Shown here: positions 1-49,318 of the stretch, piece after piece
Layout of the letters: the number at the start of each line of letters is the position of its first letter
Numbering within the stretch: the stretch's first letter is position 1
DNA from: a virus
IMG/VR virus record: IMGVR_UViG_3300035137_000063
Span: 1-49,318 of that record
Length of the DNA: 49,318 nt
Reading direction: 5' to 3' (one strand)
Notes under the pieces: generated by a model
Seen by the model: the letters and a program-made list of their open reading frames with translations, nothing else
Database searches by the model: none
Told to the model about the DNA's origin: nothing
Program-made: the position numbers and the translations under genes

Positions 1-127
1 GCCTCCAGTGCAGCAGCCGCCTCCAGTGCAGCAGCCGCCTCCAGTGCAGCAGCCGCCTCCAGTGCAGCAGCCGCCTCCAGTGCAGCAGCCGCCTCCAGTG
101 CAGCAGCCGCCTCCAGTGCAGCAGCCG
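1..127 (+). repeat. 18-bp in-frame tandem repeat (PPVQQP)n with 6 full units plus partial units. It is the same array as 49192-49318.
   Basis: Direct reading: unit gtgcagcagccgcctcca starts at 8, 26, 44, 62, 80 and 98, and diverges after 116. Positions 1-116 equal 49203-49318. Confidence 0.95.
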
Positions 128-445
128 ACGCAGGCAGCGATGTCGGCACAGGGCCAATACGGCGGTCCTCAGGCAGCACAACCTGTCTATCATCAGGTGC
201 CGATCACGCAGGGGTTTCCCCAGCAGCCTCCAACGCAGATGCCCATGCAGCTGCCGCAGGCGCCTCTGCCTCCGCAGCAGCCGACCGTGCAGCCTCCGCA
301 GCCTCCTGGGCCGCCTCCGGCCAATGCGCCTGCGTTGCCGCTGTCGATTCCGGATGCAGTCAAGATCCTGGAGCTCGTTTCGCAGGGGTACCAGGCAGCT
401 GCACAGTACCTACGCGGTAGGATGGACGACGACGTCCCGTTTTAA
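2..445 (+). CDS. 3' part of the Cas4-like nuclease gene that begins at 48271 and spans the window junction. Contains PPVQQP repeats, a P/Q-rich linker and the acidic C-terminal tip ...RGRMDDDVPF.
   Basis: The frame is open from the window start to TAA 443-445. The 18-bp unit (gtg cag cag ccg cct cca) has the same codon phase as in the ORF that runs off the window end. The next gene starts at ATG 448. Confidence 0.75.
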   Translation, partial: PPVQQPPPVQQPPPVQQPPPVQQPPPVQQPPPVQQPPPVQQPTQAAMSAQGQYGGPQAAQPVYHQVPITQGFPQQPPTQMPMQLPQAPLPPQQPTVQPPQPPGPPPANAPALPLSIPDAVKILELVSQGYQAAAQYLRGRMDDDVPF

Positions 446-447
446 GC

Positions 448-5092
<4,645 letters not shown>

Positions 5093-5109
<17 letters not shown>

Positions 5110-5716
5110 GGAAAAGAGAAGATCGGCTTGGTCACAGACCCATCACGGGGCAGCGGTTAACCTGTTGGATCCTGATCCCAGGACAATAGGGTTTCTGGAC
5201 ATCAGCAGGCACCTGTCCAGGATCGTGCGTTATACAGGCGGAGGCGATCCAGCCATTACTGTGGCGGAGCATTGCGTACTCGGATCCAGGATGGTTACCG
5301 ATGCCATTGCGCTTGAGTTTTTGATGCATGATGCCCACGAGTACATAATAGGGGACATCACACGACCTGTTATTGTGGCCGTGCAGTGTATCTGCCTGGA
5401 ACATGGTATGCACGCCGATCCGATAGCGATTATTAAAAACCGTGTGCAGAGGGCCATAGAAAGAAAATGGTCCCTCAAGGGCGGCGGATGGGTGGATAGC
5501 GCCATCAACGAGGCGGATGCCCGCATGCTGCAGACCGAGCGCCTACAGATTCTGGGGCCGCCTCCGCCGCCGTGGTCCCTGTCTGACGGCGTCCCTCCCT
5601 ACGATCTGGCAATCGAAGGTTGGTCGCCGGAACAAGCCGAGTTCGAGTTTAGATCGACCTTCATCGAGCTGGCCACGAAGCGCGGCATCAGATTGACAGG
5701 GGAGCTGTCGCAATGA
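5093..5716 (+). CDS. HD-domain phosphohydrolase (YfbR-type 5'-deoxynucleotidase-like)
   Basis: 207 aa with the H...HD...D pattern (VAEHC ... FLMHDAHEYIIGDI). Overlaps the polymerase 3' end by 17 nt. Confidence 0.65.
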
Positions 5717-6234
5717 AATTGCTGGCTGTGGATCCCGGGGTGCGCGCATGCGGGTGGGCTCAATTCGAGTATGGCTCGAAAGACAGAGTTCGTTTTGCCA
5801 AGCTTGCCGGATGCGGCCTCGTGCAGGATAGTAGGTTGCATACCGAGGAAATGGATCGCTTTGTCAGTATGGGTGTATTACTCAGACGGATCGATTGCGA
5901 GCGATTCGTGATAGAGGCGCCGCAGATCTACCGAGCCGGCCGGCAGAAGGGCAGGCAGTCCGACATTGCTCGCCTGCTCGTGCTGTGCGGCGTGCTGTGC
6001 GGCGTGCGCGGATATGGCGAGCTCGTGTTGCCGCACGATTGGAAAGGCGGCACCCCGAAGCCGGACAAGGCGTCTGATATCGAAAGCTACATCGTGCACC
6101 GGCGCAACGCGAGGACCCTCGGTAAGGGCTATTTGCCAAGGGCCGTGCCCCCCGGGAAGGCGCACAACGTGGCGGACGCGGTCGGTCTGGGCCTGTGGCG
6201 TGTGCGGCAATTGTTGACGGACACGCGACCGTAG
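5713..6234 (+). CDS. RuvC-fold Holliday junction resolvase
   Basis: 173 aa. MKLLAVDPG (Asp), FVIEAPQ (Glu), HNVADAVGLG (His/Asp). ATGA overlap with the upstream gene. Confidence 0.7.
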   Translation: MKLLAVDPGVRACGWAQFEYGSKDRVRFAKLAGCGLVQDSRLHTEEMDRFVSMGVLLRRIDCERFVIEAPQIYRAGRQKGRQSDIARLLVLCGVLCGVRGYGELVLPHDWKGGTPKPDKASDIESYIVHRRNARTLGKGYLPRAVPPGKAHNVADAVGLGLWRVRQLLTDTRP

Positions 6235-6242
6235 GGTAGGAT
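6214..6242 (+). promoter_or_regulatory. Sigma70-type promoter: TTGACG, 17-bp spacer, TAGGAT. The ATG at 6249 lies 6 nt after the -10 element, predicting a leaderless mRNA.
   Basis: Hexamers read directly. There is no Shine-Dalgarno sequence before ATG 6249. Confidence 0.5.
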
Positions 6243-6248
6243 CTGCCG

Positions 6249-6473
6249 ATGCCTCCTCCCAATATTCCAGGCATGCTCGAGGTGGCCGAGTTGCTGGCCG
6301 ATGGGCCGCGGACCATCGAGGGCATCATGTCCAGCTGTGGTATTAGCCAGCGCACGGCCTATCGGCGCCTGGACATGCTGCGCCGGCACGGCTACGATGT
6401 GGTGGCCCGGCCCGGGCCAGACGGGGTCACCGTAGAGATCCTGGACGTGCCTGCGGATCCGCCGTCGGTTTAA
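6249..6473 (+). CDS. Small winged-helix/HTH DNA-binding protein
   Basis: 74 aa. The segment TIEGIMSSCGISQRTAYRRLDMLRRHGY resembles a helix-turn-helix. Confidence 0.6.
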   Translation: MPPPNIPGMLEVAELLADGPRTIEGIMSSCGISQRTAYRRLDMLRRHGYDVVARPGPDGVTVEILDVPADPPSV

Positions 6474-6480
6474 CAAAATC

Positions 6481-6509
6481 TTGGCATTCGACAAAAATTG
6501 CCGTACAAT
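6481..6509 (+). promoter_or_regulatory. Sigma70-type promoter: TTGGCA, 17-bp spacer, TACAAT
   Basis: Lies in the intergenic gap. It is followed by GGAGG (6517-6521) and ATG 6527. Confidence 0.6.
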
Positions 6510-6526
6510 GCGCTTTGGAGGTGTGC

Positions 6527-6781
6527 ATGCCGCGCTCATTTGATCTCGACACGCTCGCTCGGCTGGTCGCGCTGTTGCAGCGCCCGCGCACATTTGCGGC
6601 ATTGCAGGGCCGGCTCGGCGTGGACAGGGCCACGATGTACAGGTGGTTGGGCCGGGTGGATACCGCCGGTAGACAGGCAGGTCAGGAGCTCGTGGTCCGC
6701 GGGAGCCGACACGGGCCCGGCAGCCTGCAGTACCAGCTGGTGCTGACCGAGGTGCTTGATTCCGTTGATGAAAAAAGTTGA
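6527..6781 (+). CDS. Second small HTH DNA-binding protein, loosely similar in layout to 6249..6473
   Basis: TFAALQGRLGVDRATMYRWLGRV resembles an HTH. GGAGG lies 5 nt upstream of ATG 6527, which is in frame with the ORF-track start at 6515. Confidence 0.6.
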   Translation: MPRSFDLDTLARLVALLQRPRTFAALQGRLGVDRATMYRWLGRVDTAGRQAGQELVVRGSRHGPGSLQYQLVLTEVLDSVDEKS

Positions 6782-6801
6782 TCTTTTCGTATCGATACCT
6801 C

Positions 6802-6830
6802 TTGATATCTGCGACAAAATCGCCGATACT
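6802..6830 (+). promoter_or_regulatory. Sigma70-type promoter: TTGATA, 17-bp spacer, GATACT. The ATG at 6837 lies 6 nt after the -10 element, predicting a leaderless mRNA.
   Basis: Hexamers read directly. There is no SD sequence before ATG 6837. Confidence 0.5.
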
Positions 6831-6836
6831 AGGATC

Positions 6837-7130
6837 ATGACGACGACACAAGACATTAGAGGTTGGCGGCTAATCACGGTGGAGTATGGAGAGCCGCAAG
6901 TCGGTGACGACCTAGCCCCGAGTTACGTGTGGATAGGTGACGAGCCGACGGACGAAATGCTATCTGGTACATGCGCATTCGATACTCGTGCGGCATGCGA
7001 GCAGTATGCCAAATATTCGCGCGGATGGATAGTCGAGCTGACGGGCGAGGATTACAGGTACGGTGAGCTGGATGGCGAAATCATCATCGAGTCGGCCTGC
7101 GTCGTCAGTGTGGAGACATGGAGACAGTAA
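6837..7130 (+). CDS. Acidic hypothetical early protein
   Basis: 97 aa from ATG 6837, in frame with the ORF-track start at 6756. By my count 19 D/E versus 7 K/R. Confidence 0.6.
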   Translation: MTTTQDIRGWRLITVEYGEPQVGDDLAPSYVWIGDEPTDEMLSGTCAFDTRAACEQYAKYSRGWIVELTGEDYRYGELDGEIIIESACVVSVETWRQ

Positions 7131-7153
7131 CAACGACCAACAAGGAGAAGACG

Positions 7154-7735
7154 ATGAAAGACAGCAATCTAGTAGTAGTCGAGACGATCCCCGAGTACCT
7201 CCGCGCCAACCACACGGCCGCGGGCAACAGCGGTGTCTGGCCGCACAACGGAGCCGAGCGCGTCGTGATGGACAGAGCCGATGCTGAGGAGCTCGTCGAG
7301 CACGATCCCGAGTGGTCGGAGATTCTCGAGAGCGAAGATCCCGCGGACTACACCGACGACGGGCAAGCGCAGGAGACGGCGACTCTCGAGGAGCAGTGGT
7401 GGGCCTGGCACGATGCGGACTACAGCAGGTGGGATTACGAGACGGTACAAGAGGCTGAGGCCGTCTGCGCCGCATGGGTGCGAGGTGAGTCGGATGTCGG
7501 GCCAGAGCGCGATTGCGGCGACGACGATGACGACGAGCAGAAGACGATGATGAAGACCTACAGAGCATGCTACTGGATATCAAGTAACTGCCAAGCCGAC
7601 GTGTTACTCACCTGCGAGGATCAGTCACACATGACGGACGACGAGCTGCTCAAGATTGCTCTACGCAATGCTGGTGAGGTCGGGTTGGATCTCTCGACCG
7701 GCTCCCTCGTGATCGGTGAGTGGACCGAGCAGTAG
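7154..7735 (+). CDS. Very acidic hypothetical early protein
   Basis: 193 aa from ATG 7154, with AAGGAG 6 nt upstream. By my count 47 D/E versus 12 K/R, including a DDDDDE run. Confidence 0.65.
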   Translation: MKDSNLVVVETIPEYLRANHTAAGNSGVWPHNGAERVVMDRADAEELVEHDPEWSEILESEDPADYTDDGQAQETATLEEQWWAWHDADYSRWDYETVQEAEAVCAAWVRGESDVGPERDCGDDDDDEQKTMMKTYRACYWISSNCQADVLLTCEDQSHMTDDELLKIALRNAGEVGLDLSTGSLVIGEWTEQ

Positions 7736-7800
7736 TCCTGCCCCGGCTCCTCGGGATACCGAGGGGCTTGGCAGTATTACCGCAGACACAGGAGACGACG

Positions 7801-7986
7801 ATGGCAAAAGCAAGTTACGAAACGATCGCAGCCGGACACGGGAAAGGTTTTACAGTTGAGCTGATAGAGGCCCTTAGCGGGCTGTCTGTCTACGTCAACG
7901 GAGAGCGTCTCTCCGGTCCGACGCACAACCGTGACAAAGCCATCCTCGAGTACACCAAGCTACTCCGCCAGTACACTGGGCAATAG
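7801..7986 (+). CDS. Small hypothetical protein (61 aa)
   Basis: The initiation region is caggagacgacgATG. A GC-rich hairpin (7751-7766) lies upstream. Confidence 0.55.
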   Translation: MAKASYETIAAGHGKGFTVELIEALSGLSVYVNGERLSGPTHNRDKAILEYTKLLRQYTGQ

Positions 7987-8040
7987 CCCGTCTGCCACGC
8001 CCTCCCGCCGCCGGGCCGGAGGGTATGGCAGCGCTATCGC
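7984..8040 (+). repeat. Copy 1 of a perfect 57-bp intergenic direct repeat containing an imperfect GC-rich hairpin
   Basis: tagcccgtctgccacgccctcccgccgccgggccggagggtatggcagcgctatcgc is identical to 8261-8317. Confidence 0.95.
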
Positions 8041-8050
8041 TACAGAGGAG

Positions 8051-8254
8051 ATGACGATGTCACCAGTCAGATTTCTAAAGACTCAGGATATGTGGGTGTT
8101 ATGCGTGGTGGACCGCACCTACCAACCGCTAGGTCGAATTGAGAAAAAGCGGTCTGGTTGGCAATTTGTGCCTAGTCACCATCGATTGATGTCGTGCTTG
8201 CCTATTAGCCGCAAAGAAATCGATAAGAAGGTATCCGAGCTTAACAATTCATAG
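8051..8254 (+). CDS. Small hypothetical protein (67 aa)
   Basis: The initiation region is gaggagatgacgATG. ATG 8051 is in frame with ORF-track 7931..8254, whose upstream part covers the repeat. Confidence 0.5.
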   Translation: MTMSPVRFLKTQDMWVLCVVDRTYQPLGRIEKKRSGWQFVPSHHRLMSCLPISRKEIDKKVSELNNS

Positions 8255-8260
8255 CAGCAG

Positions 8261-8317
8261 TAGCCCGTCTGCCACGCCCTCCCGCCGCCGGGCCGGAGGG
8301 TATGGCAGCGCTATCGC
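8261..8317 (+). repeat. Copy 2 of the 57-bp intergenic direct repeat
   Basis: Identical to 7984-8040. Confidence 0.95.
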
Positions 8318-8538
8318 AGGAGACGACGGTGACACAGACCAAGCGATGCACATGCTGCGGCACTAGCTACAGTTTGCAAGAGTGGCATGAGCTGCCACTG
8401 ATCGGCCGCATGCCGGTGGAGATGCGAGAGCCCGGTGAGCCGGCCGAGCTCGAGCTGCGCAATTGCTCATGCGGCACCACCCTGTCGGTCGGCATCATGG
8501 ACGATGGTGCCATCGTCATGGAGCCCGAGCTGTCATGA
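8302..8538 (+). CDS. Small Cys-rich (zinc-ribbon-like) protein
   Basis: Cys pattern CTCC...CSC. The start is either ATG 8302 (inside the repeat) or GTG 8329 (caggagacgacgGTG, the same initiation region as 7801). Confidence 0.55.
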   Translation: MAALSQETTVTQTKRCTCCGTSYSLQEWHELPLIGRMPVEMREPGEPAELELRNCSCGTTLSVGIMDDGAIVMEPELS

Positions 8539-8753
8539 GGTACGTGGGCAGGCCCCCAGGCGAAGGCCAAAGGGATGATGTGCTCGGCCTGCGACGCATG
8601 CGCGAGCAGGTCGAGATCATGCGCACGGAGCTCGGCGCCGGCGACACGTCCGATGCCGAGGAAGCATACCGCAGCACGCTTAGATCGGCCGCTCGCGGCG
8701 CCATGCTGCTCGAGCGCCTGAAAAGAAACCGAAAGAAAGGAGCATCGCAATGA
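8535..8753 (+). CDS. Small hypothetical protein (72 aa)
   Basis: ATG 8535 overlaps the upstream stop (ATGA). It is in frame with the ORF-track start at 8463. Confidence 0.5.
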   Translation: MRYVGRPPGEGQRDDVLGLRRMREQVEIMRTELGAGDTSDAEEAYRSTLRSAARGAMLLERLKRNRKKGASQ

Positions 8754-8889
8754 GACTGCTTGGACGAACCGGGAGACGAATCGAAATATTTGTGCATTCG
8801 GCGTGGGCCGAACGGCACCTGTACAAGACGCTGCTGGGACTACTGCTGGCAGGCTTGGTTCTGTCGCTGTCGTTTTGCGGAGCATTGTG

Positions 8890-9384
8890 ATGCCGGCATG
8901 GGATGGCAGGCGCCTGTGCGGCAGGTGCGGGAAAAGAAAACCCCTAAACACGGACCATTTTGATCGCATAGACGGCCGCTACAGCAGCGAATGCATTTTG
9001 TGCCAAAAAGGCATTCGCATGTGTAACAGTTGTGGCGAGGCTTTTCCATTGAACACCAATCATTTCTACAAGCAGCCTCGAAACAAGGATGGTTACCACC
9101 ATGAATGCATAGGGTGCATGAATGCCAGGAAGACACGCGGGCTCGAGGCCAACCAGCGGTTCGGTAAACGATGGGTGTGCAAGGCGTGCGGCTGGGTGCA
9201 TTTCGGTCGGAGCACGATCTGCAGCCATTGCAAGAGCGATCAACGCAAGCCGGCCGACAACGTGGCGTTTGTCGTCGACACATTCGGCAACATGACAAAG
9301 CAATGGAGCAACAGCGAGGACAGGGGCGTCAAAACGGGCGCAGGTGCTCCGATGACCCATCCTGACGGGACACCTTGGGGGTAG
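8890..9384 (+). CDS. Multi-zinc-ribbon protein
   Basis: GGAG lies 7 nt before ATG 8890. Two CxxC-x4-PLNTxHF-...-CxxC modules are followed by WVCKACGW...CSHC. The frame upstream of 8890 has low third-position GC. Confidence 0.6.
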   Translation: MPAWDGRRLCGRCGKRKPLNTDHFDRIDGRYSSECILCQKGIRMCNSCGEAFPLNTNHFYKQPRNKDGYHHECIGCMNARKTRGLEANQRFGKRWVCKACGWVHFGRSTICSHCKSDQRKPADNVAFVVDTFGNMTKQWSNSEDRGVKTGAGAPMTHPDGTPWG

Positions 9385-9386
9385 TC

Positions 9387-9977
9387 ATGTCGATGATTAT
9401 AGGGTTTATAGTGGGGTGTTTTGCTTTCTACTTGATGGAGACTTTTGTGTTGTCAGAAAAGATCAAGACGGTTGTATATATCGCTTGTGCTTTGGTCTTT
9501 GCCGGAATACTGCTGTGCAGCTGCGGTGGCTGGACCGACTGGTCCAAAGAGCAGGCCAAACGCGTCCAAATACTCGGCGAGCCTGTGGACGAGACCTCCG
9601 TACGTGATGCTGTGACTAAGGTGCTGGGTGGTAGTGACATGCACACGTTTGCGATTTGGTTTACAAACAGTCCAGTGAAAAATGACGATGGCGAACAGCT
9701 CGGAGGCATGGCATCTTTGTGCAACACGGACGAGGATGTGCGTGTGTACATCCCTGAGGGGACAGTGTGCATCTTTGACACCAGCCTGGTGCATGAGCTC
9801 ATGCACCGGTATGATCGCTACGTGCTAGGTAGGAAATGTTCAAGCATAGGGCTAGATCCACATCCCGTTTGGATGTTTGGTGAATGTGGTAGCGGAGGCA
9901 TGGTCAAAGAGATTAATGACGAAATGCGCCTGCGGCATTGCGACAGCTACAGACCGTCACCGGATCGCGAATGTTGA
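9387..9977 (+). CDS. Membrane-anchored putative zinc metallopeptidase (HExxH)
   Basis: Two N-terminal hydrophobic helices (MIIGFIVGCFAFYLM and VVYIACALVFAGILLC) and an HELMH motif. Confidence 0.55.
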   Translation: MSMIIGFIVGCFAFYLMETFVLSEKIKTVVYIACALVFAGILLCSCGGWTDWSKEQAKRVQILGEPVDETSVRDAVTKVLGGSDMHTFAIWFTNSPVKNDDGEQLGGMASLCNTDEDVRVYIPEGTVCIFDTSLVHELMHRYDRYVLGRKCSSIGLDPHPVWMFGECGSGGMVKEINDEMRLRHCDSYRPSPDREC

Positions 9978-9987
9978 CAGGTGCACA

Positions 9988-10200
9988 ATGATCTTTAAAA
10001 TGTCCGATGACGGCGAATGGTATTGGCACATGGACGACATGGATGCGATGGTTGCGCTGGTGGCGCATTTGCATGTTGCCCTATTTCTGATGCAGCACGG
10101 CCTGGACGACACTGGCCTGTCCAGGCCCATGCAGGACATACTGGATCAAGCTACCTTCATACTTGCCAACGCAAAGCTTATCAAGGGGATTTCCGAATGA
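9988..10200 (+). CDS. Small hypothetical protein (70 aa)
   Basis: ATG 9988 follows the upstream stop. The gene ends in an ATGA overlap with the next gene. Confidence 0.5.
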   Translation: MIFKMSDDGEWYWHMDDMDAMVALVAHLHVALFLMQHGLDDTGLSRPMQDILDQATFILANAKLIKGISE

Positions 10201-11084
10201 AGCTGCCGAACCTCAAGAAGACAATCAAGAACAACAACATTTGTGCTGCCATGCGGTGCAAGGCCGATGCCGCTGCGACAATCGATGCAAGGCAGGTCTA
10301 TCCCGACAGGCAAAAGGATGCGGCAATGCTCCCGTTGTGCGCCGCACATCTCAATGCCGTGCAGGCAGCCTGCCATGGGCCTGCACAGCAGCCCGCCGTT
10401 CCGGAAGCGTTGGGACAAGCCGAAGTCGTGACCGTATCTATGCAGGAGCAGGCACAGGCACAGGCAGACGAAGGTGTACGGGCCATGCTTGCCGTGCTGG
10501 CCGACAGGGCTGTGCGCGACAAGGCGGAGGAGGATCTGCACACGAAAGAGGAGACCCTTGCCATGCTCCGGGCCCTCCCCATACGCGATCAAAAAGATAT
10601 CGACTCGGCAGACGGTATCCTGCGGGACATCAAAACGAGGCATAGCTGGTGGAAGGCTACCAAGACCAGATGCCGCAAGCCTTTTAACGCCATGCTCAAC
10701 GAGGTCAGCAGCTGGTGCAATCCGTCAATCGACTTCTATGCCGAGGCCGAGCGCATTGTCAAGGCGCGCATTAGAGATGGCCGCGAGAAGCTGGAGAAGG
10801 AGCGCCAGGCAGCGCTGCAATCCGTCCAAGGGGCACATCAAGCAGGGGATATGCGGACGGTGCAGGCTATGGTGCAAGTAGCATCCGCTGTCGAGACGCA
10901 CCTGCCGAAAGGGATGCACCAGATCGAGCACTACGCTTTCCAGATCAACTCACCTGATCTGGTGCCGCGTGAATTCTGCAGTCCCGATCCTGTCAAGATA
11001 CGTGCTCATGCCCAAAGGTACGGCACTTCGATGCCGATCCCTGGCGTGACCATATGGCCGGATGATACAATGGTGCAGCGCTAA
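10197..11084 (+). CDS. Hypothetical protein with a central coiled-coil-like region
   Basis: 295 aa from ATG 10197 (ATGA overlap). I recognised no diagnostic motif. Confidence 0.55.
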   Translation: MKLPNLKKTIKNNNICAAMRCKADAAATIDARQVYPDRQKDAAMLPLCAAHLNAVQAACHGPAQQPAVPEALGQAEVVTVSMQEQAQAQADEGVRAMLAVLADRAVRDKAEEDLHTKEETLAMLRALPIRDQKDIDSADGILRDIKTRHSWWKATKTRCRKPFNAMLNEVSSWCNPSIDFYAEAERIVKARIRDGREKLEKERQAALQSVQGAHQAGDMRTVQAMVQVASAVETHLPKGMHQIEHYAFQINSPDLVPREFCSPDPVKIRAHAQRYGTSMPIPGVTIWPDDTMVQR

Positions 11085-11347
11085 TGATCTTCAATGAGGA
11101 TCAAAGCCGGTGGTGGTTGTGTTTGGAGTTGTCCGACGTGTCAAAAGACGTGGCCCTCAAGTGGGCCCGCATACAAATGGATCCCGATAGGGCCTCTAGG
11201 ATATGGCGCGGGCTGAGGCGCAAGGGCATCCAATACGGATGCGTGTCGGGCCTGGCGGCGGCCGTTCGCAGGTACCTGTTGGATGCCGGTCGATGGCGGG
11301 AGATATACGAGCCTGGATCCGTCAAGGAGGACATGTCCGATGGCTGA
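11084..11347 (+). CDS. Hypothetical protein (87 aa)
   Basis: The ORF abuts the upstream stop. Confidence 0.5.
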   Translation: MIFNEDQSRWWLCLELSDVSKDVALKWARIQMDPDRASRIWRGLRRKGIQYGCVSGLAAAVRRYLLDAGRWREIYEPGSVKEDMSDG

Positions 11348-11549
11348 GCTGCTGCCGCTGTGTGTCGCATGCACCGTGCTCGGCGCCGTCATGGGCACGG
11401 TATTGGGTCTCGGATTGGCCTGGAGATGGCGACTGCTGTGCAGCTGGCTTGAGTGGCGGCAGTCAATGCGCCGCAACGACACCAATAGCGAGTCCGCCGG
11501 CGAATCCGATTGCCCCTACGACGATCACGACTGTCAGGGCAAGGCCTGA
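11340..11549 (+). CDS. Small membrane protein (69 aa). It is the last gene of the + strand block.
   Basis: ATG 11340 overlaps the upstream 3' end (ATGGCTGA). TM segment LLPLCVACTVLGAVMGTVLGLGLAW. Third-position GC is high throughout. Confidence 0.5.
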   Translation: MAELLPLCVACTVLGAVMGTVLGLGLAWRWRLLCSWLEWRQSMRRNDTNSESAGESDCPYDDHDCQGKA

Positions 11550-11936
11550 CAGAAACCAACCGTCTTCCTGTATGGCCGTCCTTTGGGCTCTATCCCATGC
11601 CAAGGATTCATCAACTGCCGCGTTGATGAGATCCGGAACAAGCTCGAGACGAATCCTGTCCAACTGCCTTTGCATCAGGCCGGGCATCTCCATGCAATTG
11701 ACGATCAGCTGGGCTGTGGCATCGGCCCTGTCCTGGGGTAGCCACTTGCCCTCGCCGAGCATTTGCATCGTATCCCGAGCCATGCATTTGGCGTCGACTG
11801 GAGTGCCGTACCAGGCGCCAAGGCCAGACGGCCATTCGGGGAATTGTGGGGCTGTCCAGATATCAGTCTCGACGTGCGGCTCAATCTCTGCCGTCGAGCC
11901 GATCAAACACATCACCGAGATCAGGATGTTCAGCAT
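11463..11936 (-). CDS. Spanin-like protein with a hydrophobic, Cys-containing N-terminus and a C-terminal TM helix (u-spanin-like layout)
   Basis: 157 aa. N-terminus MLNILISVMCLIGS and C-terminus FLSGLALTVVIVVGAIGFAGGLAIGVV. The start lies inside the 3' end of 11881..12156 in another frame. Confidence 0.5.
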   Translation of the reverse strand: MLNILISVMCLIGSTAEIEPHVETDIWTAPQFPEWPSGLGAWYGTPVDAKCMARDTMQMLGEGKWLPQDRADATAQLIVNCMEMPGLMQRQLDRIRLELVPDLINAAVDESLAWDRAQRTAIQEDGWFLSGLALTVVIVVGAIGFAGGLAIGVVAAH

Positions 11937-12156
11937 CGATTCTCTCCTGTGTCTTCATGCGATCCTGGCGCATCTTCAGGCTCGCTAGATTCTGCGCATC
12001 CCTCCGGGCCTTTCGGGCTTTCCTGGAGGCGTCCTCGGCCGCTCTTTTTGCGCTTGTCGCCGACACTGCAGGCCTGCGCCTCAGCCAGAGCACTGTGCCT
12101 GCGGCGCCGAGCAAGAGGCCGAGCAGTCCGCCAATCCATTTGAGCGCCCTGATCAC
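11881..12156 (-). CDS. i-spanin-like protein (N-terminal TM plus charged coiled-coil)
   Basis: GTG 12156 overlaps the upstream stop (GTGA). TM segment WIGGLLGLLLGAAGTVLWL is followed by a K/R/E/D-rich helix. Confidence 0.5.
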   Translation of the reverse strand: MIRALKWIGGLLGLLLGAAGTVLWLRRRPAVSATSAKRAAEDASRKARKARRDAQNLASLKMRQDRMKTQERIDAEHPDLGDVFDRLDGRD

Positions 12157-12386
12157 TGTCCAGCCTTGCGCTGCTCGTGCTTGTCCCAGCCGGCCTTGCC
12201 TAGGCCGAGCCCGAGAATCCACACCACCGGGCCCTGGACGAAGCCGGTGTATTCGACAAAGGTGCACTTGGGCGCGTCGCTAGGCCAGAACAGACACACA
12301 GTGGCCACCAGGAGCACAAGGAGCAGCAGGCCGAGCGTGGTCAGGTAGGTTCGGCTTTTCCAGCCGTCATGCGGCAAAGGTTGCAT
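12153..12386 (-). CDS. Holin-like small membrane protein
   Basis: 77 aa from ATG 12386, with GGAGG upstream inside the amidase 3' end. Contains one strong and one weaker hydrophobic segment and a charged C-terminus. Confidence 0.5.
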   Translation of the reverse strand: MQPLPHDGWKSRTYLTTLGLLLLVLLVATVCLFWPSDAPKCTFVEYTGFVQGPVVWILGLGLGKAGWDKHEQRKAGQ

Positions 12387-12387
12387 G

Positions 12388-12990
12388 TCATGCCTCCTCG
12401 AAGCGGTGCAGGGCCGCGGCAACAGCCCGAACCATCTGCAGCCTTGTTTGGGTGTCTTGCAGGGCTTCGCGATCATTCGGGTTCGTAGCAAAGCCCCATT
12501 CAATCAGTATTGCCGGAATACCCAGGCCGGCATAATGGCGCAAATGGCCATGTGCATCCCGTGTCCAATTGTCGGATTCGGCAATGATCAGATCGTTTCG
12601 GGTGCGCCTCAGATCCTTGGGTAAGTGGTAGAGCAGCACGCGTGCCATGCTCCACAACCGGGCCGAATCGGATCGCATTGTGAAACAGATAGTCCCTTGC
12701 ATATGCAGGCGAGGCTCTCCTCTATGAGGGCCATCTGCCGGCCAGAACGCGCCGTTGACATGGTGCAGCAGCGCTACGTCGGTGCCCCATGTTTGGGCTT
12801 TTTGTGCCCTCTTGCTGTAATAGACATGTTCATCAGAATGCCTGGCGATCTGCTGCTCGGGGAAATCACCGACGAGCTCGTCCGTCAGAAGCTGCGCAAA
12901 CTCGAGGTTCCAGTGCCGTTCCACAAGGCCCTTGTGCTCAAGCCCCTTGTTGCTGCCGCCATGTCCCGGATCATGCCACACCTTGATCAT
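12388..12990 (-). CDS. N-acetylmuramoyl-L-alanine amidase (Amidase_3-type endolysin)
   Basis: 200 aa. Starts MIKVWHDPGHGG..., with ALLHHVNG and IEWGF segments typical of AmiC/CwlV-type amidases. Confidence 0.8.
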   Translation of the reverse strand: MIKVWHDPGHGGSNKGLEHKGLVERHWNLEFAQLLTDELVGDFPEQQIARHSDEHVYYSKRAQKAQTWGTDVALLHHVNGAFWPADGPHRGEPRLHMQGTICFTMRSDSARLWSMARVLLYHLPKDLRRTRNDLIIAESDNWTRDAHGHLRHYAGLGIPAILIEWGFATNPNDREALQDTQTRLQMVRAVAAALHRFEEA

Positions 12991-13022
12991 GGATCGATGC
13001 TATCACAGGACAAGTGTCTGTG

Positions 13023-13277
13023 TCACTCTTTGTTGGATGGTGGATCGTAGTGAGCACCTGTCGCCTCGATCACAGCACGGAGCATGCCTTTGATGTCCTC
13101 CTGGCTATTCTCGATGGCGGTCACCCGCGCATCGAGCTCGTCGATCTCCTTTCGGGCCGACCACGGATCTGCGGCGTTGACCCGATCGCAAAGGGTAAAA
13201 CCGGCGATCGCTCCTCCGAGAAGCGACACACCTATACCTATCGAAGTCACATACCATTTGGTTTTGCGTGTTGTCAT
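13023..13277 (-). CDS. Small membrane protein with N-terminal TM plus coiled-coil (holin or antiholin candidate)
   Basis: 84 aa. TM segment WYVTSIGIGVSLLGGAIAGFTL followed by KEIDELDARVTAIENSQEDIK. Confidence 0.5.
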   Translation of the reverse strand: MTTRKTKWYVTSIGIGVSLLGGAIAGFTLCDRVNAADPWSARKEIDELDARVTAIENSQEDIKGMLRAVIEATGAHYDPPSNKE

Positions 13278-13290
13278 GACTACCCCCGCT

Positions 13291-13635
13291 CTAAGGCGAG
13301 CTCACCTCGAAATCCCCCGGCATCACGAGCGTAACCGTTGCATGAGCCACATCTGACACCCCATCGCCATCGTTATCTACCGCGCACACACTGATGCATG
13401 ATCCCCCTGTAGGGGTAACCATGTGCGCCGCGCATGTCCCTGGTGTTGCTTCGGCCTTCGCATCAATATCGCTACATGCCATGGTGACACTCTTGGCGAA
13501 TATGTCGACAGCAACAGGATTGGTTATTGGGACGCTCTTGAAAACCGTGTACCCCTTCGATGTACTCACGGCTAATGCGTAAACACACGTCCCAAGAATG
13601 GCACCTACAATACATCCACAGACAAACCTCAACAT
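13291..13635 (-). CDS. Exported Cys-rich protein with a DNDGDGVSD calcium-binding-like motif
   Basis: ATG 13635 is preceded by AAAGGAGGGA. The N-terminus MLRFVCGCIVGAILGTCVYALAV is hydrophobic. Confidence 0.55.
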   Translation of the reverse strand: MLRFVCGCIVGAILGTCVYALAVSTSKGYTVFKSVPITNPVAVDIFAKSVTMACSDIDAKAEATPGTCAAHMVTPTGGSCISVCAVDNDGDGVSDVAHATVTLVMPGDFEVSSP

Positions 13636-13649
13636 AGTAATCCCTCCTT

Positions 13650-14801
13650 TTAATCCGTTGGACCTGCAGTCAACGGGGTGCAATACCATGTATCGGTAGC
13701 TTGACAGTAACATAACTCTACTGTTCCGCCACCGGTGTCTATTACCCATTGTCCAAGTGTGCACGTAGCCGATGCGTCCTCTTGTTTGATTTTCAAGAGA
13801 TCTACAGCCCCTGTAGCCCCTAGCGCCTGAAACACATCTGTACCTACTCCAGGAGCACCGTTAACCGACATATTTATATCGCCTGCGTCGGCTGTGCCGG
13901 CACCAGCCACACCTGTCCATGTATTGCAGTCCCCTGTATCGCCATCTGTTGTTGTATCTCCAGTATACCTATTATTATCACCTGAGTCATAATCCCCAAC
14001 ATTTGTCTGCGCGCCGGTTTTTATTTCAAATGAGGCGGTCTGGCTGGTGCCAGATGTGGCTCCAGTTTGAAATATAACAGGGCTGGCCTGGGCAGCGCCA
14101 TTCTCATACGATAGATATCCCGCAGATAGAGAGTAGATTCTTGTCAGTCCCATATAGATGCTATTTGAACCACTAACGTTAATAGTATTATCAAATTTAG
14201 CATTACCATCAACCTCAAATTTGTCACCGGTAAAATGCGAGTCATTTGCACCTAGAGAGTAACCAGATGCTGCGGGTGGCCCAAACGTCATCTTGGCGTC
14301 CGGGTTTGTCACCGACGAAGCACGCATCGCAATCACATTGGCTCCGCCTGACTTGTAGAACTCCATCGGATCGCATGGAGATCCGTCGCAGTCTTTTTGA
14401 GTGAGCCGCAGGCCATCCGGAGATCCGTCTGTATCGTGCTCAATGCAAAAGTCATCATCGTCGCCCAGGCACAACGGGATATCGTCAGGTACTTTGATAC
14501 CCGCGGACGTGATGTCGACTACGTCCGTACCGCCTGCTACGCAGCGCCACGTGTCCGCTGCCGCATGCCAGCAATAGGTGTTTGGATCATCGGCCTTGTT
14601 GCCGTACAGGCGGCGTCCATCCAAGTCGTGCTCACCTATTCCGCCGCCCCCTCCATCAACACCAGGATTGAACCAACCTTCGGCGTGGACTTCGGATGTG
14701 CGGACAAGCAGGCTGAGCAGCACAGCAGCCACCAAGATAGCCACGTGAAAGATGACAAACCAAAGAAAGGACTGCCAGTCGAACCTGTCTGTAGCTGTCA
14801 T
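13650..14801 (-). CDS. N-terminally membrane-anchored or exported beta-rich protein of unknown function
   Basis: 383 aa. TM segment FLWFVIFHVAILVAAVLLSLLV, then D/G-rich segments (HDTDGSPDG, DCDGSPCD) and paired Cys motifs at both ends (YCWHAAADTWRC and CYCQATDTWYC). The central part is visibly less GC-rich. Confidence 0.6.
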   Translation of the reverse strand: MTATDRFDWQSFLWFVIFHVAILVAAVLLSLLVRTSEVHAEGWFNPGVDGGGGGIGEHDLDGRRLYGNKADDPNTYCWHAAADTWRCVAGGTDVVDITSAGIKVPDDIPLCLGDDDDFCIEHDTDGSPDGLRLTQKDCDGSPCDPMEFYKSGGANVIAMRASSVTNPDAKMTFGPPAASGYSLGANDSHFTGDKFEVDGNAKFDNTINVSGSNSIYMGLTRIYSLSAGYLSYENGAAQASPVIFQTGATSGTSQTASFEIKTGAQTNVGDYDSGDNNRYTGDTTTDGDTGDCNTWTGVAGAGTADAGDINMSVNGAPGVGTDVFQALGATGAVDLLKIKQEDASATCTLGQWVIDTGGGTVELCYCQATDTWYCTPLTAGPTD

Positions 14802-15244
14802 GGCTGCCCCCTTGTCCCGGTCGCTGTTGCGGTTCCTGTGCCGTCATCCGGATCATCCCATCTGCACTTGACATAACGCGCATTTGCCCGCAGCTCAAGC
14901 GTGAGTAGCCCGTCGGCGCTGTCTGTGCTGTTCCAACGCCACTCCATCGGCTTGCATTGATAGTAGGATCCGTCCCAATGGCACGCATCGATCCATGTAT
15001 AACCGCTGTCCTCGGATGCCGATGTCCTGCACTTGACAATCACCTGTGTCGTGGTTCCCCATGTGACTGTCGCCCGCAGAGTGAGCTGGGTCATTTGCCC
15101 GTGCGCCGCCATCGGAATGGCCTCGGTTTCCGGCGTGTCGGCAAGCGCGACACCGTTCATGTCGAGGTAGTCAGCCGAAAGCTCCTGCTGGGCAAGGGCC
15201 CGAGCCGGCATCAAAAGACAAAGACCAAGGATCAAAGTTCTCAT
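14798..15244 (-). CDS. Secreted protein with a classical Sec signal peptide
   Basis: 148 aa. Signal MRTLILGLCLLMPARALA-QQ, with four Cys in the mature part. Confidence 0.6.
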   Translation of the reverse strand: MRTLILGLCLLMPARALAQQELSADYLDMNGVALADTPETEAIPMAAHGQMTQLTLRATVTWGTTTQVIVKCRTSASEDSGYTWIDACHWDGSYYQCKPMEWRWNSTDSADGLLTLELRANARYVKCRWDDPDDGTGTATATGTRGQP

Positions 15245-15253
15245 GCTGTGCTC

Positions 15254-16318
15254 CTACTCAGGTACGTGCAGTGATCTATGTACGTCTTCGCTTGTTCCCG
15301 ATATAATCACGGATCCCCCGGCATATGTTACGTCATATTGCGATCTCGCAAGGCCCGGCTGAGCGTCATGCCACACATCGCCATCATAGCTGTACACTAT
15401 GGCATTTGATCCTACAGCTACAAAGATTTTTAGTTCAGGAATCCACCGGACACGCCTGAGCTGTCCTGTAATGGTGGCAGGTATTGATGACGCAGCACTC
15501 CAGGATATACCGTCTGTCGATTTGATGATTGTCCCGTTGTCCCCCACGGCAACAACCGTTGCACCATCCCAAGCTACCCCACTTAGATCCTCGGCCGTAC
15601 CGGACGTGCGCGACGTCCATGTTCCGGTAGGATCACTAGCTGTGTAGATCGTGCCCCCTTCGCCTGTGACCACCCAAAGAGAGAGCTCCGTGCAATGGAC
15701 CACCGCAAGAAGCAGCTCGTCACTGACGCTCAATTCCTCGGTCCATGTAATGCCATCCGATGACACTATGATTTCCGACAGGATGCCTGCCGTCACGCCC
15801 CCCACAGCCACAAAGGATCCTGCACCGTAGGCCACATCCGCGAGCGCATATGTACCGACAGGCGTGGTTCGCGTAGTCCATGCAGATCCGTCTGGCGATG
15901 TCTCTATTCCCTCATTGTCGTGACACAGCACAAAAAGAGACTCGGCAAACACACACCCCCTGTAATCATCAGATCCTTTATCGGCATTTGTCCACGTCAA
16001 AGCATGATCTGTGCTATAAAATATGGTCCCGTTGGCTCCAGCTGCAACCAAGGTACCTGATCCATCATATGCGATACAGAAAAAAGAGTCTCCTCCCGCC
16101 CCGGCAGATATGTCGACCTGATCCCGCAGCAAGAGGGCTACAACCATAGCATCCAGATATTGAAGATATTCGTAGACTGTGTTGTGCAACCAGTTCATCT
16201 TGCGCGCAGGCGGTATATAGCCGGCCTGCCAGCCGGTGTTTTTCTCTCCGCTCGTCGGTTCCAGTGTACGTCCCGCATCGGTGGCCCATCGGGGGAGATC
16301 TGTCGGTTTTGTTGCCAT
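15254..16318 (-). CDS. Tail fibre / receptor-binding protein with a BNR (Asp-box)-type beta-propeller
   Basis: The N-terminus LPRWATD...GEKNTGWQAGYIPPARKMNWLHN is the conserved fibre-attachment pattern. It is followed by repeats STDHALTW, SPDGSAWT, SSDGITWT, STDGISWS and SYDGDVWH. Confidence 0.7.
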   Translation of the reverse strand: MATKPTDLPRWATDAGRTLEPTSGEKNTGWQAGYIPPARKMNWLHNTVYEYLQYLDAMVVALLLRDQVDISAGAGGDSFFCIAYDGSGTLVAAGANGTIFYSTDHALTWTNADKGSDDYRGCVFAESLFVLCHDNEGIETSPDGSAWTTRTTPVGTYALADVAYGAGSFVAVGGVTAGILSEIIVSSDGITWTEELSVSDELLLAVVHCTELSLWVVTGEGGTIYTASDPTGTWTSRTSGTAEDLSGVAWDGATVVAVGDNGTIIKSTDGISWSAASSIPATITGQLRRVRWIPELKIFVAVGSNAIVYSYDGDVWHDAQPGLARSQYDVTYAGGSVIISGTSEDVHRSLHVPE

Positions 16319-16321
16319 CTG

Positions 16322-17860
16322 TCATGCCTCCTTTACGGCCGCCCATGCGCCACCAATGGATCGTTGTATACCTGCAACCGCAAACAATGCATAGTTGGCT
16401 GGGTTTGTTTGTTCGGTCCATGTAATACCGTCCGGACTGGTTAAGATTATCGCGTCGCCCCCTGCTGCATCACCGACAGCCACCAGCTCAGCCTCGCCAC
16501 GTGTTGCCACGGCCCGGAGAACTCCCCCGCCTACGCCCGACGATCGGCGCGTCCATGTAATACCGTCCGGGCTGGTCACGATGTAGCAACCTCCTCCGTC
16601 ATAGTCACCCACCGCCACGAACAAACCCAGACCCTCGCACCAGCACACGCCATACAGATCCAGGTTTGCAGGATTGGCGCGTTCTGTCCAGTTGATGCCA
16701 TTCGGGCTTGTAACTATGTAGCCATCTACCCCGTCGCTATACCCTACAGCCACAGCCAATCCCAGAGTTTCGCTCCAGCATATCCCACGCATGACACCAT
16801 CGCCAGGTCTTGCACGCGTTGTCCATGCTACTCCGTCGGGACTACTGCTCAAGTAATCAGTCCCTACGACAGTATCTCCGCCGATCAAGAATAGACCCAG
16901 GGAGGGGCACCAGCACACGCAATACAAGTTGATATCCCCTGGTATCGTGCGTGTAATCCAGGACTCACCCCCATCATCGGAAGTCAAAACCAGGGATTGC
17001 GATCCGGCATCATCGCCTGCGGCTACCCAAAGATCCAATTCGGGGCTATAGCATACGGCGTTGAGATCCACGACGCTATCTGGAAGATCGATCTCGGCCC
17101 ATGTCTCACCATCATCCGTCGATCGGATCGCATACGGATCGGATCCGTCGTCATTACCTACAGCGATAACTGTACCGTTTCCGTCCGATGCCATGCCGTT
17201 GAGATCTTCATCCTCTGGGTTAGTACGTTGCGTCCATGCAGTCTGATCGCCATCGGATGTGGTGATATAGGTCTCTGTGCCGGCATCATCCCCTATCGCT
17301 ATCCATCGATAGCCCCCGAAGCCCGCCGATTCGTCTACTTCTTCTGTGTCTCCAGACGCAAACCGGAAAGTATCCACACCATCGGCGAGCGTGTACTCCA
17401 GATGCAGAGGCACAGCAGAGGGACGTGCCCGTGCCAGCTCAGACACAATGGCATCCGGATCCTCGGACAATGTATCGGCAATGCGCATCACGATACCGGT
17501 AGGGTACTCCTCAATAGACAGGCTGTTGCCCTCCACCATCAGGCGCAGCACCTCGAGTAGATCATCAGGCGTACCTTCGGATCGGTTAGCGCGTATGTGC
17601 GCACGCAACCTTGTCCTGTAATCGTTGTCGGACAGGCTACCTCTCTGCAGGTTGACGATGCGGCCGATCATGTCAAGCTGCGCACCTACGGCATTGTCCA
17701 GGCGCATCTCCGTGTCCAAATCGTGGGCTACCTCCTCCAGTTCCTGCGCAGGGCCGACAAGCGCGCGCAGGAAAGCCTCCAGCTTCTCCTTATCCTTGAG
17801 TTGTTCCAGCAACAGACCGACGGCCAGATCTCCGTGGTTGTTGATTTCCTCGAGTGCCAT
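16322..17860 (-). CDS. Baseplate-distal / fibre protein: gpI/DUF2612-like N-terminal domain plus ~7-bladed BNR-type propeller
   Basis: 512 aa, immediately downstream of the gpJ-like gene. Repeats about 45 aa apart: TSDGDQTW, STDDGETW, TSDDGGESW, SSPDGVAWT, TSPNGINWT, and TSPDGITWT twice. Confidence 0.65.
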   Translation of the reverse strand: MALEEINNHGDLAVGLLLEQLKDKEKLEAFLRALVGPAQELEEVAHDLDTEMRLDNAVGAQLDMIGRIVNLQRGSLSDNDYRTRLRAHIRANRSEGTPDDLLEVLRLMVEGNSLSIEEYPTGIVMRIADTLSEDPDAIVSELARARPSAVPLHLEYTLADGVDTFRFASGDTEEVDESAGFGGYRWIAIGDDAGTETYITTSDGDQTAWTQRTNPEDEDLNGMASDGNGTVIAVGNDDGSDPYAIRSTDDGETWAEIDLPDSVVDLNAVCYSPELDLWVAAGDDAGSQSLVLTSDDGGESWITRTIPGDINLYCVCWCPSLGLFLIGGDTVVGTDYLSSSPDGVAWTTRARPGDGVMRGICWSETLGLAVAVGYSDGVDGYIVTSPNGINWTERANPANLDLYGVCWCEGLGLFVAVGDYDGGGCYIVTSPDGITWTRRSSGVGGGVLRAVATRGEAELVAVGDAAGGDAIILTSPDGITWTEQTNPANYALFAVAGIQRSIGGAWAAVKEA

Positions 17861-17862
17861 GC

Positions 17863-19053
17863 TCAGCTCGTTACGTCGATATTCGCCGTGTCGAAGTATG
17901 CAAACTCATCCACTCCGATGGATATGTTGGAGGAGGCCACAGGCGGATCAACCGTGTCTATCGTCCAGGCAGTGATGTCTATGACACCGGCTACCTCGAA
18001 TGCCGCGGCCTTGAGCGGTTCAGAATATACATCGAGTCCTATGCCCTGTCCGTTCTGCGCCGCAATGAAGGCTTCCCTTGCAGCGATGATTGCCGCCTTG
18101 ATCTGATCATCCCCGTCCGCCGGATACAGATCGGCATCCGTGTCTACCGTGATTGCCGCATGGATTGTGATCACTGTGGCCTCATCATAGTTCACGGTTT
18201 GAGAGTTGCCTTCAGCATCCGTCGCGGTCCCGCTGGAAGATCCGTGCATGCCCACGCCTGCAGGCTTCGCACCCCACAGCGTCTGGGCCACATCGTCCCC
18301 ATCAGGCATGGGCGATCCATAGACTATTGGCCACATGTGGTGGCCAGGGATGCCATTGCCATCCGTATTGCCTGACGTGTTCTCGTACAAGGTGCTGTAC
18401 TCCACTCCCTCGGCCTGAGCCAGCCGGGCCTTTACCGTGTCGAAAGTACCGGCCCCCACGGCCTCGAGTTCCACCAAGCGCTTAGTACGCAAGGCCGTGT
18501 CACCCTCCGTCTCGCTGCCGGTATCCGCATCCAACGCATTGGTCACGGCGGAGATATTGGCCACAGGTGTTTCTATAACGGTCAATGTGCCCGCGTTCGC
18601 TACAACTGCGCCGGCCTCCTCCGCCTCAAACAGCACGTCGACATCGCCCGCGCCGCCGGCGACAATGGCCTCGGCGTTGGAAAAACGCGCATTCGGGTTG
18701 CCATCCACGCTGACAATGAAATTACCTACCGACACATTGACCACACCCGTGCATGTCACGGTAACGGTCACTTCACTCTGGGTGGCGTCATCCCTCCGCG
18801 TGCCTGTCAGAGCGCACACGGCGTCCAGCGCAGCTGCCGCAGCTGCATCCGGATCCCTGGCGGCATATATGGCCTGCATGACCTCCCAGTGCTCACCGTA
18901 TTTATCAGCCAATATACCCAAGATAACACCTGTGACCGAATCGGCCTCGGTGTTCATCTCGGCGCCCAGTGCGTCCTTGATTGCCGTTTGCAACTCGGCC
19001 AAGATCTCGGCCGTCGTCTTGGTAACAAACCCTGTGGACTCGACGCCGCTCAT
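17863..19053 (-). CDS. Baseplate J-like wedge protein
   Basis: 396 aa. The N-terminus GFVTKTTAEILAELQTAIKDALG... and the position between the gpW-like and fibre genes fit a gpJ-like protein. Confidence 0.75.
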   Translation of the reverse strand: MSGVESTGFVTKTTAEILAELQTAIKDALGAEMNTEADSVTGVILGILADKYGEHWEVMQAIYAARDPDAAAAAALDAVCALTGTRRDDATQSEVTVTVTCTGVVNVSVGNFIVSVDGNPNARFSNAEAIVAGGAGDVDVLFEAEEAGAVVANAGTLTVIETPVANISAVTNALDADTGSETEGDTALRTKRLVELEAVGAGTFDTVKARLAQAEGVEYSTLYENTSGNTDGNGIPGHHMWPIVYGSPMPDGDDVAQTLWGAKPAGVGMHGSSSGTATDAEGNSQTVNYDEATVITIHAAITVDTDADLYPADGDDQIKAAIIAAREAFIAAQNGQGIGLDVYSEPLKAAAFEVAGVIDITAWTIDTVDPPVASSNISIGVDEFAYFDTANIDVTS

Positions 19054-19412
19054 GGTAAAACAAACTCCTCAAAGACCACGGGCAAACCCTCGTCGCCTAC
19101 AGCCTCAAACGACACAGATGCCTGGCGCGTCGATACCTCGGGTATTACAGAAAGGTTGCGCACCCCTATTATCCCAGGGACCCCGAGCAAGGCCTGCCGG
19201 ATCTTCGATACTGCATACTCCGCGGGAAAAGGTTTAACCGCGAGAATAATCTGCAGCCAAGGCATGCCCTGGCGCTGATCCAGGTGCCATTCGCCAAGCA
19301 GCATACGCAGGCGCATTTTGCCCTGCTGCGCCATCGCCTCGGCCCCTGTGACAAGCGACAGCTCGCCACCGGTGGTGTCAAGATCGCCTGTGCTGTCCAG
19401 CTTGAGATCCAT
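19050..19412 (-). CDS. Small baseplate wedge protein (gpW/gp25 position)
   Basis: 120 aa. Pattern GAEAMAQQGKMRLRMLLGEWHLDQRQGMPW. Called from synteny. Confidence 0.5.
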   Translation of the reverse strand: MDLKLDSTGDLDTTGGELSLVTGAEAMAQQGKMRLRMLLGEWHLDQRQGMPWLQIILAVKPFPAEYAVSKIRQALLGVPGIIGVRNLSVIPEVSTRQASVSFEAVGDEGLPVVFEEFVLP

Positions 19413-20080
19413 CAGTCGTCCACCTTGACCGTCGACGATCCACTTGTGATGCTGCCGTCTACCACTACAGGACTAGAATTGAGCACCCCACCGCTTGCCG
19501 ACACCAGAAAAGTGCCCGCAGGAATAGTCACCTGCACATCATCGCCTTCGCGGGCTGCCCATGCGTCGGCATTTCCACTACCTATGTGCACCTGTCCGTT
19601 GGTTTTGATGTGCACCTGCGCGCCGCCGTCCTTGCCCAACACCATGTTGGACGCATGCGCATCGGCAAGAACATCAGTGAAGGGATAACATCCGGGAATA
19701 GCCACGGCATCTGCAAGATGATGCGTGCGTGGATCCTGTGGAGACACGTCACCACCCTTGCTTTTCCACACGTTGATCTCGCGATCGCAGATCACGAGCA
19801 GGACTTGATCCCCAGGCTGCAGAGGGAACGACACGAAAAAACCACCACCGCGCGGAAACACCACCGGAACCGACGGCAGCTCAGGTAACGACAGCAGCTC
19901 CTCGTTGCCGTCCTGATCGATGATCAGACTCTTGATCTGTGGCTGCACGTTGGCCTTCTGCGAGGCTTCGTCATACGAGACCACAGTCCCGGGCATGGCT
20001 ACGTGCAGCTGTGCTTTGATATTGTCCAAGGCCGCTTGCAGCACCTCGGCAAGGCTGGGTGTGGATCCTCTGTCTGTCAC
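19412..20080 (-). CDS. Central spike / baseplate protein (gpV / Gp138-N-like)
   Basis: 222 aa. Segments MPGTVVSYDEASQKANVQPQIK and GDQVLLVICDREI, with a beta-rich C-terminus. Confidence 0.6.
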   Translation of the reverse strand: MTDRGSTPSLAEVLQAALDNIKAQLHVAMPGTVVSYDEASQKANVQPQIKSLIIDQDGNEELLSLPELPSVPVVFPRGGGFFVSFPLQPGDQVLLVICDREINVWKSKGGDVSPQDPRTHHLADAVAIPGCYPFTDVLADAHASNMVLGKDGGAQVHIKTNGQVHIGSGNADAWAAREGDDVQVTIPAGTFLVSASGGVLNSSPVVVDGSITSGSSTVKVDD

Positions 20081-20889
20081 AACGGCACCATCTCCAGGAC
20101 AGCATACCAGTCGGTGCCGTGCGTGTCACCGGTGTAGCTGACCGTGGACACCATAAACCGACCATCAATCGATGCCGACACCAACCTGACTTTGCGCCTT
20201 GGTTTGAGCCCGGGCTGTATCAAAGACACAGCTCTTACCTTTCCCTCCTCACCCGGCTCGGGTGAGCCTATGAGTCCGGAGTCCGGCGCAAGCACCACAG
20301 CCTCTGTGCCGTAGGGTTGACCTTTTTTGGTCACCTCGAGAGCACCATCCTGCACGCGCCAGTCCAGTCCCCCCGTCTTGCACAGGCTGTCCAGCACATC
20401 CTTCGCCCTGCCGAATATGGCATCACCGTTGGCGTATTCTCCCACCCGACGCTGAAAATCAGACTGCGACAGATCGGCCAGATTACCCACATCGACAAGG
20501 ATCTGCTTGCCGATCTGCTTGATCATGTCGACGATCTTGGTCCCCTCCTTGAACGAGAAGGACACTTTTGTTGAGCGCAACGCCCTGCCGCCGTCGGCGG
20601 ACTCCAGACGGGTGATCCAGTCAGGGCCTTCCCTCGCCTGCACCACACGTTCGATGTCGCCGTAGAAAATCACATCGGTCTGTCCATCGACATAGCCGGC
20701 CTCGATCTGCACGGTCAGATCCTTCTCCTGTGAGAGACGGGCCCTGCTGTCTGGCGATAGATTATATACAGTATACTGCAGTTTGTTAGGCGTGCTGTCG
20801 CTGGTGTGATCGGCCTTGAACTGCTGGCGCAGATCCGCCACTTCGATACCACCAAGATTGGCCACACATGTGCGACGGAACAGGGTCAC
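20077..20889 (-). CDS. Baseplate hub protein
   Basis: 270 aa. Called from its position between the plug-like and spike genes; no motif was verified. Confidence 0.45.
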   Translation of the reverse strand: MTLFRRTCVANLGGIEVADLRQQFKADHTSDSTPNKLQYTVYNLSPDSRARLSQEKDLTVQIEAGYVDGQTDVIFYGDIERVVQAREGPDWITRLESADGGRALRSTKVSFSFKEGTKIVDMIKQIGKQILVDVGNLADLSQSDFQRRVGEYANGDAIFGRAKDVLDSLCKTGGLDWRVQDGALEVTKKGQPYGTEAVVLAPDSGLIGSPEPGEEGKVRAVSLIQPGLKPRRKVRLVSASIDGRFMVSTVSYTGDTHGTDWYAVLEMVPL

Positions 20890-21209
20890 AGCTCGTCCTC
20901 CTCGTAATATAGGGGGACAAAGATCTTCCCTATATCGTATCGACCGGGCTCGGTATCACCCGCGTTGGTGTTGCGAAAGACAATCTCACCAGGAGGCCTT
21001 GCACTGTCAGCAACCCTTCTCAACAACGGCCAATCCGGCACTACACGCAACCCAGAAACGATCGCGGTATCGTCCTCCTGCGCCACCGACAGGTACCAGG
21101 ATCCTTCGCGCTCGTTCCAGTCCATGCCCAAGCGGTAGCGCACACCCTCTAATTTGACCGTCACCGTGTAGTGGGGATCGACAGAGTCCAAGGGGAGCAC
21201 GAGTGCCAT
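20886..21209 (-). CDS. Hypothetical baseplate-associated protein (plug position)
   Basis: 107-aa ORF, translationally coupled on both sides. Confidence 0.4.
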   Translation of the reverse strand: MALVLPLDSVDPHYTVTVKLEGVRYRLGMDWNEREGSWYLSVAQEDDTAIVSGLRVVPDWPLLRRVADSARPPGEIVFRNTNAGDTEPGRYDIGKIFVPLYYEEDEL

Positions 21210-21210
21210 A

Positions 21211-21795
21211 TCAGCCTCCCAGCAAATTGCCTATGGATAAGAGCAGGGTCTCATTGGCCTCTGTGGATTCACTAGTCTTTGCCGCTTTTTGGCCCTTTGC
21301 CTTCCGGCTGGCGCCCCTTGCGGTCTTGGGTGTCGGCGCATCCACGGTGCGCGTGCTGACCGCCACTATCTCCCTGAAGGTCAAATGCAGATGCGCTGCC
21401 TTGCCTTTGGTGTGATCATGCCCCCTCTCGATGCCGACAAGTTGCATGCTCTCGTAATAGTCGTCCACGGCAAACACCAGCAGGTTGGCTTTGTCTGTCA
21501 TCCATTGGTGCAGCTTGTCGTACGAGTCATAGACATATGTGGATGAACGGGAGGCCCAGGCCAACAAACTTGTAGGAACTCCCGATATGATCCCAACCAT
21601 ATCCAGCTCGCGCGGTTGTGTAGTAACATGATCGGCAATGACGGATCCCTCTTCTACCGGGTGCTGCGTGACATCGGCCGTGCGCCGATTAGTGCTTTCG
21701 GATATCGCATCAAAGGATACGTAGTCGTAGTCCGGCGCATTTGTCTGATCGACAAACAGATAGCGCACACTGAGACCTTGCAGCAGGTTGCTCAT
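21211..21795 (-). CDS. Tail tube initiator / Dit-like protein
   Basis: 194 aa, immediately downstream of the tape measure gene. Has a basic K/A-rich C-terminal tail. Confidence 0.4.
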   Translation of the reverse strand: MSNLLQGLSVRYLFVDQTNAPDYDYVSFDAISESTNRRTADVTQHPVEEGSVIADHVTTQPRELDMVGIISGVPTSLLAWASRSSTYVYDSYDKLHQWMTDKANLLVFAVDDYYESMQLVGIERGHDHTKGKAAHLHLTFREIVAVSTRTVDAPTPKTARGASRKAKGQKAAKTSESTEANETLLLSIGNLLGG

Positions 21796-23348
21796 TGTCC
21801 AGTTACCTGCGGTGCAAACACACGCATGGCCTCGCGCCTTTCGGCGGCGGACACGCTCTCGGCGGCCTTGCGTCCTGCCATGTCCGCCACTTCGGCCGAG
21901 CTCGTGCCGGCCGGCGGGTTGATGGTTTGTTGGACGGTCACATTGCTCTGCACCGACGGACCCTTTGCGGAGATTGCCGCCTCCCGCTCGGCAGGTAGAG
22001 GTACCCCTATACCTGCTTTATACCCCAGACGATTTAAAGCTTCTACTCCAAGTATGCTGTTGATCCAACCAAGGGCTCCTTCTGCGGCTTTAGCCCCAGG
22101 CAACGCTTTGGTTATGCTCTGCAATTTTTCAAAAGAAAAGGGACCGCGACCATAGACCAGATCACCTATAGGTCCTGCGAGCTTTTTGGATAACTTATCC
22201 AGGCTTTCGTTTACCCAATCTATGGCTTTTGCGATAGCTTGAAAGAAAAGCGCCATATATCCATTCTCAGGATCCATAGGCGCTTCGGCAAGCATACTGT
22301 ACAACTCTTTGAGCCATTCCACTACTTGTCCAGTGACAGACCTCTTGCCCTCAAAGAACCCTACTATGTCCTCGATAGCAAGGAACGCTGCAATGGCCAA
22401 CGCGGGCCACACACCAAGCAGCATCGACAACAGACCCATGATGCCGGCTACAAGCAGCAACTTGCGCTGTAATGGATCCAGCACACCTAGCAGGCTCTTG
22501 AGCCCGTGAAACATGAACTGCGCAAACTCTCCAGCGCGTTGCAGGGCGCGACCGGCAATGGACAAGGCATCCGATATATTGGAAGCCAGCCATTTCTGGT
22601 TGACTACCAGCCACTCCTTGATGGCCTTGGCCGTGGCCAGCATACCGGGCAAGAGCCCCTTGACGATGCTATCACGTACTCCTCCTATGGCCTGCCACAT
22701 GCGCATCGATTCGTCCTTGTAGGAAACAGTCATCCTGATCAAGTCTTCATCGATGACCGCACCTAAAGCGCGCGCCTCCTCCCTCATGGATTGCAAACCT
22801 TGCTTACCGTTCTTGAGCATGTTGACAATGGCAACGCCCTCGGAATCGAAAAGCTTGAAGGTTAGCCTCAGCCGTTTGTTGGAGTCCCTCACATTGCCCA
22901 TGGCTCCGGCCACGTCCATGAACAAGTCCTCGGTGCTGCGCAAACTGCCATCGCTATTGCGCAGCTGTATACCCAGCTCTCTCAACGCGTCCTTGGCTTC
23001 CCCTTTCCCTTCCGCCGCCTCGGCGGCACGACGCGCCATGCGCTGCAGACCCATATTGAACGACTGCACAGCGACACCCGATAGATTCGCCGCATGATGA
23101 AATTCTTGCAAAGCATCGGTCGACACTCCGAGTTTGCTTGATGTCTTGTCTATGGCATGTCCGGTGTCGACTACCGCTTGTGTCATTCGGTAAAAACCAT
23201 ACACACCCGCTCCACCTAAAGCCATACGACTAAGCGTCAACAGGCCGTCACGCATTTTGTCGACAGCTCTGTTAGCCTTGGACCAGGATTTCTTGTCCAG
23301 CTTGAAACCGAACAGCGATATGACTTCTCTGAGAGGTTGGCCCGGCAT
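21792..23348 (-). CDS. Tail tape measure protein
   Basis: 518 aa, helical and Ala/Gly/Leu-rich, with a hydrophobic central block. Segments VDTGHAIDKTSSKLGVSTDALQEF...LSGV. Lies downstream of the chaperone pair. Confidence 0.8.
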   Translation of the reverse strand: MPGQPLREVISLFGFKLDKKSWSKANRAVDKMRDGLLTLSRMALGGAGVYGFYRMTQAVVDTGHAIDKTSSKLGVSTDALQEFHHAANLSGVAVQSFNMGLQRMARRAAEAAEGKGEAKDALRELGIQLRNSDGSLRSTEDLFMDVAGAMGNVRDSNKRLRLTFKLFDSEGVAIVNMLKNGKQGLQSMREEARALGAVIDEDLIRMTVSYKDESMRMWQAIGGVRDSIVKGLLPGMLATAKAIKEWLVVNQKWLASNISDALSIAGRALQRAGEFAQFMFHGLKSLLGVLDPLQRKLLLVAGIMGLLSMLLGVWPALAIAAFLAIEDIVGFFEGKRSVTGQVVEWLKELYSMLAEAPMDPENGYMALFFQAIAKAIDWVNESLDKLSKKLAGPIGDLVYGRGPFSFEKLQSITKALPGAKAAEGALGWINSILGVEALNRLGYKAGIGVPLPAEREAAISAKGPSVQSNVTVQQTINPPAGTSSAEVADMAGRKAAESVSAAERREAMRVFAPQVTGQ

Positions 23349-23608
23349 CAGTCGGTACCCTCCTGCGCCTGACGCTGATCAAGCAGCCAATGCGCCGTAT
23401 GCAGATCCACCAGGCTCCAATGGCTCTCTATCTCGCGCAGGGTGGCCATGCCTGCGTCCACTATGCGCCATTTGTGCCACTGCACGGCGGCTGGGATCTC
23501 GATCAGCCCTCTGGCTCCTGGCCGGACTGGCGCATTTCCGAGCCAGCGATAGCCTCGAAGGCACCGGAAAAATCCCGATACTGCACCTGCAGCGCAAACC
23601 ATAACCAT
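23348..23608 (-). CDS. -1 frame extension of the tail assembly chaperone (gpT-like part of a G/GT pair)
   Basis: The ORF overlaps the 3' end of 23503..23967 in the -1 frame and ends 1 nt into the tape measure start codon. Confidence 0.55.
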   Translation of the reverse strand: MVMVCAAGAVSGFFRCLRGYRWLGNAPVRPGARGLIEIPAAVQWHKWRIVDAGMATLREIESHWSLVDLHTAHWLLDQRQAQEGTD

Positions 23609-23967
23609 TTGGCCAACAAGCAGAGCTCCCCCCGGAAATGCGCTGCATAGCTTTTGGTAAGAGGCTTGTTATCGACATCAGACACCTCTACCAATCTTCT
23701 CACAATATTGTGGATGGTGTCCTTGTGCAGCTTGCCTACCAGCACCCTGAGGAGCAAGGCCACAGCCCTACCTGACTCTTCATCCTCGGCCCCATCCTCC
23801 CTGAGACCGGTAACAATGTCCGACGCACTGCCTGCAGCAAGCAGCTCGGCCACGGGCTCCCCTAGCATTCCGACAAGATCGACAAGCACATCAATTGCCG
23901 TGTCGACTGTGAGCATGCGCACGGTATAAGTGTGCTCGCCTATCCTTTTGCTTTCTGAGTCTCTCAT
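23503..23967 (-). CDS. Tail assembly chaperone (gpG-like)
   Basis: 154 aa and acidic, located between the tube and tape measure genes. Confidence 0.65.
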   Translation of the reverse strand: MRDSESKRIGEHTYTVRMLTVDTAIDVLVDLVGMLGEPVAELLAAGSASDIVTGLREDGAEDEESGRAVALLLRVLVGKLHKDTIHNIVRRLVEVSDVDNKPLTKSYAAHFRGELCLLAKWLWFALQVQYRDFSGAFEAIAGSEMRQSGQEPEG

Positions 23968-24398
23968 GTCGCCTCGTTGCCATGGCCAATGAGTCCGTCA
24001 AGATCCTCGATACGGAACACCCATGCCCGGGTTGTCGCCGCCTTGTTGAATTCCACATCAGGGCGCTTCTCAATCCAGGCCGATGTCCCTGCCAACAGAG
24101 TAGTGCCGTTAGTGTCGCGCACCATCATTGGATAGACACCTGCCCCGGTTAATCTATCCACAGTCTGAATTGCACTGAGCTCCGTGTTCTTCTCGGATGA
24201 TTGCGAAAGCGTTACGGTTACCATCGCATCGTTAGCATTGTTCTTGCTACGCGTACCCCCGCCGTCGGCGTTCCTGGAGTACTCCCAAAGATTCTCCGGC
24301 CATTCGATACGTATACCTCCCTCTTCCCCATAACCACCCATCTCCACAGGCCCGAATATAGCCTGCACCTCAGCCAGATTGTAGTTGCGAACTGTCAC
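23964..24398 (-). CDS. Tail tube protein
   Basis: 144 aa. GTG start with AAGGAGG 7 nt upstream, directly after the sheath gene. Confidence 0.7.
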   Translation of the reverse strand: MTVRNYNLAEVQAIFGPVEMGGYGEEGGIRIEWPENLWEYSRNADGGGTRSKNNANDAMVTVTLSQSSEKNTELSAIQTVDRLTGAGVYPMMVRDTNGTTLLAGTSAWIEKRPDVEFNKAATTRAWVFRIEDLDGLIGHGNEAT

Positions 24399-24410
24399 CG
24401 GAGCACCTCC

Positions 24411-25727
24411 TTAGTACGAGAGCGATCCCGCAATCACCATGCTATGCACGGCACCGGCATACTGCCCGAAAAAGGACACGTCGTTGAGTACGCGCGCAAT
24501 CTTGTCCGCATCTGACACATTGCTGATCACAGGCATAATCACGCCTGTGGATCCAGCCACAAGCACATTGCGCTTTTCGGCGAGCTGCAAGCTGCCCTGC
24601 ATGGCCGTCTGGATAATGCCGAGTCCGCCAATGGTATAAGGCACCTTGCGTGTGCCAACGACCAGTGCAAAGAGATCAGCCTGCATCGTGCTGATCAGCC
24701 ATCCATTGCCGCGCACCACATCGATCCATTCGCCGCTGGCCGTCTTGCCTTCCCAGGTGACATTGACCCCACCCATGGCCACGTAGTAGTTGCCGTACTT
24801 GCCATGCACATTGCTTTTCTCTGTGGTCGTCATGGACACGGCGGATACACCCGAAATCGTCTTGAGTGCCCAGCTCTGTCCACCAGGGTTGAAGGGGAAT
24901 GACTCGGCCATTGCACCGGCACCCAAATACTGGCTGGGATCATCCGAGTACCAGATAGCAGTCTGCACATGGGACAGTGCCTTTTCCGTGCTCATGATGT
25001 CCGTGCTGCCGCTGCCCAAGCAATCCGTGTCTCCGGTGGTGGGGCAGAACAGCTTTTTGTTGGTCTCTGCCCAGGCCGCCACAGCTGTGATTGCCGCCGC
25101 ATCGTGCGCCTCGATGGCCAATCCGTAGAAGTCGTCGTCCTCCAAGACGATCGCCGCAAGATCCGTGGCATAGCCGGGATCCGTGGTCTCGTCATCACGC
25201 TCCCATTGCCGCGTGCCCGCATCGCAGGAAAGCTTGATCTGGTGGTAGGTGCCAGCGGCATCCGCATCCAGCTGTATGTACGTCGAGTTGTCGGTGGCCG
25301 TGACAGCCACGCTACCGGCGTTGATTACCGTCTCGAGTCCTGCTGTGATCTCGGCCTCGGTCGCGGTGGCATCCGCTTCATACTCGAATTCGGTGCCGTC
25401 TATCTCGACCGTGTACACGGCATTGTTGACGGCCGTGGGAGTGCACTTGATACTCTGCGCGACAGGCGTCTCCCCCAGGCGTCCGATCTTGAGCGTCGGC
25501 GGCCGCGGGTTCTGACTAGCGACAGCCACTGCCATCAGATAAGCGGAATCCGTCGTCGCAAAACCATCCGTCACCATGTCTGTAAGCACCGTGGCCATGC
25601 TGTACTCGCGCACGCGCTCCGGCCAATTGGTGTGATAGGCCAACAGCATGATGGTACCGAACCCCGCACGCGTTACCGATGCGCCCTGCACTGTGATTGT
25701 GACATTGATCAAAGAGTCAAGCGACAT
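24411..25727 (-). CDS. Contractile tail sheath protein (DUF3383-like)
   Basis: 438 aa from ATG 25727 (GGAGG 5 nt upstream; the ORF-track TTG start is at 25739). Starts SLDSLINVTITVQGASVTRAGFGT..., and the size and position fit a sheath protein. Confidence 0.75.
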   Translation of the reverse strand: MSLDSLINVTITVQGASVTRAGFGTIMLLAYHTNWPERVREYSMATVLTDMVTDGFATTDSAYLMAVAVASQNPRPPTLKIGRLGETPVAQSIKCTPTAVNNAVYTVEIDGTEFEYEADATATEAEITAGLETVINAGSVAVTATDNSTYIQLDADAAGTYHQIKLSCDAGTRQWERDDETTDPGYATDLAAIVLEDDDFYGLAIEAHDAAAITAVAAWAETNKKLFCPTTGDTDCLGSGSTDIMSTEKALSHVQTAIWYSDDPSQYLGAGAMAESFPFNPGGQSWALKTISGVSAVSMTTTEKSNVHGKYGNYYVAMGGVNVTWEGKTASGEWIDVVRGNGWLISTMQADLFALVVGTRKVPYTIGGLGIIQTAMQGSLQLAEKRNVLVAGSTGVIMPVISNVSDADKIARVLNDVSFFGQYAGAVHSMVIAGSLSY

Positions 25728-25728
25728 G

Positions 25729-26331
25729 TCAGCCTCCAAACGGCTCGTCGTCTATGTCCAGATCGCCGGTGCCGGATTGACCCGACATGTCCGACGACAC
25801 ATACAAGGTGCCTATGCTCGTCGCATACTCTGCCGGATCAATCACGAAGGCTAATCCGCAGCGCATGTCAAAAATTGCACGATCCACAAAAGAGCCTTCC
25901 GCCAACGGAGGCAGACTCCTCACAGGCATTGCATCACGCACGCTCAATCCGGCGCTATTCAATGTGCTGATGGTGTCCCTGAGACCAAGGGATGCATGCG
26001 CAATGGACAACAACGCCACAGCATTGCTATCGAAATCGATCTCGCTGTCCCCGTCATGCGATACAAACGCTTGGCATGATATGGTCATCTCATGATCGGT
26101 GACGGCCTTCTCGTAGACACCCGTCCCGGGAGCATCCTCGGACACTCGCCGCAAATCGGTTCCGCCCACCTGCACAGGGCCTGCTGTCACCCCGAGCGTG
26201 GCATAGGGATAGCTGCCCCTCGGGTGATCCTGGTTCTCCCACCATACCGGTATGTCCAGCTGCCCGTACAGCCATGTGTACAAGGCGTCAAATGCCGTGG
26301 TCCAATCGAATGGGACAAGGCCTGCCATCAA
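25729..26331 (-). CDS. Tail terminator / neck protein
   Basis: 200 aa, between the connector genes and the sheath gene. ATGA coupling. Confidence 0.5.
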   Translation of the reverse strand: MMAGLVPFDWTTAFDALYTWLYGQLDIPVWWENQDHPRGSYPYATLGVTAGPVQVGGTDLRRVSEDAPGTGVYEKAVTDHEMTISCQAFVSHDGDSEIDFDSNAVALLSIAHASLGLRDTISTLNSAGLSVRDAMPVRSLPPLAEGSFVDRAIFDMRCGLAFVIDPAEYATSIGTLYVSSDMSGQSGTGDLDIDDEPFGG

Positions 26332-26696
26332 CGTTCAACCTTGGTCGCCCAATAGCGGTAGTGTGATCCGTCGCCTGCCCAATAGGCCTCGGCATCCACC
26401 TCGAACAGCACGCCATTGCGTACAAATCTGTCACCGATTGTGCCGGCCTCCGGCGATCCTATGCGCAAGGCCGTGATGCTGTAGATCTTGACCTTCTCTT
26501 TCGTGCGCGATCCTTCCGGTAGAAGCATTCTCTCCCTGGACGACAATGGCTGCACGACCACGCGCGCTGTAAAAGTGGAGGTCGTCCCAGGCACCACGCG
26601 CCCATATGATGACGAAGGGGTACCAGCCCTTGTGAACTCAATCGCCTGGGCCTCGGCGAGTATCGCCTCATTTAGCACCGCGCACCTCGTGCACAA
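26328..26696 (-). CDS. Head closure / head-tail adaptor protein
   Basis: About 116-122 aa, with an alternative GTG start at 26678. Called from synteny. Confidence 0.45.
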   Translation of the reverse strand: MCTRCAVLNEAILAEAQAIEFTRAGTPSSSYGRVVPGTTSTFTARVVVQPLSSRERMLLPEGSRTKEKVKIYSITALRIGSPEAGTIGDRFVRNGVLFEVDAEAYWAGDGSHYRYWATKVER

Positions 26697-27177
26697 TCGA
26701 ATTGACCATCAGACCGAGATCCATCAGGGGAGTGTCGCCGCTCTTGCCGTGTTTGAAACGTCTCGCCCGAGCCTTTTTTGTGGCTTCTGTCAATGGTGGA
26801 TCAATGTGCTTTTGTATACGACTCTTCATGCCGGAAGCTATGAGCTCTCCCAATTGACCAAGCGCCTGTCTCTCGGTGATCCTGCCTTTTACCACTTGCT
26901 TGGCCAGGCGCAGTTTCCATCTTAGGACGAGCTGCCTGTTCTCATCCACCCACGCACGGTTCCAGCTGCGCGCCGGAATGCTGCCGTCCTCGCGCCCAAA
27001 CTCATGCACGCCGGCGAGCTTCACGTTAGTCAACGGCTCTTTTTTACCTTCCTCCTTGGGTCTTTTCTCACTGCTCTCCAACACACCCACGGCTACGGTG
27101 TAGCCCTTGAATCCCTTGACGATTTTCGCAAGCGCCTTGTAGCCATGATCCTTGTCAATTATTCCGGCCGCCATCAC
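26668..27177 (-). CDS. HK97 gp10-like neck protein
   Basis: 169 aa. Segments AGVHEFGREDGSIPARSW and DTPLMDLGLMVNSI. Confidence 0.55.
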   Translation of the reverse strand: MMAAGIIDKDHGYKALAKIVKGFKGYTVAVGVLESSEKRPKEEGKKEPLTNVKLAGVHEFGREDGSIPARSWNRAWVDENRQLVLRWKLRLAKQVVKGRITERQALGQLGELIASGMKSRIQKHIDPPLTEATKKARARRFKHGKSGDTPLMDLGLMVNSIVHEVRGAK

Positions 27178-27530
27178 ACCCGCCTATCTGGAAACACCGA
27201 TCCGCGCAAGGAGAGATACATTTGACCCCACACTGTGGACATCAGCACGGCGTCCCTGGCTGCCACAGAGCCTACAGCAAATGTCGTAGAGACATCCCCC
27301 ACCTTGCGTTGCACAATAGGCCCCGTGCCTGATGATGCTCCCGCACCGGCCCTCTCTGCCAATGTGACGTAATGCGCGGCAAGATATTGCGTGGCGCTGT
27401 CCGCCTTGTCGCCATACGCTGCGGTGTTGATGCTCAAGCGTGCCTTGGCGATCCAAGATTCTACGACGACATCCGACACTGAAGCCAGTTCCGTGGCCAT
27501 GCCCTTGATGTCTGCAGCGGACACAGCCAT
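27174..27530 (-). CDS. Head-tail connector protein (DUF4054-like)
   Basis: 118 aa. Segments ADIKGMATELASVSDVVVESWI and YLAAHYVTL. Confidence 0.5.
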   Translation of the reverse strand: MAVSAADIKGMATELASVSDVVVESWIAKARLSINTAAYGDKADSATQYLAAHYVTLAERAGAGASSGTGPIVQRKVGDVSTTFAVGSVAARDAVLMSTVWGQMYLSLRGSVFPDRRV

Positions 27531-27538
27531 GATCGACC

Positions 27539-27901
27539 TCAGCTCTCCTCAGATCCGCGACGCCCTTCGTTCAGGACAGAGATCTGCCTGTCAATTGCCT
27601 TGGCGACCTTGGCGCGTCTTTCTGACTCCCGCCATTCCTCGAGTTGTTTGATATCAAGCGTGCCTTTGACAAGCTCAAGGGCTTTGAGAGGAGCCATGCC
27701 GGCAAGACCCTTGCCGTTGTCCGTCTTTCCGCGCTCGATCAGCGTCTTGCCCAGGCGCCTTTTCACAAAGCCCGTCTTGAGCGCATGTTCCCAATACTCC
27801 TCCTGCACGGCATTGATACCCGGTTTGAGCTGCAGGAAACCCAGCTCCTTCGGTATGGCCGGACCTAGGACACGCGCTTCCTTGTTTTCCACCAAGATCA
27901 T
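27539..27901 (-). CDS. Hypothetical head-module protein
   Basis: 120-aa ORF directly after the capsid gene. Confidence 0.5.
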   Translation of the reverse strand: MILVENKEARVLGPAIPKELGFLQLKPGINAVQEEYWEHALKTGFVKRRLGKTLIERGKTDNGKGLAGMAPLKALELVKGTLDIKQLEEWRESERRAKVAKAIDRQISVLNEGRRGSEES

Positions 27902-27910
27902 GCGGACCTC

Positions 27911-28852
27911 TCAGATGTCGTCCATGTACAAGCACGACAACGGATAGTAGAAGATCACACCACCGTGCCGCATATGGCATGGGGTCTTGTACGAAAGGTT
28001 TTCCTGTTGAACAGCCAGCATCTCAAACTCCTGCGGGAGCTCGAGGGTGACCTTTTCCGGACTGCGTTTGTATGTCACCATGCGCGGCCCGGTGCCGGCA
28101 TCGTCGGCGGTCTTTAGCCGATTCCAGCTGCCGACCGTCTTGATCCATGGACTGGTCGACAGATGGAACTTCAAGATCGTGTTGCTCGGATTGCTGTCGC
28201 TGTCGGACATCGGCTTGGTGGAGATGTGCCCGTATTCGAGCGTCGGCAGGAGCTGCGTGTCGGGCTCCTCGACCTCCTTGGTGAGATCGATAATGTAGTT
28301 GGCCGCATACGACAAATCGTACAGAATCTGCGCGGCCGTTTTGCTGTCGGCAATCCACCGCGTGCCTGCACCGGGATCATCAGCGCTGATGAGGGTCACG
28401 TTAGCGTTGTTCAGGAACCCACCCAGACCGGCATCAGAATCGCCCTCGGCTCCGATACGCTCGGTGGTGACGGCCATACCTCTTACGGCCGCCATCTGCT
28501 CGCGATAGTCCAAACGCTTGCCGGTGGCCTGCGAGGCCCGAATGTCCATCAGCGAATAGATGAAAGCAATGCCAAGCGATCGCACAGGGCTGCTGTATTC
28601 ACGCGCCTTGATGTTGGCGACAGGCAGATCATCCGCATAGTTGCTGATGATCTTTGCCACCCCCGTCTGATCGTATTGCCGATAGGTGATCGTCTGGGCA
28701 TACGATCCCGCTTCGTTGCTGACAGGCACAATGCTGCGGATCTTCAAAACCTCTCGCAGGATGTCATAGGTCTTCGCCTTGATGTGCTCGAGCTCACGGG
28801 CAAAGAAGATCTGCTCATTGGCGTCCAGATTTGTCAGGTGTCCCAGGTGCAT
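27911..28852 (-). CDS. Major capsid protein (DUF2184 / HK97-fold type)
   Basis: 313 aa. Starts NEQIFFARELEHIKAKTYD, and lies after the scaffold and decoration genes. Confidence 0.8.
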   Translation of the reverse strand: MHLGHLTNLDANEQIFFARELEHIKAKTYDILREVLKIRSIVPVSNEAGSYAQTITYRQYDQTGVAKIISNYADDLPVANIKAREYSSPVRSLGIAFIYSLMDIRASQATGKRLDYREQMAAVRGMAVTTERIGAEGDSDAGLGGFLNNANVTLISADDPGAGTRWIADSKTAAQILYDLSYAANYIIDLTKEVEEPDTQLLPTLEYGHISTKPMSDSDSNPSNTILKFHLSTSPWIKTVGSWNRLKTADDAGTGPRMVTYKRSPEKVTLELPQEFEMLAVQQENLSYKTPCHMRHGGVIFYYPLSCLYMDDI

Positions 28853-28912
28853 CTCTGCGGCTCCTTTTCAAGCACTCCAGGCACCCGTCCCCGTGGGCAC
28901 CGAAAAATACGC

Positions 28913-30529
28913 TCAGGCCAACCGGGCCATCACAGTGACATCGCCGGCCGAGATGCCGACGGCGTCGTTGTTCTTTGTCAGAACCAAGGTCAAGGCGTCC
29001 CCTGGATCCAAGACACGATTCGCCAACGTGGATGACAAGTTCATGCTCGTCGGCGTGCCCTGCGTAATCGCCCCATCCTCACCTGTGTCGCTGTCCCAGG
29101 TGGCGATGCTTGTCGCACCGTTCTTGAGCGCGATCATCCAATGATCCGTCGAATCGCCCACGGTGATGCCGCAGGAGAGCTGCACGCCATCGATGATCAT
29201 GTGTCTACCCGCCGGCGCGGCACCCAGGTTGATTGTGGTAGTCTCCACCAGCGCATCTCCGCCGGCAAGCTCCACCTGGATCATACCCTGCGTGATGTCC
29301 GCGGCCGCGTTATTTTTGGTAAACACCGCGGTCAATGCCGCACCATCCGCAACCACGGCCTCTGAGACCAGATTGAGATCGGTGTAGGTGCCCTGCGTGA
29401 TAGCTCCGTCCACAGCCGTGTCGCTGTCCCAATTGGCGATCTCGGTAGATCCTTGCTTGACGGAGATTGTCCAATGATCGGTCGAGTCACCTACGGTGAT
29501 GCCGCAGGAAAGCTTGACCGCCACGACCTTGGCTACTTCGCCTTCCACACTGGCAGCGATGTTGATTGTGGTTGTCTTGACCATGCCATTGACATCCAAG
29601 TGCATGGTCACGGTACCGGCGGCGCTGAACGCGGCGGCGCTGTTGTTCTTCGTGAACACCACGGTGATGTCATCGTTTGCCGTGATGTCGTTGCCGGTCA
29701 AGTTCATGGACGATGGCGTGCCCTTGGCCAGAGCACCGTCCACACCGGTGTCAGTATCCCATGTGGCCAAGGATGTCGAACCGCTTAAAGCCTCGATCGT
29801 CCAGTGATCAGTCGAGTCCCCTGCGGCCACGGTGGCGTCCAAATAGACAGCCACGAGCTTGGCCGCCACCGCTGGACCAACACCCATCTCCACGGTTGTG
29901 GTGGAACTGATGGTACTCACCTGACCAATATATTCGACACGATCCGGCTCGCCGACCGGCGCCGAGACAAGCACGTTGTCCCCCTCACCGATGCGCTCCA
30001 CCCGCGTGTCCAGATCGAATCCGCCAAACCCCGGCATAATGTGCAACTGAGCGAGACTTCCCTTGGCCGCAGCGCTGCGGAATTTGGCACCCTTGACGTG
30101 CCGCCGCGTGCCACTGTCGTCATCGTTTCCCCAGCCCCCCTTGGTGGTCTGGGTCGGATCTGCCACGCCGTCATCGATGCGTACATAGGCATCATCTCCG
30201 TCGGCCACGGCAGTCTCTGCGGTCACAAGGATATGGCCCTCCTCCAAGATACTTCCGGCATTGTCGGCAGGGATATTCTCCACAGTGTCAGACGCATTGT
30301 TGTAGCAATAGTCGTGCAGAGTCACGCCCCGCAGATCATCTGCCGCGCTGCTGGTCTCGTCAAACAAGCCTGTCCTGCCAGCAGCTACCGCGCTACCACG
30401 CTTGACGCCCAAACCGAAACCGATGCCGGATGCGTTCTCATTGATATAAGATCCCACACGGCGCGGCCCGGTGTCGGCCAGCTGACCATTGATCCCAATC
30501 CCCTGCTCGTCATAGCTCGTTTGCGACAC
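28913..30529 (-). CDS. Capsid decoration/cement-like protein with three ~110-aa tandem C-terminal domains
   Basis: GTG 30529 has GGAGA 6 nt upstream; the ORF-track start at 30568 is a TTG. The motif GDSTDHW...WD(S/T)DT..DGA(I/L).(Q/K)GT...(V)FTKNN occurs three times. Confidence 0.6.
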   Translation of the reverse strand: MSQTSYDEQGIGINGQLADTGPRRVGSYINENASGIGFGLGVKRGSAVAAGRTGLFDETSSAADDLRGVTLHDYCYNNASDTVENIPADNAGSILEEGHILVTAETAVADGDDAYVRIDDGVADPTQTTKGGWGNDDDSGTRRHVKGAKFRSAAAKGSLAQLHIMPGFGGFDLDTRVERIGEGDNVLVSAPVGEPDRVEYIGQVSTISSTTTVEMGVGPAVAAKLVAVYLDATVAAGDSTDHWTIEALSGSTSLATWDTDTGVDGALAKGTPSSMNLTGNDITANDDITVVFTKNNSAAAFSAAGTVTMHLDVNGMVKTTTINIAASVEGEVAKVVAVKLSCGITVGDSTDHWTISVKQGSTEIANWDSDTAVDGAITQGTYTDLNLVSEAVVADGAALTAVFTKNNAAADITQGMIQVELAGGDALVETTTINLGAAPAGRHMIIDGVQLSCGITVGDSTDHWMIALKNGATSIATWDSDTGEDGAITQGTPTSMNLSSTLANRVLDPGDALTLVLTKNNDAVGISAGDVTVMARLA

Positions 30530-30593
30530 TGTCGATCTCCATGCGGCTCCGGGCCGCCAAAAAGTCAATGCCTATGGCCGCCCTGCGACCTTG

Positions 30594-31796
30594 TCAGCTA
30601 CCCGTGTTATGCAGTGGCTTTTGCCAAGCCTCCTGCGTGTCCTTGCGGTATGCCTCCTCGGCATCCTTCGATTCGCTATCACCCTTTACCTTCGGATTGG
30701 CTGCGGCATTCTCCGCTTTGTGCCTGCTCCTCTGGGCATCACTGTCCTGCCTGTCGGCCAATGATACCAAGGCGGCCTCGCAGTAGGTGGATACAAAAGC
30801 CTCGTCCTTGTCGTCCAGCTTGAGATCTGGACTGTGAATGGCAATCACAGCTCTGCGGATCTCATCATCGGATAGGGATCCGATTTCCTTGTTGTCCTTC
30901 TTGAGTTGGTCGGCAAGCAACGGCTCGGCCCTTCTTTCGAGATCGAGACGCGCCTTGACGAGCTCCTGCACATGCTCGGGCTTCTGCGCGTCCTCGCGCG
31001 CCTTCTCGGCCTTGTCGAGATCTTTTTCGGCCACGGCAGCACGGGCCTCGGCTTCGCTCTTGTCCTTGATCAGCTTTTTGCTGTCGGCCTTGAGTGCCGA
31101 GATCTGCTCGTCTCTTTCACCCACGGCCTTGTTCACGGCCTGCGCCAATTGCACATCCTCGGTCTCGAACGTAATGCCGTCGATTGTCAGCTTCATCAGT
31201 TGCTGCCCCTTTTTCCCTGGGTTTCGATCATGCGCATCGCATCTCAACCCTACCATTTCAGCATAGTCCCCATCGGCACTATCAAGATGGATGCGCGCAT
31301 TGCCGGCCCTGCCTCGCACTGTCATGGCAACATGGTTATATCGTATATTGCGCTGTATCACATCGTAACTATCGCCCTTGTAGACACCGGGCGACTTCTC
31401 CGAATCGCACCAATAGCCGCAGGACACCTCACTGCGCCGGCCCTCCTCGGCGTCTTTTATGGCCGACTTGTCCTGCAACTGCAAGGTGGCCACCACATTG
31501 TCGCCATCCGCTTTTGCATCTTGTCCGGTAGTCCCTATCGACAGATGCCTGACATTGTCGATGTCCACCGGATCTTTGGGATGCTCCGAGGTAACAGGCA
31601 CAAGATGCAAGGTAGCAAGACTGTCAGCGGCAAAGACTTCCTCTGGCAGCCTCAGCTCCCTGCGAATGCTGCCATCCTGCTGCAGGTACTGGAACACGCC
31701 AGTGCGCGTCAGCGTGGCAGGCGCCATCAAAAAACCGTTCGGCAACTTCTTTGCCTTCGATCTTGTATAGGATCCCTTGTCGATTCTGAAAGCCAT
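30594..31796 (-). CDS. Prohead scaffold / protease-like protein (DUF2213-like N-terminal half, coiled-coil C-terminal half)
   Basis: ATG 31796 (MAFRIDKGSY...). Segments FQYLQQDGSIRRELRLPEEVF, SCGYWCD and YNHVAMT are followed by a long charged helical region. Confidence 0.65.
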   Translation of the reverse strand: MAFRIDKGSYTRSKAKKLPNGFLMAPATLTRTGVFQYLQQDGSIRRELRLPEEVFAADSLATLHLVPVTSEHPKDPVDIDNVRHLSIGTTGQDAKADGDNVVATLQLQDKSAIKDAEEGRRSEVSCGYWCDSEKSPGVYKGDSYDVIQRNIRYNHVAMTVRGRAGNARIHLDSADGDYAEMVGLRCDAHDRNPGKKGQQLMKLTIDGITFETEDVQLAQAVNKAVGERDEQISALKADSKKLIKDKSEAEARAAVAEKDLDKAEKAREDAQKPEHVQELVKARLDLERRAEPLLADQLKKDNKEIGSLSDDEIRRAVIAIHSPDLKLDDKDEAFVSTYCEAALVSLADRQDSDAQRSRHKAENAAANPKVKGDSESKDAEEAYRKDTQEAWQKPLHNTGS

Positions 31797-31834
31797 GCAC
31801 CTTGACAATAGGCCAAAAAGCAATCGTCATACAA

Positions 31835-31851
31835 GCGGCAAGATTTGCCGC
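31835..31851 (-). terminator. Short hairpin (GCGGCAA-nnn-TTGCCGC) between the MuF-like and scaffold genes, with T-rich sequence downstream on the - strand
   Basis: Read directly. The stem is only 7 bp and the T-run is displaced, so this is a weak call. Confidence 0.25.
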
Positions 31852-31903
31852 ATGCCAGGCGCAGGGACGGCCGCCTAAACGACCCGCCCGACATGCGGCA
31901 GTC

Positions 31904-32746
31904 TCATGCATTCACCCCAGGTATGTAAGGTTCTCCCCAGCACCTGCATTGAACAGGCTCACCAGGATGCCCTCCCTCAGGCGGATTGTCCCAGCTATAC
32001 ACAGCCTCGCGTTCTATCCTATCGCTGTGCAGGCTCCTCGTTCTCTCGTCGTTTATGCCACGCCATGTGTACTGATTGATGCCCAAATCCTTGTGGCGGG
32101 CCTCGACCAACTGCCCGTTGAGCTTGCCGGTCTGATCCCTTGCAATGCGCATGGCACTGCTCTTGGATACTTTGTAGCGATCCATGATGCCGGAGATCAT
32201 CTCCTCGGCTCGGATCCCGGCCCGCCAGTTGCGGAATACCGACTGCTCTATTTCGTCAAAGTATTTCGAGGATATTGTCTTGATGAGCGAGACATTCTCA
32301 ATCGTGAATGTCTGCATGAGCATCTCAAGAGGAGGATCCCCCGCCAACAAATCGATACCCAATATGGCCTTGAACTGTCGGCCAACCTGCAGCCTGTTGT
32401 TCCGCAATACGCTGGCCGCAGCTCCCTCCGCTACAGTCTCCAACGTGCCGCGATCCACGATACGGGCGTACTCCAACCTGAGACCGTCGATGACACGTGA
32501 AAAATCGGACGGTGAATCCAGCCTTGCCGCATCTTGCCTCGACAGGAGAAGACTTCGCATTGCATCCGGCACGTCCCTGTCCACCAGACGCTTGGCCTCC
32601 TCCAGCAACCTGACTATTTCGGAGTAGTAGGAAGCCTGTACGACCTTGGGCACCAGGACACGAGGGGGTCTTTTTCTCCTGCGCCCGCGCCTGGGTGGCA
32701 CATTGCGCAGGGCAATGGCCAGCTGTGTGGCGTGCGATCCCATCAA
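31904..32746 (-). CDS. Minor head / head morphogenesis protein (Mu F / SPP1 gp7-like)
   Basis: 280 aa. Segments RIARDQTGKLNGQL, YTWRGINDERTRSLH and GEPVQCRC. ATGA overlap with the portal gene. Confidence 0.7.
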   Translation of the reverse strand: MMGSHATQLAIALRNVPPRRGRRRKRPPRVLVPKVVQASYYSEIVRLLEEAKRLVDRDVPDAMRSLLLSRQDAARLDSPSDFSRVIDGLRLEYARIVDRGTLETVAEGAAASVLRNNRLQVGRQFKAILGIDLLAGDPPLEMLMQTFTIENVSLIKTISSKYFDEIEQSVFRNWRAGIRAEEMISGIMDRYKVSKSSAMRIARDQTGKLNGQLVEARHKDLGINQYTWRGINDERTRSLHSDRIEREAVYSWDNPPEGGHPGEPVQCRCWGEPYIPGVNA

Positions 32747-34593
32747 CGCCTGGCCTTGGATGCTTCAATGGCGCGCAACTGCTCATTAGCTTCTTTCTTA
32801 GTGTCATGTTCCCCGAGCTTCTTGCCGGCCTCTGAAAACACTATCCATTTGTTACCCACCCTGCGCACGTAGTCTTTATGTAAACCAGAATCGTCCTTGA
32901 TCTCGTCCGGTTCGGGCTCGAGCTCGGGTTCGGGCTTCTGCCCCGGTCGCGCAAAAAGCTGCAGCTGCGCAGGAGGCTCCAGTTGTTCCTCTCTCTCTCC
33001 CACCAGACGCAAGGCCTCCTGTGATCCGAGAAGAAAACCTACCTCCAACACAGCAGCGGCTTGCTCTCTGGTCAGCTCCTTGTTGTTGTAAGATGTGAGC
33101 ACACCAGCCAACGCTTGTACCTGCGCCCCATTGAGTACTGTCTTTTGAATATCTCCTGCTTGTCCTCTGCCGATCCCGGGTTCCGGTACCGGCTCCTGCC
33201 CGGGTTCCGGTACCGGCCCGAGCTCGGGCTCAGGCTCCTGCAACGGTTCGTCTTGTGCCTCCAGCATCTCACTCGTGGCCTCATCCAGCACGGTATTGAG
33301 CGAATAACCGTCACCCCCGTGCCTGGATCTGCGTACTTCCAGCTCAGAGACGACTCCCTTGTCTATCATAAGAGCATCAGCTTCCGCTTGCGTCTTGTGC
33401 AGATCGGCTTGCTCTTTCTCTGACATCTCCTTCAACGGTAATGGATCTACAGACAAGTCATCCGATCTGTAGCCCATGGACATGGCCGTGTATCGAGCTA
33501 GGCGCGTGCCCTGCGGAACGATGCGCGTCTCCTGATCCAACGCAATGCGATCATACCACTGCTGGAGTTGACTGTTGCCGGTGTCACCAATTCCGGGAGT
33601 GGCCTTGCCGAAAAGAACAGACACAGGCATCTCGAGGATACCTGCAAGGTGTTCCATCATGAGCTCCATGACTTGCCCCAACCCGTTTATCGGGGTGGGC
33701 TTGCGCTCAAAATCCTCCGTCTCGGCATCGAGCACGATCATTCTCGCTACGCTTCGGGCCATGTCCATGAGAGCCAAACGCTGCAGCAGATCGTTGCTGC
33801 CGTCCTCGGCCAGAAGCTTGTCCAAATCCTTGCACTTGAATACCGCCTGGGCAAAATCGTTGAGTAGGTGTTCTATGCCACCCCACGCAGTGTCGTGCCC
33901 GCGCAGGCGCTCGAACAATCTTGTCACTAAACCATCGCACCACATGTTTTGCGTGATGCGGCGGCGATTGGGTGTGACCACGCCATCAAAACGCAGGAAC
34001 CTTGTCTCATGTATCGGATCGACTCCCTCGGTTGTGGTATCCACGATCGTGTTGAGCCTGTAGCTGGACGGCATGCCTGCGCTACCAGGCTTCTGCTCGC
34101 TGGTGTAAAATCCTGCGGCATTGACATCATACCTATCCAACACACGCAAATAATCTATGCCTCTTATCGACTCCTCCCTCACCGGCATGTCCATGGTCTG
34201 GCCGTCATCAATGCCCATGAGCACGAGGCCTCCCCCATACAGATAAGCCCATATGTTGGCCTGCTTGAAGGCTTCCTTTGCCCCGAGCCTGTTGATGGCC
34301 TTGAGAATGTCCTTGCCCATGTCGGCATCGTCACCGGTCTTTACCTCAAACCATTTGCGCACCATCTCGGACGACGGGCGATCGCAGGCCCGGGCTACAA
34401 GCCAGCTCCCCCTATACAAGCTGTCTAGATCCGTATAGGCGAATTCCGATGGTGTCTGATAGGATGCGGCCAGGCGCTTGTCCCTGCCCATCTGGCCTAA
34501 TCCAGTAATTGCGTTGAGCCACCCATCCAGTCGTGTCAAAGCTTCGCCAAGCATGCCAGTTTTCTCCTTGCCGCCGTGCGCCGGCGCGCCCAA
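32743..34593 (-). CDS. Portal protein (DUF1073-like) with a long C-terminal extension
   Basis: 616 aa. A likelier start is ATG 34554 (MLGEALTRLDGWLNAITGLG). Lies between the TerL and MuF-like genes. Confidence 0.8.
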   Translation of the reverse strand: MGAPAHGGKEKTGMLGEALTRLDGWLNAITGLGQMGRDKRLAASYQTPSEFAYTDLDSLYRGSWLVARACDRPSSEMVRKWFEVKTGDDADMGKDILKAINRLGAKEAFKQANIWAYLYGGGLVLMGIDDGQTMDMPVREESIRGIDYLRVLDRYDVNAAGFYTSEQKPGSAGMPSSYRLNTIVDTTTEGVDPIHETRFLRFDGVVTPNRRRITQNMWCDGLVTRLFERLRGHDTAWGGIEHLLNDFAQAVFKCKDLDKLLAEDGSNDLLQRLALMDMARSVARMIVLDAETEDFERKPTPINGLGQVMELMMEHLAGILEMPVSVLFGKATPGIGDTGNSQLQQWYDRIALDQETRIVPQGTRLARYTAMSMGYRSDDLSVDPLPLKEMSEKEQADLHKTQAEADALMIDKGVVSELEVRRSRHGGDGYSLNTVLDEATSEMLEAQDEPLQEPEPELGPVPEPGQEPVPEPGIGRGQAGDIQKTVLNGAQVQALAGVLTSYNNKELTREQAAAVLEVGFLLGSQEALRLVGEREEQLEPPAQLQLFARPGQKPEPELEPEPDEIKDDSGLHKDYVRRVGNKWIVFSEAGKKLGEHDTKKEANEQLRAIEASKARR

Positions 34594-36089
34594 TTGAGCA
34601 GCTGCGTGGTCGAGTCTACCTGATCACTGTGCCTGCTGCGCGGAAATGTGCAAATCTCTTGCCTGTACTTGTCAGACCATTCCACCTCGGAAGGGTGCGG
34701 TATGTACACGTTACCGGCCTCGAACAAGGGGGCAGCCGCCTCGCACCGGGACTCTTTGCTCCCTCCGTAGTCCTTCGGGTTGATGGCGATCATGCCGGAT
34801 ATTTCATTCCTAAGCACATTCATGAGAGCGGGCCCATTGGCCTTGTCCTCTACCAAGTGCGCGGTACAATCGGGATACCTGTCGGACAGCTTGCGGTAGT
34901 TGGCCAACGTGGCGACAAATGACATGTGGTCCAGCACCTGATCCAACAAAAAGTAGTTGCCCTTGATCCCGCCCCATACTTGCATAGCCACCAGCGAGTT
35001 TGTGGCCTTGTCCTTGAATGCCAAATCGGAACTCGTAGCCTTCCAGTCGAAGTTCTTGGGTAGCCTGATCTGTTCACACGTAACGGTCTCGCCATCCTCG
35101 AGCACCACCCGCACAGGCGTGGGCACCGTACGTCGCCGGTACCAGAACTTGATCCAGGCGAATTGGATGATGCCTCCGGACAAAGGCACGGGCCGCTGGT
35201 TGTGCTGCCCAGCAAAGTGGTGCTGCAGATTCACCTTCGCCTCCGCTATCTCATCCGGACCGTACAACTCAGGAAACAACAACTCGCCCGGCTCAGTGCG
35301 CCAATCACTGAACCCTATCGATGTTTCGCACCTGTCATCCGGATCGAATTCCGTGGGCAGGCGCAGATGCACATATGGCCTTTTTCTTTGATCATTGACC
35401 TCGAGTATGTGTCCGGAAGGATCCCCTTCGTGCAAGCGCTGCATGACGCCCACGCTCCGAAACGTGCGCGGATTATTGGAGCGCGTCGACATGCGTTTGT
35501 CCCACCAGAATATAGCGGTTTCGAGCTCCTCCTCAGTCGGCATGCGCTTAACGTTGAGCGGATCGTCAAACACGCGCGCGTCACCACGAAAACCCAGACC
35601 CTTGCCGCTGACCGACACAGCCATGTGATATCCACCTGCCGTATTGGCAAACCATGTCTTCGTATTTTGATCAGCCTTGGGCCTCCACCGCGGCCGGAAG
35701 GTTTCCCTATACCAATCGGATGTCACCAAATCACGAAACCGCAACGTGTCCCTAGTGGACAAACCCATGTCATACGAACCATATAGGGCCTGCCATGCGG
35801 GATTGTCCAACCATATCCACGCCTGCCAGAATACACTGACAAGAAGCGACTTCATGTGACCCGGTGGGATATTGATCAACAGGTTGTAGATACGCCCGTC
35901 ATAAACGGCCTCGAGGTGATCGCAGATCGCATCTATGTGTAAACCCCAAACGAGATCTGTACTAGGCTCCAGCACATGCCAGCCCTCACGGACGAAATAC
36001 GACAATTTGCGCCGGGCCAGCTCGGCGTGCACCGCATCCAATGCGGCCGCGGGTATCTGACGTACTCTGTTGGACACCGACAACGTCAT
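34536..36089 (-). CDS. terL: Terminase large subunit
   Basis: 517 aa. Walker A-like IPPGHMKS, a DDP-type Walker B (VFDDPLN), and a C-terminal nuclease-like half. Confidence 0.85.
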   Translation of the reverse strand: MTLSVSNRVRQIPAAALDAVHAELARRKLSYFVREGWHVLEPSTDLVWGLHIDAICDHLEAVYDGRIYNLLINIPPGHMKSLLVSVFWQAWIWLDNPAWQALYGSYDMGLSTRDTLRFRDLVTSDWYRETFRPRWRPKADQNTKTWFANTAGGYHMAVSVSGKGLGFRGDARVFDDPLNVKRMPTEEELETAIFWWDKRMSTRSNNPRTFRSVGVMQRLHEGDPSGHILEVNDQRKRPYVHLRLPTEFDPDDRCETSIGFSDWRTEPGELLFPELYGPDEIAEAKVNLQHHFAGQHNQRPVPLSGGIIQFAWIKFWYRRRTVPTPVRVVLEDGETVTCEQIRLPKNFDWKATSSDLAFKDKATNSLVAMQVWGGIKGNYFLLDQVLDHMSFVATLANYRKLSDRYPDCTAHLVEDKANGPALMNVLRNEISGMIAINPKDYGGSKESRCEAAAPLFEAGNVYIPHPSEVEWSDKYRQEICTFPRSRHSDQVDSTTQLLNWARRRTAARRKLACLAKL

Positions 36090-36712
36090 GACAATTTCTT
36101 GAGCAGCCTGTCCAGCAGCTCGAGCTCGTCCGTCGACATGTCAGAGAGCTTGTCCGGATCCACGGCAGGGATCGATTTGGTTATGTCGGAAGGCTCGCCT
36201 CGAGCTACACGCTCCAGCTTGGAAGCAACCTCAGCCATCTTGGTGATCACGGAAGGCTTCACCACCGACACCCGCTCATATGTCGGATCCATACGCGCCC
36301 TGTACTCCTCCCTTTGGATCTGCTTGATTAAGCAGCTGACCTCATGCGCCACAACCGTCTGCATGCCTATGGCTATGCTTGTCTGACGCTGGGCCATGCG
36401 CACAATTTCATCCATCTCTGCCTTGTCTATCCTGCGCTGTACCTCCGCATCCCAAGCAAGCGCTCTCTTCTCCCAGGCATTGCGCTTGGCCATGCGATCA
36501 GTATCCGTCCTGTCCTTCCCGAGTATGGCCGCCGCACCGGACAAGGATCGGCCATCCATGTCACGATAGACAATGAAGCCCTCCCACGAGTCATGGGGCT
36601 CCTTGGGCTGCCTGTGCCAGGGCTTCAAGTTTGCCTGAACACTCTTCTTGCTGCCCCTGCTGGATTGTCCCTTACCTCGTGCTCCCACAATACAACAACC
36701 TTCCATCCGCAC
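36086..36712 (-). CDS. terS: Terminase small subunit
   Basis: HTH-like segment RSLSGAAAILGKDRTDTDRMAKRNAWEKRALAWD. Possible starts are 36712/36706 (overlapping vsr) or TTG 36628 (TTGA overlap with the vsr stop). Confidence 0.6.
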   Translation of the reverse strand: MRMEGCCIVGARGKGQSSRGSKKSVQANLKPWHRQPKEPHDSWEGFIVYRDMDGRSLSGAAAILGKDRTDTDRMAKRNAWEKRALAWDAEVQRRIDKAEMDEIVRMAQRQTSIAIGMQTVVAHEVSCLIKQIQREEYRARMDPTYERVSVVKPSVITKMAEVASKLERVARGEPSDITKSIPAVDPDKLSDMSTDELELLDRLLKKLS

Positions 36713-37050
36713 ATGCGCAGGCGCTCGATAGCGAGCTTATCGCGCCTCTTGATCCGCACGAGCCTCTGCCGCCAGAACACCGTGTGTGTGTGCGGCTCTC
36801 GGTAGTGATCCGGGCATCCGTGCCAAAAGCACCCATGGACAAATACTGCCACACGCAAGCCGTGCAAGGCAATGTCGGGTGTGCCCGGCAGGCTCCGATC
36901 GTTGCGTACGTAGTCGGTGCCGAGCCTGTCGAGTTCGGCGCACAGCAGGTGCTCTGGCAACGTGTCGTTGCCTTTGATCTTGTGCATCAGCGCCGAATGC
37001 TGCTCAGGCGGGAACTCGTCCACAAACAAGCTCCCACACCACCCATCCAA
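36625..37050 (-). CDS. vsr: Very short patch repair endonuclease
   Basis: Segments HSALMHKIKGNDTLPE, LPGTPDIAL, AVFVHGCFWHGCP, FWRQRLVRIKRRD and GWKVVVLWEHE. The start is TTG 37050 or GTG 37023; both overlap the dcm 3' end. Confidence 0.9.
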   Translation of the reverse strand: MDGWCGSLFVDEFPPEQHSALMHKIKGNDTLPEHLLCAELDRLGTDYVRNDRSLPGTPDIALHGLRVAVFVHGCFWHGCPDHYREPHTHTVFWRQRLVRIKRRDKLAIERLRMCGWKVVVLWEHEVRDNPAGAARRVFRQT

Positions 37051-37843
37051 TTACCTCGGCGCATTGGGGCACAACAGCGTTGCCAAGCGCCCTCAACCGT
37101 TTGTTTCGGTCCACCCAAGCGGCAGGCCCATCAGCCACTCGACAAAGCGCGGGCTCAGGCATCGTGTCCGCTGACCAAGCGCGGTCGGTAACGACACCCC
37201 CCCTTCCTTCCCGTGTGCACTCGGACCATGGAAATCTCTCGCCAGAGGCGTCGGCAATCGTCCCTGTCTCACAAGCGTCTCGAGGCTCGGTCGAGTCTTC
37301 CCTGTCCTTCCGCCCATGCCACCTCGATTGCTCCCGTAATCGCTTGCACTCGGCGTAGGCAATGACAAAGATTCGCCGGCGCAAGTGCGGAGCTCCGACA
37401 TCGCTTGCCGACAACGGGATCGGTAACGCTTGATAACCGAGCTGTTCCAGCCCGGCCACGACCTGATCCACCCACCGCTTCGCTCCGGACACGACGTTTT
37501 CGACCACGACCCATCTTGGTCTGAGCTCGCCAACAATCCGGGCAAACTCAAACCAGAGACCCGAGCGGTCTCCAGCAAGGCCCGCGCCCCTGCCTGCGCT
37601 GGACACATCCTGACAAGGAAACCCTCCGCAAATGAGATCGACCGGTTCGAGATTGTGACTACCGACCTCTTTGACATCGTTGTACCTCTCTGCATCCGGC
37701 CAATACCGCGCCAATATGGATCTGCAAAACGGATCAATTTCAACTTGCCACACGACAGGCCCGAGACCAGCGCGCTCCAAACCCAACTCAAACCCGCCTA
37801 TGCCAGAAAACAAAGAGCCTATCGTGAGCCCTGCTGGTGTCAA
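37004..37843 (-). CDS. dcm: DNA (cytosine-5)-methyltransferase
   Basis: Motif I LFSGIGGF, motif IV GGFPCQDVS, motif VI VVENV, motif VIII HLRRRIF, and C-terminal LGNAVVPQ. Confidence 0.9.
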   Translation of the reverse strand: MTPAGLTIGSLFSGIGGFELGLERAGLGPVVWQVEIDPFCRSILARYWPDAERYNDVKEVGSHNLEPVDLICGGFPCQDVSSAGRGAGLAGDRSGLWFEFARIVGELRPRWVVVENVVSGAKRWVDQVVAGLEQLGYQALPIPLSASDVGAPHLRRRIFVIAYAECKRLREQSRWHGRKDREDSTEPRDACETGTIADASGERFPWSECTREGRGGVVTDRAWSADTMPEPALCRVADGPAAWVDRNKRLRALGNAVVPQCAEVIGWVVWELVCGRVPA

Positions 37844-38190
37844 ATCGATATCCCACGGATGGCGCCTTCAAGCGCCCCCTCCGGAAAGTCCGGCGCCGTG
37901 ACAGGCTGCTCAAACCGCCGCCACCAACACACGATCTCCGAGCACAATTGGGATCCATCATGCAATACCACCTGCAGCATCCGGCCCTCGTCATCCCACC
38001 CGAGATGCACGGCCGCCTCGACTGCCGACGCGCCAGCCAACACCCTGCATGTGGCGTCGTCGACTACCACCGGCATCGGCTGCCCGTCGCGATGCATTCG
38101 GGCGCACATGGCATTGATCAGGGCATTGGTTTGCATATCCTTGTTGAGGCCTTGTACGAGCCAATCCACCTTGGCCTCGATGATTTGCAT
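37840..38190 (-). CDS. ParB-N-like domain protein with a degenerate motif
   Basis: ATG 38190 is preceded by GGAGGAAGGGTG. LINAMCARMHRDGQPMPVVVDDATCRVLAGASAVEAAVHLGW resembles the ParB/Srx fold pattern but lacks the GxxR arginine. ATGA overlap with dcm. Confidence 0.35.
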   Translation of the reverse strand: MQIIEAKVDWLVQGLNKDMQTNALINAMCARMHRDGQPMPVVVDDATCRVLAGASAVEAAVHLGWDDEGRMLQVVLHDGSQLCSEIVCWWRRFEQPVTAPDFPEGALEGAIRGISI

Positions 38191-38252
38191 CACCCTTCCT
38201 CCAGCAGCTCGATGCCTATAGATGAATCGGCAACGACATTGCACCAATAACA

Positions 38253-38546
38253 CTAGCTGCTGACAGCCACTATGGAAGCGACAAACGCAGGCGGAAGCAC
38301 GACTACGGCAACAACCATCAACAAGTACCAACCACAACCGCCCACGGCATCGATGGCCGCCTTCATACAGGATAATTCCGGATCATGCACAACCGTCATG
38401 ACAAAAGCGAACCCCAGCACGAGCACCCACACTATAGAGAACAGCGCAAAAGCTGTTGCCCACACAACCGCGTGCACGGATCTGCAAAAACCTTTGTCAG
38501 TGTCTAAATCGAATAATCCAGGCCGCCGTTGCCGCAACATGCTCAC
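38253..38546 (-). CDS. Small membrane protein (2-3 TM segments)
   Basis: TM segments AVVWATAFALFSIVWVLVLGFAFVMTV and GWYLLMVVAVVVLPPAFVASIVAV. Confidence 0.5.
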   Translation of the reverse strand: MSMLRQRRPGLFDLDTDKGFCRSVHAVVWATAFALFSIVWVLVLGFAFVMTVVHDPELSCMKAAIDAVGGCGWYLLMVVAVVVLPPAFVASIVAVSS

Positions 38547-38671
38547 GAGACCTCAAGAGGCGGGCACCAGCACACGGACAACCGTTCTGCCTGCAACGAC
38601 AGCCTGGATCCACAGGAGAAGAAGACGGCGCCCTTTCATCTGTCACAGCTTGCCACAAGACAGGTTGCGGC

Positions 38672-39286
38672 TCAAGGTTTTTGAGTCTGAAAGCTGCAGC
38701 ATTGAATAGCAGCCGAAAGCAGCATGTCCTTGCTTTCTGTGTTCCTGTAAGGCAAGTCGTAGTACACGACCCGCACCCCACCGAGGTTGATGATTCGCTT
38801 CGCGCACATCCTGCACGGAAGGTGCGTACAGAATATCACCTTCTCCACGTATCGTGGCGAGTCGCAATTGATTACCGCATTCTCCTCGGCGTGCAGACAC
38901 CCGCAATTGCCCACCTCGTCACTGTCGCAATCGTTAACCAGGCCGGACGCATTGCCGTTGTAGCCCACAGACAGGACCTTGCGGTAGTCCGTGGATGTGA
39001 TCACACAGCCAACTCGCAGACGCCGGCACGTGGATCGCTGGGAGAGCTCGTGCGCCATGCGCATGTAGATCTGCCTGAATGATGGCCGATCCTCCAGGAC
39101 AAGCTTATGGTGCTGTGCTGCCGAATGTGGATGCTTGGCCAACATGTCTTTGTGCCATTCGAGCATGTATTTGTCGGGCTCCCATTTGCTGTGGGCACCG
39201 TTGCAGCCGCCACACTCCTTCTCGAGTCCGCCGTCTGGCCCGTGCTCGCACAGATGACATAGGTGCCACGCTTTCTCCTCACTCAT
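38672..39286 (-). CDS. dCMP deaminase with an N-terminal Cys/His-rich extension
   Basis: CLHAEENA and HLPCRMCAK zinc motifs. ATG 39286 is preceded by GGAGGCAAGG. The N-terminus contains HLCHLCEH...CGGC. Confidence 0.85.
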   Translation of the reverse strand: MSEEKAWHLCHLCEHGPDGGLEKECGGCNGAHSKWEPDKYMLEWHKDMLAKHPHSAAQHHKLVLEDRPSFRQIYMRMAHELSQRSTCRRLRVGCVITSTDYRKVLSVGYNGNASGLVNDCDSDEVGNCGCLHAEENAVINCDSPRYVEKVIFCTHLPCRMCAKRIINLGGVRVVYYDLPYRNTESKDMLLSAAIQCCSFQTQKP

Positions 39287-39543
39287 CTGACCTTGCCTCC
39301 AATCACCGGCCTCGGGTGCTGTGCCCGATGACACCTCAAGCATACCTCGTCCACAAAGTGAGGGCACCTGTAATCCGGATGGTGCCACACGGTCGATCCT
39401 CGCCTACCACAGTACTCGCACCGCCCCCGCTTGCGCAGCGTGCGCGTATGCCAGCGTGCGCGCTCGATCAAGCGCCGATGCGCAGTGCCACTGCGCTTGC
39501 CGTCGTACCGGAGCCAGGACTCAATGCGGGACGCACTTGGCAT
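39283..39543 (-). CDS. HNH-type zinc-finger nuclease-like protein
   Basis: 86 aa from ATG 39543, with CEYCG...VWHHPDY...CLRCHRAQH. Confidence 0.55.
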   Translation of the reverse strand: MPSASRIESWLRYDGKRSGTAHRRLIERARWHTRTLRKRGRCEYCGRRGSTVWHHPDYRCPHFVDEVCLRCHRAQHPRPVIGGKVR

Positions 39544-39551
39544 CAAACACC

Positions 39552-39758
39552 CTACAAGTACAGAACCATAGGACTGTGATTGTGCCGCATGTCGTCCATG
39601 TCCAACCGGCGCTTGTTGAAACATTCCCGGTGCAGATCCCAAACCCGGCCCCCAATCCACTCAGTATAGTGATCATTGAAATCCAAAATATCCTCGCCAC
39701 ACTCGTCGCAGACATCAATCCTTCGTCTGTGTAGACTACCGGCTAAACCCATGCTCAT
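39552..39758 (-). CDS. Small hypothetical protein (68 aa)
   Basis: A GAGAGG-like SD lies upstream. Contains a CDECG...HREC pattern. Confidence 0.45.
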   Translation of the reverse strand: MSMGLAGSLHRRRIDVCDECGEDILDFNDHYTEWIGGRVWDLHRECFNKRRLDMDDMRHNHSPMVLYL

Positions 39759-39786
39759 TGAATCCTCTCAATCTCCTAGCTTTTGC

Positions 39787-40128
39787 TCAAATGGAAAACC
39801 TGAAGGGTTGAAGCCGGTTCGGCTGAACCGGCTTCAACCCTCGACATTTCCGGCACCTACGCCAGCTCAAGTTCTCCGGCATCACATTGCCGGTGTTTGA
39901 TAAGTATGCCCTCTCGGGGTGCCCGGCTCGCCCGGGCCCGCGTTCATCGAATGCCTCGTGCACGTGGATTAAAGCTCCGATTGACGCATCGCCAAGAGTC
40001 GGAGGCGGCCTTGTACACGGAATACTGCTCCATAAATCGGAAATGAGTTGATTGCTCAACTCGAACTGTAACGCGTCCAACCTGGTGCGCCGCAATACAG
40101 CAAGAATGTCTGCAATCAACCCGCCCAT
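39787..40128 (-). CDS. Questionable hypothetical ORF
   Basis: 113-aa ORF whose 3' third is the hairpin itself. The N-terminal two thirds look protein-like. Confidence 0.3.
   Translation of the reverse strand: MGGLIADILAVLRRTRLDALQFELSNQLISDLWSSIPCTRPPPTLGDASIGALIHVHEAFDERGPGRAGHPERAYLSNTGNVMPENLSWRRCRKCRGLKPVQPNRLQPFRFSI
39804..39841 (-). terminator. Strong hairpin with a 17-bp perfect stem and 4-nt loop. It is followed on the - strand by TCAGGTTTTCCATTT and is a likely intrinsic terminator or attenuator.
   Basis: A GGGTTGAAGCCGGTTC ggct GAACCGGCTTCAACCC T, read directly. Confidence 0.55.
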
Positions 40129-40166
40129 GTGTCAATTGTTGCCACAAAACGGGAGCCGGCGCAAGC

Positions 40167-40586
40167 CTATGTGATTGGTACACGCTCCTCGACGACAACC
40201 GGCATGTCCATCATCTCGGCATGCGTGACGATCAAGCGCATCGTGATGTGCGTATCTGTGGATTCGGATTTGCCCCAATCGAGCTGCACGAGGCCGGTGC
40301 TGGCTCGGAGCTCGAGCCCCTCCGGCATCAGCCTCCCATTGGCCGACGCTTGAATCTGGAGCTTGCGTGTGGCTTCGGAGATGAGCCGTGTGCAGACACG
40401 CGCGTAAGGTGCCAAGAGCTCGTCCAAAAACACACGCGTTTTCTGAAACGCCTCCATCTTGTTTCTGGCCCTGAGCCGCTCAGGTCTCAGGCCGTGCAGC
40501 TTATCGTGGAACTTGCCATTCTGAGTCAAAAGGCTCAGCATCGCCTCGCCCCACGCCATCGGTTCATCTCGCATTACGATCTCCAA
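40167..40586 (-). CDS. Hypothetical protein
   Basis: 139-aa ORF with an alternative ATG at 40574. No motif recognised. Confidence 0.5.
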   Translation of the reverse strand: MEIVMRDEPMAWGEAMLSLLTQNGKFHDKLHGLRPERLRARNKMEAFQKTRVFLDELLAPYARVCTRLISEATRKLQIQASANGRLMPEGLELRASTGLVQLDWGKSESTDTHITMRLIVTHAEMMDMPVVVEERVPIT

Positions 40587-40944
40587 TCCTCAATCGGACG
40601 CCCTGCTCAAGCAGATTCAACACGCAATGTAGCACATCGCGCACGACCTTGGCACTCGTCAAAGGCCGCCGCGGCTTGTCCCGCAACCGGTACGTCAACG
40701 AGCTCGACAGACACAACACCTGCAGCCGGTTGACGACGGCACGGCCCACGTACACGCTCACGTTGACGGAGCAGCACGTGTCCTCATCAACAGGCGCATA
40801 CTCACCCTGCTCGAGCAGCTGGATGGCTTCATGGACAACCACACGCAGCAGATCCGATCTGGACTCCAGGTACATGCGCCGGACAGCCCTGTCCAGCCTC
40901 TGGATCGTGTCGACCTCCAGGTACAAATTGAGCCTTGTGTCCAT
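40564..40944 (-). CDS. Single-chain tandem ribbon-helix-helix (RHH) DNA-binding protein. It is the first gene of the - strand block.
   Basis: There are two RHH units: RLNLYLEVDTIQRLDRAV...VVVHEAIQLLEQG and SVNVSVYVGRAVVNRLQVL...VVRDVLHCVLNLLEQG. Confidence 0.6.
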   Translation of the reverse strand: MDTRLNLYLEVDTIQRLDRAVRRMYLESRSDLLRVVVHEAIQLLEQGEYAPVDEDTCCSVNVSVYVGRAVVNRLQVLCLSSSLTYRLRDKPRRPLTSAKVVRDVLHCVLNLLEQGVRLRIGDRNAR

Positions 40945-40977
40945 CCAGGCAAGATGACATACCTACATCGAAGTGTC

Positions 40978-41053
40978 AAGTGCCTATACAAACCGCTATT
41001 CCGTAACCCGGATCCAGCGTAAGTGCTTGTACAAACCACTATTCCGCAACCGG
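40978..41053. repeat. Two ~33-bp direct repeats, start to start 43 bp apart, upstream of the RHH gene (operator/iteron candidates)
   Basis: AAGTGCCTATACAAACCGCTATTCCGTAACCCGG (40978-41011) versus AAGTGCTTGTACAAACCACTATTCCGCAACCGG (41021-41053). About 29 of 34 positions match. Confidence 0.8.
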
Positions 41054-41100
41054 CGCTTTATATGAGCAAACGAGCCATATACACACTACACAGCACACTT

Positions 41101-41212
41101 CAATTTTATAACTTCTATTATATATATATATATATGAACTGTACTATTATATACTACCTTATATATTTATATTTTTATTATAATCCATATAATAATAATA
41201 GTGTATATGTGT
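41101..41212. promoter_or_regulatory. AT-rich island including a (TA)8 run, between the divergent blocks. It probably holds divergent promoters and/or a DNA-unwinding element.
   Basis: Composition contrasts sharply with the flanks. The (TA) run lies at 41119-41135. Confidence 0.5.
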
Positions 41213-41228
41213 TAGAGGCGTGAAACTT

Positions 41229-41258
41229 TTGACAAAAATCAATACATCATAAAAGTAT
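41229..41258 (+). promoter_or_regulatory. Candidate rightward promoter (TTGACA followed by an imperfect -10, TAAAAG or AAGTAT)
   Basis: The -35 hexamer is perfect, but the spacer would be 15 or 18 bp and the -10 element is weak. Confidence 0.3.
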
Positions 41259-41431
41259 CAATCCGTATCTGCGACTACTTGCGTATGCGTGCTGATACAC
41301 AACAGCGCCGCGCCGACTTCCACTTACAATCACATGTACAAAATGTGCGCTCTGGTAGGATGTGGTTGTTTTATCTTGTCGTGCTGTCTTTGCTTTGACT
41401 TCGGTCCTGCTTGTGTGGCACATTTCGGACA

Positions 41432-43930
41432 ATGGGTCCTGGGCAGATGCAATCATTAGAGAACGGCACCGGGCAAAACCCCGCCGTGCCGGGCGCGGCA
41501 TGCGCCGGACCCATCGCATGCCGCGCCACCCATCAAGATGTCGTGGTGTCTCTGTTTGACACCGCGTACGACACGACGCCGAAACCTCTCTCGGTGCCGT
41601 GGCAGGTGCTCCGGGGTGAGCTCTCCAAACTGCGCATCTGCCCGGGCGGGCAGAAGGACAGGCAGCGACGGATCTCCCCCGTCGAGTACTTGCCGGGCGC
41701 GGCGCGATCCTCCCACCAGGTGCGCCGCGCCACTTTCTTTATGGCAGACTTCGACAGTCTGTCTCCCGATCGAATGCAACGCGTGCTGTCGCTGGTGGAG
41801 GGACTCGAATGTTGCATGCACACGACCTGGTCTCATCCGGAGCGCCACGAGGCCGACGGATCATGGTCGTTTCGCCTGGCTATGCCGCTGTCCAGGCCGG
41901 TGGAGGCGTATGGGTGGCCTGGTTTCTGGGGACGCCTGCAGGTGCTGTTTGAGGGACTGCTTGATCCCCAGTGCCGCGATCTGGCCCGCATGTACATTTT
42001 ACCATGCAGCCCGCGCAGCGATCGGCATTTTTTGTCGCATCAGGAGGGGCAGCCCCTCGATGTCGATGCCATCCTGTCCATGCCCGAGCCTCCACGCGAG
42101 GTGATCGGCGCCGGCACCAGGAAAATCACCCGAGGTGATCTGTCGCAGCTCGCCGCATCGCTCGCCCGCAGCCAGCAGGACGGGGCCAAGGATGTTGCCG
42201 GCATCCTACGGGCGATTGTCAAGGGAGCCTCGTTCGCCGAGCCAGGCAACCGGGACATGGCGATGTTCATGGCCGCTTCGAGGATTGCGGCGAGGTGGCC
42301 CGATGCCGATGCCGCGTCGGTGGCGGGCCTTGTCCGACCATCGCTTGCGGTAATGGCGAGGGAGGCGCCGGACTGCCCCGGGCCTGAGGTATTTGAGGAC
42401 AAGGTGCGGCGCGCATGCGCGCGCGTGGCGGAGGATCAAGCGCGCATGCAGGCCGCCCGGCAGGCGGCGCTCGTCCATGACATCAGGGAGGCCTTTGGGG
42501 GATTGCGATCAGAACCTTACAGCAAAGAGGAGCTTGAGGGGTTTGCCGCTGACATGGGATGCACGGTGGACGATTTGCGCAACCGGTGGATAGTGCAACT
42601 CGAAAACCGTTACTATATCTTTAAAGACGGATCATACATGCCGACCGTCTGCGACTCGATGCTGCCGCCGGCGGCTGCCCGGGATCTGGCGCCGGCGTCA
42701 TCCGCCGGTGTCGGGACATGGGTGATCGACAAAGAGGGTAGGGCCAGACACAAACGGCGATCGGAGCTCATGGAGGATTACGGGACGGTTGCGAGACACT
42801 TGCGGATAGATCTCTGCGCCAGCAAGACGCGCTTCGATCCGACTGGCGATCTGATTGTTGAGGCTCCCTGTCCACCGCGCAAGTTGGAGCCGCGCTATGA
42901 TCCCGATGTGGCCAGGTGGTTAGAGGCTCTGGGGGGCCCGCAGCACGAGAAGCTTTTGGATTGGGTGGCGGTGGTTACTTTGCTGGATCAGCCGGCTGCC
43001 ATCTTGTATCTCGACGGGCCCAAGGACGTGGGCAAGGGGCTGCTGGCCAGGGGCCTGTCGCGTCTTTGGATAGAGGGCGGTCCCACAGACATGGCGCATC
43101 TGTGCAAGGGTTGGAATGACGCGCTGTTGCGGTGCCCCTTGATATTCGCCGATGAGGAGCTCCCGGAGCGCAACTTGAAGAAGGCCAGCACTCCGTGGCT
43201 CAGATCGCTGGTGCAAGAGAGGGACAGGATCTTGTCACGCAAGTATGCGCATCACGACACCGTGGTGCACGGGTGCATGCGACTCATGATGGCGGCTAAC
43301 AACCGGCACCTGCTGGACGCGTATGAAAATCTGACCAGCGAGGACATCGATGCGGTGGTGGATCGGTTTTTGTACATTCACACGGACGCCAGCGCGGCCG
43401 CGGTGCTCGAGTCCGTCGGTCCGCAGGGGCGTCATGCGATGGTTGAGGGCGATGCGATAGCCAGGCATGCGCTGTGGTTGCGCGACAACCGGCCTGTGGA
43501 CAGGAGCAGAAGGTTTTTGGCGGCCGGTGTGGACAGCGCGTTTCATCGCGGGTTGGCGATAGGGCAGGGGCTGCCGTCGGCCGTGTGCAATTGGTGCTGT
43601 GCGTACCTGTTGGATCCCATGCGTATGGATGCCACGAGGCAGGGAGGAGTACGCATAGAAAAAGGACGGCTGTTGATCACGTCAAAGGCTTTGCTCGAGT
43701 GCTGGGACATGTACACGACCCACGAGAAGCCCCCGAGCCTGCGCAGGTTGGGCATGGCTGTAGTCTCATTGAGTAGTGGAGATCGGCACTACAGGAGAAC
43801 TGCGGACGGGAGGGGCGTGCAGTATAGGGAGATTGACGGCGACAAGCTTCTGCAATGGGCTTTGGACACAGGTTACTGTACCGAAGAAGATCTAATCCTG
43901 GCATTGTGCCGGGATACGAAGGAGGTGTGA
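41432..43930 (+). CDS. Primase-helicase fusion: AEP (primase-polymerase)-like N-terminal domain plus SF3/D5-type P-loop helicase
   Basis: FFMADFD (DxD) and MHTTWSH (sxH) in the N-terminal domain. Walker A LDGPKDVGKG and Walker B PLIFADEE. ATG 41432 is in frame with the ORF-track GTG at 41411. Confidence 0.8.
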   Translation: MGPGQMQSLENGTGQNPAVPGAACAGPIACRATHQDVVVSLFDTAYDTTPKPLSVPWQVLRGELSKLRICPGGQKDRQRRISPVEYLPGAARSSHQVRRATFFMADFDSLSPDRMQRVLSLVEGLECCMHTTWSHPERHEADGSWSFRLAMPLSRPVEAYGWPGFWGRLQVLFEGLLDPQCRDLARMYILPCSPRSDRHFLSHQEGQPLDVDAILSMPEPPREVIGAGTRKITRGDLSQLAASLARSQQDGAKDVAGILRAIVKGASFAEPGNRDMAMFMAASRIAARWPDADAASVAGLVRPSLAVMAREAPDCPGPEVFEDKVRRACARVAEDQARMQAARQAALVHDIREAFGGLRSEPYSKEELEGFAADMGCTVDDLRNRWIVQLENRYYIFKDGSYMPTVCDSMLPPAAARDLAPASSAGVGTWVIDKEGRARHKRRSELMEDYGTVARHLRIDLCASKTRFDPTGDLIVEAPCPPRKLEPRYDPDVARWLEALGGPQHEKLLDWVAVVTLLDQPAAILYLDGPKDVGKGLLARGLSRLWIEGGPTDMAHLCKGWNDALLRCPLIFADEELPERNLKKASTPWLRSLVQERDRILSRKYAHHDTVVHGCMRLMMAANNRHLLDAYENLTSEDIDAVVDRFLYIHTDASAAAVLESVGPQGRHAMVEGDAIARHALWLRDNRPVDRSRRFLAAGVDSAFHRGLAIGQGLPSAVCNWCCAYLLDPMRMDATRQGGVRIEKGRLLITSKALLECWDMYTTHEKPPSLRRLGMAVVSLSSGDRHYRRTADGRGVQYREIDGDKLLQWALDTGYCTEEDLILALCRDTKEV

Positions 43931-43931
43931 T

Positions 43932-44237
43932 ATGTGTTTGTTGACACAAAAGGTGTGCGATGCGCTGAACGAGGGTTTGAGAGCCGATCAGGAATCCCTT
44001 CAATGGATCATGGATCGGCGCAAGCTGCTCAAGCGGATCTTTGCCAAGGTTAAGGCTCCGTTCGTGTGCGGGATTGCCGGCAGCAGGGCCTTGACGCTGG
44101 GGCCATTGGGTCTGATCAACATGGTGCTTATACAGTCGGGGTGCATCTGCAGGATAGCCGCCTATTACGAGCACGGCAAGCTGACGGGTTTTAGCGCAGA
44201 GAGGTACCCGGGCGCGACTTGCAAGGACCGTCTGTGA
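43932..44237 (+). CDS. Hypothetical protein (101 aa)
   Basis: ATG lies 2 nt after the primase-helicase stop. Confidence 0.5.
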   Translation: MCLLTQKVCDALNEGLRADQESLQWIMDRRKLLKRIFAKVKAPFVCGIAGSRALTLGPLGLINMVLIQSGCICRIAAYYEHGKLTGFSAERYPGATCKDRL

Positions 44238-44446
44238 TCGCCATCCGGCTGACAAGCCCGGACAGGATCCTGATCCTGTTTAGATGCCCGCAGTGCGGCA
44301 CCGATGGCGATTACGCAGACAACCTGGAGCCGTTCCACAACAAGATAAAGATCAACTGCGACGTGTGCGGGCTCTCATGGGCTTACAGGTTGGATCAGAA
44401 GGCACTGCATGCCACATACGCATGCGTCGTTCGGTATGCAGCATAA
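44234..44446 (+). CDS. Small zinc-ribbon protein, paralogue family member 1
   Basis: GTGA overlap start. Pattern FRCPQC...INCDVCGLSWAYRL. Confidence 0.5.
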   Translation: MIAIRLTSPDRILILFRCPQCGTDGDYADNLEPFHNKIKINCDVCGLSWAYRLDQKALHATYACVVRYAA

Positions 44447-44450
44447 AGGC

Positions 44451-44478
44451 TTGCATCTGACAAACATTGTCGTATACT
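44451..44478 (+). promoter_or_regulatory. Sigma70-type promoter: TTGCAT, 16-bp spacer, TATACT
   Basis: Intergenic. Followed by AGGAGG and ATG 44501. Confidence 0.45.
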
Positions 44479-44500
44479 GTCCGGTGTACAGGAGGACGGC

Positions 44501-45016
44501 ATGATCCACGAGACGGCACGAGTACACCCATCCGCCGATATAGACGCCTGGGCCAGCGTGGGCGCCGATGCCCGCGTGGGCGCCTGGGCCCGCGTGGGCG
44601 CCTGGGCCCGCGTGGGCGCCTTCGCCCGCGTGGGCGCCGATGCCCGCGTGGGCGCCGATGCCCACGTAGGCCCCGGGGCCCACGTAGGCCCCGGGGCCCA
44701 CGTAGGCCCCGATGCCCACGTAGGCCCCGGGGCCCGCGTAGGCCCCGGGGCCCACGTAGGCCCCGATGCCCACGTAGGCCCCGGGGCCTACGTAGGCCCC
44801 GGGGCCTACGTGGGCGCCGGGAGATCCGTGCTGGTGATCCACGGTTACGAATACACAGTGACCATCTGCGACGATCTCGTGTCCGTAGGGTGTAAAACAG
44901 CCTCATTGGAGAAATGGAAAGAGGGCTGGGCACCGGAATCGGCCCCGCGGCTGGAGAGGGATAGGGATCTGCTGGTGGCTCTAGCGGAGGCGCACCAAGC
45001 CGGAGCGGCAAAATGA
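44501..45016 (+). CDS. Hexapeptide-repeat (left-handed beta-helix type) protein with a small C-terminal domain
   Basis: About 17 consecutive xAxVGx hexads (ARVGAW, AHVGPG and similar) follow IHETARVHPSADID. AGGAGG lies 5 nt upstream. Confidence 0.7.
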   Translation: MIHETARVHPSADIDAWASVGADARVGAWARVGAWARVGAFARVGADARVGADAHVGPGAHVGPGAHVGPDAHVGPGARVGPGAHVGPDAHVGPGAYVGPGAYVGAGRSVLVIHGYEYTVTICDDLVSVGCKTASLEKWKEGWAPESAPRLERDRDLLVALAEAHQAGAAK

Positions 45017-45831
45017 AGGGCACCGGAGATCAGACAAAGGGTTTGTGCGGTACATGCGCTCATTGGGTGCCGACCCTAAAAAGCGATCGTCGGTTTTGCA
45101 AGAGAATCTTTTACAGATCGTTTGTGACCCGTGATCATACCGGACTAATCACCGGTTGCGACGATTACAAAAAAGCAAAGCAGTGCGACGTGATGGGCGA
45201 GGTCCTGGAAGGTGTACGTTCGCTGTGTCATGAATGCCAGCGGTTTGCCGGTGGGGAGTGTACGCACGGCTGGAAACCCAATATCTACAGAACAACGTCT
45301 ACTGGAGGCTATTGGGAGTGTACTGGAGTAGTGCCTCTGTACCGGAAACCGAAACCTCCGCAATTTAAGGAGCCTTCCGAACCGAAAGCCACCCGAATGC
45401 AAGAGATGCTTGAGGAGCTACGGGAATGGCTCGATGCAAGATCGAAGCGGTTAGGTTTTGTGTGCGATCAGATATCCGACTCGGAACCTGCCGAGGCCGA
45501 TCCGCCAAGACAAGAATCTTCCAAACCTGCGGGTATCGGTGACGAGCAAGGCTTGTATTCTCTGGATGCGATAAAACTAGCCCATGGTAATACCGAAATA
45601 ACCGGGTTTCTCAAATACAATTGCGCTTGGGATTCGGAGGGCAGGACAACCTGCGGCCACGTGGCCAAGCTCGAATCGAGACTATCCAAGGCCAAGCGGT
45701 TATTGCATCGGCTGCTTGCAAAAGATCTCTGTCACCGTAAAAGCCTCTATCTGGGAGGTTGTCGCCCGGATTGTCCGGCTTGCGCGGTGCAAAAGTTCTT
45801 GGAGAATGACGATGACAAAAAAGAGAGATGA
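45013..45831 (+). CDS. Cys-rich hypothetical protein
   Basis: 272 aa. Two CxxC...C...C modules (LCGTCAHW...C...GC and LCHECQRF...C...C). ATGA overlap start. Confidence 0.55.
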   Translation: MKGTGDQTKGLCGTCAHWVPTLKSDRRFCKRIFYRSFVTRDHTGLITGCDDYKKAKQCDVMGEVLEGVRSLCHECQRFAGGECTHGWKPNIYRTTSTGGYWECTGVVPLYRKPKPPQFKEPSEPKATRMQEMLEELREWLDARSKRLGFVCDQISDSEPAEADPPRQESSKPAGIGDEQGLYSLDAIKLAHGNTEITGFLKYNCAWDSEGRTTCGHVAKLESRLSKAKRLLHRLLAKDLCHRKSLYLGGCRPDCPACAVQKFLENDDDKKER

Positions 45832-46366
45832 TCTGCTGTTGTGGATTGACATCGAGACGACCGGTCTGGATCCGTATGGTGACGCGATGCTCGAGATTGC
45901 CGCAATGGTGACCGACAGGGATCTCAAAATCGTGGCGCCGCTGCGCAACCATGTGCTGCACCATTGCACGGACAGCCTGGAGATGTCCGATTATGTGTGG
46001 AAGACACATTCGGTGTCCGGTCTGTTGGACGAGGTGTACAGATCGGACATAGACTCCGTCAGGTGGCGCTGGGATGTGGAGGACGCGCTGTGTCTGTGGT
46101 TGTCGGCCATTGCCGAGCCTGGCACGTTAACGCCCGCGGGCAACTCCGTCAATTTCGATGTAGGGTTTTTGCGCGTGCACATGCCGCGTCTCTACGGCAT
46201 GCTCCACTATAGGCAGCTCAACGTGTCGTCGATTGCTTTGTGCGCCGGATGGTGGTTTGGTGATCTGTTCGAGAAGCAAAAGGCTCACCGGGCCGCTTCC
46301 GATTTGTTGGAGAGCTACGGCGAGCTCTGTTGGCTGCGCGATCATATGGATTGGCGGATTGGCTGA
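45806..46366 (+). CDS. Oligoribonuclease (Orn)-like DEDDh 3'-5' exonuclease
   Basis: LLWIDIETTGLDP (DxE), LEIAAMVTD, GNSVNFDVGFL, HYRQLNVSS and AHRAASDLLES. The start is ATG 45806 or 45812. Confidence 0.8.
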   Translation: MTMTKKRDDLLLWIDIETTGLDPYGDAMLEIAAMVTDRDLKIVAPLRNHVLHHCTDSLEMSDYVWKTHSVSGLLDEVYRSDIDSVRWRWDVEDALCLWLSAIAEPGTLTPAGNSVNFDVGFLRVHMPRLYGMLHYRQLNVSSIALCAGWWFGDLFEKQKAHRAASDLLESYGELCWLRDHMDWRIG

Positions 46367-46506
46367 TGAGGGCATTGACCACATCAATCGAGGATAGGCT
46401 GCGTGAGGCAGCGGACGTGCTGGATCCCGCCGACACGCTCGTCCGCGATGTGCTGCACGGGCTGGCGGCGGGCATTGTCGAGGACACAGTGCGCGCATAT
46501 GATTAG
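46366..46506 (+). CDS. Very small hypothetical ORF (46 aa), not in the ORF track
   Basis: ATG overlaps the upstream TGA by 1 nt (ctgATGagg). The ORF fills the gap to the next gene. Confidence 0.35.
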   Translation: MRALTTSIEDRLREAADVLDPADTLVRDVLHGLAAGIVEDTVRAYD

Positions 46507-46514
46507 ATGGCGAC

Positions 46515-47402
46515 ATGCAGATCCACATGCGAAGGCACCAGGGACAACATCCTGCTTACTGCCAGGGATTTGCGCAGGGGATCAAGGACATGACTTTCCC
46601 CAGTTACACACAGGCGTGGTCGGAAATATTGGACGCATCCGGCCTGGAGGATCTGGCCCGCGAGAAACACGGCCATGATCTTCTGGATGGTGTGGAAAAA
46701 GGCAAGCATGGGGCCCCTCTGGACTATGTGTTCAGGCGCTTGTGCAGCAGGTATGGCGTAAAATCCTGGCGGGATGTAGAGGATGTGCTGGTGCTGATGC
46801 GCACGGTTGACGGCTTCGAGCATTTGCGGGTACCGGACATACACCTCGAGGATTTGGCCGAGCTCGAGATCTGTGGCCCGAAGGTGGGCATATGCGATCA
46901 CACATCCGTTGCCCGCGGCACCTACTCCAGTGAATGGATCACCCCGTCTTGGGTGTTGGAGATATCGGTGCTGTTATACGGATCGGTACATGTGGACTTG
47001 GCTAGCAGCAAGGAAGCCAACTGGCATGTGACAGCACAGTCCTATTGGTCCGCGGACAACCCGTGCCCAACCAAACCCAATGTGCCTGCTGGCCATGTGA
47101 TATGGTGCAACCCTCCTGGTCCTTGTGTACTAGTGAAGAAGTTTTGGCAGGCGTGGCAGTACTGCATAGCCGATGGAGCGTACGGCTCTTTTCTGATCTT
47201 CAAGCAGGATCATTGGAGGCAGATCCCTGCTCCGTCAATGGATGTGACAGCGCTCGTGCTCAGGCGCCGCATACGGTTTGTGGGAGCCAAGGGAGGGGCT
47301 AATTTCCCGAGCACGTTGATATTGTCTGGTGATCAATTGGACAAACCCTGGCTGTACGACTACGGCCATTTGATGTTGTGGAAAGGCAGACAACAATGCT
47401 AA
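46515..47402 (+). CDS. Phage Dam-family N6-adenine DNA methyltransferase homologue with an atypical NPPG catalytic motif
   Basis: SEWITPSWV, VDLASS, HVIWCNPPGP and RRIRFVG in the canonical order. There is a ~135-aa N-terminal extension. Confidence 0.7.
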   Translation: MQIHMRRHQGQHPAYCQGFAQGIKDMTFPSYTQAWSEILDASGLEDLAREKHGHDLLDGVEKGKHGAPLDYVFRRLCSRYGVKSWRDVEDVLVLMRTVDGFEHLRVPDIHLEDLAELEICGPKVGICDHTSVARGTYSSEWITPSWVLEISVLLYGSVHVDLASSKEANWHVTAQSYWSADNPCPTKPNVPAGHVIWCNPPGPCVLVKKFWQAWQYCIADGAYGSFLIFKQDHWRQIPAPSMDVTALVLRRRIRFVGAKGGANFPSTLILSGDQLDKPWLYDYGHLMLWKGRQQC

Positions 47403-47611
47403 TCATGCACATCGATTCAATGCCGCGGTATTCAATGGTGTTCAGGTGCCCATCGTGTTTTCGGACATACAGGTGTGGTGAGTATGATTCGGCCGTGACA
47501 TGTGATACCATGGACATCAAATGCATATACTGTGGCAAGGTGTACGGCCACAAGTTGCCTGTATTCGAGGATTCCTTGTGCTTGGATTCTATGGAGATCA
47601 ACCGCGGATAG
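47396..47611 (+). CDS. Small zinc-ribbon protein, paralogue family member 2
   Basis: Pattern FRCPSC...IKCIYCGKVYGHKLP. ATG 47396 overlaps the upstream stop (ATGCTAA). Confidence 0.5.
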   Translation: MLIMHIDSMPRYSMVFRCPSCFRTYRCGEYDSAVTCDTMDIKCIYCGKVYGHKLPVFEDSLCLDSMEINRG

Positions 47612-47661
47612 TGACCTGGAGGTTGTCCAGAAGACATTCAACAAGGTAAGGAGAATTCGTA

Positions 47662-47898
47662 ATGGCAGAATCTTATGTTATGTGGGTTAAAGCAATCTTG
47701 AGGATAAAATCCCTACAAGGTACTTTTACTTGCAGGGAGTGCTCTACAACACAAAAAGTGGTATTGGAGAGCATTCTCGATTATTGGGAAACCCTTACCG
47801 TGGCATGTGTGGCATGTGGAGCGGAATACTGCTATAAGCTGCCGCGGTTTGCACAGAACCAGGATGTGTTTTTGCGTGGGGCCGGTGATGGACAATGA
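47662..47898 (+). CDS. Small zinc-ribbon protein, paralogue family member 3
   Basis: AAGGAG lies 8 nt upstream. Pattern FTCRECS...VACVACGAEYCYKLP. Confidence 0.55.
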   Translation: MAESYVMWVKAILRIKSLQGTFTCRECSTTQKVVLESILDYWETLTVACVACGAEYCYKLPRFAQNQDVFLRGAGDGQ

Positions 47899-48274
47899 CT
47901 TGGACAAGGCTCGCGTACAACAGTGCGAGTTCAACGACCGAAACAAGATCGAACCGATGATCAACGTGCAGGCGATTAGGTTTCACGACGGAAGGCATGC
48001 GGCGATCATGCGTGTGCGCAAGGGCCGCCGCACGGGTGGTCGCAAGATAGGCATGCAAGAACAGGGTTGGTTGGAACTGTGGCCTTTGAACAAGGCTGTG
48101 TTTTGCGCGGGCGAGACGGTGCAGTGTGATGGCACCGATGATCGCGGCAATCCTTGTGTTGTACACCTGCGCATCGGAGGGCCTTGCGGGCCCAAGGGCC
48201 GTTGGCTCAGGGCCCGCAAGGTGCGGGCAGTGCGCAAGATTGAAGTCAAGCTGGGGGACAAGGCCGGTACATGA
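47888..48274 (+). CDS. Basic hypothetical protein (128 aa)
   Basis: ATG 47888 overlaps the upstream gene's 3' end by 11 nt (ATGGACAATGA). The stop overlaps the nuclease start (ATGA). Confidence 0.5.
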   Translation: MDNDLDKARVQQCEFNDRNKIEPMINVQAIRFHDGRHAAIMRVRKGRRTGGRKIGMQEQGWLELWPLNKAVFCAGETVQCDGTDDRGNPCVVHLRIGGPCGPKGRWLRARKVRAVRKIEVKLGDKAGT

Positions 48275-49318
48275 TCCTACCTGGTGTCCAAATCCCTTCT
48301 GCACACAGGCCTGCACATCCCGGTCCTTATGGCTGGGCTCTGGTGTCCTCGTATCCCGTACTGAGTGCTACGCAGATCAACACGTACCTGGACTGCGAGC
48401 GCAAATGGGCGTTGCGGTGGATTGCAGGCCTGCCCGACAAAAAAGACGACGGGCCCAGGGATTTTGGCAAAGAGGTGCACAAGCATCAGGACAGGTGGCT
48501 CAAAGCAGGCATTGCGCCGCCGGACACGCCGACGGGCCGTGTGGCGCAGACGCTGATCAAGTGGCTGCCTTCCCCTGGTTTGGCGCTGCCCGAGTTTCCG
48601 TTTGAATGGCTGCCTAATGGACAGCCTTTCGCGCTGCGAGGTGCGATAGATTGTCTGCAGCTGCAGCCCGACGGCATACCGTGGATAGAGGACACCAAGA
48701 TCACAGGTAGCAACTTCCAATGGATGAAGTCCAGAGATGATCTGTTGGAGGACGTGCAGGCTGTGATCTATGCTGCGTTTGCGCTTCAAAAGTTTTCTTC
48801 ATTGAAGGTGCATTGCAGATGGTTGTACGGCCTGCGCACAAAAAGCAAGCCCAGGCCGGCCAGGCCGGTGGATTTCGAGATGGGCCTCGCACATGTGGCT
48901 GATAGGTTTGGCCTGGTGTGTGAGGTGGCACAAAGGATGGTACTCGCGATAGAGCAGAGAGTGCGTCCGGAGGACATGCCTCCGCGCGACGCATGCAACC
49001 AGTATGGTGGATGTCCGTATATGGGCAATGGATGCGGCATGACGCCGCAAGAAAGGTTTGGTTTGATCATGGCAGAGAACAAGCCACGTGAAATGTCATT
49101 GCAGGAAAAGGTGGCAGCACACATGCAGGCCACCGGTCAATCGCTCCCGGCACAGCCTGTCAACCCGCCGGAGTCCGCCGGGCCGGTGCCGGTGCAGCAG
49201 CCGCCTCCAGTGCAGCAGCCGCCTCCAGTGCAGCAGCCGCCTCCAGTGCAGCAGCCGCCTCCAGTGCAGCAGCCGCCTCCAGTGCAGCAGCCGCCTCCAG
49301 TGCAGCAGCCGCCTCCAG
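48271..49318 (+). CDS. Cas4-like PD-(D/E)XK exonuclease, 5' part. The ORF runs off the window end into the PPVQQP repeat and continues at 2..445.
   Basis: My codon-by-codon translation found no stop. Motifs: YLDCERKW (Cys1), AIDCL, IEDTKI (D-x-K), QAVIYA (QxxxY) and CNQYGGCPYMGNGC (three more Cys). Confidence 0.8.
   Translation, partial: MILPGVQIPSAHRPAHPGPYGWALVSSYPVLSATQINTYLDCERKWALRWIAGLPDKKDDGPRDFGKEVHKHQDRWLKAGIAPPDTPTGRVAQTLIKWLPSPGLALPEFPFEWLPNGQPFALRGAIDCLQLQPDGIPWIEDTKITGSNFQWMKSRDDLLEDVQAVIYAAFALQKFSSLKVHCRWLYGLRTKSKPRPARPVDFEMGLAHVADRFGLVCEVAQRMVLAIEQRVRPEDMPPRDACNQYGGCPYMGNGCGMTPQERFGLIMAENKPREMSLQEKVAAHMQATGQSLPAQPVNPPESAGPVPVQQPPPVQQPPPVQQPPPVQQPPPVQQPPPVQQPPPVQQPPP
49192..49318 (+). 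repeat. 18-bp in-frame tandem repeat, 7 units, truncated by the window end
   Basis: Units start at 49192, 49210, ... 49300. Positions 49203-49318 equal 1-116. Confidence 0.95.

Follow-up and report, generated by a model that had tools for sequence, protein, structure and literature searches.

Background

The C-terminal peptide of bacterial SSB (SSB-Ct), an acidic tip …DDDIPF that follows a disordered linker, is an antibiotic target. It also serves bacterial genome maintenance as its central signal for recruitment, and in E. coli it has at least 17 partners (PMC7145534, PMC10018359); its docking into many partner proteins is described in PMC7145534 and PMC5872125, and the SSB tail is reported to work after transplant onto PriB (PMC8509808). 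In phage T7, the gp4 helicase docks on the T7 DNA polymerase through its C-terminal tails, whose negative charge meets positively charged patches (PMC8472574), and in the λ system the C-terminal domain of the annealase Redβ binds both Exo and the host SSB tail (PMC6393309). Putative phage SSBs of the DUF669 and N4 types have acidic C-terminal tails (Kazlauskas et al. 2016, PMC4889955).

Here we describe a phage nuclease of the RecB/Cas4 family that carries, at the far end of a long linker rich in proline and glutamine, a C-terminal peptide resembling SSB-Ct. It is encoded in a stretch of viral DNA of 49,318 nucleotides (the window; all features described below lie on the + strand). An earlier reading of the same DNA, made from its letters and open reading frames (the sequence-only reading), had regarded such a fusion as apparently undescribed; our search of the literature likewise located no description of a nuclease–SSB-tail fusion, nor of a natural non-SSB protein bearing an SSB-Ct peptide.

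Results and discussion

The nuclease gene crosses the ends of the window

The window represents a circularly permuted phage genome; its ends lie within a perfect tandem repeat of 18 nt, where the assembler broke the circle. Each window end consists of 127 nt of this repeat, with 100% match, at 49192..49318 (the upstream end of the array, 7.1 copies in TRF) and at 1..127 (the downstream end, where the reading frame starts at position 2); a break of a k=127 de Bruijn assembly within a longer array would explain ends of exactly this length. The array, which encodes VQQPPP units, is entered at codon position 1 (GTG CAG CAG CCG CCT CCA) and left after codon position 3 (…CCG|ACG), and it follows from these phases that the true array is 18n+12 nt long, at least 138 nt, with the frame kept at any n. 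Its copy number is a lower bound: the array holds at least 7.67 units, where the sequence-only reading had counted at least seven PPVQQP units.

A contig from IMG/VR, L002, which has 93% DNA identity to the window, is contiguous across the junction and bridges both ends of the array. Its positions 1-809 align to window positions 48445-49253 and its positions 745-3222 to window positions 59-2536, and its single ORF reads …PVPVQQPPPVQQPPPVQQPPPVQQQTQAAMSAQ…RGRMDDDVPF, with 4 repeat units below the window minimum. The gene also lies intact in mid-contig, its neighbours unchanged, in L001 (a contig of 50.4 kb) and in L085. The repeat phase, the L002 bridge and the intact L001 and L085 genes exclude both a misassembly and a pair of distinct genes at the two contig ends, and they bear out the proposal of the sequence-only reading that one gene runs in frame from 48271 through the junction to 445. 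The joined gene (48271→49318 + 1→445) encodes at least 458 aa, and its 5' part (48271..49318) holds the start codon, which is supported by the orthologous start MILPGVQVP in L001, the nuclease domain, the beginning of the linker and the first 127 nt of the array. There are no tRNA genes in the window, and tblastn searches of 50,697 phage records with the nuclease, the OB-fold candidate described below and PolA gave no match.

A predicted Fe-S nuclease of the RecB/Cas4 family

Residues ~29-257 of the gene product (48355..49041) form a PD-(D/E)XK nuclease core of the RecB/Cas4 family. The protein scores 48.6 bits with PF12705 (PDDEXK_1; gathering score 22, E 1.3e-12) and also matches phrog_1218 and phrog_69, annotated 'exonuclease'. 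In an alignment of 10 sequences reaching down to 29% identity, D127 (codon 48649-51), D141-T-K143 (48691-99) and Q163xxxY167 are invariant, as are the cysteine ligand positions C242 (48994-96), C248 (49012-14) and C255 (49033-35), while C42 (48394-96) is nearly so; one N-terminal and three C-terminal cysteines make up the four-Cys 'iron staple' pattern. The AF2 model of the core has a pLDDT of ~90, and Foldseek relates it with probability 1.0 to ACE1 (Cas4 family), Cas4 (8d3l, 4ic1), AddB, AdnA, RecE, MGME1 and Exo5. Judged by these residues and folds, the gene product is a predicted four-Cys Fe-S nuclease of the RecB/Cas4 family with its catalytic and Fe-S motifs intact; the Pfam match, the invariant residues and Foldseek agree in confirming the PD-(D/E)XK/Cas4-type domain with a four-Cys pattern that the sequence-only reading had recognised. 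The nuclease is the sole folded domain of the polypeptide, from which an OB-fold core is absent by Pfam, AF2 and Foldseek.

We also considered CRISPR-associated Cas4 proper, which is excluded by the absence of an NCBIfam match of the window protein to TIGR00372 together with the phage replication-module setting; a distant relative, P0005, scores 19 bits against TIGR00372, where the cut-off is 65. The wider nuclease subfamily is large and unnamed, with 7392 representatives, and is characterised by a disordered linker with an [IV]NPPE motif and by a variable C-terminal module.

A disordered tether, a helix and an SSB-like tip

In the window protein the linker motif is VNPPE (49159..49173), a short linear motif that is nearly invariant over the whole nuclease family and is embedded in the consensus G-[IV]-N-P-P-E-x-A-L-P-P-A-P-P-V-G. 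Its [IV]NPP core is found in 142 of 154 family sequences, at a median distance of 73 aa downstream of the GGCPY Cys motif. The tandem array is followed by a non-repetitive stretch rich in P, Q and A (128..337). Over the whole linker, which is at least 127 aa long, we count 46 P, 32 Q (61% P+Q) and 1 charged residue. The linker has a pLDDT below 50 in the AF2 model of an orthologue, which predicts disorder, and it differs in length and sequence between orthologues; its length shifts by gain and loss of tandem repeats in close relatives, which fits a tether better than a fold.

Beyond the linker lies a conserved C-terminal amphipathic helix, PLSIPDAVKILELVSQGYQAAAQYLRGR (338..421), with a mean column identity of 76% over 5 orthologues; AF2 predicts the helix at residues 415-439 of the relative P0002. 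The tip MDDDVPF and its TAA stop follow at 422..445 (stop at 443-445), so that the final residues are RGRMDDDVPF and nuclease, P/Q linker and tip form one gene of three parts, as the sequence-only reading had it. Among the last 10 residues 3 are acidic, and they come after a basic R-G-R; basic residues of the form R-x-R/K stand directly upstream of the tip. Between the window and L002, whose tip is also MDDDVPF, the C-terminal module has 5 synonymous versus 1 non-synonymous codon changes, and by this measure it is under purifying selection.

The clade that carries this module comprises 7 sequences in 5.8 billion proteins. A profile of the module, run against the same 5.8 billion proteins in search of it on other proteins, returned only one further fragment (P0010), and two metagenome scans gave no match; a Pfam match of the tail to DUF6511 (E 0.015, 16 bits versus a cut-off of 28) was treated as noise. 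The helix and the [IV]PF-COOH end are found in all 6 other clade sequences (7 of 7 with the window). They share one ORF with the nuclease in the four complete relatives and in the end-cut L002, P0010 being a C-terminal fragment only. The possibility that the tail is normally a separate gene is therefore rejected for the clade, in which every complete relative has the fusion as a single gene.

The sequence-only reading had suggested looking among homologues for D-D-D-[IV]-P-F. The [IV]PF end is there throughout the clade; the acidic run is variable, orthologue tips being MDDIPF, DTDIPF, DDSVPF and EKNIPF, and it is weakened in P0004, which ends AEAEKNIPF. In this alignment the perfect DDDVPF match is the clade's best case, and only [IV]PF-COOH is invariant in the orthologues. 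The conserved 25-aa helix that adjoins the tip is also present in tip-less relatives. The description of the extension as an SSB-style tail thus holds for the P/Q linker and the last 6-10 residues, but not for the helix before the tip, which has no SSB counterpart.

The tails of SSB, T7 gp2.5 and T4 gp32 have been described as folding back on the DNA-binding groove. An acidic tip on a long flexible tether could similarly act as a DNA mimic, folding into the nuclease's own DNA groove until a partner or substrate displaces it, and tails that compete with ssDNA (gp2.5, SSB) provide a precedent. We think such autoinhibition highly unlikely here, given that the tip has only 3 acidic residues with Arg residues before them, that IPF is conserved where acidic content is not, and that AF2 docks neither helix nor tip confidently onto the core (the tip has a pLDDT below 50), the last being weak evidence in view of the shallow alignment.

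The tip is rare and recurs in related modules

The C-termini of the nuclease family are highly diverse and include '…VVRGF' globular domains, which have no Pfam match, bare amphipathic helices and others. Among ~230 members of the wider family, an IPF end occurs in just one other lineage, P0152, which arrived independently at a helix followed by …DGIPF (ADGIPF). Across all loci compared, 3969 ORFs of at least 80 aa were called mechanically; an [ILVM]PF terminus occurs in only 5 distinct genes, all 5 with acidic residues just upstream. Proteins with such an end include a member of the OB family described below in L003, which ends …GDDNIPF after a P/Q/G linker of ~165 aa, a second member in L027, which ends …DDDDANDLPF, and a Ser/Thr kinase in L059. 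The rarity of [ILVM]PF ends, their constant acidity and their presence on OB-family proteins and a kinase suggest that the peptide behaves as a portable module in these phages.

The same survey bears on whether the likeness to SSB-Ct is coincidental, the helix and IPF being one of many clade-specific partner-binding C-termini with no mechanistic relation to SSB-Ct. The diversity of C-termini in the family, the occurrence of the helix in tip-less members and the variable acidic part would all fit such a coincidence. We nevertheless give it very little credence, as every [ILVM]PF terminus in the data set is acidic, including those of two proteins, probably of the SSB family, from modules of the same type, and as the IPF end appears in two nuclease lineages against a chance expectation that we estimate at ~0.05% per protein.

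The replication module and a candidate SSB

The nuclease belongs to a phage replication/recombination module that comprises primase-helicase … nuclease, helicase, OB-fold protein, PolA and RuvC-like resolvase. The 612-aa helicase (448..2286; phrog_62 'DNA helicase', E 7e-9; no PDB sequence match) starts 2 nt past the nuclease stop; throughout the clade it directly follows the nuclease gene (L001, L002, L085). A family-A DNA polymerase with a 3'-5' exonuclease domain is encoded at 3157..5109 (PF00476, E 2e-19; phrog_17, E 6e-40; PDB matches to Pol I). Helicase and polymerase are both candidate partners of the nuclease.

The ORF at 2318..3199 encodes a 293-aa protein without a C-terminal tip, which we regard, on family conservation and weak SSB and OB matches, as a candidate non-canonical OB-fold SSB. 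It has an N-terminal 10-residue repeat (x11.5, from a 30-nt array at 2348..2693) and a conserved domain of ~150 aa (aa 138-283). In 84 loci, 67 members of its family lie downstream of the nuclease, the homologue in L003 being found by BLASTP with E 2e-10, and many members have short acidic tails. AF2 gives an OB-like β-β-β-α-β-β topology at low confidence (pLDDT 53), a poor model because only 2 near-identical homologues were in the alignment, and with this low-confidence model Foldseek returns mostly SSBs and OB folds at E ≥0.014. At the level of sequence, DUF669 is matched by 2 of 28 family members (E 0.03) and the SSB family phrog_378 by 1 of 28 (E 0.001), far below threshold; hhalign to N4 SSB has a probability of 5%, and PDB sequence and profile searches with the 293-aa protein gave no match.

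From these observations, we consider that ORF 2318..3199 belongs to a conserved family that probably has an OB fold, and that the SSB missing from these replication modules may be found in this family. Neither Pfam nor PHROGs detects a canonical SSB among the 30 replication-side ORFs of the window, and no annealase was identified in the window. The earlier statement that the window lacks an SSB gene is accordingly right for a canonical SSB, but it overlooks ORF 2318..3199, which is in a probably OB-fold family, some of whose distant members are tipped.

With these neighbours, the tip could be a tail of the T7 kind that works within the replisome, docking on the phage's own machinery and not on host proteins, as the gp4 and gp2.5 tails do on the T7 DNA polymerase. 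Candidate sites would be basic patches on PolA, the helicase encoded next to the nuclease, or the DNA groove of the OB-fold protein that lacks a tail, and the outcome would be a helicase–nuclease or polymerase–nuclease assembly. T7 gp4 is the precedent (PMC8472574), and several features of the module agree with it: the near-abutting nuclease–helicase gene pair is invariant in the clade, PolA is encoded in the window, the window's OB-family protein has no acidic C-terminal tip of its own, and C-terminal modules vary family-wide while neighbours stay constant, which looks like co-evolving phage-internal contacts. However, a contact within the phage would not require the bacterial DDD[IL]PF consensus; the tails of T7 are long and poly-acidic without Pro-Phe, where here 2-3 acidic residues follow a basic R-x-R; and tip-less relatives keep the same helicase, OB protein and PolA neighbours. 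We treat an intra-replisome tail as possible, though somewhat doubtful.

A proposed docking peptide for a tethered nuclease

The C-terminal extension shares the physical design of the C-terminal half of bacterial SSB, namely a long uncharged P/Q tether and an acidic-[IV]-P-F-COOH end. On balance, we think it somewhat more likely than not that the tip serves for docking in the manner of SSB-Ct, which would bring the tethered nuclease to a protein with an SSB-Ct pocket. The terminal Phe and the free carboxylate would plug into the site of SSB-interacting proteins that combines a hydrophobic pocket with a basic rim, the tether of at least 127 aa would let the nuclease reach DNA ends or flaps close to the docked partner, and the nuclease would thereby be linked with a helicase or a polymerase, or with a fork that has stalled or broken. 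The invariance of [IV]PF-COOH in 7 of 7 clade sequences, although the linker diverges strongly, supports docking; the acidic run, which is conserved neither in P0004 nor in P0152, the basic R-x-R/K just upstream, the small size of the clade and the low AF2 confidence of the tip speak against it. We stress that, as the helix has no SSB counterpart and is common to tip-less relatives, the selected unit could be helix plus tip binding a phage-specific partner.

For a docking peptide of this type, we slightly favour a host SSB-interacting protein as the partner, because the tip has the form of the bacterial DDD[IL]PF, Val being a conservative substitute for [IL], and because the OB-family proteins of the module carry the same tip in distant relatives. 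The chief competing candidates are the phage helicase encoded next door and PolA. A tip that fits the host-type consensus could also be a decoy, its tail competing with host SSB for SSB's partners and so disabling host repair, restart or nucleases, with the nuclease activity incidental; viruses commonly mimic short linear motifs of their hosts. A decoy would need a high copy number against abundant tetrameric SSB, nothing in this role accounts for its attachment to a nuclease whose Fe-S motif is intact and whose catalytic residues are conserved, and with the weaker acidic tips of the orthologues it would be a poor competitor, all of which makes this a most improbable role.

A more far-reaching proposal, which we offer as a rather unlikely one, joins the nuclease to the other tipped proteins. 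SSB-Ct would be a portable 'plug' that phages graft onto non-SSB enzymes (the nuclease here, the Ser/Thr kinase in the related locus), wiring them into the host SSB hub, and in the window the function of SSB would be split: ssDNA would be coated by the OB-fold protein, which has an N-terminal P/Q repeat and no tail, and the tip that binds the hub would come in trans from the nuclease. Similar P/Q-rich disordered regions in the two proteins might allow them to co-assemble.

Should the tip prove functional, phages would mimic the SSB hub by a short linear motif, a strategy well known in eukaryotic viruses; the locus would provide a simple natural case of a nuclease coupled to helicases or polymerases by a flexible tether, and a systematic census of non-SSB proteins ending in acidic-[ILV]PF would be justified. 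For annotation, two groups emerge from the analysis: a subfamily of phage Cas4-like nucleases, very large and unnamed, that is marked by the [IV]NPPE linker motif and variable C-terminal modules, and a conserved, probably OB-fold family that may fill the place of the SSB in these replication modules.

Comparison with known systems

The extension resembles the bacterial SSB tail in its long, low-charge, disordered linker, which is rich in P and Q (and G in SSB) and variable in length, and in D-D-D-[IV]-P-F with a free carboxylate at the extreme C-terminus. It differs in being borne by a PD-(D/E)XK nuclease, not an OB-fold tetramer, in the 25-aa amphipathic helix and R-x-R placed between linker and tip, and in acidic residues that are only partly conserved in the phage orthologues. 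Outside the last ~6 residues we see no homology to SSB, and the tip has therefore probably arisen by convergence. With T7 gp4 and gp2.5 the parallel is that a replication enzyme (gp4) and not an SSB bears a tail, yet the tail is of the same kind as that of the phage SSB; the C-terminal residue is aromatic (critical in T7, Phe here), and the genome encodes a family-A polymerase. In contrast, T7 tails are long poly-acidic runs ending …DF, with neither Pro-Phe nor a long P/Q tether; such a run is absent from the nuclease tail, and the carrier here is a nuclease with a putative partner.

Phage RecB/Cas4-like Fe-S exonucleases (PF12705; PHROG 69 and 1218) share with the window protein D…D/E-x-K and QxxxY, the 1+3 Cys arrangement, the fold and the replication/recombination module, whereas only this small clade has the SSB-type tip, apart from the one other lineage that ends in IPF. 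The family of the 293-aa protein is like the DUF669 and N4-type SSBs in its OB-like predicted topology, its place in a replication module and the short acidic tails of many members, but the window's copy has an N-terminal low-complexity repeat and no tip. In the λ triangle, as here, a phage recombination exonuclease, a partner and the SSB C-terminal peptide are linked via one small interaction domain; the difference is that in the window the exonuclease itself bears the tail.

Continuity of the nuclease gene across the circular junction

The nuclease gene runs from 48271 to 49318 and continues from 1 to 445 across the circular junction, where perfect copies of one 18-nt unit fill bases 1-127 and the final 127 bases of the window (TRF, 100% matches). 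From 127 nt of pure repeat at both ends, we infer that a k=127 de Bruijn assembler met a longer tandem array. Coming from the upstream flank, the array is read from a GTG codon, the V of VQQPPP, and it exits into the downstream flank after the third base of CCG, followed by ACG CAG GCA (TQA). The true array must therefore measure 18n+12 nt, with a minimum of 138 nt (7.67 units), and the frame is preserved for any integer count of hidden 18-nt units. The adjacency of the two ends is proven by relatives. The IMG/VR contig L002 (93% DNA identity) aligns without a break to 48445-49253 and then to 59-2536, and contains one ORF, …PVPVQQPPPVQQPPPVQQPPPVQQQTQAAMSAQ…RGRMDDDVPF, which spans the junction and falls 72 nt (4 units) short of the minimal window version. 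Full-length orthologues lie mid-contig in L001 (a 50.4-kb contig) and L085, with a 610-612-aa helicase next in both, as in the window. The repeat phase, the L002 read-through and these intact orthologues together bear out the proposal of the sequence-only reading that domain and tail are joined in frame, in a product of at least 458 aa. That reading would have been undone by a tail encoded as a separate gene; instead, four close homologues (66-84% identity) each encode the nuclease domain, a non-repetitive P/Q linker, the helix and the tip as a single ORF.

Architecture of the protein

Residues ~29-257 form a RecB/Cas4-family PD-(D/E)XK domain, matching PF12705 (48.6 bits, cut-off 22) and PHROG exonuclease families. 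Homologues with as little as 29% identity all keep D127, D141-x-K143, Q163xxxY167, C242, C248 and C255, and almost all keep C42. The AF2 model of the orthologue P0002 has a nuclease core with pLDDT ~90, and Foldseek matches it with probability 1.0 to ACE1 (Cas4 family), the AdnA and AddB nuclease domains, RecE, MGME1, Cas4 and Exo5. Family model, motifs and predicted structure thus agree on the Cas4-type, four-cysteine domain first read from the sequence. CRISPR Cas4 proper is ruled out by the NCBIfam equivalog model.

The linker starts at VNPPE (49159-49173) and comprises at least 127 residues, of which 46 are Pro, 32 are Gln and one is charged; it is predicted to be disordered in the AF2 model of an orthologue, and orthologue linkers vary freely in length and sequence. 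The motif G-[IV]-N-P-P-E-x-A-L-P-P-A-P-P-V-G occurs in 142 of 154 family members and sits within the disordered linker, at a median distance of 73 aa past the last Cys motif. The C-terminal module (338-442), the last 35 residues, pairs a conserved amphipathic helix, PLSIPDAVKILELVSQGYQAAAQYLRGR, with the terminal MDDDVPF and the stop; helix codons differ between the window and L002 by five synonymous changes and one non-synonymous change.

Distribution of the tip

Nine nuclease homologues were found among 5.8 billion proteins searched. The four close homologues end in …RNKMDDIPF, …RNRADTDIPF, …RSRADDSVPF and …RTRAEAEKNIPF, and the fragment P0010 supplies a further MDDIPF; hence the helix and [IV]PF-COOH are invariant in the clade and the acidic run is variable. 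The expected D-D-D-[IV]-P-F signature accordingly holds for [IV]PF throughout the clade, but not for the full acidic run. Because conservation lies in IPF rather than in the acidic run, acidic residues are few and the catalytic residues are intact, we consider it less likely that the tail acts as a decoy or autoinhibits the nuclease.

When 1.84 billion cluster representatives were searched with a profile, a very large wider family of 7392 representatives emerged (E <= 1e-3), among the best 150 of which xPF ends occur only in this clade and one other lineage, P0152 (helix-…AIADGIPF); none of ~80 IMG/VR relatives outside the clade has one. Tip-less relatives also possess the helix, and P0004 and P0152 show an eroded acidic part, as would be expected if the resemblance to SSB-Ct were pure coincidence, a reading we regard as less likely. 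Other family C-termini include an ~80-aa '…VVRGF' domain and bare amphipathic helices, among others, and these alternative modules have no Pfam match. The first, a globular '…(L/F)(Y/F)VDC.P…S(M/T)(S/R).TPEG…VVRG(F/L/M)' module of ~80-95 aa, replaces helix and tip in many members (P0005, P0006, P0013, P0021, P0035, P0078, P0087 and many IMG/VR loci, e.g. L053-L071).

Searches with the nuclease, the OB protein and PolA (tblastn, 50,697 phage records) found no cultured phage relatives. The fusion is real and conserved, and limited to one small uncultured phage clade. Full-text literature searches on SSB-Ct mimics, phage DDDIPF and exonuclease SSB tails returned only studies of SSBs, of their partners or of engineered chimeras, in keeping with the earlier impression that the fusion is undescribed.

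A candidate SSB and the tip as a proposed portable element

The sequence-only reading saw no canonical OB-fold SSB gene in the window, and none was detected in 30 replication-side ORFs; ORF 2318..3199, however, is a candidate non-canonical one. Its 293-aa product has 11.5 N-terminal tandem 30-nt units (array 2348..2693), then a conserved ~150-aa domain; close relatives have ~7 repeats (L002/P0011) or ~6 (P0012), and the L001 pattern differs. Local hmmsearch places 67 ORFs of this family downstream of the nuclease in 84 loci. The AF2 model has a β-β-β-α-β-β order at low confidence (pLDDT 53), with non-significant Foldseek matches mostly to bacterial SSBs and other OB folds. A weak match to phrog_378 'single strand DNA binding protein' is seen for one member (E 0.001) and to DUF669 for two (E 0.03); Kazlauskas et al. 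(PMC4889955) put DUF669 forward as a family of acidic-tailed SSBs. By contrast with these, hhalign against N4 SSB gives 5% probability. We think it fairly probable that the product is the non-canonical (OB-fold) SSB of the replication module.

Two distant family members end in bacterial-SSB style: L003 7272..8369 (BLASTP match with the window protein, E 2e-10), with the domain first, an ~165-aa P/Q/G-rich linker and …GPPGDDNIPF, and L027 8879..9391, with the domain and then …TNDDDDANDLPF. Many further members have short acidic tails. The window's own protein lacks the tip, and the nuclease is the sole tip-bearing protein in the genome.

Among 3969 mechanical ORFs (>=80 aa, all loci), [ILVM]PF-COOH ends only five distinct genes, each time preceded by acidic residues: two of the nuclease clade (orthologues window/L002, and L001), two of the OB family (L003, L027) and an L059 kinase. 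From this distribution, we suggest that in these phages the peptide acts as a portable element. The kinase (10564..11787, - strand; 406-aa Ser/Thr protein kinase, phrog_2361 E 2e-45), ending …TADDDDNIPF / …PTPTADDDDNIPF, is a second non-SSB phage enzyme type with an SSB-type tip, and an OB-family gene adjoins it.

Other features of the genome

Other DNA-metabolism genes of the module encode a DEDD/RNase T-like exonuclease (45716..46366, phrog_192), a dNMP phosphatase (5093..5716, phrog_318) and a RuvC-like resolvase (5713..6234, phrog_159), but none could be recognised as coding for a single-strand annealing protein. A third coding tandem array (44570..44821, 18 nt x 14, 90% identity) lies in ORF 44501..45016, whose 171-aa product has GPGAHV / GAWARV hexapeptide repeats and matches unknown-function PHROGs (phrog_7964, E 4e-12). 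A sharp AT-rich island at ~41000..41350 (GC 0.25-0.30 vs 0.57 for the genome) directly precedes the gene for the 839-aa primase/helicase (41411..43930), at the meeting point of the leftward and rightward gene blocks, and is a candidate for an origin or an early promoter region.

Comparison with known docking tails

In solved SSB-Ct complexes, the key contacts come from the C-terminal Phe together with the free carboxylate. T7 gp2.5 has a tail similar to that of gp4, and both end in Phe. Bacterial SSBs recruit partners through their final residues (…DDDIPF; PMC7145534, PMC5872125); the T7 gp4 helicase has negatively charged C-terminal tails that dock on T7 DNA polymerase at positively charged patches (PMC8472574); and an SSB tail still functions in a PriB fusion (PMC8509808). 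By analogy with these systems, we hypothesize that the nuclease tip would be a docking peptide carried on a long flexible tether. The main alternative for its partner is that it docks, in the T7 manner, on the phage's translationally coupled helicase or PolA. We lean towards a host SSB partner, because the window tip matches the bacterial consensus in form and probable SSBs of the module in distant relatives bear the same tip. The nuclease would be a new carrier of the known docking peptide of bacterial SSBs.
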